From the NCBI GenBank assembly GCA_964057225.1, contig OZ059899.1:8866001-8930000 (forward strand): 64,000 nucleotides of DNA, given 5' to 3'. The position numbers and the translations under genes were made by a program. The stretch comes from Auanema rhodensis (Eukaryota > Animalia > Nematoda). The notes under the pieces were generated by a model, which had not been told where the DNA came from, did not search any database, and saw only the letters and a list, made by a program, of their open reading frames with translations. How positions within the stretch are numbered: the first letter of the stretch is position 1; each line of letters starts with the position of its first letter. Below, in pieces: positions 1 through 64,000 of the stretch.

Positions 1-402
1 GTTAAGGATTTTTGCAAAGTTTTTTTTTCAATGGTGCTCCTTCATTATCACTGTTATTATTGATGTCTCTTGTTCTCTATGCCTTTCTTTTTTAGAAATA
101 TTTTCCAAATTCTTTAGGAATTTCTTAACTTCCAAAGTGTCCTTATTTTGTTTTATTATTTAAATTATATTGCTATAAAGATTTTTATGTTCAATTACTT
201 TTATATAATTTATTGAAATACTAATGAAAAGATAATAATATAATCAACTATTCCAAAAAATAACCTGTTATATATTAAAAAGTATTATTACTAGATTAAA
301 AATAATAAGAATATGCACTAATTTTATGATAATTGTATGTGAAGCATTATTATCATCAGATGAAGTATTACTTGTATTCAATTAAAAACACATTATATAT
401 AA

Positions 403-432
403 AGAGAGAACGAGAAAGTGAGAGAACGAGAA

Positions 433-491
<59 letters not shown>

Positions 492-493
492 GG
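403..493. repeat. (GA)n microsatellite preceded by two copies of gagaacgagaaagtga
   Basis: Directly visible dinucleotide run just downstream of the stop of the first minus-strand gene. Confidence 0.95.
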
Positions 494-523
494 AGATACC
501 TATGTACATCCATGACCCATCTT

Positions 524-3093
524 TTATGGTAAATATCCATCTATTTTTTCCATGAACTGTTTTTCCAATTCTTCGAAGTTTTCTATAAGGGCTATCCTTA
601 ACGGCTTTTCTAAGGAATCATCCTTCTCCAACAACTTTTTTGCAACAAAAGCAAATGTATCGCAATCATTTCGGAAAGCCTGAAAAGAGAAAAATGAATT
701 TATTAAAGATTTAAGAAATTATTTACAAACCAATTCAAGTTTTTTCTTTTTGACTAAAAATCTCTCCAAATCTATTTCATTCAACGAAGTTATTTTTTCA
801 TCACTAAAGTTAAATTGTATTCAATACATTCAGTGATAATATATTAATCACCGTAAACGGCTTCGAAGTTCATCATCAAGATCATCAGGTTTTGATAGAT
901 TAGACAATCGTAGCTTTTTATTATCTTAATCGCATAACTTATTTAATAATATTGAACTTTATCTTACCACTTCCACTACAACTCACAGCTTTAACTGTCA
1001 TTAAAGCATTATTTTGAATATCTTTAAGTTCGTGAAAGTACTGAGATACTTTCAAACATGTTGTTTGGAATGAAGCTCTAGTCTAAACAATTTACTTAAG
1101 AATAAGATAAGAAAAACTTTGAATCATTTTTACCTGAGCTGTAGGATCACCTACTTTAGATGGCGGAGAATTTTCAAAACTATTTTCTTCTACGTTCACT
1201 GATATGCTTTGTCTTTTATTTTCTGTTTGTTGTCGTGGTAAATTAATAGATGATCGAACTTGTTTAGGAATTAAGCTTGTTGGTAGAAGCTTCACAGTTA
1301 GTGGATTGAAGGAAGAGGTTGAAGAAGGTTCTTCCTTAGATACTGCAGCTTGAAGCTCATTAACATCATCTGTTGATTCACTTCTTATTTTTCTGCAAAA
1401 TATCGATATTTATCTGGTTTCAAACTAAATACCAAAATTATAGCAATCATGTATTTACTGACGTTTTACGAATTAGAAGCTGCTCTTCGTGAATGGAATC
1501 GTATGACTGTATGTTTGGACTCGGAGTTCGTGATTTTGGAGAATCTATATCATCTATAGCTGGCTCGTCGATTGTTGTTGGTTCCAATATTTTTAAAGTT
1601 ACATCCTCAAATAAAAATAGGTTTTTGATTCCATAAAATATAAAATAAATACTTTTAAATTGATCTTCAATTGGTTTGTAGGAGCGACATTTTTTTCAGA
1701 CTTATTCAAGAGCAGTGGCGTTTCAGAATTTTCGCTAGTGGACATTGTCTCTGGATTTTCCTTATCATCTGAAAATGATGCCCTGTTTTCATTTTCTAAC
1801 ATTTGATTTATAATTCGTTTAGAATTATATTGACCATTCAATTGTTTGTCGCTTAGAGAGCGTGGGCTGTTCGAATCTCGTTTAGAATGTTCTGATGATG
1901 TACTTCTACTTCGAGAATATCGAGAAGATCTATATTATATTTTTTGATTAAAGAAAATTTTATCTGTTAGAGCAACCTTTCTTTTTCTCTTCGACGGCCT
2001 CTTTTCTCATCTTCTAATCTGTCTTCACGATCAGAGTATCGTTTACGGTAGTTGTAGGACTCACGTGAAGATGAACGAGAACGCTGATCTGTTCGACTTC
2101 TCGTTTTTCTAGAATTGTATATGCATTATTATATTTAATTCATATTAAGAATACCTGGAATCTGTACTAGCTGAACTGAGAACAGATGAACTTCGAGATC
2201 TGCTACGATCACGATGTCTGTAAACATATGTGAATTAATAATATCAAGAGAATATATATTTGTACTTGCTATTCCGATAACTTTTCCGACCATAGCTTGA
2301 TGATGATCTTCCACGATTCTTCACGTCTTAATCAAATTTCAATATTATGAATATATTTCAAATCTCACGAATAGCTTTATATTGAGCAAATCGTCGAATA
2401 TCTTTAAACCATGTTAAATCACATTTGTGACCTAATATATCATCTTCGGAGAATCTTAAAGAAAAACATTTGTTTGTTATCTTGTTTGTTTGTTAGAGTT
2501 TAGTGTTAATATTACCTTTTCATGGCAAGCTTAGCATCATCACGAGTTTCAAAACGAACTGCAACAAACAGTCGGATATTATCAGGACTTGATCTTACGA
2601 AATCAAATGAAACTGGACCTACTTTATCCTCGAAAAAATTCCTATAAAGTCAATAATTCATTGTTATATAAATGAAAAAAGATTCAATTTATTTACTTGT
2701 ATGTAACCTTTACCGCATATCACATTCATATTGTAAAAATCTATATATGAAGATTCAAGAAACAAGTAAACCGAGGATAATATACTAACAACAATAAGAA
2801 ACATAAAAATTGTAATGTAATCCTTGCATTTTTAAGAATAAAATAGCTTTAACAGCTGATTTAAAACTGGAAATTATAATAATTATAAAATATAAATTTG
2901 TATTCTGATAACACATTCCATGTTAAATATGCCTGATAATATATATATTTTCATCTATTAATACATACTTTATATCATTAGTTGACATGGAACCAGGTAA
3001 ACCACGTATAAATATGGTATGTTTTGATTCAGGTACATCTTCTTCATTTATTCTTCTGGAGCGTTGATGATGATGATAGTTCATGTAAGACAT
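524..3093 (-). CDS. Multi-exon RRM + RS-rich protein with C-terminal periphilin-1-like domain
   Basis: Spliced translation: MSYMNYHHHQRSRRINEEDVPESKHTIFIRGLPGSMSTNDIK-NFFEDKVGPVSFDFVRSSPDNIRLFVAVRFETRDDAKLAMKR-FSEDDILGHKCDLTWFKD (RRM), then RS/RY-rich exons (HRDRSRSRSSS, SSRYSRSRST), a low-complexity middle (ORFs 1599-1841 and 1092-1295), and last exons LERFLVKKKKLEL-AFRNDCDTFAFVAKKLLEKDDSLEKPLRIALIENFEELEKQFMEKIDGYLP*. GT-AG phases are consistent where checked. Confidence 0.85.
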
Positions 3094-3435
3094 TTCAATT
3101 TAATGATCCTAATAGTTTAAAAATTAAAATTTTGTATAGTTTATATGAAAAGAATATGTTCTACAATTTGAAAAACAAAGAAAAAGAAGAATAAGAATAA
3201 GAAGGAAAACTGATATAAATACTTTTTAAATCAACACATATATGAAATAGTAAAACGTTTGTATATTTGTTACTATGTAAGATAAAAAGAAAGAATGAAA
3301 AAGCTAACATTTCACTAGCAGATTTGAAAAATATAGAAATACATGCTGAAATGAAAATTTATGTTTCCCAGGTAACCCACATGACTGAAATATATCATAG
3401 AAAGCATAATCATAATTATACCTAAGCGTCATGTT

Positions 3436-3461
3436 ATATATATATATATATATATATATAT
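3436..3461. repeat. (AT)n microsatellite
   Basis: Directly visible. Confidence 0.9.
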
Positions 3462-4195
3462 TCTATACACATCATAAAAGAAGTAAAATTAATTATAATG
3501 AAGAAAAAATGAATTTTTTTAAAACTGAAATGTTTGAAATTTCAATAAAATTATTGTTAGTTACTGTTAAATTAATAACAAACTTTATACAATATATGTA
3601 TATAAACAAACAATAGTTTTTCTATGAATATATGTACTCAAAATGATATTTTTTGTTGTTAAAATTGAATTTAGTCAGATTATAGAAGTAGAATTGTATT
3701 TGCTTTCAATTCAAATATTAGGAGAGAGGAGATTTTGGAGGAGATGAATATTTTTATAAAAATATCTTGTAATTTATAAAATGAAAAATAAAACTGAAAA
3801 TTACCATTCATTGTAAAGAATCAATATATTTTTTTTTGTCTATTATGTTTTTCCTTTATATACATTTTGATCAATCTTTCATCCATTTCTGAACCTCTTA
3901 TGACGTGATTCTCTCTCAAAGCTATTAGGTTGTGTAGTAACGGTAACTACTAGATACTAATGAAAGACTGAAATGTATATATAATTAATACAAGATGAAT
4001 AATTTTAAAAGATTGGTTAATCTAAAACCTTATAAAATTGAAAAAAAACTTTTCCAAAAAATTTATTATTATCATACAGCTTGAATTACATATCTGGAAC
4101 AATTATCACCCATTTCGGCACAAATATACTGTTAACGTATGATAAGAATAAACTAAAAATGTCTGATATCAATCATTCACAGTAAATGAAACTAA

Positions 4196-6404
4196 ATGAT
4201 TTTTCTACTGTTGTCGATTAGTTTTTGCTTTTTAAACCCGATTGAGACCTCAAAAATCGGTATATTTTCTGGTCCTTTGAGCAAACAGCAGGTATAATTT
4301 AAAATAATAACAACATATATCTAATAATCTATTAATTAACATTTTATTTTAAGGTTAACTTTGCCGTACAACTTGGTAATAATTTGATAAATACTGATAA
4401 TGAAATTATTTTAATTCGCCCAAATAAAAGTTGTAAGGATAGTGATATAAATGTTTCCAAAGATGTAGCATTTCACTAGAATCTCATGTAATAACTTTCC
4501 ATTTTCTTAGATTCATCAAATCTTTTTCAATGTAACTGGAACTGCATGTGAACATGATTTTGAGCACTCAAGGTTCTTATAGACTAATTTAAACTTATTT
4601 TCAAATTGCTGAGCTTTTATAATGAAAATGATTTTATAGAAGAATTTCAAATATAAATCAGTTCACAGATGTCATAGCAAATAACAGAATAGTGGCTGAA
4701 ATGAGTTTAGGCGTTTGTGAAAGTTTTGAACTTTTATTTTATTATTATTTAAAATAATTTTACAGATATATTAAATAATACTCATCTGATTAATGAATTA
4801 ATGGAGAAAAAACTTGATTTAGCAATCTTAAGTGATATTGATTATTGCTTATTAGGGTATTATCTAATTCAAGTTTATATATATTTCTATTATAATTATT
4901 ACAGAATATTTGAAAAAGTTGGTCTGAAAAAATATATAATTGCCACAACAGAAATTCCAGATCAAAATATTTTACTTGAACTTGGAATTCCAGTGATGTA
5001 CAATGCACATAATGGTATTTAATTTATAATTTTTCTATTAAAATACAATTAATTCAGGAGTAAATGAGAAATTGTCTACACGAGTACAAAATTATCTTCT
5101 TAGCTTCTATCAATATTTCTATCAGAAATTCAGCATAGTATTGATAAATTATAATTTTATTCTATTTTATTAAAATTTATTTTGTAGGATAATCGTTTAA
5201 CAGAACTATTTCAATCTAAATATGGATCGAACTTTCCTTCTATTTCAAGTCTTCGTGAACAGGTATAATTCAGAAATATTTGAAATAAATAAATTTTTTT
5301 TCTTTTAAATATTTAATTCATTTAATCATATAAAATTAATATTATCTATAATTTTTGCAATCTACTATATCATATAGTTTATAGATACATATTAATATTT
5401 CAGATAAGACTGATTATAAGTGGAGCTGAACCAATTTTACATAATGAGTCATTGTATAATAATAAAATTCATTTGATTGGTCAATTTTCTCAAAATAATC
5501 AAATTTCAAAGGTATACTAAAACTAATTTATGTCTGGTCACTTTTAATTTTCAGAATTTGGATGCTTTTTTGAAAAATTCAAACAAAGTTGTTATTATAA
5601 ACATGGATGAAGATCAAACTTCGTTCAAATCTATGAATACAGACATTATTAAATTGATTAAGTCTCTTTAAATTATTTTTATAAAAGAAACAAATCTAAA
5701 AATTGCAGAAAACATGAAAATATTAAATTTGTTTGGGTTAGAAGAGAAAAGATTGATCTTCCTCAAAATGCTATTGTATCATCGTTTACACCTTCCAGTA
5801 GATACAGTATTTGAATGCAAAAATAACATTATGAATTCAGATGTTGACAATGTTATTGCTTATATCAACAATGGTAAATATTCAGATGTTGTGTATGGAT
5901 TAGCTAACAAAGTTCCATCACTTATTATCGAACCTAATGCACATTCTGCATATCATACTCGACGTTTTTCCGAAAAGTTTAAAATCTTTTTTTTTATAAA
6001 ATTCATCAGATTTTCAGAAATATATCAGTAATCAGCAATGAAAATGTAATAGAAAGTTTTGAACAAATTCTCACAAGCAGGTAAGTATCGCATGTATATG
6101 GAATATGAAACAAAATCTTATTTTACATAGATATCATCCTAAACCATATCTCTATCAAAGTCTGTTGACGTCATATCCAGAAGAACAGTCTAGAAGACTT
6201 AGTAATATTATTGAAATTGCATTGCATGATAATTCAGTGATTTTATCACAAAGATTATGCATTATTCAATTAACTTCACTTGATATCCTATTTGTTCTGC
6301 TTATTCCAACACTAATCTTGCTTGCAGTTTTGAAGAAAATTGCATCATTATATTATTGGTCATGTTTTGATATAGCATACAAAGAAAAAGTCAAATCTGA
6401 TTAA
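4196..6404 (+). CDS. UDP-glucuronosyltransferase (UGT) family membrane protein, degenerate active-site motifs
   Basis: Signal peptide MIFLLLSISFCFLNPIETS, then KIGIFSGPLSKQQVNFAVQLGNNL (UGT N-terminal strand-helix), MEKKLDLAILSDIDYCLLG, signature-like region IAYINNGKYSDVVYGLANKVPSLII, C-terminal TM LDILFVLLIPTLILLAVL and dilysine-type tail KEKVKSD*. Confidence 0.8.
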
Positions 6405-6558
6405 TATTGTCATTATTTTTTTAAAAATATTTATGTGATTAAAGATCAAAATGATTTATTTTATATAAAATTTATTTTTTACTACCTGACACATAATTGT
6501 TTTATCACAATGAGAGATGCACATTTGAAAATAGACATAATTAATAATGTCTTTCTGA

Positions 6559-9500
6559 TTATGATGTTAGTGAAGCTGATGTCTAAAAGTGAAAGTACTT
6601 TGCAACAAATGTATTATCAGAAACTATACTTGGAATGGTATTATTCCTTTACATTCTCGTTCTTGTTCATAGGTCATAGAATAGCCACCTTCTGATTCAA
6701 AAACAGTTGGACGGAACGATCCTATATGATAGAAGCATATGTAATGAAATATTCAACAGGACTTTTTACCAAATTCAGATCCTTCCTTCAGCATGACAGC
6801 TCTGCCGTCAAACATTAAAGGAATCATTCCATGACTTTCTTGGCTCATTTCGTTATAAGTTGTCGGAACCTAATACAAAATCAAAATTTCAATTGGTGGA
6901 AGAAACTACAGGATACCATTTGTCGTCGCCTATCTAATAGATTACTGCCAGCAGTCTGTTTTGCACACTCAAACTGCCTTGAAATAAAGCCATGGGATTC
7001 TTTATCCATTCCAACATCCATATTATCAGTATATTTTATTTTTGTAGTCTATATTGCAGAAAGGTGATTTCTAAAATTTATCCAAAAAAAACCTGTGAAC
7101 GAAGATTTCCTATGCCATCTTTCGTTTGTTGGACTGCACCTCTTGCTAATAATGGAATAATAGTTTCGCTCGTACCGTCCTGAAAATAAATAAAATATGT
7201 TTTGATTTATTAACTATAATAAAACATCATTGTTTTCGTAAACATGTGAATCAATCACACCAGATATGTTCAGTCGGTTAGCTCCGAATGGTAACATTCC
7301 TGCTCTATTTGCGTATTTTCTCGCATCATTCATTAATGGAATTACAGTTTCAGATTCCAAGGAACCCTATAAAATTCAATTTAAAACAGTAAAACAACAA
7401 TACAATCAATTACTTGTACAAGGTCTTTAGATCCCATATCAATTTTTGAATTCGGATCACGTGGTCTTCCGAATGCTCCCATTCCTTGTTGTGTAACCAA
7501 AGCCGCACTTTGCTCCCATGGAATCACAAATGGGATAGCAACCAAGCTGAAATATTTACGTCATACATCATAGAAGGTTTCATGAAAAACACGTTTTTCT
7601 CGGTTTTCTAGCGTAGCGGATTGATGGAGGTATTCTTTCTTCTTTATTGCGTTCAGCAATAGTTTTTTCAATAGGTGGCATTGGTATAGGCTCCTCCGGT
7701 TCTTTTACAGGAGCTATCCAGTGTGGCTTATATGGTATATTGGCTGATGCATCCATATCAGGATTATTCTCATCTGAAATTTTTCTATTTCCTGAATCTT
7801 GCTTTCAAAAACCTGGAATTTCCAATTCCTCATCCTCCATAGGTTCTTCTTCTTCTTCTGCTTCTTCGTCATCAATTTCCTCTTCATCTTCAGGAGCTTC
7901 TTCTTCGTCTTCATCTTCAGGATCTTCTTCTTCCTCTTCATCCAAATCTGTCACTGGTTCCTCTTCATCTGGATTTGATTTCTTTAGTGGAAAAGATGCT
8001 TCGACCGAAGGTTCTTCTTCACATTCACCAGGCTTCAGTTTCAAAGATTTTTTTTTTGGGTCCGGCTTGCCAGTTGCTGGAGCTTTAGGATCAGGCTTCG
8101 CCTTAGCTGGGGTTTTATCGTCAGGCTTTGCTTTCGCAGGAGTTTTTGGATCCTTCAAACTCATCTTTGGATCTTTCTTGTCTGGTCCTCCAACACGATC
8201 AGCAGGCAGCTCCTCATCTTCGTCAGCTGGTTTCTTCGTTGCCGGTTTGGCCGGAGCTTTAACACCAGGCTTGGCCTTAACTGGGACCTTATCCTCGGGC
8301 TTTGCTTTAACAGGAGCTTTCACTTCAGGTTTCGATGTGGCAGCTTTAGGATCAGGCTTTGCCTTTGCAGGAGTTTTATCGTCAGGCTTTGCTTTCGCAG
8401 GAGTTTTTGGATCTTTCAAGCTCATCTTTGGATCCTTCTTGTCAGGTCCTCCAACATAATCAGCAGGCAGTTCCTCATCTTCGTCGGCTGGTTTCTTCGT
8501 TGCCGGTTTGGCCGGAGCTTTAACACCAGGCTTGGCCTTAACTGGGACCTTATCCTCGGGCTTTGCTTTAACAGGAGCTTTCACTTCAGGTTTCGATGTG
8601 GCAGCTTTAGGATCAGGCTTTGCCTTTGCAGGAGTTTTATCGTCAGGCTTTGCTTTCGCAGGAGTTTTTGGATCTTTCAAGCTCATCTTTGGATCCTTCT
8701 TGTCAGGTCCTCCAACATAATCAGCAGGCAGTTCCTCATCTTCGTCGGCTGGTTTCTTCGTTGACGGTTTGGCTGGAGCTTTAACATCAGGCTTGGCCTT
8801 AACTGGGGCCTTATCTTCGGGCTTTGGTTTAACAGGAGCTTTCACTTCAGGTTTCGATGTGGCAGCTTTAGGATCAGGCTTCACCTTAGCTGGAGTTTTA
8901 TCGTCAGGCTTTGCTTTTGCAGGAGTTTTTGGATCTTTCAAGCTCATCTTTGGATCCTTCTTGTCAGGTCCTCCAACATAATCAGCAGGCAGTTCCTCAT
9001 CTTCGTCGGCTGGTTTCTTCGTTGACGGTTTGGCTGGAGCTTTAACATCAGGCTTGGCCTTAACTGGGGCCTTATCTTCGGGCTTTGGTTTAACAGGAGC
9101 TTTCACTTCAGGTTTCGATGTGGCAGCTTTAGGATCAGGCTTCACCTTAGCTGGAGTTTTATCGTCAGGCTTTGCTTTTGCAGGAGTTTTTGGATCTTTC
9201 AAGCTCATCTTTGGATCCTTCTTGTCAGGTCCTCCAACATAATCAGCAGGCAGTTCCTCATCTTCGTCGGCTGGTTTCTTCGTTGACGGTTTGGCTGGAG
9301 CTTTAACATCAGGCTTGGCCTTAACTGGGGCCTTATCTTCGGGCTTTGGTTTAACAGGAGCTTTCACTTCAGGTTTCGATGTGGCAGCTTTAGGATCAGG
9401 CTTTGCCTTTACAGGAGTTTTATCGTCAGGCTTTGCTTTCGCAGGAGTTTTTGGATCTTTCAAGCTCATCTTTGGATCCTTCTTGTCAGGTCCTCCAACA

Positions 9501-11994
9501 TAATCAGCAGGCAGTTCCTCATCTTCGTCGGCTGGTTTCTTCGTTGCCGGTTTGGCTGGAGCATTAACATCAGGCTTGGCCTTAACTGGGACCTTATCTT
9601 CTGGCTTCGCTTTAACAGGAGCTTTCACTTCAGGTTTCGATGTGGCAGCTTTAGGATCAGGCTTTGCCTTTGCAGGAGTTTTATCGTCAGGCTTTGCTTT
9701 CGCAGGAGTTTTTGGATCTTTCAAGCTCATCTTTGGATCCTTCTTGTCAGGTCCTCCAACATAATCAGCAGGCAGTTCCTCATCTTCGTCGGCTGGTTTC
9801 TTCGTTGCCGGTTTGGCTGGAGCATTAACATCAGGCTTGGTTTTAACTGGGACCTTATCTTCGGGCTTCGCTTTAACAGGAGCTTTCACTTCAGGTTTCG
9901 ATGTGGCAGCTTTAGGATCAGGCTTCGCCTTAGCTGGAGTTTTATCGTCAGGCTTTGTTTTCGCAGGAGTTTTTGGATCTTTCAAGCTCATCTTTGGATC
10001 CTTCTTGTCAGGTCCTCCAACATAATCAGCAGGCAGTTCCTCATCTTCGTCGGATGGTTTCTTCGTTGACGGTTTGGCTGGAGCTTTAACATCAGGCTTG
10101 GCCTTAACTGGGACCTTATCTTCGGGCTTTGGTTTAACAGGAACTTTCACTTCAGGTTTCGATGTGGCAGCTTTAGGATCAGGCTTTGCCTTCGCAGGAG
10201 TTTTTGGATCTTTCAAGCTCATCTTTGGATCCTTCTTGTCAGGTCCTCCAACATAATCAGCAGGCAGTTCCTCATCTTCGTCGGATGGTTTCTTCGTTGA
10301 CGGTTTGGCTGGAGCTTTAACATCAGGCTTGGCCTTAACTGGGACCTTATCTTCGGGCTTTGGTTTAACAGGAACTTTCACTTCAGGTTTCGATGTGGCA
10401 GCTTTAGGATCAGGCTTTGCCTTCGCAGGAGTTTTTGGATCTTTCAAGCTCATCTTTGGATCCTTCTTGTCAGGTCCTCCAACATAATCAGCAGGCAGTT
10501 CCTCATCTTCGTCGGCTGGTTTCTTCGTTGCCGGTTTGGCCGGAGCTTTAACATCAGGCTTGGCCTTAACTGGGACCTTATCCTCTGGCTTTGCTTTAAC
10601 AGGAGCTTTCACTTCAGGTTTCGATGTGGTAGCTTTAGGATCAGGCTTTGCCTTCGCAGGAGTTTTTGGATCTTTCAAGCTCATCTTTGGATCCTTCTTG
10701 TCAGGTCCTCCAACATAATCAGCAGGCAGTTCCTCATCTTCGTCGGCTGGTTTCTTCGTTGCCGGTTTGGCCGGAGCTTTAACATCAGGCTTGGCCTTAA
10801 CAGGGACCTTATCCTCGGGCTTCGCTTTAACAGGAGCTTTCACTTCAGGTTTCGATGTGGCAGCTTTAGGATCAGGCTTCGCCTTAGCTGGAGTTTTATC
10901 GTCAGGCTTTGTTTTCGCAGGAGTTTTTGAATCTTTTTTGTCTAATGTACTAGGCTTCAATGGAATTATTTCTTCTTCTTCGTATTCTTCGTCATCATAT
11001 TCCTCATCTTCGTATTCTTCATCTTCATACTCGTCATCATCAGGAATAGTAGTCTGAAACTTCGAAATGAAATGTAAATGGTGAATATCAAAACAACCGG
11101 ATTATATTTCAATGAAGGCAAAGTGAATGTAGCATTTGTTACAGGAGTTTCAGGTCCGTTTAATTCTTTATCATTACTTATAATTTTTGGAAAGGCTTTA
11201 ATTTGCGGTACAAACTGAAAATTTAGTAACTAAATTAGTCAAAAATCAATGTTTACTCCGTCGTCGTCGTCGTCATCGAAAGATACATCGGATAACTCTT
11301 CTTCTTCTTCGTCTTCAAACGACAGATCTTCAACACTTTCCTGAATAATGTATTTGCATCAAATACAATAAATGTAATTTAATTTTTTTAATTTTTGTTT
11401 ACAAATTTAAAAAACAAAAAATATATATTTGTTATAATATGAAAACAAATAATAATTGTCAACAGAAGATCATCACGTGAGTGAGGACAAAAGGTTTAAG
11501 AAACAGCTGTGGCATATACTAGATGTCTCAAAACGTTTTAACCAGAACAAAAGAATTTATCAAAATGTTCATGATTCATGAAAAAAATTACATTTCTATT
11601 ATTGATTTATCATAATTTGAATAATAACTTTTACTTTTAGATAATATATAATACGATTCTGTTTCAAAGATAACAAACTTAAAGTTCTTTTAATTGTGAT
11701 CTCAAAGCATAGATTTGTTTTAAAAAAGGATTTTGTATACAACTCTTGTTGTGAAAAATTAGAAATATAATTAAAATTGTTGAAAATACTTCTTTGCGAT
11801 GCTGGAAAGTTCAAAATGTTCTTGGTGCCTTCTTAAAGTTTCAAAATCTTATATGTTGGTATAGCAATACAAAACAAAATAAATAATAGTATAAGGTATT
11901 GTATTTAATAATAGTTAATATAATTGTTATAGACTAACCAGATAGAATATGAATAACTAAGATTTAAAACCAAACTTACTTCTTCGTCCGACAT
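6559..11994 (-). CDS. Large acidic/PEVK-like repeat protein with C-terminal calponin-like (CLIK) repeats
   Basis: 15-nt first exon ATG TCG GAC GAA GAA|gtaagt (MSDEE, 11994-11980) splices in phase to acidic exons at 11340 and about 11214. A giant exon (11053 to about 7813) contains the 1051-aa ORF. Later exons carry calponin-like repeats such as VIPWEQSAALVTQQGMGAFGRPR, ETVIPLMNDARKYANRAGMLPFGANR and GMIPLMFDGRAVMLKEGSEFGSFR. The last exon TSASLTS* is inferred; the alternative stop is at 6624 if unspliced. Confidence 0.8.
8080..10930 (-). repeat. Coding tandem repeat, about 11 units of 261 bp (87 aa) or 231 bp (77 aa)
   Basis: The motif DEDEELPADYVGGPDKKDPKMSLKDPKTPAK occurs 11 times (last copy RVGG). 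Antisense ORF starts are spaced 261 bp six times, then 231 bp three times. Confidence 0.97.
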
Positions 11995-12443
11995 AGCTGT
12001 GTGCATTCTTTACACTTTGCCCCTGAGCAAGTGAATGAAAAACAGCAAACTCCACCCACTCTAACATCAAAAACAAGCTTTTCCTACTACATTTGTATTT
12101 TAAAAAAAAGAAAGAGATAGGTAGCATAATCACAAAATTGTTGGTCTGAAGTTCAGCAGAACTATACATCAGATTGCATGTTTGCCTAAAATTATTTTTA
12201 ATGGATCAATGATATGAGAAATCTTCGATATATTGCCGTTCTGGCATCAATGTTCAAAAATCTCTTCTTGAACTTCACTTCTCTTCTTTTTTTCTTAGAG
12301 CCTCTATGATATTGAGCTATTGAAGAAGCAATTTGGTATGAATTTGAAGTTTTTAAAGTATCTGATTAACCATTATCAGAGTAAATTAACAATTTTTTTA
12401 GAAAATGAAAAGAAACGATAGAAAAACATTAAAAAAACAACAT

Positions 12444-14307
12444 TTATCCATATTTTTTCATTACACTTAATAAATATTGCATATCATTACCCATTTCTAA
12501 CAGTAATTGAGTTGTATTTTCTCTTTGTTCACGCTCTTCTTTCAAATCGGATGATAACTGAGCAGCACGGCGTTCGGTTTCAATCAAACGAATTGATTTT
12601 TCAGTCAAGCTGTTTCTTATTTCAGATGACGATAATTGTTTTAGTTGCTTCATTTCATTAATCTAAAAAATCAATTTTTCTTAGAATTTATAAACAAATT
12701 TCATACCTGCTTTTCTAAAATCGTTATTTGTTCTTGAGCACTGATCAAGACAGCAGTTGTTTCACGTTGTGAAGCTTTTTGTTTTGAAACTTCTGCCACG
12801 TTTTTAGTTGAGTTATCTGAAAAATTTTCTTCAAAGATGCAGTTGTCATGAATTTTACCATTTAAAGTTGAAATTTTTTCTGATAACTCCTTATTTTCTT
12901 TTCGTGCAATCTGCAAACGTTTAGACATGTCATCAACGTTATTACGTAAATTATTCAATTCATTGTCATATTGTATTTTCTGATCCTAAACAAATAAGAA
13001 ATTCAAATATAAAATTTCAATTTAGTTTACAGCATTTGCTTCAAAAAGATTTTTATTATCCAATGATAGTTTGTCTGAAATAGCCGTCATTCGTTTACAA
13101 TGCATCTCCTTTCGATTGATCTCAGATCTTAATATTCGAATGTTAATTGAAGAAATTCTTAGATTTACTTGAGAAAATCGATTTCATTTTGTAAACGAGA
13201 CAATGTTAATCCATATTCTTTTTCACGATCTTCATGAATTCTTCGAACTTTTTCTAATTGACTTGATTTATTTTGAATAGCAGCTGAGAGTTCTTGATTA
13301 TTTCTTAATTATAATCATATAGTTATAAATTTGTATAAAACTAAATTTACATACTTATCCTTTTGTGTTCGTTTAATATTTTGATAATCAGAAAGAAGTT
13401 TTGTGTATTTTAGCTTCATCTCTGATTCTGTTTTTCGTATTTCTTCATGTTCTTTCTTCAAAAAAGATATATTCAAATTTGAAAATAAAAATTATTATAC
13501 CTGAATTTCATTCAATTGTCTCTGGAGTGACTTTCTATCAGATTTTAAAAATTCTTGTTCACTAGTCAAGTTTGTAACCTATAAACAAGATTTTAAAGAT
13601 ATGTTTCATATTAAATATATAAATATAAATAATAATTATCTTAATTATGAACCAAAAATATAATATTTTAATGATAATTTAGGATAATTAACAAACTTTT
13701 AATGTAGATTTATTATATTCTTCTCTTAGATAAGAATTTTCAGCTTTAAGCTTTGATCGACATATAGTTAAGCTTTTAATATTATCTCTGAAATACATTT
13801 TCAGCAAATAAAAAATGGATTAATTTCTATTATATTACTTATAAAATGCTTCAAGTTCTTCTAATCTATGCTTCTCCACTGCTTCACTTGATTCTATCCA
13901 AGATGTTAAATCATCACATACTGCTTTCAAAGCAGATGACTTAATCTAAAAAAATGTGATGTAATGAGAGAAAGAGCATATTTAGTTCAATAATACCTGC
14001 ATAAACTGAAGTTCAGACAATGTTTTAGTTCTAGCTATAGCTTGCTCATCACTCTCCCACTTTTGTTTCTCAAGCTCTTTCTCACGTTGTTGAAGCTACA
14101 ATGTTAGTATTAGACACATTTAGAACAGTTGTAAAGCTAAACCTGCGTTTTCAACAAATTCAATTTTTTTTTTAGATCAACAATTGCTGATCGATTAGTT
14201 GAACTAGATAATGAAGACAAATCAGGAAATGAGGTTGTATGAGATGAAAGACCATGTTTTGTAGACGGTGAAGACTTTTCAATAGAAACAGATATTGATG
14301 ACGACAT
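12444..14307 (-). CDS. Uncharacterised multi-exon coiled-coil protein (about 10 exons)
   Basis: Ser-rich N-terminus MSSSISVSIEKSSPSTK, then heptad-rich exons (LQQREKELEKQKWE, KSDRKSLQRQLNEIQ, NNLRNNVDDMSKRLQIARKENKELSEK, ETERRAAQLSSDLKEEREQRE) linked by short GT-AG introns. An alternative last exon near 12280-12320 is possible. Confidence 0.8.
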
Positions 14308-14421
14308 ATACAATTCAAAAACTAAGAAGTTATAAGTGAAATCAATATCTATCAGTATGAATAATGAATAGCACAAACTTTACATATATAGATAGATGCT
14401 AGACTCTCTGAATGACCTCAT

Positions 14422-14436
14422 TTTGAATTTCCCGCC
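14422..14436 (-). promoter_or_regulatory. E2F-site/CHR-like composite element GGCGGGAAATTCAAA
   Basis: Minus strand reads TTTGGCGGGAAATTCAAAA, 115-129 nt upstream of the coiled-coil ATG. The identical 15-mer lies upstream of thymidylate synthase. Confidence 0.6.
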
Positions 14437-14953
14437 AAAGCCATCATAGGCTACATGACAGGTGTTCTATTCCATGATCTTAATGAAAAACTTGAAGGAT
14501 AATATGAGAAAAACAATTTATTATCATATTTATATTGAAAACAAAACTTTTTTCAAAATAATATATAACTAGTATGACATCAACTCGTATAGCACATAAA
14601 TAAACTGTATGTATGTATCAAAGAAAAACCATATTGAGCACAAAGTTATTCTTTGGAAACAAACAAAATTATATTTTTGTTTACTATTTGAAACAAACAC
14701 AAATTTGTAAACACAAAAAGAAATGTAACACGTAACAGAGGTTGATTTCATTACCTCGTATGACATTTTCAAATAAATATAATATTTTCTAAATATAAGT
14801 CTAGTCTTATTCATTTTTTTGATAATCACAGCTGCATTTTAGATAGAAAGAAAATTATTTTGATTGTTTCAAATTGAGAATTATTTTTGTATTTTAACTG
14901 TAGAGGAATGTTAAGGGAAACGACATCATGAAAGAAAGTCTGTGTTGATTGAT

Positions 14954-17900
14954 TTAGATTGATGTACCATTTATGGCTGATGATGAAGATGCGTTACTCG
15001 AACGGCATTCGGTTTCCATTGTATCTCTTGATCCATGATACTGAACCTAAAATATTCAAAATAACTATGAAATATGTATGCAAGATATATTTTTACCGTT
15101 ACACGATTTATTGGGGAAAAAGGGGGATAAGATGGGCATGTTGGGACGCCTGATTCTGCTCTATATGAGGTATACTGAATATCAGTAGGATTAGATTCAT
15201 CATCTGAAAATAAATAACTTGTTTAAATAAAAATAAATATTTTCTTATTATTTTAATAATAAATTTGTTTTATATTTATATTATTGATTTATATATAGTT
15301 GAACCTGAATCAAAGTCTTCAAATTTCCAAGAAATATTATCGTGTGGTGATATGGACGATCGACGGCTCATGGGAACTTCATACATATTACTGCTGGCAT
15401 CAACACATAGTGTTGTTTTTGGCCTTAAAATAGAGATTGTTATCACAAAGTTCGTACAGATTCTGTTTTCTTGAGACAAATTTCTAACTTACGGAGTAAT
15501 AATGGATGAATTCATGGTTGTAGGGGGAGGAGGAGGTGGCGGAGGACAACGAGGACGATGTATAGTCGCTGCTCGTGGAGGTCGATCAAGCAACACTATT
15601 ATGGAATTAGCATCCATCTGTAATATTTTCCTTTATACATGATATAAATTAATATTTTACAGTTAATTATATATAAAAATATTACTAATAGAACAATTTC
15701 TTTCTATATTTTCTAAAATAATACTATACTTACAGGTGACGGTGGTACTTTTTGACTACTTGAGAATGAATTGGAAAAAATTTGTTGCGATCCTAGATTC
15801 TGTAAATAATTTATTACATATTGATTAACTATCTGATATAAGCAACCTTAAAACCACAAGGTTTTCCACGTGGATGTTTGAAACAATTAAGCATTTTAGC
15901 TTTGATAACTGCCAAACGAATTCCTTTATATCGGAGGGCCAAAACAAATAGTGCAATTGAAACGAAGAGAAATGAAAAGGCAAAAATCCACTGAAAATTA
16001 AAAAATAAGCAAATAGTAATTGAATGAAAATTATTGAAAATAAAATGAATTATACATATATAAATTGATATAGATGTAGTTAGAGTATAAGAAGTATTTA
16101 CGGTTCAAAGAAATTGTGGTCAGTTGGTGAGAGTCGTTACAAAGCTTTAACTGCTGTAATACGCTGAGAACTAAACTGATTCTTGGTAATATACTGAGTA
16201 TAATAAATTCAAAAAATATAAAATATAAATCAAAACTATATATAAAAAAAAGATTGAATATATTAAATTTATATAATAATGCTTTTTCGTAAACGCAACC
16301 TTTCTACAAAAAAAAAGATTTGAAAAAAAAAGTTGCTATGAGGTGAAAAGAGAAAATGTTGTGAACCGGATAAGTATGTGTAACGGATAACATCTGAACA
16401 GCTTAGGCGGGAGTTAGACTAAATGAAGGGTCAGCTGGCATTTGCGACTTCTAGATCAAAGTTAAGGATCATATGTCTTTCAACATTTTTTGTATTATAT
16501 CGCAATATTTGAAAATTGTTTTTTAAAAAGATTGAAAAATTATAGTTTTACTCATTTTAAAATTCGAAAAAATAAACTTGTAAATAGCATGTGATTGAGG
16601 AAAATATGAATGAAAAATCATAAAAGGACTAATCATTGTTTGATTTGAAATATAAAAACAAATTAGAAAGAAAATCTAGAACTGTATATGAACTATCAAC
16701 TTACGAGCCATGTTGGATGGATACGGTAGCGACATTCTTGAGCTATGCAATTCCAATCAGAGCAATACTTGGATAAGCCACAATCACATTGTTCATGAGC
16801 TTCCCTAATACCATTACCACAAATAGGTGTTTTAGTTCTGAATATAGTTTTTATTAGATTACCCTTTCTGAATATTCTAAAATGCATTTATAATATAAAT
16901 ATATTAATATAATATATTAAAATATTTGTTTAAATCTTACCTAAAATTGAGCATTGGTGATGTTTTAAGACAACGATTTTTGAAAATGATATCAACTAAC
17001 AACTGAGTTGTACAGTCGTGATCAAATCCTCTGAAACAAATATGTAATAGAATAGAAGAGCAAGAAGAAAAAAATGGAAAACAATTTAAGAAAAGAGAGA
17101 GACTTATTCGAACTAAAACGGTATTATAACTTGGAGCAAAAATGGAGAAATTGCACACGGTGAATAAATAAAACTTCAATGTGAATTATATTTGTTAATA
17201 GAATACTTTTCTTAAAGAAAATCTGTTTTTTTGACTCATTCAGTTTTACACAATTCTATGCTCCATGTTTTACCATTAGAAAATATAAAAAATAAATAAA
17301 AATTGAGGATAATTCTAATTTTAATCTTTTAGATCAAAGTTGAAAAACTATGATTTAGTAATTTACTTATTAATAACAGTATTATTAATATTAACATGGT
17401 ATAATTACGATCAGATAGCATTTTTATAAAATTACTAAAGAAGCTGTATTTGATCTCATTCGAATTGGAATTCAAATTTTTGGAAAAAAAAGGAAATTGA
17501 ATCAGGCACCAGGTAAGAAACGCAGAAAATACGGTTAAAATGTTGGAAAATGAGTCGTCAAAACGTAAAAGTGCGTGAGTGTATGTCTATTTGTATGAGA
17601 CTGAATGAGTTAGAAAACCAGAAAAAAGACAAACAACTCATAGATTCCTAAGGACCAATTGCCATGTACGGTAAATAGAAAAATATAATGGACTAAAAAA
17701 GTGAAAAAATTTCTTAAAAATTTCTCAATTTTTTTATTTTTAGATCACTTGGATTAACTTTTAAAACATAAAAATCAAAAGTTTCTGATATATATTCATC
17801 GTCTCTTCTTAATCCTTTTAGCAAACTAAGGAAAAAAAAGAAGAAGCTTCAAGTGCGTGAACTATAAGCCAATTTATACACTGAATTCGGTTTGATGTTT

Positions 17901-20900
17901 TCCTTTACAATTAAAATTTTTGAACTTACGGTATTCGTAGACAACCAGGACCCGAAGAAACGTCTGGATTTTCTTCTTCAGAGATTATACTAGAGTGACT
18001 TTCATTTTTTGAAATCGAAACAGATTGTGATTTGTTTGCTAACATGGAATGAGTTTCCGGACAATCACAATTTGGTACGTATATAGAAGTATTTGCTGGG
18101 CGATGAGGTACACCAACCAGATGAGCAACTTCGTGAAAGAAAATGGATCCCATAACTCGAGGTTCTTGAGGATAGAACTAAAACAATTTTTTCCTAATTC
18201 GTTCAAATTTGAAAGTAAATTCCTACACCACATAACATCACAGATAAATCTGAGCACATTCCACTGACAAACGCCAAACCACCGGGATATTTGTGAGCCA
18301 TTAAAACTGCAAAATCATGTTCCGGAAGAACAGACATTCTATAAAAATATGAATCAATTAATAAGTATTGAATCTATATCCGTTTTAAATTAAATGAAGA
18401 AAACATCTGCGAACCTTTGTTTACGATATTCTTGGAACATATACAAACTGAGATTACTTCTCATTGTCTGTAGAACATCCACTACGACAATACTGATCTG
18501 TAGCTGATTAAAATACTGAAAAAAGTAATTAAAAATATTTTTAATTAGTTGTTAAAAGTTATTAAACAAAAGTATAAAATTTATAGTACCGTGTTGGATT
18601 CTTCAACTACTTGCAATACCTCCTTCTTTACTCGTATCATATCAAAATTGTAGTGTGAGGTCTAAAATGGAAATTGAATAATTTCTTTAATTAATTTATA
18701 ATTTTTAAAATGAAATTTTACTGAAATAAATTCAATAGGCTATTAATAATCTATTATATTAATTATATATTAATCAATACTGATATTAAAATACGTTTTA
18801 ATTGTAGAATTACTTGTTTCAGCTGTTATTTCGAAAATATTCAGCTGAAAAATTTCTTCTTACTCTCTTTTATCGCTCCTCCTCTCAAACTGATTCGATG
18901 AAGTGAAATACAACGCATTCATATTAGTTTTCTTTTTAGAAAATTTGTTTATTTTGAATTTAATTTTTGAATTTTAAAAAGATAAATTGAATAACATCTT
19001 TTAAAATAAGTTCAAAGTGTTGTTAAATTTTCCACTCAAAGAATAATTTTGAAATCAATCTTCTTTGATCATTCAATCTGTGTTTGATATTTGAAATCTC
19101 TTCCTTTCATTTTTTTGTTCAATTCTCTTATCACCATGGAAACATGTACATGTCGTTTCAATATTATGATTTCCTTTATGAGAAGTCATTTTTTTGAAAT
19201 CAAATTTAAAAATAATTTTGTTACTTTCAATCTTTCTCATTTTTTAAATTTTTTCCTCCTCTAATACTTAATTCTTTTTAAAATATTATTTTATCTATAT
19301 TTCAGCTTTATACAATTATTGTTTACATAGTTTCCTATTAACATGTTGTCTGATGAAATTCAATTATCTATGGATAATCATTCAACATTAGAATTTGGTT
19401 CAATCAAAGCACCTCACAAACATTCCAATCTAGAGACATCAATTGAAATGTTTGAAACATTTAATACTATTCTTGCCAGTGTGTTGGGATATATATTACA
19501 CTTGAGTATAACTATTGGTATAATCAAAAAAAAAATATTTAAAGATGGTTTCATGGCATTAACATATTATCGAAGTTATAACGATATGGTATATCTATTT
19601 ACTGTTTTTATTATTTTTGAAGTAAGTTATTCAATATATGATTATATTATTTTGCTTTTTTTGCGAATTATCAGTCCTCATATCATTTATGTGCTCAAAA
19701 TATAGCCTGAATGAGCACGAAAAGTTATGTTATTGAGCATAATGAAAGAATATAATATATTTAAATATATTTGTTTTTGTTTTGTATTAATGTCATTTAT
19801 ATATTTTTAGATTCGAACACTTGATGGTACTGAAACATATGGACAACACTTTAGAAATTTATCATTAACAATACGATATTTTTTGATGTATGTCCAAGAT
19901 ATAGCTCAAATTTTACAATTACTTTTATTATTTCAATGTATAGTTCATCGTTTTTTGCTATTTGTACGGTAAGAAAATATTCTCAATCAAATACTTAATT
20001 TTAAAATGAAAAAATTATATTTTAGTCCCGGAGCGATTAACTTTACTTATATTATTTTTGCAATAATTTGTATTGGAGTTATTAGTATTATCGTCTTCCA
20101 AGGAGAAACTCCCACACGAAAAAAAGTAAAAGTGTTATAGTAAAATGAAAATTAATACTAAATTCAATATCTTTAAGTACTTACATACAGCTCTCATGAT
20201 AGCAACAATGGTTATGATATTATTTTGCATAGTTGTTCAATTTTCTCTAAGAAAACATTTTCGAGCGAGTAAATACAATGTATCGGTTTGTGAAATTCAA
20301 AGTAAAACATCAACATTTTTAACTCTTCTCGTAAGTTTTTACTATGTTTTTACTTTTAAATGAAAATTAAAAATCTAGGTTTTATTATATTCTACTTGTT
20401 ATTTTTTCGTTCCATTTCTTGCGGGAATAATTAGATCAGTATTTTTCTCTATGATTCGAGATAAATATCCACAAATCTATTTTTCAGAAAGTGCTAAAAT
20501 TCTAGATATGGTAAGTAAATAACAAATAATTTACAAAATATGTTTCAATTTTGATTATGAGTTCATTTAAAGGCTGCATTTTGTTTACTTCCTTGGTTAC
20601 CTTTTGGTAATGGCTTGTTGTCTAAATGGTCTATACAAGGCGCATTAGCTAATGGATCTCAACCAGGACGAGTAACAGTAGTTAGTGCACTGTCAGAATC
20701 ACAATTCTAAGCTTTCTATTCTATTATCAAATTCGCACAAAATAATATGTAATATTCAGCATATATACAGCCAATATTGCCAAAAACATATAATATTTTG
20801 TCTATTGACTCATATTGGACATGTATAGTTAAGAACATTCGGGTCAAATTTTAAAAAAAAAGATAAATTGAGATAAATAAGCAATATAATTACTTAAAGT

Positions 20901-21278
20901 TTAACATATATTATGTATCATGCTTTATACTTTTTTTCAAATTATATTGTTAAATATTTTTAAAAAATATGTGAAATAAACTTACAATTTTTTCATCCAC
21001 AAATAGTAGAGCATACAAATAATATCTAACATCCCGATTAACACTGAATATAATATATGTTCTTAAAGTTTTTTTGTGGAAATACTTACACTACATTTGA
21101 ATAATCTGGTGCTGGCTCTCCCCAGACGGCGGCAGATTTTTGGATTTTCTAAACAACAAAATAAATATAAACATAATAATTAGAATACAAAACATACTGT
21201 TCCTGATAATTGGTTGGATGGTTTGAGGATGGCAAGAAACAGAAAACAACTGAAAGCTATACTGGATAGATACATCAT
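14954..21278 (-). CDS. ADAM/reprolysin (M12B)-type zinc metalloprotease with single TM and Pro-rich cytoplasmic tail
   Basis: Signal exon MMYLSSIAFSCFLFLAIL; VRYYLYALLFVDEK; HDFAVLMAHKYPGGLAFVSGMCS; zinc motif HEVAHLVGVPH; disintegrin-start motif PICGNGIREAHEQCDCG; TM WIFAFSFLFVSIALFVLAL; tail with RPRCPPPPPPP ending AINGTSI*. Confidence 0.88.
19343..20710 (+). CDS. Serpentine 7TM chemoreceptor-like GPCR nested antisense in an intron of the ADAM-like gene
   Basis: Six exons (about 19343-19621, 19811-19968, 20026-20125, 20179-20330, 20379-20510, 20573-20710) give about 7 hydrophobic helices, with FKDGFMAL...NDM in TM2, CIVHRF (DRY-equivalent) after TM3 and LPFGNGL in TM7. Confidence 0.8.
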
Positions 21279-23156
21279 TTATGTAGAAAATCCTATGTTA
21301 TTTTCCGCAATTTTACATTTTTTTTAATTATTGATCGACTAATAAATCTGAAAGTAAATGTTGATCCGAAGATTGTTGGTAAGAAACACAGAAAATAAAG
21401 ACGGTTTGAAAAAGAAAATAATGAAAGGATTTAAGGTTAACAAGTCAATGCCGAATGCAACCAACCATTTTATTCTCTCTCAAATATGAAAAAGAAACGG
21501 AAAAGATTATTCAAACGTGAAAAAACGTGAAATGTTCACGTTAAGTTGAGAATTCTGAATCTACATTGGCATGTATGTATGTATATGGATATACAAATAT
21601 AACAACAAGAATTAAAGTATTTAAAAAAAGAAAATAAAGAAACAAAAATTTGTAAAAGGAATATAGTTTATAATAGAATAAATGAAGAAATTTCATTTCT
21701 AAATATCAAGAAACTAATATAATATCGCAGAAGTTGAACTTTTTGGATTTTTTAAAGGGAGAAAGGGTCACAAAAGAAGGTTATCTATTTTTTCTATTAC
21801 TCTTTTTAGTTGCTTTATAAGGTCAGATAGTACACTGAAAGTGCGGGCCCATCAAGCAAAATTAATTATTTTATATTATAAGAAAACCTAATTAATGTAA
21901 AAGAAAATTCACAGCATTAGTTTCTAGAAAAGATGGATGAAAAGGCATTTGATGTAGTTGAACAGTTCGCTTGTGATTGAAGAAGATATTGGGAGGGAGG
22001 GGGGGGCTTCAAATAGTATTGATGGAAGAGATACAAAGTGAACTGAAAAACATATAATAGTATCAAATACAGGAAAAAGTATAATGACGCCTGTGACATA
22101 GTAGAGTTTTTGGAGAAAAATAAACTATGTCAACAGTAGCAACATTGTTTATATTTTTATTGAGAAGAATGTATATGGAAGCATTGAATATGAATGAAAA
22201 CTTGCAGAATATGATAGAATAGAAGTAAAATATAAAGATGAAGATGATGTGGAATATATAGAAACAAAGAATATAAGCTTATTTATTTTGATTATAAAGT
22301 AACACAATGTTGCAAAGTAGTCAACACATATAACAATACATAGTGATTAAGATGAGAAATTTAGGAATAGCAAAACGGAGATATTTTTGTGAAAAGAATA
22401 AAAGAAGAATGTAGTGTCAAATGACAGTAATAAAATAGTTATTCAAGAATAAAAGCATATGTTGGACAGATTATAGTTAGACAGAGGTTGGGTCCTTGTA
22501 GAAGATATATGAGAGAAATGTTAGAGAGTGAAGAAACAAATTACTGGAAAGATTGTTAGGAATATAGAGAGATGGACTATTGTTAGGCGAAGGTCAGAAC
22601 AAGATCGCAGCTGGTGATGCTGGCACCATCACGATGAGTATGGTCTTTATGATGTTATGATCTTCTGAGATTAAAACAATTATAAGCAATCTTTGAAATT
22701 ATAAAAAATTGGATTTTTACTAATTTTTAAAAAAGATCGAAGTATGTTCATCAAATATGTGGAATACCTCTCTTCGTTTCAAACAATATTTTTTTTAAAT
22801 TAATAGATTTATGTATATTTAGAGGAAACGAAAATTTTAATTGAAATGCTTAGCTAGTCAAATCATGGCTTGCGAGGTTGTTTCTTGCAATGTGGTAAGG
22901 GAACGTCGTGGAGAACATAAAAACGTGGAAGAGGAATTTCTTGACGAATTTATGATGTGAACGAATAAATTTTCCGAGGACGTCTTCAGGTATGTATACA
23001 TTAATAGATTTGTAAGATATTTCTGTAAATCTTATTTTATTTTAATCAAAAAGTAGCTCCTTTTAAAGGCATTTTTGAAATTTTGATGTCAATGATAACG
23101 CAATCTTTAAACTGTTGAAATTATATCCGCCTGGGGGGGATAGAGGGTTAAAAGAA

Positions 23157-23180
23157 AAAGAAGAAGAAGAAGAAGAAGAG
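23157..23180. repeat. (GAA)n microsatellite
   Basis: Directly visible. Confidence 0.85.
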
Positions 23181-26100
23181 AAGGAAAACCAAAGTAAAAT
23201 GATAAAAACTGCAAAAAAAAAAGATATAAAATTTTAATCATTTTTTTCTCGAATCTAAAAAACAGGAGTTCACATAGACTATTCAGCTGATATGTAATGG
23301 ACTATAGCCACACTAGTATTACCTCAATGGCCTAATATAACGACAGGTGACAACGGCGACAAGGTCAAAATTAAAGAACATTGTTTCACAAAAATTTGTC
23401 AATCAACGGCTTTTTAAGTAACAGCATAATATATGGTATAAATATATTGAGCAAAATTATATAACATAATTGCTTGACTTTTTGCTTTGCTTTTAATTTT
23501 TTCGATAAAAAATCTTAAATTAGCTGACTGTCAGTGGTCGTATGGCAGCATCAATTGCTGTCAGGCTGTCTGGTTATTTGAATGAATTGAACGTGGCAGA
23601 AGCACATATGATGTGACGGCCGGGTTCAATAGAGCCCAAGAATATCGGAAATTTGAATAAAAAAACTGAGTCTCGAAATAAAAAAAACTAAAAACAAATA
23701 TATATTGCTATATATATGTGTGTAGGCAATGTCTGTTAACTAGAAATAGTGCATAGTCATGAAATATGACTGTAACAGGTAACTGGTATATCCTAAAATT
23801 AGCCATAAACACCAAACTGATCAAGTCATATAAAATGGGTGAACAGGATTAACATGTAACGGATGAAGCTTAGCCTTAAACAAGTTGGATATTTTTCATG
23901 AAATCCTATATATGTTTATAAAACTGACCATAACCACATTGATAGAAGATCAAAGAAACTTGAAAATAGCATATACATAATAATTAAGATGATAAATGCA
24001 TGTTTATAGAGCAAAATAAACTTATAATGTAAAACTGGAGTATTCAAGAGGACATTTTATTCGTTTTTAGATGAACATAAGTATTTGATCTGGGGCTTGG
24101 AGCCGACACAAAACTATTTCAAGTTTGTAATGAATATGAGCATAATGACAATAATATATGATTATTGATAGTACAGATAATTAGGTTATTGTTATGCAGA
24201 TTATCAAGTATCTCTTAAAGCTAATGATATATAACATTCGTGAACTGGGAAGACCAAAGAAAGAAGGACTGGAATTGTAAATGAATAAGGGTTCTAAAAT
24301 ACAGATATTGAGTGGTCCGTTGTTGGAAATTAGGGCAAGAGAAGAGGAGTGTATACCAAATGAAGATTTAGCAATTGAAGATAAAGAGTTAAGAAAGCCT
24401 ACAGCTTTGTCAAACTAATTTTTTGATAATAATAATAAAGGTTGAGCATTGAATGAGAAAGGATTGAAGAAAGCTAATTTTCTGCTAAGGTCAATTAGCA
24501 ATTAGACACATGGTGTCAGAGGGAAAATTAGGTAGACGAGATAGGATGATAGGGGGGTTAAAGGATAGGGGTGCTATTTACTGCTATATTTAGAGAACCA
24601 ATAATAAATAACAACAATTAAATAGGGACAATAGGATATTTGAGTTGGAAGGTGGGGTAAGTGTGAGGGAGGATGAAAACGTCTCAAAGAAATCAAAGAC
24701 AAGTGATTATGTGAGATATTTATTATAAAAAAAAAGCTTAAATCATACTATACAACAGATGGAACTAATGGTCAAGGAAATGTGCTTAAGAAGATATATA
24801 AGGATGAAGCCTCGTCAACCCCAAACGATATGAAGGAAAGAATAGATGAATGGGTGGAAGAGGGTATACGGGCTTATAAAGTGTGGTAAAAAAGACAGAC
24901 GGTCACACAACAAGCTGAGGATAAATGAGAGGGTGGGAGACTAATCGAAACAGATATTGTGCGTATATGTATGTCCAAAGCAGAGAATGAGATGGAGAGA
25001 AACAGAGAGAATAGAGAAGATTAAGGAGGATTCAATCGCTCAGAAACGGAAGCGGATAGAACAGGTGTGTTTCTAAGGCAAAGGTTAGATTGACGTTTTC
25101 TTGAAGTGCTTGAGCATGACCGATCACTCATTCACACTTACTCACGATTAGAATTAATCGTCTTGTTTCGTTTATCAAAAAACAATATAAAGAAAATTTC
25201 ATGAAATATTATGAATAACCAGAATTGCATATATAACTATGTTGAATTTCAAATGTTATGAAGATAAATGAATTTAGCAAATGTTTAAGAGAATTTGGTG
25301 CTTCTTGTCCTGCTTTCTCATATATTCTCATAATGATGGTAGCTTGCCTATGGCAAACAATGATGAAATGATGTCGCAGATGTCACCAACTGATGATTGT
25401 GGCATTGTTACTGAAAATGGTATCTTTTCATTTGCTTTTCCACTTACCATATCTTTGTAATTATACTTAATGAACTGTAATGAGATATATGTATTCACAG
25501 AAATACAAATGAAGAAATAATTATTAAGTTAACTGCATATACATAAATCGTTTACAGCTTTCTACTAGTCTTTGTTTCCTCTAATGAAGTTTTACAATTT
25601 TTTTAGTTATTCATTTGTTATTCCAGTTTTTTCAAATCTTACTTTTAAAGTATATAAGCATATACTTTATTTTTCACAATAATGAACAGGTTTTGTTGCA
25701 GAATTACAAAAATAATGATGAAAGAAAGAGAAAGAATATGGGTCTAATAGACTTGGAATCGGATAAAAAGTCATTCCTCTCTATGAAGAATCATAATTTT
25801 TGTTTAAACAAAAGCTATATATTATAGAGAATTAAATAATATTTGTGAAAAAGTGAATTTATGTATATACATAACTGGCAGAAAAACAAGAAAACGTATA
25901 TAGTATACTGAATCAGAAGAAGAACAAATGTAAATTGAAGAACACAATTGGTTACTAAAGTATTTTAATGAAATAATTAGTCTCATTATGAAAATAAAGA
26001 GGTTGGTTGCTGTACTTCCTCATTCTCAAAATAGAATATCCGAAACGATTTATGCAATATGAGTCTTAGTTAGTATAGATACATATATATATAAGACATT

Positions 26101-29068
26101 AACCCCAAAATCTTTATCAAAATAAGAAAATAAGGTGTGGTCACAAAAGTTCTCACATGAACGGATCAGATTAAGAAAAGAATCTTTTTTGAACATCCAT
26201 TTAAAAAAAATTAGATGGAGACTGCTAACACTCGTGAAATCATCAATACAATTCAATTGCTTGAATCTGTCTGGATTTATAATGGTTTCGTATAAGAACA
26301 ATACAGTTTTTTTTAAATGAAAACGAAGATTTTGTCTTAAGAACATCGTTTTCCTCGACATTTAAATAGCCATGAAAGATTAATTTTATGAACTTAATAT
26401 CATTGAATACAGCTGTTCACTTCGTAACGGTTCAGTTTATTACTTTTCTTTCATTTCTATTTATTTTTTAAAGTTTTTTTTGTTCAAATGATGACATCAA
26501 GAAATTGACAGCTTTTTTCACATAATGAATTATGTAATAAAAATTCAAAAAAAGATAAAAGAAGCATTTAATTTAGAAAAATAAAAAAGGATAAATAGAA
26601 GAAGAAGTACGATTAGATTTGTACAGAATAAGGGTTGACTAACGTGAGACAAGTATGTAGGAATTCTAGCAGAAAAAGATCTTTTCACAGACTTTTGAAC
26701 TTCACTCAGCCGAACTTTTCTTCACAATTTCTAAACTACTTCAAAAATTTTGGCTAAAAAATCTCATAAGTAGCTCTATAGTAGAACACAGAGAGAAGAT
26801 CAAAAAAAACTAAGAAGAATTCTCTGTTGTTTCACAAGATAATTGAATGGAAATTTAAAAAAATTAAATATGTACATAGTTTACGAAATGAAACAACAAT
26901 GGAAGTGAAAAGAAGAAAACGAAGCATAATATATGCTATATGATTTATAACATGAATACTATAATATATGCCATTCAGTTATTCAGAATTGACTATATTA
27001 TACATGAAATGACCATTACTTGTTAGTAAAACATAAATTATATGATATTATAACATTAAAGAATAGTTAAAACTCAAAATATTTGCTATTCTTTAACTAT
27101 ATTATACGTTAGGGTAAATGTAATATTGGGATAATAAGAGAATATTTCAGAAAAGTTATGTTTTCTCGTTCTAATCTAGATTTAGATGTCTAGAGGATAC
27201 GATAAAGTTCATGAACTTTGGTAAAGAATTTTAGCAAATGTTAATGCAAAGGATGAAATGAGAATAGATTCAGATGGCGATGATGATGATGAGAGACACT
27301 CAGTACTCGACTAGTGGTCAATCCTTTGATGGTTTTGGTTAATGTGACTGAATAGATCTTGGACAAGATGAATGAATGAATAAGTAGTTGGATATACTCA
27401 CCACGAAAGATAAAGGGCAACCAGACCATAGATAGATAGACAAGCTATTTGCTATTTCTATGAATTTTATATATCTGTAGAACTGTTGATGATGACCTTT
27501 TTTTGATCATAAATGACAGAAAATTATAAAATTTGATCCCAATAACCAATTCTTTAGAATTTTTCTTAAGTAATCAATCATAATGTTTTATTTGCCGAAG
27601 TTATAAGAAGCGCATATTTGAAGTCCCCAAATCCTAATGATTATGTGTTTTATAATGATAATGAAACATATTTTTTCATATAAATATATGTATATAAGGT
27701 TATTTCTAAAATTAGAAACGTGGGAAAAGCCTATTCGTTTATCTACATATGAATTCATGACTATGGTCAAGACAGAACTGCATAATCCTCTTACGCTTGC
27801 GTGGCCGGGGTGAGACAAAAACAAATCCAAATAGATGACGAATGGAACAATGACAAGTAGTATGAGCAATCGTAATATCAGAAAAAAGTTTTGATGATCA
27901 AGAAAATTCTTGAATCATTCAAGAACTCTTCAATGATGGTTTACTAAGACTGTTTAGTTGATGACAAGATAATGAATTCCATAGCTATCTACTGGATAAC
28001 AAACTTTCTTGTACATACATGATTTGTTTCGGGATAAATATTAAGTTGCATCATGAAACACAATTAGAATTGAGGTCAGAACTGTATTGAAAGAATATAC
28101 TTTATTAAATGAGTCACTACTCAATCTTTATGCTCGTAGAAATTGATGGAATAGATTTGCATTGTCGATTTTTCTGAAGAATATTATGAAATTTCTCAAA
28201 TGCAATCGCATGAATTAGACAGCAGAACAAATGGAAGACGTACAAGGGAGTGTGAGAAAAATTATATTGAATATGTAAGAAATACAAAAAGAAAATGAAG
28301 GAATTAGCTTTAATAACAAAAAAATTCATTACATTAAATGAAAAAATATAAAACTATTTAGATATTAACATTTCAATTTTTACTAATTCTCAAAAATAAT
28401 TTTAAAGAAATGGTTTTTTTGAAATCTTTTGCAAAGAAAAGATTAGCGGTTTAACTTAACCTTTGTCTTTCACCGCCAAATGTGTAAGTAACTTTAAATT
28501 AACCAGAGCAAGTAGATTGCCATTTGAAATGGGTTGAAGCTATTGTCCATTCATTGGCTTTACGGACGGGGGGTCCCGAGGGGTATTTATATTTGAATAG
28601 AAGATGTATATTACTTTAATTGAGCAATGAAGGATGAATGTTGGCTGAATTACAGAGTGAAATAGATCTCGTATTCGTTTGTATAATTGACAAGCAGATC
28701 AAAAGAAAATATTGTATTAAGAATAAGAACTATAGAAGCTTGAGAAAAATTGATTGAAACAACTAGAGCAATTAAGGGCCGGATGTAAGCAAGATACTAC
28801 TTGGCTCCATATCATTTCTCACTAATTTACTAAAGAATTGACTTAATTGCAAAGGAAAACTCATTGTTCACAATGTATTTAATACAATATTTCAGTGTGA
28901 AAGCATTTTATTTTAATGAAGAAAGAATAAATAAATATTAAAATAACAAATATAATTGAATAAATTAAAATTATCACATTTCAATAGTAAATATGAAAAA
29001 ATTAATACAATGATTGTTTCAAAAAAAAACAAAGATTTCAGATGCAATAGATCATTCAAGATCAATCC

Positions 29069-30798
29069 TCAGTCAGCTGTCAACTAAAATAAATTTATTA
29101 AGACAATTCGTAATCTTCTTTTTTCAATTTCTATTTTATCATCGATAGATACATATATCATGAAGTCTAATTCTCATTTAGCACTGTTATTTTGATAGCA
29201 AAGCAAATGACTTTCTTTTGCACTCATAGTATGTACTTTTAAACTTCGTAAATACTTTGGTTCATCACACTTTAATATTATTATTTTAAATATTTTAGTA
29301 ATTTCTTACGTAAAAGAAGGTTCCAGCTACTGGAGCACCTAATTTTCTGCCAGTATCTGATCGCAGGAAGTTTGTTACTGTCTTGTATCTTGAGTGTAAA
29401 TCAACCGTAACCGAGACATAAAGTCGAGTTATAGGATTGACAGTTTTAAATACCAAAACAATCCAAAGCTTTCCATCTTAAAATATAGAATTTTATTTAA
29501 GTTATTGTTTTTGTTCATCATCTTACACTCTTTAGGGGGGCCCGGTCTAGACGGATTTTCAATGTTTGTCATTGGGTTAGCGTTGAAAATGCGTTTTGAT
29601 AAAAATCCTCCATCCGAAATTGGTTCTTCCAAATCGATAATCTTTCCTGGTTTAGACGGTCTGTCGTAGTAGAATTGCATTGTTTCAGTTGGTGAAAGAG
29701 GATCTACAATTAACATTCAAAGTTGATCACTGAATCTAAAAAATTTAATTACCAAACATAAGAACATGTAGATAACTTCCGATAGCTTGTTCGTGAAACA
29801 ATTTGATATTTTTCAAAAATGCTGGTTCTAACAGGCGGTATGGAGTCAAAACAAAGTGATCTCCTATGCGTATCTCTGGAGCATTCATCATTGAAGAGGT
29901 ATGAACATTAAGAGTAACCTGAATAATAACTATAACTTGATAAAATTATTTGTAATCTACATATTCTATTGCCGACATAGGTGGATTAGGTACTATACGA
30001 GGTGAGAATTTTGCTTCACTGAATATATTAATTATAACCAATTTATTCTTGTTAATGATAACATACTTGAAAACACTGGCAAATGAGTAAAGAGTTGAAG
30101 TTTTACAACATAGTGAACGTCCGTCAGGGGGTAAAAGATGCCCATTTGCAGCTTCAACACACTGAAAAGTTCTACCTAGAAATTAATCTTATATTAAACT
30201 TACTTTGTAATCGTAAGGACAGATATTAACAATAGTTGGATCACATAGCATCACATGTGGTAACTTATATGGAATTGCTCCAGCAGGACAAACTATATGA
30301 AAAAATATTGTGTGGTTACCAAACTTTTTCAATCTTATTATCACTCACTAGGCTTGATTTGCTCAGCTGTTAAGTTCTCCAAATCTGATGTATCCTTAAA
30401 TTAAAATAAATGTCTTATATGAAGATTTGTAGATAAGGATAACCTGGACAACATCACTGCAGCAACGGTATTGTTTATCACCGTCACCAGTGGCGCAGAA
30501 TGGATTTCTTCCCGTGCATGCGGAGGGGTTATTTGGAGTACATGGTACTCCAGTACCTACAAATAATATATAACAGTTATGAAAATATATGATAAATACC
30601 TGGTTGAAAATCAGCACATTGAGATATAGTTGGAACGTAGGTTAAATCAACAGATTGCCATGTTTCAGAGCAATCTGAATTCGAAGCTCTTCATCCATAT
30701 TCAAATGCTAATTTACCTGGACGTTCAGGAGGTGGCATTGGCATCTGACCATTTATAACTAATATAGTTATCAGAAAAATGAAAAATACAGATAACAT
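29069..30798 (-). CDS. Secreted Cys-rich-repeat + PEBP-like domain protein (paralog A)
   Basis: Signal MLSVFFIFLITILVING; Cys modules CTPNNPSACTGRNPFCATGDGDKQYRCC and CPAGAIPYKLPHVMLCDPTIVNICPYDYKC...CC; PEBP-like part with YLHVLMFDP, WIVLVFKT and KLGAPVAGTFFY; final exon LTAD*. Confidence 0.8.
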
Positions 30799-31196
30799 TC
30801 GTTAAGATGCTTGTATATGTGAATTTCTAACTACACAATAGGGTAGAGTTTGATGGAATAAATGGTTAAAATGCACAAACAGCCCTGATACCAGAGATTC
30901 GTGACGCCCAAAAACGGCATCAGATAATCAAACATCGTCATCCTCGACACCTAGATGTCCCTTTGCTCATAGAAGGAACACAAACAGATCATCGTGAGCA
31001 TGACATGACCCATAGCACGAGTCTTTATCATTTATATTTTAGATTCTCAGATGAACTAGTCGTTCACTCGGTTTAAAATGGTTTCACCACTATAACCAAA
31101 CTAAATATATGTTTATTGTCTTATGTATAATCAATTAACATTGAGTTTTCTAGAATGTTTCTCTTCATTTTAGATTTATTATTTCAGATTAATAAA
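30799..31196. promoter_or_regulatory. Probable bidirectional promoter between the paralog pair
   Basis: About 400-bp spacer between divergent ATGs with a GC-richer core (30880-31030) and TTTCAG 10 nt before the plus-strand ATG. Confidence 0.5.
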
Positions 31197-32839
31197 ATGA
31201 TAAAATACTTACTTTTTTGTTTTATTTTCAATCATTTAGTATTTTGTAAACGTCAGAAACGGGATGATATATATGGAGACAGTTTGTTACTTAATTTTAT
31301 AAACAAAACAATAAATATCTGAATATTTAGTATGTCCATTTCCTTGGCAAACACATGAGCAGAATATTTTAGGAAGCTTTGCTCAGTGTTCAGATGTTGC
31401 ATCAGAAGGTATCATAGTCCTATTAATTCCTATTTTTATTATTTTGTAATAAAGTATTTTCATAGAAATACATTTGATTACTTAGGTGTTAAATGTTCTC
31501 CTCATGATCCAATCGAATGTACAGGAAGAAATCCTATATGTGTTTTCTCTAATGTAACCGAAGATTATCGTTGTTGCTCAGATGTGCCACAAGATTTAAG
31601 CAATCTGCCTGGCGTATCTGAACAAGTTAAGCCAAGTGAGTTTTCAGATTTTCTACTATTTTTTAAATTAATGTCTTTTGTTCATCAGTTTGTCCGTATG
31701 GTGCATCATCTTATGATATTCCATCTGTTATGCTGTGTGATCCAGAAGAAGAAGACATTTGTCCAGAAGATTATAAATGTGAACAGGTTGGAAAATACAA
31801 TATTTTAACCTAAAATTACTATTTGAAGGCAATAAATCATCAAATGTTGGCAACTTTCAGCATGTATCTGTGTTGTAAAACATCTACATTAGATTCATTT
31901 GAAAATGGTAGTCTGATTTTAGAACTTAATTTCTAATTTTTTTGTAAAGTATTTTATGAAACTAAAGTTGGAATTAACAAGATGTCAGCTAATCTTAGTA
32001 TGCCCGTTTTCTATGTAACATCCCTATCTCCATCTATTATTCCTCTTCCACCTGGAAGTGGAATCGATTTCGTAAGTTATTATTTCACAAAGAACTATGT
32101 ATTAATTATAATATTTTAGTGTGTTCTTAATGAATATATTCCATCAAAAGGTCCTTTACCTGAAATTCGAACAGGAGACCATTTTTCAATGTTACCGTAT
32201 CGGTTTCGTGAGCCAGTTTATCTGCAGAAGGTTATGCTTCTCCATGACCAACTGCCCGGATATTTTCATCACGTTCTTGTTTTATTCAGTAATTGCTTAA
32301 AAATGCTGTAAAAATTAAAATCGAATAATTGCAGATCCGCATGGCAATCCAGAGTCCATGAACTTATATTACAATCGTCCCTCTTCTCTCAGTCGTGAAA
32401 TTGATCTGACAGTTAAAGCATGGGATGAGGGTGTATTCTTTCGTAATATAAATCGTGTTTTAACGATACAGAATGATAAAATATCGACTAGGCAAAGTGA
32501 ATTAGATATGAGTTTCAAAAAAAAAATATTTTACAGTACGGAAGTTATATATCGTCTTGGTATTTAAAACAAAAGCCCGATTAACTCGCCGTCATCCACA
32601 ATTTCATCAGGTAAGTGTTTTTACCCTGATTTTCAATAGAAATGTTTAAGGATTTACACGCTAACTATACATCCTTCACGGATTTTCTGTCTTCTGAAAC
32701 TGGAAAATTTTTAGGTACTCCAACAGCAGGAAGTTATTTTTATGTAAGTATTCAGAAATAACTTCATTTGTACCATTAATATAAGAATTAAGTAAGATAA
32801 TTACGTTTCAATATTTAATTTTTTCAGATCACAAAATAA
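31197..32839 (+). CDS. Secreted Cys-rich-repeat + PEBP-like domain protein (paralog B)
   Basis: Signal MIKYLLFCFIFNHLVFC; CSPHDPIECTGRNPICVFSNVTEDYRCC; CPYGASSYDIPSVMLCDPEEEDICPEDYKC; EIRTGDHF; YIVLVFKT; KFLGTPTAGSYFY; final exon ITK*. Colinear with paralog A. Confidence 0.8.
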
Positions 32840-33152
32840 GTCGAAAAGCAAGGCATAATATATTTTTCGAAAACAAAGCCGGACTTTCTATTAGCATTTA
32901 GCAGCTATTGTTAAACTATTATAAACTATATATAATATTTTCTGATTAATTTGTAGAAAAGAAGAAGAAATATCATTAAAAACCTTAAACATCTTACCTG
33001 TAATATTATGGAGAAAATACGAAAACAAACAAAAAAAAACAAAATGACAGAAAAACTCAAAATATCAACACAGATTTTCAAGAATTAAATATACAATTTA
33101 GGATTATTTAATGAAAGAAATTATGCAGTTATATAGAATGGATACATCTATG

Positions 33153-33833
33153 TTAATACAATATGATGGTTTTGTTTAACATTTTCCTTCCATACAGGGC
33201 TCGTATTGCTGTTTCCTATATTTGATGTGGTTAAGCGTTCGTGTGTTCGAACCTCATTTAAACGATTCTATAATAGAAACTTGTTAAAGTAACATAAATT
33301 ATGGTAAACTAACCACATATTCTGAATACTGTATATCACGGAAATACTTCAGCTGCTTATATGCTTTTAATCCATAAAATGCATTCAAGGATAACAACAA
33401 AAATGAGGAAGAAACTGATGCAACGGTGCTAGTTGTTGGTTCCAAACCACTTTCATTCAAACACAAAATAGTTATTACACAGCTAATTAACTGAAAATGC
33501 AACATTCACGTAATTTTAAATACAATTGAATTATTTAAGTTATGGATGCAACCATCTGTTTGTGGTAAAGAAAAACAATGAGAAATGCAATTAGAATGTA
33601 ATCATGTTTCGCAACTTCAAATCATCATCACATTCAAGAGAATCTTGTTTTAGTTCAAAAAGATCTTTCTGCGCTTTTTCTCGGAACGATAAACTTAAGA
33701 AATAAAAACTCACAGTAAGAAAGGATGTTACATAGAGATGAGTTAAGTCAGGAGAATTATAATAAGGTATTAAACGTGTACGAGCAGAAGGAGACAGCTC
33801 CACTAATGTGTCCAGGGCTACTGTGTTGGGCAT
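33153..33833 (-). CDS. Small uncharacterised membrane protein (3 exons, about 136 aa, about 2 TM)
   Basis: ATG just after TTTTAG; MPNTVALDTLVELSP...HLYVTSFLT|LISCVITILCL...SSSFLLLSLNAFYGLKAYK...EYV|NRLNEV...IILY*; all junctions phase 0. Confidence 0.6.
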
Positions 33834-35050
33834 TTAACCTAAATATTAACTTTTTATATGATTCGTTGAAGAATTTAAATTTTAAATAAAACCAGACTAT
33901 ATATGTACCATAGAAAAGAAAAAATATTGATTTTACTGATATGAAAACACATATGATGTTTGCAAAATGAAATGATAAGGTATTTTTGAATGACAAACCG
34001 TCATTCAAACCATCTCTTAACTATATTTAGTTCATTATATTCATCTAATCCAAAAGTGATAATAACCAAAAAACGTATAAAGCCAGAATCATACAATCAA
34101 ATCATTTTGTTTAGAAATATTTGATTTGTTTTGTTTTATAATACAAGTAAGAAACATAATCTTGAATTTTCATGAATCTATTTGAAATATTGAGCCAATA
34201 TGAAGGTCAGATTTTTAAAGTTTAAATAGGTTTTTGAATAACAGAATATAATACTTTAATAACGTGAGTAGTAAGGTAATATAAAACTTGAGAATTTCAA
34301 ACCATTCAAAAGCTACATGATATCACATGAATCTGAATGATTAGTGAAATACTTCCTCCGCTAATTTTTATACAAAAAAAACTTTTGTTTCCGGTTAAAT
34401 ATACATACAACTAGTTGAAATGCAAATAATTTAAATTTAATGGTTCGACAAGATTTTAATTCAATTCAAATATTCATGAAAACATTGAGAATGTGTTCTC
34501 AAAAAAATTTTAAAGAAAGAATTAAAGACATGTGATTGTTTATATATTTACATTACTATGATGGCGATAACATATATTATATTATAATATATAAGAAGTC
34601 AACACATAACTGTTCTAACTTAGTTCTTCATCTGATTATTTAATTAAAAGAAAACAATTGAAGTAAAAAGTAAGAGAATAAGAAATGTTCCTTCATTGTA
34701 TACATATGATGTATATTCTTCAGCGTAAATACTCTCTTCTGCTATATTTATCAAGTAGTAAAGTCGTAAACTATTCGGCTAAGGCTGGCTGTTATGCCAG
34801 GTGAATCAGATAAATAAATTAAAAGACTAAATAGTCATAACTCAGACGTAAAACACAGGAATCTTAGCTGATGCAATTATTTTCAAATAGCTGAAGCTGC
34901 TTTTGTCGGTTGCCCTTATCAGTGTTTGCGGTATATGAATGTTAAAATGTAAATGCTCAGCTTTAACACTATTAGGAATATATCAAATATGTATATTTTT
35001 CCATACATATATTTTTGAAATTTTTCTCTTTACCGCAAGCACTAACCTTA

Positions 35051-35088
<38 letters not shown>

Positions 35089-35175
35089 CTATCTATCTAT
35101 CTATCTCTAGCTCTCTCTCTATATATATAATATATATGTGTATATCTACCTCAATCTATCTCTCTATCTCTCTCT
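35051..35175. repeat. Compound (CT)n/(AT)n/(CTAT)n microsatellite
   Basis: Directly visible. Confidence 0.9.
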
Positions 35176-36735
35176 TTTCCATCTTTTCTTTTCTTTGTTT
35201 TACAAATATAAACATACAATGATCATTAACGTCATATTTCAATGCAAACTTTCTATAATCAAAATCGAACAGATGTGCTAGGCTTCTTCTAATAACAGTT
35301 TAGTGAAGAAAAAACAATCCACGGTCATGCGTATGCAGATTCACTGCGGGCTATTCATACAATTGATCAAATAGTTATTTGAAAGAAGAAAATATAATTC
35401 AGAATTTTCTATATAATATCAAAAATCAGGGTCTTAACTTAAAACTTCAAATATAGATTTTATAGAAAAAAAACAAGGAAAACTGTTGGAATGTGAGAAA
35501 TCTTACAGACATGCCTGCATATACAAGGAAGTTGATTTGACAATGATTATATTCAACATAGAAACACTCCAAAAACTGTTATGAATGATAATAAAAGTTT
35601 TAATGAGAAAGTAAGTGCTTTTCACAACATTTTATTGATATTCTTAAGTGAAATTCCAGAAATATTCTTTAGTATATTTGATGTTAAGCCAAAAAAAATA
35701 CACAAATAACCGTCACACAATATTTCTGAGAAGACACGTAAATAAAAAAATTAATGCAACAATGAAAAATTAAAACTAGAAATATGCGAATTTTCCAGCA
35801 AGAATATTTTTTTCATTGTTTCGATAAAAAGAACATTACTTATAAATATTGTTAAATTAGCTTAGTTATCAAAAAATGAAAGGAAACTCTTGAAAAAATG
35901 ACAAGAAATTAGGAAAATAGCTGGAGAATACACACATTATCCTACAGACTTCACTCGTTGCACAAACAGAATGGAGACGAGAACGATCAACCGGAAGGCT
36001 CGACGCTTTAGAGCCAACCCGGTTTTCTGAAGTTGAAATTTGTTCTAATTTCGCTATCATCTCCAAATTTCAGCCACGTTTATAAAGTAACAGTACAAGA
36101 ATCTTGAGTATAAAAAGCAGAGAATAAGAAAACGTATGAACGGAAGCTTTAGTTTAAATCATCTGGAAGTGTAAACGTCTATAATAATGCATCTTTAATG
36201 AATAATTTTACTTCTTATTTTACGTTCCAACACAAGAATTGCTTTGTACTTACATTAATATGAATACATTATTTGCAAAAAAACAGTTATTTTCTTCAAA
36301 ATTCATACAAAACCGTTTTTACATGCATAATTTTACTATCAGAAAGTGGTTTATTCAATAAAAGTGATGCGTACATCTTATAATAAATAATTTTTAAAAA
36401 TGAACTTTTAGCCAGATTAAGTTTATATAAATAATGAAAAATAGTTTTTTCTTCACGATGTATACTTCAACATCCTGAAAATATAATGGAAATAAAAACA
36501 TTTTTTTCAAACTAGTTAAAATGATAATATGCAAAGGTCATAGAAATGTTCATATAATCTTGAACGTACTATGTAAATATACTTCAGTTATCTGACTGAA
36601 AATCAAATAATTTCAAAAAACAATTGAGAATAAACTATGCCAATAACAAGATAGGATGAACAGTGGTAGATCAAAGCGCTTTATTGTTTTATTCTTGGAA
36701 ACTTTTAGATGTCACACAATGCTCGTACTCTCTAG

Positions 36736-37044
36736 TTAACTGCCTATGTCCTTGTCTTGTTCTCTATTTCTTTCACCCTCATCATTTTATTTGTTATATT
36801 CCTCTGTCTTCGTTCTCCATACTTGGTGGTCACTGCAAAGGAATGGAAATTGGATTTGCGTTTCAACGAGAGTGAATTGCCGGAATCTACATCTTATTCC
36901 TCCACTTATCCACTGCTTAACTCTCATCATCACCGCCATCATCACCATTACATGGTGCTTTTCGGGGAGAAAACCCTGGTCGCGCTCTCTTCAGAATTTG
37001 TCCTTGTGCTTCCTCCGAAATTAAAGAAAATTCAGATGTTCTAA
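36736..37044 (+). CDS. Possible single-TM, His-tract exon or small gene; 5' end unresolved
   Basis: Open frame LTAYVLVLFSISFTLIILFVIFLCLRSP...SHHHRHHHHY...KIQMF* following CTCTAG; GC-richer than the flanks. Confidence 0.4.
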   Translation, partial: LTAYVLVLFSISFTLIILFVIFLCLRSPYLVVTAKEWKLDLRFNESELPESTSYSSTYPLLNSHHHRHHHHYMVLFGEKTLVALSSEFVLVLPPKLKKIQMF

Positions 37045-37535
37045 GATATAACTAATCAGTTCTGGATAGTAGGTTAGTGATGATGATGTTCATCTCCTTC
37101 TTTCAGCTCTTCGATTTCATTTAGTTCAGGAAATTTAATCAATGTCTTTCACTAAAACGATTCAGCTAATGTTATTTTGTGCCTGAAAAGTGAACTAGAA
37201 AACAAGGTAACGAACTTTTGAAAAAAAAATGAAAAGCCCATCATAATACAAAATTATTTTATTTTAACGCTTTGCGCCATATACATGTATGTATGTAAAA
37301 ACTGAACATTACACCTTTTTGTGGGAAATTCAAGTTATTTGTTTACTTTCTAACATCAATAAAACTGATTACTCTTAACATATTAGAGAATAAACATCAT
37401 GAAACTTTTCATAATTAACATGCATCTGAACTATAAGTGATCAAAAATATTTACAGATATGAAAAGAGTGTTAAATAAAACCAAAATATCTGTTGATGAT
37501 AAGCACTCTTCCATTAAAAAATTATATTTGATTAA

Positions 37536-38016
37536 TCATCTATGATATCTGGAACTTTGCCCAGAATTTCCATTATGACCATGTTGTATATGATAAACAC
37601 GTCCTGGAGCATTAAAGTAAACTTCCCGGTGGTCAGCGTGTTCCTTTTGCCATCTGTATGATGAACGTACTGCTCGTAATATATAGCATACTACCAGCGA
37701 TGAACACACTAATAGAACTATCAAGAATGATATAACCATTAGCCACCTATAAAATAAGAATAAAAAGACTTGTTTCGAGACAAACGAGAAAAAAATCTCA
37801 TGTGTGACATACATGATGAATCTTGGATCAATAGGAACACACATGAACTTCTGGCCCAAACCATTACATTTATCAACAAAAATACATTCTGATTTGTCGC
37901 AATGTGATCGGCCTGAAAACTTTAGTAGACTATGAGATTATACTGAGAGAATTGAACTCACAAACATCCAAAGTGTCATGGCAAACCATTTGTTCAGTAT
38001 ATACAGCGTTTCCCAT
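37536..38016 (-). CDS. Small single-pass membrane protein with six-cysteine N-terminal domain (3 exons, about 121 aa)
   Basis: MGNAVYTEQMVCHDTLDVCRSHCDKSECIFVDKCNGLGQKFMCVPIDPRFIM-WLMVISFLIVLLVCSSLVVCYIL-RAVRSSYRW...RYHR*; splice phases consistent. Confidence 0.7.
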
Positions 38017-38476
38017 AGTTACAGAATATATTCAAAAATCTATATATATAAAAAACAAATGAATTTTTCTCAAAAAAATATATAACTTAAAAGATAAAAT
38101 AATTCTCTTGAAGAATGTAAAGAAATAAGACAAAATGAAAGAGAACAAGTGAACAATGGATACAGACAAAAACTGGTCAACGCCCCACAAACCTGAACAT
38201 GAAATTTCATTTGATAAACAGCAAGAGTTAACCTAAGATCAACTATAGGTGGTTTTTTTTCTGTTTTCCCAAAATTCTTTGAAGAAAATTTGAAGGAAAA
38301 AAATAATTCCTCGCGAATAAATATCATAAAAAATTAAATTGATGAAAATAGGAGCACACTCGATACTTTCAGAATTAATAAAAAGCACGTATAACTCTCC
38401 TGTTTTTATTTCTTCAAATGTACATGATATAGTGTTTAAAATAAAAGTTTAGCAATACACAACAACATTAGTATCT

Positions 38477-39055
38477 TCAATTCTTCAAAATTTTGTTAGC
38501 TTGAGCATTGTGCTCATTAATTTTTCTTTTTCGTGAAACCGAGGTTAGCTGATTTCTCAAAGCAGTTGCTACTTGTAAAGGTTGTCTAAAAGTCATATAT
38601 CAAATATATTTAGAAGTATGATTAACTTATTAATAGAAGAACAGTCGTCAAATATCTCATCAGTTTCATCCTCATCCGCTTCTGGTTCAAAACCAAACTC
38701 ATTGTATTCTGTCACTTTGGTGAGAGACTTACTACCAGAATGAGGTTCTCTGTTTTCACTTAAATAAGTCAATAAAAATTAAAATATTAATAAAATAAAC
38801 CTATTATTCATTATTTCATCAGTTGCTTCAATACTATCATCTGTAGTATCCACTATCTAAAATTAAAATTAATATGTCATGAATACCAAATCAAACCTCA
38901 AAAGTTAGTTCAAAATTTTCTGCTTCATTTATAGAGGCATTGAGATTATTAAGCTCAGCAATTGTTTCAGGGCTTGGTTCACGGGGAGGTGACCTTAAGC
39001 TGCGGTTCAAAGGATTATAGACTACATCTTGATCAGAGTCAGATTCACTTGACAT
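38477..39055 (-). CDS. Small acidic low-complexity protein with C-terminal basic NLS-like RKRK (4 exons)
   Basis: MSSESDSDQDVVYNPLNRSLRSPPREPSPE...FE|IVDTTDDSIEATDEIMNN|SENREP...FEPEADEDETDEIFDDCSSIN|KQPLQVATALRNQLTSVSRKRKINEHNAQANKILKN*; GT-AG junctions in phase. Confidence 0.7.
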
Positions 39056-39288
39056 GATTGAGACACGTGAAGAAATCCGAGCACGAGGTAACTTTCTCAA
39101 AATTACAAAATCGTCGGTATTTATTCAAAATAAAACTTTCGCGGGTTCTTTGTGGGTTGCCGCAGGGGGGCTTCGATACACGCGACGCAAACGTTCTGCA
39201 AAATGATGTTCTTGCGAGGTGGCTTCGCATTCCGTCCTAGTATTTATAAGCCGCCAACTAAATATTGAGCAACTTCTCTGTGCCTTAG

Positions 39289-39650
<362 letters not shown>

Positions 39651-39758
39651 TAAATAGCTTCACTAATTTATCTCATGTAAATAAATAATTTGTTTATTAT
39701 AAATCCCAATGTTATGGAAATTAAATACGAAAACGGAATGAGTATCATCGATTCGATT

Positions 39759-40246
39759 TTACTTGCTTGAAGTATATTTAGTAACGGCTTTTGTTCCTTC
39801 GGATACAGCATGTTTCGCCAATTCACCGGGCAAAATTAATCTGACTGCTGTTTGAACCTGTAAAGTATTCATAAGCAGAATGTAATAATAATCGAATCTT
39901 ACTTCACGAGATGAAATGGTAGAACGTTTATTATAATGTGCAAGTCGGGAAGCTTCAGCAGCAATTCTTTCGAAAACATCATTAACGAACGAATTCATGA
40001 TAGACATAGCTTTAGATGAAATACCAGTATCAGGATGAACCTATAACATTTATAAAAAAAAAAATATATATACATTGAATTGTTGAAAAAATAAATGTTT
40101 AAACTCACTTGCTTGAGCACCCTGTATACATAGACAGAGTAACTCTCCTTTCTACTTTTTCTCTTCTTTTTGTCAGTGCCAGACCGGCCAACCTTTTGTG
40201 ACTTTGCAGCCTTTTTGGCTCCTTTTGCTGATGGTTTTGGGGGCAT
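39759..40246 (-). CDS. H2B: Histone H2B (exons 40246-40109, 40040-39903, 39857-39759)
   Basis: [15 protein letters not shown]...[14 protein letters not shown]|[21 protein letters not shown]...SSRE|[32 protein letters not shown]. Confidence 0.99.
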
Positions 40247-40406
40247 ATTTGAGAGAGGGATGCTGGGAACAGCGCTATAGAAGTATATATAATAAATTGC
40301 AAGCCAGAGACCACGCCCCCACGTTAGCAAGGCGGAGCTGGCTTTTAATTCTGCTTTGTGCGACACATATTCATTTTAGACTCACGTATTCTGTAAATCT
40401 TTCGAA
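40247..40406. promoter_or_regulatory. Divergent H2B/H2A promoter
   Basis: 160-bp spacer between divergent ATGs with TATA-like tatatataataaa and a GC-rich core. Confidence 0.65.
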
Positions 40407-40902
40407 ATGAGTGGCCGTGGTGGAAAAGGAGGAAAAGCTAAATCTGGTGGTAAATCTAAATCGCGATCCACCCGTGCTGGATTACAATTTCCAGTAGGTC
40501 GTCTTCATCGAATGTTAAGAAAGGTTAGTGCACTATTAAAAGTATTTCGAATATTAAAAATTGGTTTCAGGGTAACTATGCCAAACGTGTTGGAGCTGGA
40601 GCCCCCGTTTATCTTGCAGCAGTTCTAGAATATTTAGCTGCTGAAGTTCTTGAATTAGCTGGTAATGCAGCCCGTGATAACAAGAAATCTCGCATTAATC
40701 CCCGCCATCTGCAGGTAATTGTAATATAATTAATTTACAGATGAATAAATGACAGGTACAAAAAACATATTTTTAGTTGGCAGTACGTAATGATGAAGAG
40801 TTGAATCGACTGCTATCAGGAGTTACAATAGCTCAAGGAGGAGTATTGCCCAACATTAATGCACAGCTTCTTCCCAAGAAGACATCTGGAAATGACGAAT
40901 AA
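40407..40902 (+). CDS. H2A: Histone H2A (exons 40407-40523, 40571-40714, 40777-40902)
   Basis: [12 protein letters not shown]...[17 protein letters not shown]|[48 protein letters not shown]|[10 protein letters not shown]...[11 protein letters not shown]; no SQ(E/D)Y tail. Confidence 0.99.
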
Positions 40903-41061
40903 TTCTGTTCATACAACTATGGATAAGAAGTAATTTATTTACCCAAAAAAAAATATTCTAAAACATCACTATATTTCTTCAAAAATAAACTACTTTGTAC
41001 ATCGATTGAAAGAACCGTAACCATGATATCGAATGAGATACATTAAGATATGATTAATCAT

Positions 41062-42531
41062 CTATGACACATATAATGAATCGTCTTCTTCAAATTGAAA
41101 ATGTAAATCATTAAAAGACAGCCTGTAAGATGGATTAAGATCAGAACACAAAATTTGCTCGCGCAGAACATTTCGAATCTGAAAAGTACCAAGCATTTTT
41201 AGATGGGTCGTGAAAATCAAGATAGTAAAGTATATATAGAAAGAAAAAGTATTACCTGCATGCAGATGAAGCCTAAAACATTTAAACCATTTCCAATAAT
41301 GGGCAAATATGGAAAATTATGATGATCAGCCATGTCTTGAGGTACCTGAATTCGTAGGCATAAAACTAAAACTTACTAGAAGACTTTGTAGAAAAGTTAG
41401 AATACTGACTTTAATAAGACGACCCTCATTACGCTGTGCCCACATCTTCACTTCTTGATCTGTGGACTGAGTTCCATAAAAGCCATCACTATTAAAATAC
41501 AATCTTCGATTACAAAGTTTCATCTTCAATACCTTTCATAACAGTGAGCTAGTAAGGCATTTCCAGTATTTAATAATTGCATCCCAAGTTCGGGGTTTTG
41601 ACAAAACTTTTGACGCAGGGCATATAATAATATAGCGGGACCTTTCTCTCGCCGCCAACGCTCTACCTATAACCTTAATTTTGTTATCATAGATGAACAA
41701 GCACAAACATTTTCAGGACCAGCAATTGGACATAGAAGATTCCGTGTGATTACTTTAGCTTGCATTGGATTCGCGATCTTCAAAAACATATTTAGCTTAT
41801 GATATATTGTAATTGGAGAACTTCTCTAAGATTTTCTCCGAAACCAGGACCTCCAAGCATAAATAATTTGGTAGCTTGGTAATAATGCTCTACTGATGGA
41901 TACACGTTCCCATTTATAGTGATAGAACACTGAAAAAATAGAACTTATTAAACTTACTATTCCTCGTTGTTTTACCATGAAGAAATTGGATAAGAAATTA
42001 TTTCTGCCCGAAAAACAAATGATATTCTGAGGATCAATTAATATATCGTAAGACGGAATAGGCAGGTGTGTTTGAGAACTGTTAGAAAAATCTAGGTTAT
42101 CATGATAATTGTTAAAGGGACCTGAGCTGAACCTAAAGTAGAAAACTTGAAGATAGAACAATTTTGAAGATAACACTAACCGATAATTATTGTTCATATT
42201 AAAATTATTAAAACTATTTGTTGCAAATGCTTCATATCCAGCAGGGGGTGAATTTAATTCATCAGGAAATGTATTGAAATTCTGATCTTGTTTCAGACTA
42301 ATTAGCAACCTCGGCTTTCTCCTTTTTTTGGTACTATTTCTCTTCTATAAATCATTAAAAAATGACAATTTATAATAATTTTCGCAGTACATCACGAGTC
42401 TCCGAAACTAAAAATACGCTACGATCATTACCAGTCTCTTCGAAGGTTTGGGTATTTTGATGTACCGTTATCCTCAGACTTCTAAAATCTCCATCTCTCC
42501 TACATCTTTTTAAATTTTGTTTACTAGACAT
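41062..42531 (-). CDS. NADAR (YbiA-like) domain protein with low-complexity N-terminus
   Basis: Motifs IICFSGRNNFLSNFF, YPSVEHYYQATK, ALRQKFCQNPELGMQLLNTGNALLAH, DGFYG and GNGLNVLGFICMQIR match the NADAR pattern (FSNF, EHYxQAxK, KFxQN, LLxTG, GxNxLGxxLMxxR). Confidence 0.88.
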
Positions 42532-42656
42532 CTATAACTGAATAGCAAATTAAAAACATATATATTATATAAAAATACTAGACATGAAGAAACATAAAAA
42601 AAAACTTTAAGGCGTTATCTGCATTGTTAATTTATTCAATATTAATCACATTTTAA

Positions 42657-44560
42657 TCACTGTAGTTGAGCATCTACATAATAGGACTGAACATGGAAAA
42701 ACCTCAGAGGTGGAAAGGCCTACAAATAGTTATTTTAAAATTTTTTTGAAAGTATCAGCTACTTGAGTGTCCTTTTCCGGTTCTAAATTAACGGTAGATT
42801 GAGCGCCATCAAAATAGGTGGTTGTGCAAATATTCTTTTCCCAAGCTAAACCCCATTTATTTCCTTTTCTTTTTACAAAAGTTAATTGAATCTGAAAGTC
42901 ACTGCGTGTTACCTGAAAAAAAAATTAGAAAACATCATTATACGGCAATGAAACCCCATAGTCCAGTGCTGCTTGATGTCGTGACTTTCTATATTTTCTG
43001 GGTTCAGGTGGAATAATATCATTTCTATGAAGCTAGAAAACGTAAAATTAAAACTTTTTAAATTTCTTATCAATATTAGCCAAATAATGAAATGAAACTC
43101 GAAGAATTCAGCTGCGAGAAATGATTGTAAAAAAAACAATTTCACAATTTCGAAAGTTTAATTTTGAAATAAACAACCTTTGCGCAAATTTTATTTCCAC
43201 TTCTCCACCATTTTCCCTTTAAAACATTAGTGTCATTTCCAGCTATTGATATTGATCTTATAGTTTGAGCTGCATTTTGAGGCAAGTCTGACGTTGTCGT
43301 CATTAGGATGGTTCCTGAAGAAAGATGAGCATAGATATTCCTTCGAAGAATCAGTTATACCGTTAGCGAAAAATCTGATTAACCTAAAATAAGTCACGGA
43401 ATACCAAGGACGAAATTTGTCATCCTAAGTTGAACCTAGGTTTGTAATATAGAATTAAATTCAAACCTGAAAGCTAGTTTCACCGTGACGAATATATGTG
43501 CTTTTAGCTACATAAACACCAAAAAAATGTAAATGTGCATTTTGAATGTAACGATCTTTCCAAAGTAAGTCAGGAGTTTCATTTTTAATCTGATGAGCTA
43601 AATCCTCACCCATTGTTTCAATACTGATACTACGCCATATTTCGTTGTCCCTGAAAAGAATATTTCTCAAATTCACGCATACTGATTGGACTACCGCGAA
43701 AGAACGTAGAAAAACGAAGATACTTCCGAAACTGTTATTAGTGAGCGAATATCCAAATGTTTCCCCACAACACATTTTAAAATAATTCTCAGTATTTCTT
43801 GTGGCAAATCAAGAAGACTACAGGGTAGATCTGAAGTATTACATCGTGAATATACAGAAAATCAAAACCAACTCTTATTATCTTTTTCGAAGTACGTTCC
43901 TCTATCACTGATTCGATGCTGAAAAACGCTGAGTAAACGATTTGCTTCATAATCAGAAAATCTCGATCGCGATGTAGATCGTTGGAATGTAGGCTGAAAA
44001 AACGCTCATTAACTAGTTTGCAAAGAGCCAGGGAATACATTAGGTACATGGTGGTAAATCCTTTTCTCAATATCTGGAACAAGTTTAAGAGCTTTCGTAT
44101 ATCGTCTCACAGCTTCAGACATATCACCATTTTTTTCGTGTTCAACTCCTTCTAGGAAAAATTTGGTCGCCTTAAACATTATAGTAACCTGCCACATATT
44201 CGAAATAATAAATGTTGGATGATAGTAGCTCATACTTTTTCAATGGAATCATCGCTATCCTGTGGATCTTGATGTTTTGGGGGGATAGTTTTCTGTTTTA
44301 TTTCTTGTTTCCATTGCTCTCGGAATGAATCTAAATCAGGAATAGTCTAAACGAAAATAGTTGCGAAGGTAAAAAGAAAAGATTTGCCTCGCTTAGAGTG
44401 CTTTCAGCTAGCGCAAAAGCCAGAGTGTCCGTACTCTCAGATGGCAGAGAAGGCAACGGTGGATTTAAACTATTTTCCTAAAGTAATCGTACCCCAATTG
44501 AATGTTTTGTTCACATACCCTGGTTTTTTGACCTGTCGCATTTTTTTTATGGGGATCCAT
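42657..44560 (-). CDS. FBXO9: F-box only protein 9 ortholog
   Basis: LDSFREQWKQE; TPR-like ATKFFLEGVEHEKNGDMSEAVRRYTKALKLVPDIE; F-box LDIRSLITVSEVSSFFYVLSRDNEIWR; diagnostic HFFGVYVAKSTYIRHGETSFQDDKFRPWYSVTYFRLIRFFANG. Confidence 0.9.
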
Positions 44561-45527
44561 TTATTAAGTATAAAGTTCCCATGTGACTATCTCCGATGTA
44601 CGATCAAAGCAAGCTCTGAATTAGGAAAAAAATGCAAAATCGAATCTTGAATAAAACAGAATTATCTTAAAATTAGCAGCTTGCTATATAACTTTCAAAA
44701 TTACTTTATTCAGCAAATGATATATAAGTGTCGTTTGTTAACTGTAGCGGGTTTTAACAGTTCATGAAGTTGTAAGAAAGATATATCGTCGGTAATAAAC
44801 GAATTTTGATCATGATCAAAACAATGCTCATAGAAATGTTTTATATTTATTAACCGGCGAAATTAGTGAACTGTTATTTTTTTCTTCCCTTTCCCTTCTT
44901 CTACGATCTGGAATATTAGCTAAGGCTTTAATAGCTACATGCAGCTAGTATTAACACACATATCAAGTACTAAAGTGACGATGATCTTCTTTGCGTTAAA
45001 CCAAGTGAATTATAAATAGTTCTTTTAATGACTCTCGAGACTCCTGTATTTCTCGCATAGAAACGGAAATATCCAAATTCGAATGTTCCAATTGTTCCCT
45101 ACAACGAAAAATGAGAATATTTCAGCCAAAAGAATCCATATCATTTTAAATGATTATGTTTTCCAAACTAAATGAACTTGATTTGTATGATGATGACACA
45201 CATAACATTTAAGAAAATAAAAATAATTTTTAATCATTATGCAATCAAATAATTTAAATATGAGATGAAAATGAAAGGATAAATCGTATTGATTTCATCC
45301 TTAAGAATGGAATTGTAAGAGCAAGTCGAGGGCAGTGATGCGGATGAATCAGTTTGATAAGATAACAAATGTTTTTGTTTATTTAAAAAATATCTAGAAG
45401 CCCTCTTAAAATAACTTAACAAAAACATTAAGTCAAACTCTTACGTAGTAGTTAAACAGGTTAGTATACGAAAAGTTTCATTCTTAATTTTCGTCTATGC
45501 AGTTGTAACCATCATTGCGAACTTTTG

Positions 45528-46825
<1,298 letters not shown>

Positions 46826-46913
46826 TATTTTCTAAAATAAAAAAAAATAGTATACTCATAAAATAACAGGTTGTATTCATAGATATAAGAAGATAATATG
46901 TTCACAGTAACCC

Positions 46914-46928
46914 GGCGGGAAATTCAAA
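46914..46928 (+). promoter_or_regulatory. E2F-site/CHR-like composite element GGCGGGAAATTCAAA in the thymidylate synthase promoter
   Basis: 89-103 nt upstream of the TS ATG. TS is a classic E2F target. A second E2F-like TTTCGCCAAA lies near 47082. Confidence 0.7.
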
Positions 46929-48677
46929 TTCCAGAAATGTCGCACTAAAGTACAAAAATCCCTTTAATCCTTTAATCCCTGTAATGGTTTAAGCTGTTTT
47001 TGCGATTTAACCTTTGATAGTATTGTTAATTATTCAAAATTTGAGCCTCCTTTTCTAAAATTTCGTAAATTGCACCAGTATTTTCGCCAAACAAAGAATA
47101 TATCGAATAATACTCGAAATAATTTTAAATAGTAGGACAATTGGACGAAAAAGTGAAAGAATTAGTTAATTTTAAAAATGTATCTTATAAAAAAAAACAT
47201 ACAGTCATGTGCGATGAAAGTCGGACACCTACTAGAAACCCTTATATCTTCTCAAGTAAACTACAAAAATTCAGAAAAAAAAAATTTTTAGTGTTAATAA
47301 ACGATAATTAATTTAGAAAAAGTTTAAAACATTTAAAAAACCATGTTTAAAAGTATTTTCTGGAGTGTTCGAAATTTTCATAATCTGCTTGAAGTCTTCT
47401 TTTTTGAATTTCAAAAGTTTCATCAAGTTCAGAAATTATTTTTTTATAGAAATTTTTTATAGAACTGGTTGTACATCAACCAAGTTCTCTTCATAGATAT
47501 TTAGTAAGATTCAGATGCTGAAACTTACTTGTTTGAAGCTATGTTGCAGAAAAAAACTTAGTTATTGATTGAGCTTTGTGCTTAGAATCATTTTGAAATA
47601 TTTTTAATGAATTAACTTGTTTCTTTCTCAAATTTTGTTAAATCTAAAGGGATTATTCAAAATAACTAAAAAACACTATTTTTCCTTATAAATTTAGAAA
47701 TAATATTGAAATCAATTTTAGTTATATTAACATATATTTTGACTGAATATAAACTAGATGAACTCACAAAATTTTTGAAAATAAAAAATTTTTTTTTTGT
47801 AGTTTTATGGGGTTTTCTGGGGCCTCTAACATAGGGGTATGCAACCTTCATCGCACAGGACTGTAGCAGTGCATCCTTTTCGAGCTTATCGGCAATCGGC
47901 TTATCGTTTTGAATTGAAATAGATATGATTTTGACGAAGAAAAACAATATCAATAACGATAGTCACAAGTAGTACAAAGAGCTAGTAGTAAGCTTTGCTG
48001 TTTTGGTTGGAATCTAACGTGAAAAAGGTTAAAAAAAAGTGAAAATGAACTAAATCAATAAAAATATTTTTTTTTCTGAATTAAGAGTTTTCAATTGAAA
48101 ATATAAAGAAAATTATTTACTGCTAAATAAGTGATTTTTTTATGTAGTTCATATTAACCTGAGACATGGTGGGAGAGCTATTCAACATCTGAAAAATACA
48201 GGCATTTAAAATCGCCGATTTACTAGTTATATTGGAAATTACGGTATCTTTAAGAAAATAGAGAAATGAGGAAGCGAACAGATAACCGTTATTTCAAAAT
48301 ACAAATGGACCACAAGGTAAATTTTCATTAGATGTCATTAAATTAAAATTTAGTTTAAGGATTCCAAGTTGGTTTAAAGTTACATTTGATTTTTTTATAT
48401 ATTTTATGTTTATTACCGTGAGTACAACAGTAAAATTAATAAGACAAAGTTAGTTTGAAAATGTTTTTATAAATCTTATACAACAACAGCATTTATAAAT
48501 ATTAATAATTGTTGTTTGGAAATACGCGCATTATTTTGGACATGGTGAAGGCGATTTAGATTGCACAGGCTCTTAGAGTCATTATAGGCAGAATGCTCTG
48601 GATAATATGGGTTTAAAACTATCTTATATTAATGATAATCAAGTGGTCTGAGAATATTTCATAAATAATAGCTTCTG

Positions 48678-51600
48678 TTAATGGTGAAAATCTGATGATA
48701 AAAGAGGGGAGATTCTTTTTTCTGGTCCGGCAAAGCAGAGGTCTTGACAGTTTTGAGCAAACTCTATTGGGCGTTCATCCATTTCTTCGGTTTGAGAACA
48801 ACGAGGATAATGATATGGAACACAGATAGGAGAACCTGGCTAAAAGAATTTTTTTGTTGATTTCAATTGAAATTATTTACCGGTCTATAAAATCTGCGAA
48901 TCATGGTTGGTCTTTTACCATCTGGGCAAACAGAACGCTCAACTCTACAACATCTAGAATTTTCCAAACCTGTAAAAAGTACAAATAGGATTTCATATTA
49001 AGCTTAAATTCCTTGAGCATTTTCTATATCAAAATAATTTCATTTTATTATTGCGAAGGTTAAATCATTGTTTATATAGGTTTTTTTAGAAGAAATGTTA
49101 GATATCCTGTTGTTTTTTTAATCAAATGAAATTAAAGCCGTACACTCCATTCGCAAAACTGGGACTCGCCGTATGACATCATCGGATAAAGCTTGCACGA
49201 TTTCTCTTGTCATGTATAGTTTGTTCGTTATATCAGAAGCATGCTTTTTAGTGTTAGGTACAAATCCATTCTGTCTTTTCCAATATTGTATCGATGAAGA
49301 TTCCAATTGAGCTTGTGTAGTAGTAGTGGGGAACTCAGTAGTCGAGGTAGTTGTAGTAGGCATAGTGAATGTATTTTCACTCTCTTCTAAATTTCAAAAT
49401 ATAACAAAGCTATTGAACACAAATACCTGTAATCAATTGCTCAACTGGTAGAAATTTTTCTACTGCTGGAGAAGAATACGTTTTCTAAAAAAAAAAGTTT
49501 CCGTCAGCTTAATGGTTTCAGAACTAACACTAGAAAACTTTTTGAATCTGTAGGCATCCATTAGAGCTTTCATTAGCTTCTTGTTTTTTCGAATAGCCTT
49601 AAATTAACAGCCATGTTTTGAATTTATTTGTAATATATACCTTTCGGATATGTTTATCATCCCAAGGAATAGATAAATCGCCAGCAGCTTCGAGCTCACC
49701 AAGAATATCTTCAACAGAAGGTTCTTGAATTTGTGGTTCAGCAGTTGAAGCTGCTATCGTGGTTCCAAGATCACGATAATGAATCTTTGAAATATTCAAA
49801 CGTCTTTGTAATCGCTTCTCCATTTCAGGAGTTAACATCTTTCTCAGTGGCATATCCATAGTCAACCGATTTAGGAAAAAGTCTTGTGTTCCCTGAAAAT
49901 GTGAGAAATAAAATGAATATTTCATTGGTGTAATACATGTGGACCAGCTGTAACTTTAACTCGACGAAGATGACTTATTGGCTCATGAGATATTGGTGGA
50001 GAAAGTGTATCTGAACTAATTCTCGGATGTTCCTCAGACGAAACATTATTTATGTTTTCTGGATCCATTGATAAAAGAGAATTAACAGAAGTGGAATGAA
50101 TGGTATTTTTTTCAGCGCTGTCGTGATAAGATGTTTCTTGCTCTATGTGAAGAGAAGGAGTTCCTTGTTGTACATGATCTGTATCTTAAACAATTTTTAC
50201 TCAATCTTCATATTTCAGAACAACCTGTCAATGCATCATGTGCTTTATTAAGGAATGTTGAATTCTAAAAAATAGAATATTTTTTAGAAGTTAATAGGAA
50301 GTATACCTTAGCGGAGTTCAAAGCTTCTTCCATCATCAACTGAGTCGGTCGTGGCATATCATCTTCAATCTTAAAAATAATTGTAAAATTATAAAGCACA
50401 AATGTGAAGATTGCAAGAAAGATTTGAAAATTTATTAAGAAAATCTTTCTCAAAAAGTCTCATTCGGAACATTTGAGACATATGTATATATGACACTGAC
50501 ATCCGTTAACTCCAAATGATGGATTGTTCATGCCCCTATTGTACATGCGTTTTTTTCTTAGAAAAACTCTCGAAGGTGTCTTCTTTTAATTTTTTGTAGT
50601 GAGATCAGGAAGAAAGATTTCTATTCTCAAAAAGTAGATGAAAGAAACAAAACCTACAAAACTTAACAAAAAAATTGTTCGATGCTTTAACGATAGTTGC
50701 GACATCAACAGCTCAAATCTGGATGCCGCGTAATGAGTTACTGATTCAATATAGAATGCAATTACACATACATATGTCTTCATAAATCGTTCACCGAAAA
50801 TTTGTAATTGTTTTGCGGTTTATGAAAGCGTGAATTTAATAAATATCTTCCATTACATAGATATTTAGTTAGATTTCTACTCTCATAGGTGTACAGGGTA
50901 TTATGCATAATTCGAAAAAATTGACCTTTTCAGGATTTCTAATAATAGCGCTGAGGGTGAGGGTCACATGAAAAATTTAGATGATAGGCCTACTTAGTTT
51001 TTAAGATTCTGATAGTTTATTTGGAAATAACGACTTTTGATGTGACTGCACTTTTTTCAGTAGAATATGTTAATAGTGAAGTCCTATTAAATTTCAATGT
51101 CTGAACAGAAAAGGTTCAAACTTTGAACTAACCTGCATACAACTCATTGGTGCGCATTTCTTTGTTTCATAAAGAATAGGACATATTTTTCTGAAAGTAC
51201 CTCCAGTAGATAAGGATTCGGGCAGAGGAGACTGTAATACATCTCTGAAATAATATCTCGTTACAAGTACATTAACATCGAACTCTTACCTATTTCTAAC
51301 AGCTTCAGCATACTCACATGTTCCAAAACATTCTCCCCATTCGGACCATGGAGACACTATGCATTCTGAAAACATAAATCTTAATCTTACGGTAATGAGC
51401 ATACAACAAAGGATTTCCCCAACAAAATTTCCCTTTTTGTCAAAGTCTTTAATCTATTTCTAGTAGAGATTCTTTAAGTCAAGCTGTAATTTTTTAGACA
51501 TGTAAGGGAAGATAATGATCATAGTTAGACTAAAGCGCCTCTATTCCGCATTCCACTGATCGAAGATCGGCGTTGATTCCTCGGATTCCGGAAAGCATGT

Positions 51601-52382
51601 TTCGAATTTTTGCACTTTTTTATGTTTATCAGAGGATAATCTGGCAAAAAATCGAAACATTTACCAAAAAAAACGTAGATTGAAACAATAGTCTCGAACA
51701 CGGTTAAGGTGAAGTCAAAAAAAAAACATAGTTCAAATGAGATTGTAATCAACTAGGATAATTATGCTTCAAAGAAACGAATAATTTTGCTTTTATTAAA
51801 ATATCAGAAAAAATATACATATATCGGTTCTTAAGTATAAGAAAAGATTTGTTATGTGTTTGGTCGAAATTCATGTAGATCGGGAAAAAGTTAAGTAGAT
51901 GATTTGTATGTATATTAATGGATACATACCAACTTGTTACAAAAATTTTGAAATTCATTGGTAGTAACATTTTTTTCCGTAGAAATGGAAGTTATCTGAG
52001 AAAATAGATCATTATCTATCTAAGTCATCTACTTCAACAGTTGTTGAAATGTAATTATCGCTTTGAAATGAGTCAATAACAAAAGAAAAATCTGTATGGA
52101 AAACAGAGATATACTTATGAGGAACAGAACAAGAGAATGTAATAAAAAATTCAAATGTCTAGACGAAATTTCATGATGTGATGCCCACATACTTTGAAGT
52201 TCGGAAACATTTCGAAAAGTAGCAAAGCTAAAAACGGATGAATAGAAAACATAGCAAAAGAGAAGAATCTTATTAATGTTCATCATTATAGTAAATAATT
52301 TATAAATTCAATTACCTGAGCCCAGCGCTCGTAATATAAGAAAGTTTACCGCCACAAGTCGAATTACGTACCGCAATAACAT
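48678..52382 (-). CDS. Secreted protein: N-terminal spondin-type TSP1 repeat, long Ser/Thr-rich linker, C-terminal Kunitz-like Cys domain
   Basis: Signal MLLRYVIRLVAVNFLILRALGS; CIVSPWSEWGECFGTC...RNRDVLQ...CPILYETKKC; TTTTSTTEFPTTTT; C-terminal CPDGKRPTMIRRFYRPPGSPICVPYHYPRC...FAQNCQDLC. Exon structure around 50450-50600 is uncertain. Confidence 0.75.
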
Positions 52383-53959
52383 ATTTGAGTAATGATGACT
52401 GAAAAAGAAAATAAAGATACTTTAAAATAACTACACGGTAAAAATAATCAAAGCTAAACACAGTAAAGGAATTGTTTTAATAATTAATATGGTACATGTT
52501 CTTGACAGCGCTTTGAAGTTAGGATAGAATAGCCTTAGATGGAGGTCAAAAATATGTAATGGTTGTCCTGAAGCCGACACGCCTCTCCTCAAAGAATCTT
52601 CAATAGGCCACTTCTCTCCTTTCTATGTATCGTATCTTCTACTAATTTTATTTTCATCTTTATCTCCGTTTTTTGACCCGCCCAATATACAGACAAATGT
52701 CTATGTACGACACGAAGACAGAAGCCGTTCGCCTATAATGGATATAACTGCAATAAATTTGAGCGATGTTCCGCGATAAATGAGATAAACTCAGAAAGAA
52801 CATGATTGCGACACGAAAAAACATATATTGGTTAAGATGACTAATGACTATTGCGGCTTTCAGCTAAGTACCTTAGTTATTTTATAAAAACACATAAATT
52901 CTTAACTCAAAAGGTTAAACGCTATTCTTGATATAGTTGATGCTGAAATATATGAAAGGTTGCAAATTAATTGGAGCTACGGGAAAGGGAAACTGTCTTT
53001 GAATAATGTTTGAGGTTTTCTTTTTTTTAATTCAAGTATGTGGTATACAAACTTGTCTTTAGCATTATCTGTAGTTTTGGACCGTACTGCGCGTAATATT
53101 GATTTGAATAGTTCTGAAGATTCATATAATTCTTGTATTTTAATTGAATCAAATCACCGTTTTTCTCGGAAAAACGAGTAACTGAATCATACATTCCAGC
53201 TTTCGGTATGTTGCACTTTTCTAAGTGTGTTATATATTTTATTTCAATACTTTGTCATAAAGAATTTTCTTAGATTTGTAATTATCTCCAAATTGGACAT
53301 TCCAAAGTAAAACATCAGAAATTAATTTTTTTAGGTCCGTATGACTCACAAAGATTGTAATCATAAAAGAATACCGAGAAATGCATGTACTCCTTATACA
53401 GCTTTTGAAACATTCGAGTTTGAACTTGATAAATGAAATCTTATTGTTTGTTCTTTTTCAGTCATATTAAAAAAAGGAATCATAGCCAATCTTTTATCTG
53501 ATTTAGTATAATTGTATTCAATAGTTTTTATATTTTATCATAAAACAAGTGGTTTAATAATTTTTATTAGAATTTTGTTTTATAATTCAAATTATAAGCC
53601 AATAGGAAAAGAAACAAATAAACAAAAACATATACACGTATCAATGAATCATACAGTTGCTCTAATACAAAGACTCTGTTTGCAACCTATGTTAAATATT
53701 TTATAACATTAATATTATTGTTTCTGAGTAAATCAGAACTGTATAATAATCCTAGAACTGTTCTATCTTTCTAGAATTCATCTACCGAATTAAAATATTA
53801 ATTCTAGTAATAAAAACTACAGAAATTGTTAATTTATGCTAAATGAAAAAGGAACGAAGTGATATGTCTGAGAGAGGTACGAAAGAAAATAATGTACACG
53901 TGAAATCTTTGACGTTAAGATGGCAAGATCGTTTGACGCCATTTGGCGTCAACTTGGCG

Positions 53960-56900
53960 CTACGTATAGAATCGATCAATGAATGTATAAATCTGAGCAA
54001 ATGCTGGTCGATCCGAGGGATGTGATTCAAAACATCTGCTCATTATTTCTCGAATTCCTCTAGGAACTGCTTCAGGAATTCTTAATATTATCTGAAATTG
54101 ATGATTTTTTATTAATAATAAGAAATATTTTGAAATTACCACGTTATTATCTTGTCCTCCAACAAGTCTTTCTGCATTATCTACGATTTCTGCATTAGAC
54201 ATTCCTTCGAAAGGCATTATTTGGCACTGGTTCAGCATTTCGAAACAACATACAGCATAAGCCCAACAATCAGACTTGGATGAAAATTTATTCTACAAAG
54301 AGTGTACTGCATTTTTGTCACATATGAAGGCGATCTTACATGTATTATGCTTTCTGGGGCGCTATAACGAAGTTGTGCCGGATGAGAGGGACCACGGGGA
54401 GATGAGATCTAAATAGTAAGGAAGTTTTAATAAGTTTATTCCAGTTTTAGTTAGTAGCACACCTTTGCACGTAGAGTATCGGAGAGTAGTATATGACTGG
54501 GAGTTAGATGACCATGAATAAGCCCTTTTGATTCCAAATAAGCCATTCCAGAACAAACATCAGCGCTGATAGATAGAATAGACGATAAGCTTCAAATTAT
54601 AATTTATTACTTAAATGTTTTGATTTGAAACTTACGGCAACGGCTGACTCAAATGTTTCAAATAATGCTTAACATCTCCCAATGACATCAGCTCTAAAAG
54701 TAATCCAGCATTTTCATCTGTTCCCAAAAGTCGAATGACATGAGGATGGTTGGTCATCGATAATGTTTTCAGTTCATCCAATAAAGCTTTTCTAAAAAAT
54801 AAAAAGTTTTTCTTCAAGTAATACTTCATATAAACCTCGAATGAAGATTATTCTTGTCTTTCGGACATTTATATGCTGCCGTTGGTTTGTTCATTGGAAG
54901 AAAACATTCTTTAATTAAAGTAAGTTTTCCTTCACCAATATTAGCCCCAAATCTTAATTTTCCATATTGATAGCGTTCAATCTTATCAAATCTGAATTCA
55001 TCGTATTTAGAAAACATATGGCTATTCAGCAACTCACCCATATGTATCACTAAAGAGATTTCCTGTAGCATAATGCTGAGCATCATCAGCATAACTAAAA
55101 AAAAAAGAATTAAATTTTTAAATAAAAGAAACAATAACTCTGTGTGTTTCGGCCTTCTAGTCGTCATTGATGATTTGATATCGTTAGAAACTCTTCGTTG
55201 TGATGGAAGCAGAGGTAGTGTCATACATGGTTCAGCATATATTCGTTCTTCTGAATAATATATTAATAAGCAATATTTTTAAAGGCAATCTAACCGGGTG
55301 GAGGAGGAAAATGGAAATCATTCCAGGTAGGAGGAGAGTGTTTCCCCAGTGAAGATGTACTCTTTGTAGAAATACTGTAATATGTTCATATGAATACGAA
55401 AAACATAATGTATTACAAACCTTGTGCTAGTAGTTTTGTCAGTAGCATATACATTTCCATATTGTGATGTAAAACTGGTTGGAAATATATGTGTGGTTTG
55501 TTTTCCACCCATATGTGTAATTATAAGATCTCTGTTAATGAAAAAAATAGCTTTAAAGAATAATAACTTGAGTAGATACCTCTTCACATCTTGCTGAAAC
55601 ATATCACCTTTTTCTGGACTTTTTCTTTTTCGAACACACAAAATGATAAATATAATGAAAAGGAATATGAAAAATAGGGCTGAGAGACCTGAAAACAGAG
55701 ATAAATTAAAATTTTGAAACTATATATTAATTACCTAAAATACTTAGAATGTTTCGATCAACTTTGATAAGGCCATCACTATTATCATCCTGTGTGGATA
55801 CAGTATCATTGGATAAAACTGAAATACAAATTTGTTATTGAAAGTAAGAAATAGATTCTAAATCTAGAGTACTCAGAGGAAAGAAATCGTGTTAGTAATC
55901 TATGAACTAGGGAGTTTCTATGAAAATTAAGAAGTAAACAAAAGCACAAAGGAAACACGAAGGTTACAGTAAACTAGGAAGTTGAGAAACTCACGCTCGT
56001 AGTCCTCAGGCAAATATGATATTGGCCCTGAGTGATTGTAACAATATATATATAACCAAATATAGTTTTGAAATCACGAGACTTTTGTTTTTGAACAAAA
56101 TAGTATCGAACTAGCTTCGAAAATAGTTTTTTGTATAAAAATGATGAGGACAAAATAAAACAAAACTAAAATATTCTCTCATAATCATTATCAGATGCAA
56201 AATGTGTTAATAAATAGGATTATATTTAATTCTATATTCTTTCAAATATTTTCAAAGTCAACGTACCAGATGCAAAGTGAATTTCCGTTAAGAATAGCCA
56301 ATCACCAGGAAATTTGACAGTTACACGAACTTTTCTAGCCATACGTCTATGCAATGGTATTCGTAAATCATATCTATAAATTATTTAATATAAAAAATAT
56401 ATAAATATCTGAAAAGTTACCGTTTAGCTGTAGAATTTGCTGCTAATCGATCCAGGGAGGAAATTTGTGATGATAATGGAAAGTTACTTCCATCTTGACT
56501 AAAATTAATTTACAATTAAATAATGGTCATTGAGATTAGAATTTAAATTAAAAATTATTTAACATACCTGAAGATGACGTCAATACTGCCTAAGCGATGA
56601 CCATAAATGGCCAAAAGTATCTCAGAGAAATTTCGTAGTTGATCAAATTCAAATAAGAGTGTAAGTGTTCCACCTAAATATATTCAATCTATGATCTATA
56701 CGATGATTCCTTTTTTTACCAGTTTGATGCTTATTCCAACCTATCCAGGATGCATTTTGATTTGTACTTAGAAATGGAGAAGAATCTGCTACATATCCGT
56801 CACTAAGTATACCAAGACCGCTGAAAGATAACATATTTGTTCAGACGTTTCAATAAAAACAAACCGTTTAATGCCCGTTTCTGTGAATAGTTGATTATCT

Positions 56901-59900
56901 TCAAATATTGGATCACGGAAATCATATTCTCCCATACGCGATCCTTCTGGCACTGTTGAATAATAAAGTAATCCATCTAAATGAACAAAACATATGAAAA
57001 AAAATCAAAAAATGTTTAACCTCGGTGAAGACATCCATGAATTTCTGCTCTCATACATATAGTTCGCTTTGTTTTAGAATGAGGGACAATTCTAATACGT
57101 GAGGCAATGATAGGGGGATCAAGCTGCCGCATAACTGCCGTAACTGTATCGCTATTGCCAGTCATTAGCTTAATCATATAATATATTCACAAAAACTAAA
57201 ATTCCCAAAATACCACATGTCCAGTTCGATTAGTATATCTTATCCATTTACTTCCTGGACGAAGATAATCTATCATGTACTCTTTGGTAAATTCTCGTCC
57301 AGTTCCATTTCCAAATCTGCCTTGGGTTTGAACAGCCGATATAATGTAAGTTCTATCAAGATTAATCTAAAAAACCTCATTGATCAATAAAATCAATTTC
57401 ATAAAAAACTGGAAGATTGATGAATTATAGATAGATAAATGCATGTTTCATATTTAAAAGATATAAATATATATACATTCATATTTATGAATATGTATGT
57501 TTACAGTGACAGTTTTTCCCTCATCTTTCTACATCTTCTCCTCGGTTTTCTCTTTGGTAATAAAGTAATTTAACTTATCGTATATAGATGTATATAAACA
57601 GTAAGAGTAAAGAGATGTATACTATATGTATGTAAATGTAGTTATAACATTGTCAAAGTAAATAAGACAATGTGACCCCAAATAGAGTAAACATCTCTCA
57701 CATTGATACAATTTTTTCTTTTCTTCAACCAAAAGAGAGCGCTTGAACATCTTCGAACATCTACTTATTCTCTAACTCCTCCCAAACAAACTTCCTTTAC
57801 TTTGATACAAACTATTGTATTTCCTACCTGAAGAAATTCATACGAGTTACCATCAATTTGCGGTTTTGGACACCAGGCTCCTGAAGCTTGTTCATGCCTC
57901 AATCTGAAAACATATAATAAGAAGTTTGCTCCTTATCAGGCAAACGCATTTTAAGTTGTCTTTGTCTGAGCTGTATGGATTAATGTGAGGTTATTTTTGG
58001 GTTTTGCAATGGTTATGTCAAATTTTGTACGAGATCGGGAAATGTGTAAGCAGGTTATATTCTGTTAAAGACCTCATACGTTTAAACATTGAAGAAGTTT
58101 AAAATGTGAGGTTAGAGGTTTGAACGCAAGTAACAAATCCCTTTGGTACGTTTCTGCATGCTTTTATCCTGATTGCCCCTAATTACCCTAACAACCTTAT
58201 TAAAATGGGGCAAAGAACAATGGACTTTTGAGTTTTGAAAAGGAACACGTTCGGAACAATAGATTTTTGTTTCCATACTTGAGAAGCTAACCAAGTTTCT
58301 CGAATAATATACAATTTCGAATAAGATATTCAAAAAAAAATTACGATCTATATATTACTATAATATTAAAGTTCTTGAATAGTTATTAAAAAATAAGTTC
58401 TTTAGTCTTCTGCTGTAGCTTTCTATTTATTTCTATTCACTCTCTTTTTTCTCTCCCACATATTTTCTTTTTTGATTCTTTTCACATTGGGAAACAACTT
58501 AATATATGCTTTGAGGATTCTTTCTTCATCCATCATTTTGATTTAAACATATAATACAATGAATACCGAGGAGGTAAATAGTTCACATTGTAATATATCA
58601 CAAAACATATTGCTCTCTGTTCCTCATCATTTCACCCCATTTCCTGAACATTGTTAAACATTGTAGTCATTTCAATATCTCTCTTAGTTTTTCTATCATG
58701 TTCATGATTATTATCATCATCATCATCAACATATAAGATAGAAAATTCAGAAACAACTGTTTTTTCTATCTTCATAAGCATCATTCTACTTATAAATGAT
58801 TGAGTGACAGACAAATTCAACTCAAAACTAGTATAACATAACGACAAACGCCAAGATTTACGAAGATATGAAGAATATGGCTAACCTGGCATTCTGAGGT
58901 CCAACTGACTGGCGATCAAAGCTTGTACTTGCAGTAATTTGAGAATTTGTAATTTCCCCTGATTCCATTCCTAATGGCGAAGCTTGACATTCTCCTGAAA
59001 AGTTGATTAATTAAAAAACAATTTCTTTGTCATCTGTTTGATAATTTTCCTTGATATTACTAAAAATAATATTTATTTTCGTTTCTATACCTTTTTACTT
59101 AAGGTCTATCAGTTAGTATATCTGATTTATAGATAAGATATGTTTAAGATATCATCATCACTCGAAACAATCAACATTTAGTAGTATTGTTGACTTGTTG
59201 ACCTTATATGCATATAATGTCAAGATGATTTATTATTCCATTAATACGCGGATAAAAATAGTCAATTCATAATAAAAGTTTAAGTATAGTAGTAGTTTCA
59301 ATTCATTCAAATCATGTGCGTTAAATCGAAAAATGTTTTTACTGTTTAGGCATAAAAGGAAAATTAAATGAATATTTTTGTCCCTCAGTTATAATAATAT
59401 TAATTACAATTCACGACCAAATACATTCTTCTGTAATTTCTCTATTTGGATTAGTTTTGTTTAATATTATTATTTAATCTATTGAAACAACACAATATCA
59501 ACATATTCGTTTATTAGCTCATCATGTCATCCGGATGATTTTTGTTGATTGGCATAGGTGATAGAAGTAAATACTATCGGGATACGTCAAAGGATGACAT
59601 TCTACAACAACTTCCTATATATTTCCTGCTCATCGTTTCAATGTAGCAAGCATCATAAATAAAAGAACAATAAAGTTGTATTTCTATTCTTTTGAAGGTT
59701 TAATGCAAATAAATTCAATTACTATTCAATCATTGTGATTCTTGATTATTATAAAGTTATAACAAGAAGAGAAACTAAATAGAAAAATATATTTCTAAAT
59801 AGTAGGTTAGAAATAGAACATAGTATTCAATTGAGCCAAAAGTTTGATTTTGCAGGTGAACTTCACACTCACGTGAAACTATTGTGAATTATTATATTGT

Positions 59901-62900
59901 TTTCAATAATATCGCGATGAATTAAATATGAAAAAACTATACTTCTATTCAAATCCCAAAATTATTTCAAGTTGAGAAAAATAGAAGCCTAGCTGAATGA
60001 CGCTTAGTTTTGTCCCATGGGAAGCTAAATGTATCGAACCTATTTATATTCTTTCTCATCTAAACTGTTCTAAAAATATTGAGAATTCAAAAGGGGAAGA
60101 GTGAAACGAGACAATTCTCTCAAGAGATTGATAAAAATGACTACTTTACCAAATAAGTCTTGGTCCCCTTTTCTAAGATTCTATCTCATGTTCTCTTCTT
60201 AACTTCAAGTCTTTTTCGATTGGTCTTAGCGTCAGTTGGAGTAACCCATCATCAACTGTATAAGGATGAGGCTAGCCGACGATTGCTGTCATCCACTACG
60301 CTGCAAAGATGCCAGAACCCCTACCGATAACATACAAGGTCACTTAAGTTTGAAAAAACATTACCTCAGTACATTATCAGTCAATAAAAACAATCTATTA
60401 TTTAATAATTTGTATGATGAAGTCAAATACATTTACATACATAAACATCAAAAGCCTTTTTGTTGCTTAACCTTATGAATTCAAAACAAATCTGTTATCG
60501 ACTTAAGCATGATGTCAGAAAATAAATGTGATATTAATGTATATTCCGACCTTGATTAAAGACCTCCGAAAACGAGCAATATGCAGTTATTGGTAACACC
60601 TGTCCAATTTACAGGCTGCTTCAAAGCACAAAGAAACTCGTCATCATTTCATTTGTTGAAATTGTGGGTCACACCGCAGTGAAATTTAGAAGCAAAATAA
60701 GGAGAAGGAGATGATACATACTTCTTTATATGAACATATGTATGTATAATATACATATGTAAATATATAGCATTTTTTGTGAATTATTCAAAATTTAACA
60801 AAAATGAATTGTTCCAAGTGTTATATATTAGACTAGGCTTAATAAATTGTTTCTCATGTTCAACAACATCATTCAATTCACTGTTTAAAACGTCCTGTCA
60901 TCTTCCCACAAAAATGATTAATGTCTCAGCTCAGCCATATGTTGAATAATCTCCAATGAATTCAAATCCAAATTAGTCTTTCCTGGGATATTTAAGGAAT
61001 TGATGTGATGTATTAACTTCACGAATGGAACCAAACAAATCAATAGATGAAGAATACCTACGTTTGGATGGCACTACTTGAGATAACAGACCCTCAATCG
61101 TAACATAATGACATAAAAAGCATTGAAAAACATATATACTGCGTTTAACTAAAGCCCTTCTGTTGCGGCATTTCCTTTATAACCCATGAGTAACAAGAGC
61201 AGGTAAACAGAAGGGATAGGAAAAGAGGTAAATTTTTGTTTGGGATTAGGAAAATCGAGAAAGAAGATCCTAGAGAGGGACAGCTGCAGAAGTAGTGCGA
61301 AGTATCTATCAATGGCATAGTTAAGCAAAGCAAAAAATGTCAATAATTGCTCGCTATCGCGTTAAAATCTCAAAGAATAGGATTACAAAGTAGATCGCGC
61401 ATTTGAAGGATAATGATAATAAAATATAATATTTGCTATCATTAATATTATATAATACTATATATTTCAATAATTTGCACAGCTGATTCAGTAATATGAA
61501 ATCAGCACTCTTGAATCAATTGCAAGTTAATGCAATAATATGTTTTGTTTAGCTTCTTTTATTTTTTCTAGAGCAGTATAAGTAAATATAAAGGCCACCA
61601 ATATCATACAATTCAAATATTACGTGGAATAAATCAACATTTACTGCCAAATACCTATTTAAATGGTATGAAGCTCATAAGCTCGAAGCTGCTACTTGAA
61701 CTAAACAACAGTGGCAATTGCAACAAAAGCATGAATGACTCTAATGATTCTAAAAACTCATATATTCTTGTATTCTTCCTAATAGCCCAGAGAATTCTGC
61801 TACATAGAGACCTTTTTGATAATTGTCCTTTATCTATGCTTGTCTCATTAATTATTCTAGGAACAAGATACAACCCGAATCTTGATTCAGCTTCATGTAG
61901 ACGTATGGTAAAGCGTTCTCATTCTATGTCGGGTAATTTACAATGTGTAGAATAGGAAATGAGCAGCGGCGGGTGAGAGAGAAGACACTGCAAGAGGGCG
62001 GGGTGAGGTCTCCAAACTCCGGATCTCATTCTCTCCCACCCTATTCTCTGCTTTTCTCTATGAGAACCTTTCCTCTAATTTTGAGAGGTCATCTCGATCT
62101 CTCAAAATACCTCTTCTAACAAGAATGTCTATGTAAAAAACATAAAAAAGACACCATTTCAGTTCATTTTCAATGTAATGCCGTTGATTTAGTATATAAT
62201 GAGTTATACTATAGAAGATATAAAGCGATAATTCGAATTCGTGACAAAGAAACCCATTATATATAAGAGGCTCCAGATGACACAATATCAGGAACAGATA
62301 TTAACAAAGAATCAGCATATATTCCAGAAAAGAGCAGCTTGCGTGTCCAAATCGAACATTAAATTAGTTTATAGCTAATACGTAGATTGACATTTTGCAA
62401 GAGCAAATTGAAATCACGAAGAAGAAGATTATACAATTAGGTTGTACAACTATTTTTACTTAAAACTTGCGCAAACTCAAAAATTTGCTATATGTTTAGG
62501 TTTCAAATGAAAATACCAGATAGAATTCTTTAAGAGAATAGATATTCATTAGTAATTACTTTGTAAATATTTAGAATTAATTGCACATTCTTAAGCTTAT
62601 TTTCGTCTGTCATAAACATTTGAAACAATCTGAACTGCCAAGATACTCTTAGATGTATACTCATACATTTCTCTCCATACAGTTAAGTTTGATTGAACAT
62701 GTCAGATTTCTCTAATACTTGAAGCTGTCGTGGAAATTCTAAAACTATTCATGGAATACATCGCTTTTCTTGTCATCCTAGCTTTTTACTCACTAGCTAA
62801 CGCGTATAGTTCATGATGTTTGTGAAGAGCCTTCAGCAGGCTGTCCGACAAAGCTAAGACTAATGGGTTCCTAATAGAGGATAGAGATAGCAGTAAGGGA

Positions 62901-63045
62901 AGAGCATTAATTAAGCTTTAAGCTTTTTGTTTTTCTGCCAGACTGCTGGTCACATTATGCTAATTCCAGTGCCTGTTCCATCCTGTTGTTACTTGTGTCC
63001 CTTTAAGAGCATCGTTCACTTATTATTTCTATTTTAGCCTATCTT

Positions 63046-63104
<59 letters not shown>

Positions 63105-63995
63105 ACCATGAATTCTTCCCTCCCTCTGTTTGTTGGAACATGTTGTCTGTAGGAGCAACAGCTAGGCGATTGACATAAACAGGGTTATTATCAATAATTT
63201 CAGTCACAGAGTAAACTAGAATATACCCGTAAATCAGGCTGTTCTAACTATGAAGTATTCATATTATACAAAGGATATGATGTATATGATGAGTATGATC
63301 AAATAGCAAATGACAAAGTCCCTAAAGAAATTCAAAGCATCTGTTCCATTGCAATCTGTTATGAAGTAAAATTTAATCTAACAACCGACAAGATCTGACA
63401 CATCCAATGACGAACTCATTTACGCGCACAAGAATTGTTTTCCCTAAGAAGGACATTGGGAATACGCTATTTCACTGATCTCGTAGAACTCCATAAAGTA
63501 ACAAAGTTGAATAACGTAAACTATATTTATAAATATTTTAGTATATTATAGCTTTAGGATTCATTCCTTCGAAATGGTATGCGATATCAAGGAAGTCAAG
63601 CATCAGATGACCAATCGTACTAAATCGTTTTAAGGAGGAAATAAAGAAAGTATAGATGATGAAATATGAAGATTTTTTCTAGATGAAAATGAAAAGTTCA
63701 TTATTTTGTATGGAGAATGACAATAACTAATAAATAGAACCAACAAATCCAAACGGAAATTACAGAAACTTAGTATTCTCATGAACACGATTATGCAAAA
63801 CGCGAACCACTACTACAGATATATTCGGAAATGAACAGAAAGTTTGTTAGAAACATTTAAAAAAGAGATAGTGTTGAATAAATAATAAAACGTATAATAT
63901 TTTAGGAATGTTATTAAAATATTGAATAACTCACCTAATCGGAGTGTTGATGTAAAATGTGGTAATAGTAGAAATATATAGAATATTAACGACAT
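53960..63995 (-). CDS. ddr-1: Discoidin domain receptor DDR-1 (receptor tyrosine pseudokinase)
   Basis: Signal exon 63995-63935 (MSLIFYIFLLLPHFTSTLRLG|gtgagt) joins in phase to ECQASPLGMESGEITNSQITAS. Also GAWCPK, QTQGRFGNGTGREF, CMRAEIHGC, WLFLTEIHF, a TM, and a kinase-like domain with IHGHLTP and ISSPRGPSHPAQLRYSAPES, as recalled for C. elegans DDR-1. Confidence 0.92.
63052..63100. repeat. (CT)n microsatellite in ddr-1 intron 1
   Basis: Directly visible. Confidence 0.95.
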
Positions 63996-64000
63996 TTCAT

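What the first reader, a model, noticed from the sequence alone, without database searches (positions are those of the whole stretch)
524..3093. RRM-RS protein ending in a periphilin-1 (HUSH subunit) C-terminal domain in a nematode
Seen: the last two exons encode KKKKLELAFRNDCDTFAFVAKKLLEKDDSLEKPLRIALIENFEELEKQFMEKI. This aligns without gaps to the human periphilin-1 C-terminal helical domain as I recall it (KTKEIEQVYRQDCETFGMVVKMLIEKDPSLEKSIQFALRQNLHEIGERCVEEL), sharing RxDCxTF, LxEKDxSLEK and ALxxN. Established: in vertebrates this domain dimerises and binds TASOR in the HUSH silencing complex, while a disordered Arg/Tyr-rich N-terminus binds RNA; HUSH is generally described as vertebrate. 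Here the domain is joined to a folded RRM and an SR-like RS tract. Inference: a possible ancestral or nematode-specific RNA-recognising periphilin linking nascent RNA or splicing to chromatin silencing. The ORF track misses this because the relevant exons are short.
Basis: partly seen in the sequence, partly recalled or inferred. Interest (0 to 1): 0.82.

Follow-up and report, generated by a model that had tools for sequence, protein, structure and literature searches.

The report
Worm periphilin gene with an RRM
This is a real, expressed 14-exon nematode gene that joins an RNA-binding RRM and an Arg/Ser-rich tract to the C-terminal helical domain of periphilin; it is the counterpart of C. elegans Y57G11C.9, which public databases already list as the periphilin-1 (PPHLN1) ortholog, so the homology is not new but its function is still untested.

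Summary
Observation confirmed. The last exon (window 527-679, minus strand) matches Pfam Periphilin_C (E 3.4e-14, 53 bits against a cut-off of 27) and solved human periphilin-1 (PDB 6SWG, E 1.2e-8). It is predicted to fold as a helical hairpin whose only PDB match is 6SWG.

Spliced RNA contigs from four runs of one study remove 13 GT..AG introns. They link the RRM exons to the periphilin exons, giving one 540-codon reading frame.

The gene is collinear with Auanema P0001 and with C. elegans Y57G11C.9 (Q9U203). RRM plus Periphilin_C recurs across chromadorean nematodes, and an ESM Atlas cluster shows it in flatworms, so it is not nematode-specific.

The homology is already public. UniProt names relatives "Periphilin-1 C-terminal domain-containing protein". 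A 2022 paper citing WormBase lists Y57G11C.9 as the PPHLN1 ortholog, and a 2025 paper writes "melo-1/periphilin 1".

The human dimer-interface residues (L326, L333, I337) and the TASOR-contact residue L356 are kept as L, L, L and I. Membership of a HUSH-like complex is untested. An earlier scan note reports a TASOR-like gene in this genome, which I did not verify. The scan had also noted this same locus from the overlapping window (s1-410051).

Verdict: a new member of a known kind, of moderate interest.

The parts
2969..3093 (-). Exon 1 coding part: start codon at 3093, His-rich N-terminus, the RINEEDVPESK motif and RRM strand beta-1 (RNP2, IFIRGL). RNA contigs reach about 3110.
   Evidence: Translation; RNA contigs and the 2641|2969 junction; 75% identity to P0001.
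2516..2641 (-). Exon 2: core of the RRM, including the RNP1-like LFVAVRF.
   Evidence: Pfam RRM_1 E 0.012 on this exon alone; 88% identity to P0001; alignment A3.
2369..2454 (-). Exon 3: end of the RRM and the conserved WFKDIRRFAQY extension.
1835..2326 (-). Exons 4-7 (2266-2326, 2155-2217, 1977-2108, 1835-1929): Arg/Ser-rich tract with some Tyr. 53% R+S, 18 RS/SR dipeptides, 6 Tyr.
   Evidence: Junctions; per-exon translation; composition.
1134..1768 (-). Exons 8-10 (1653-1768, 1463-1605, 1134-1392): poorly conserved Ser/Thr/Pro/Glu-rich linker.
   Evidence: weak alignment to orthologs.
968..1082 (-). Exon 11: conserved nematode motif (YFHELKDIQNNALMTVK).
   Evidence: Aligned to P0001 and P0017; junctions.
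852..924 (-). Exon 12: the LRLSNLS motif, conserved in nematode orthologs, followed by an acidic stretch.
   Evidence: Alignment A2.
731..803 (-). Exon 13: first part of helix 1 of the periphilin-type domain, ending in KKKKLEL.
   Evidence: junctions 803|852 and 679|731; orthologs match Pfam profile positions 12-29 here; helix in the model.
524..679 (-). Exon 14 coding part with the stop codon (524-526): end of helix 1, the turn and helix 2 of the Periphilin_C domain. The 3' UTR continues to at least 500.
   Evidence: Pfam PF25234 E 3.4e-14; PDB 6SWG E 1.2e-8; AF2 pLDDT 94.9 with helices 2-19 and 21-49; Foldseek finds only 6SWG_B.

Best explanation
Shown: window 524-3093 (minus strand) is an expressed 14-exon gene for a 540-residue protein. 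It is the ortholog of Auanema CAI4224897 and of C. elegans Y57G11C.9 (Q9U203), which is listed as the PPHLN1 ortholog and is very probably the gene called melo-1. The protein has an N-terminal RRM, an Arg/Ser(/Tyr)-rich disordered tract, a variable linker, and a C-terminal periphilin-type helical hairpin. Inferred mechanism: the RRM and RS tract bind RNA in the nucleus. The hairpin homodimerises through the conserved Leu/Leu/Leu patch that corresponds to human L326, L333 and I337. The hairpin's outer hydrophobic face, which corresponds to human L356, takes up a helix of a partner, most likely a TASOR-like scaffold. The protein would then be the RNA-recognising arm of a HUSH-like chromatin silencing assembly, with a folded RRM added to the job done in vertebrates by the disordered Arg/Tyr-rich N-terminus. 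My confidence is about 0.95 for identity and homology, about 0.7 for a dimerising RNA-binding adaptor, and about 0.4 for TASOR-like partnership and silencing. The confidence figure given is for the whole statement.
For: Domain homology. Fold: with 6SWG_B the top or only PDB match. One mRNA: where a 1602-nt contig joins exon 14 to exon 2 and other contigs join exon 2 to exon 1; all 13 introns are GT..AG, and one search shows an open frame of 540 codons. Orthology and conserved architecture in Rhabditina, Tylenchina, Ascaridomorpha and Spirurina. Flatworm cluster with the same two domains. Functional residues defined by mutagenesis in PMC7544229 are kept as L16, L23, L27 and I46 of the last exon. 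L16 is invariant and L23 nearly invariant across 27 nematode and vertebrate sequences. TASOR-like proteins exist in invertebrates (PMC10578480), and an earlier scan note reports one in this genome (not verified by me).
Against: No binding, localisation or silencing data exist for any nematode member. I could not examine the TASOR-like gene, and no MPP8-like gene is noted in this genome. The RS tract, the NMD-regulated isoforms of the C. elegans ortholog (PMC5777819) and its central place in a neuronal splicing network (PMC12084653) point equally to an SR-like RNA-processing role. The Foldseek E-values are weak (0.2-0.3) because the domain is small. The RRM lacks one of the two RNP1 aromatic residues (LFVAVRF), so RNA binding is assumed, not shown.
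Confidence: 0.45

Rival explanations
1. The protein is an SR-like RNA-processing factor. The RRM and RS tract act in splicing or mRNP assembly, and the periphilin-type hairpin serves only for self-association or for a partner unrelated to TASOR. It would have no role in chromatin silencing.
For: An N-terminal RRM followed by a tract of 53% R+S. The C. elegans ortholog produces NMD-target isoforms together with rsp-5, rsp-6, rsp-7, swp-1 and asd-1. melo-1 is a high-degree node in a neuronal splicing network, which is correlative evidence. Reviews place the origin of HUSH in cartilaginous fish.
Against: The only known function of this domain is dimerisation and TASOR binding. The TASOR-contact position stays hydrophobic in all nematodes. 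The hairpin is one of the two best-conserved parts of the protein across nematodes. In other nematodes the domain is also joined to DNA-binding-type modules such as FLYWCH, which fits a chromatin role better than a splicing role.
Confidence: 0.4
2. There are two separate genes, an RRM-RS gene and a small periphilin-like gene, wrongly merged into one model.
For: Some database orthologs lack the RRM (P0007, P0013, P0025, P0026). Assembled contigs can in principle be chimeric.
Against: A single 1602-nt spliced contig spans exon 14 to exon 2, and independent contigs in four runs give identical junctions. The frame is continuous over all 14 exons. More than 15 orthologs carry both domains in one protein. 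P0025, which appears to lack the RRM, still holds the end of the RRM, so it is a truncated model.
Confidence: 0.03
3. The similarity to periphilin is chance or convergent resemblance between amphipathic helices.
For: The domain is short and helical. The Foldseek E-values are only 0.2-0.3. One coiled-coil false positive, P0006, appears in the phmmer list.
Against: Pfam E 3.4e-14, twice the curated cut-off. Periphilin-1 is the single PDB hit at E 1.2e-8. Vertebrate periphilins are recovered from 1.84 billion representatives with this exon alone. The non-heptad motif R-x-D-C-x-T-F is shared.
Confidence: 0.01

Closest known systems
C. elegans Y57G11C.9 (UniProt Q9U203, 553 aa; PPHLN1 ortholog per WormBase; very probably melo-1, WBGene00013307) and its nematode orthologs, for example Auanema sp. 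JU1783 CAI4224897
   Same: The same order of parts: His/Asn-rich start, the RINE-DVPESKHT motif, RRM, WFRDIRR, RS tract, the LRLSSL motif and a C-terminal Periphilin_C domain. The proteins are collinear by tblastn, and the last exon is 80% identical to Auanema and 52% to C. elegans.
   Different: Different species. The RS tract here is shorter and less regular than the long (RS)n runs of the C. elegans protein, and the linker is not conserved. I inferred that Y57G11C.9 is melo-1 from two papers that each name 'the' C. elegans periphilin-1 ortholog; I did not check this in WormBase.
Human periphilin-1 (PPHLN1), HUSH subunit; structure 6SWG with TASOR
   Same: A C-terminal helical hairpin with R-x-D-C-x-T-F, L-x-x-K-D-x-S-L-E and A-L-x-x-N. 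The dimer-interface residues L326, L333 and I337 and the TASOR-contact residue L356 are kept as L, L, L and I. Both have an Arg-, Ser- and Tyr-containing disordered region upstream, and in both the domain sits at the C-terminus.
   Different: The vertebrate proteins found here have no RRM. Identity in the domain is only about 40%. The first third of the Pfam profile is weakly matched in nematodes. No evidence exists for TASOR or MPP8 partnership or for H3K9me3 silencing.
Flatworm 'putative RRM domain-containing protein' cluster of the ESM Atlas (59 members, representative 739 aa)
   Same: Carries Periphilin_C (98% of members) together with RRM_1 (20%). It is the second-nearest cluster to the Auanema ortholog by language-model features (0.93, 197 of 256 features shared) and is found again by shape.
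   Different: Known to me only through automatic cluster labels. I could not fetch or align any sequence. RRM_1 is called in only a fifth of members, which may reflect divergent RRMs or truncated models.
Classical SR proteins (for example C. elegans rsp-1 to rsp-8)
   Same: An N-terminal RRM followed by an RS-rich tract. The C. elegans ortholog shares their NMD-coupled isoform regulation.
   Different: The RS tract is internal, not C-terminal. A long non-RS linker and a folded C-terminal hairpin follow it. The RRM shows no specific affinity to SR-protein RRMs; the best PDB matches are the nucleolin, PES4 and hnRNP H RRMs at E 1e-6 to 1e-5.

Membership tests
Pfam PF25234 Periphilin_C domain family | Profile match above the curated gathering score | tested here: met
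   53.4 bits against 27, E 3.4e-14, profile positions 30-77 of 84, on the last exon alone. Orthologs score 35-61 bits.
Pfam PF25234 Periphilin_C domain family | Sequence similarity to the solved periphilin-1 domain | tested here: met
   6SWG_A is the only PDB hit, E 1.2e-8, 48 ungapped columns.
Pfam PF25234 Periphilin_C domain family | Helical-hairpin fold | tested here: met
   AF2 model of the last exon: pLDDT 94.9, helices 2-19 and 21-49. Foldseek's only PDB match is 6SWG_B, TM 0.68, rmsd 2.2 A, but E is only 0.29. The ortholog's full domain gives the same top hit at probability 0.97.
Pfam PF25234 Periphilin_C domain family | Hydrophobic dimer-interface residues (human L326, L333, I337) | tested here: met
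   L16, L23 and L27 of the last exon. L16 is invariant and L23 is in at least 90% of 27 sequences.
HUSH complex (periphilin subunit in the functional sense) | TASOR-binding surface (human L356; L356R abolishes binding) | tested here: inconclusive
   The position is Ile here and L, V, I or M in other nematodes. This is compatible with binding but does not demonstrate it.
HUSH complex (periphilin subunit in the functional sense) | A TASOR ortholog with a periphilin-binding segment in the same genome | not tested
   Earlier scan note s1-397580 reports a 1,333-residue TASOR-like gene on another piece. I had no access to that DNA. The literature reports TASOR-like proteins in invertebrates generally.
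HUSH complex (periphilin subunit in the functional sense) | An MPP8 (chromodomain plus ankyrin) partner | not tested
   No note in this genome mentions one, and only one 64-kb window was readable.
HUSH complex (periphilin subunit in the functional sense) | A disordered Arg/Tyr-rich N-terminal region needed for silencing | tested here: inconclusive
   An R/S-rich tract with 6 Tyr in 113 residues is present. It is RS-type rather than R/Y-type and lies behind a folded RRM.
HUSH complex (periphilin subunit in the functional sense) | Transcription-dependent H3K9me3 silencing of intronless or foreign DNA | not testable with these tools
   Needs genetics and chromatin profiling. No published phenotype was found.
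Nematode RRM-periphilin orthogroup (Y57G11C.9 / melo-1) | RRM_1 at the N-terminus and Periphilin_C at the C-terminus in one polypeptide | tested here: met
   Spliced contigs link all exons. The frame is open. The domains are called on exons and on the 75-88% identical ortholog.
Nematode RRM-periphilin orthogroup (Y57G11C.9 / melo-1) | Collinear conserved motifs (RINE-DVPESKHT, WFRDIRR, LRLSSL) | tested here: met
SR protein family (strict definition: N-terminal RRM(s) and a C-terminal RS domain of at least 50 residues with more than 40% RS) | RS domain content and length | tested here: met
   113 residues with 53% R+S and 18 RS/SR dipeptides.
SR protein family (strict definition: N-terminal RRM(s) and a C-terminal RS domain of at least 50 residues with more than 40% RS) | RS domain at the C-terminus | tested here: not met
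   About 300 further residues, including a folded hairpin, follow the RS tract. The protein is SR-like, not an SR protein.

The most novel reading that the evidence does not exclude
Protostomes (nematodes and flatworms) keep an ancestral HUSH-like core. In it an RRM-bearing periphilin dimer docks on a TASOR-like scaffold and directs chromatin silencing from nascent RNA. On this reading the vertebrate HUSH complex is a derived version that lost the RRM, and the complex did not originate in cartilaginous fish. This would make HUSH biology testable in C. elegans through melo-1.
Probability: 0.3. Interest if true: 0.75.

Novelty: new member of a known kind. Interest (0 to 1): 0.4.

Why it matters
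Reviews of HUSH still date the complex to cartilaginous fish. Yet a clear periphilin C-terminal domain with its dimer and partner-contact residues intact is conserved across nematodes, and apparently flatworms, where it is fused to an RRM. If the TASOR-like gene reported in the same genome is its partner, two of the three HUSH core subunits predate vertebrates. The question of how HUSH reads RNA could then be studied in a genetically tractable worm, where a folded RRM offers a defined RNA-binding surface. The value lies in the hypothesis and in the expressed, well-supported gene model. The homology itself is already in Pfam, UniProt and WormBase.

Tried and rejected
1. All three word-index searches, using the C-terminal regions of Auanema, C. 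brenneri and Thelazia proteins, returned only nematodes. They could not show whether other invertebrate phyla have the domain, and a blank from that tool means little.

2. The single exhaustive phmmer search with the 51-residue exon found only nematode-like and vertebrate-like sequences at E up to 0.001. Nematode-to-vertebrate hits are themselves near that threshold, so the absence of other phyla is not evidence of loss.

3. I recalled that periphilin was once filed under Pfam Lge1. No Lge1 match appears in the current Pfam even at E up to 10, and no paper links the two. I dropped the idea.

4. I looked for a specific RRM relative, for example RBM7 of the NEXT complex. The best PDB matches are generic RRMs: nucleolin, PES4 and hnRNP H. 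This gave no lead.

5. The ESM Atlas feature search with the C. elegans domain alone gave no usable hit. The whole Auanema protein did give hits.

6. Literature searches for melo-1, Y57G11C.9, PPHLN1 in worms, DUF3715 in C. elegans and periphilin in flatworms found no functional study.

7. My first hand-built model missed the intron at 1769-1834 and left the exon 10/11 junction ambiguous. The RNA contigs settled both.

8. Exons and stored orthologs were used instead.
Full report
**What is in the sequence**

The feature lies on the minus strand. The last coding exon, window 527-679, translates to a 51-residue peptide that starts AFRNDCDTF and ends GYLP. The exon before it, 731-803, ends in KKKKLEL.

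The last exon alone matches Pfam PF25234 (Periphilin_C) at E 3.4e-14 and 53.4 bits, against a curated cut-off of 27. In a phmmer search of all PDB sequences its only hit is human periphilin-1 of the TASOR-periphilin core complex, 6SWG, at E 1.2e-8 over 48 ungapped residues. The match is not a chance resemblance.

**Gene model and expression**

Four public runs from one study hold contigs that are at least 99% identical to the window and lack 13 segments. Each missing segment is bounded by GT..AG on the minus strand, so these are spliced RNA.

- One 1602-nt contig runs from the 3' end (500-678) through every exon to exon 2 (2516-2640).
- Other contigs join exon 2 to exon 1 (2968-3110).
- The junctions define 14 exons: 3093-2969, 2641-2516, 2454-2369, 2326-2266, 2217-2155, 2108-1977, 1929-1835, 1768-1653, 1605-1463, 1392-1134, 1082-968, 924-852, 803-731 and 679-524.
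- A per-exon frame check shows canonical splice sites throughout, no in-frame stop, and 540 codons plus the stop.

One caveat remains: these are assembled contigs, not single long reads, and the run records do not state that the libraries are RNA.

Exons were searched by reference, and the closest stored ortholog served as a proxy for the full domains.

**Anatomy**

- Exons 1-3 encode an RRM. It has RNP2 (IFIRGL), an RNP1-like LFVAVRF, and a conserved WFKDIRRFAQY extension.
  - Exon 2 alone gives RRM_1 at E 0.012.
  - The three exons are 75-88% identical to Auanema P0001, whose RRM_1 scores 34.5 bits against a cut-off of 20.7.
- Exons 4-7 are 53% Arg+Ser, with 18 RS/SR dipeptides and 6 Tyr in 113 residues.
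- Exons 8-10 are a poorly conserved linker.
- Exons 11 and 12 carry two motifs conserved among nematodes: YFxxLKxIQ...L.TVK and LRLSSL.
- Exons 13-14 encode the periphilin-type domain.

**Fold**

With a 27-sequence alignment, AlphaFold2 models the last exon as two helices (residues 2-19 and 21-49) at mean pLDDT 94.9. Foldseek against the PDB returns a single match, 6SWG_B, with TM 0.68 and rmsd 2.2 A. Its E-value is only 0.29, as expected for so small a domain.

The full domain of the Auanema ortholog gives a longer hairpin preceded by an extra helix. 6SWG_B is again the top hit at probability 0.97, and every other hit has E above 4. An ESM Atlas shape search lists the chordate periphilin-1 cluster first.

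**Functional residues**

Prigozhin et al. (PMC7544229) showed the following.

- Human L326, L333 and I337 form the dimer interface.
- L356 contacts TASOR.
- L326A, L333A/I337A and L356R all abolish TASOR pull-down, and L356R abolishes silencing.

In the alignment these positions fall on L16, L23, L27 and I46 of the last exon. This mapping takes chain position 39 as residue 312, a numbering under which all four human residues land on the right letters. Across 27 nematode and vertebrate domains, L16 is invariant, L23 is present in at least 90%, and the L356 position is always hydrophobic. This fits a conserved dimer and a conserved partner-binding face, but it does not prove either.

**Relatives**

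An exhaustive phmmer search with the last exon against 1.84 billion representatives gave 51 hits at E up to 0.001.

- The best hits are nematode proteins of 500-660 residues, and most carry RRM_1 at the N-terminus and Periphilin_C at the C-terminus.
- They come from Auanema sp. JU1783 (80% identity), Diploscapter, Angiostrongylus, Mesorhabditis, several Caenorhabditis species, C. elegans Y57G11C.9/Q9U203, Parascaris, Globodera, Thelazia and Bursaphelenchus.
- Filarial and Ascaris members appeared.
- The remaining hits are vertebrate periphilins, which score 100-146 bits on the Pfam model and have no RRM.

The window's gene is collinear with the Auanema and C. elegans proteins over its whole length. 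The organism is therefore a rhabditid nematode near Auanema.

Two ESM Atlas searches add a cluster of 59 flatworm proteins labelled with Periphilin_C (98%) and RRM_1 (20%). It is second only to the nematode cluster in similarity to the Auanema ortholog. The RRM-periphilin architecture is therefore probably older than nematodes. This rests on automatic cluster labels, because I could not retrieve those sequences.

**What is already known**

- UniProt auto-names several of these proteins "Periphilin-1 C-terminal domain-containing protein".
- A 2022 paper citing WormBase 2021 lists Y57G11C.9 with human ortholog PPHLN1 (PMC9118485).
- A 2025 paper writes "melo-1/periphilin 1" for WBGene00013307 and notes that it has no established role in splicing (PMC12084653).
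- As early as 2011, a Brugia protein was seen to share a 14-residue stretch (12 of 14 residues identical) with periphilin-1, and this was read as molecular mimicry (PMC3050887).
- y57g11c.9 makes NMD-target isoforms, as SR-protein genes do (PMC5777819).
- I found no functional study of the gene.
- Schopp et al. report TASOR-like DUF3715-SPOC-DomI proteins in invertebrates (PMC10578480).

**Mechanism**

- Shown: homology, fold, architecture, expression and conservation.
- Inferred, at about 0.7: a nuclear RNA-binding protein that dimerises through the hairpin.
- Inferred, at about 0.4: the hairpin docks on a TASOR-like scaffold, so the protein is the RNA-reading arm of a HUSH-like silencing assembly.

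An earlier scan note (s1-397580) reports an intact TASOR-like gene elsewhere in this genome. No MPP8-like gene is noted.

The main rival, also at about 0.4, is an SR-like RNA-processing factor that uses the hairpin for self-association or for another partner. The two readings are not strictly exclusive.

**Verdict**

The gene is a new species' member of an orthogroup that the databases already annotate, so the homology is not a discovery. "Nematode-specific" is probably wrong. The HUSH link is a reasonable hypothesis that is testable in C. elegans but has not been tested. The same locus had already been noted by the scan from the overlapping window (s1-410051).

Noticed in passing
window 2642-2968 (intron 1) and 2516-2682: Intron 1 is 327 nt, while the other twelve are 42-70 nt. 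One RNA contig (X4, record 8) runs from exon 2 into the intron as far as 2682 instead of splicing to exon 1. This could be intron retention or an alternative 5' form. It is of interest because the C. elegans ortholog is known for NMD-target isoforms.
   Followed up: partly
window 3095-3112: The RNA contigs end at 3109/3110, exactly at a TTAG|G acceptor-like site 15-17 nt upstream of the ATG. Two contigs carry 5 further letters that do not lie on the window. This is compatible with SL trans-splicing, but the letters were not shown.
   Followed up: no
window 418-499: A (GA)n microsatellite of about 40 units, preceded by a duplicated GAGAGAACGAGAAAGT unit, lies just beyond the gene's stop codon. 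It is in or next to the 3' UTR. The read tool skipped it as a repeat.
   Followed up: no
window 300-403: RNA contigs of two runs (X2 and X4) cover this stretch on the far side of the (GA)n repeat. It is either a longer 3' UTR of this gene or the end of a neighbouring transcript.
   Followed up: no
proteins P0010 and P0053 (Mesorhabditis spiculigera) and P0013 (Meloidogyne hapla): In other nematodes Periphilin_C is also combined with other nucleic-acid-binding modules. Mesorhabditis has FLYWCH zinc finger plus Periphilin_C, and RRM plus FLYWCH plus Periphilin_C. Meloidogyne has a repeated Cys-x2-Cys...His N-terminus plus Periphilin_C. The hairpin may be a portable docking module.
   Followed up: partly
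proteins P0015, P0016, P0018, P0021 (nematode-like fragments) and P0037, P0039, P0043, P0046 (vertebrate-like fragments): Fragmentary gene models in both groups diverge into unrelated sequence at the same point, just before the [YF]-[RK]-x-D-C motif. This is where the window has its phase-0 intron (679|731). It suggests an intron position shared by nematodes and vertebrates.
   Followed up: no
proteins P0032, P0071, P0072, P0073, P0074 (filarial nematodes): Filarial database models of 1065-1174 residues carry the Periphilin_C domain in the middle, followed by TAF1_subA or elongin-type domains. These are probably merged neighbouring genes rather than a true fusion.
   Followed up: no
protein P0006 (1960 aa): This protein was hit by the 51-residue query in 26 separate stretches at 29% identity and lacks the R-x-D-C-x-T-F motif. 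It is almost certainly a repetitive coiled-coil false positive.
   Followed up: partly
window 3425-3465: A (TA)n microsatellite lies in the AT-rich intergenic stretch upstream of the gene.
   Followed up: no
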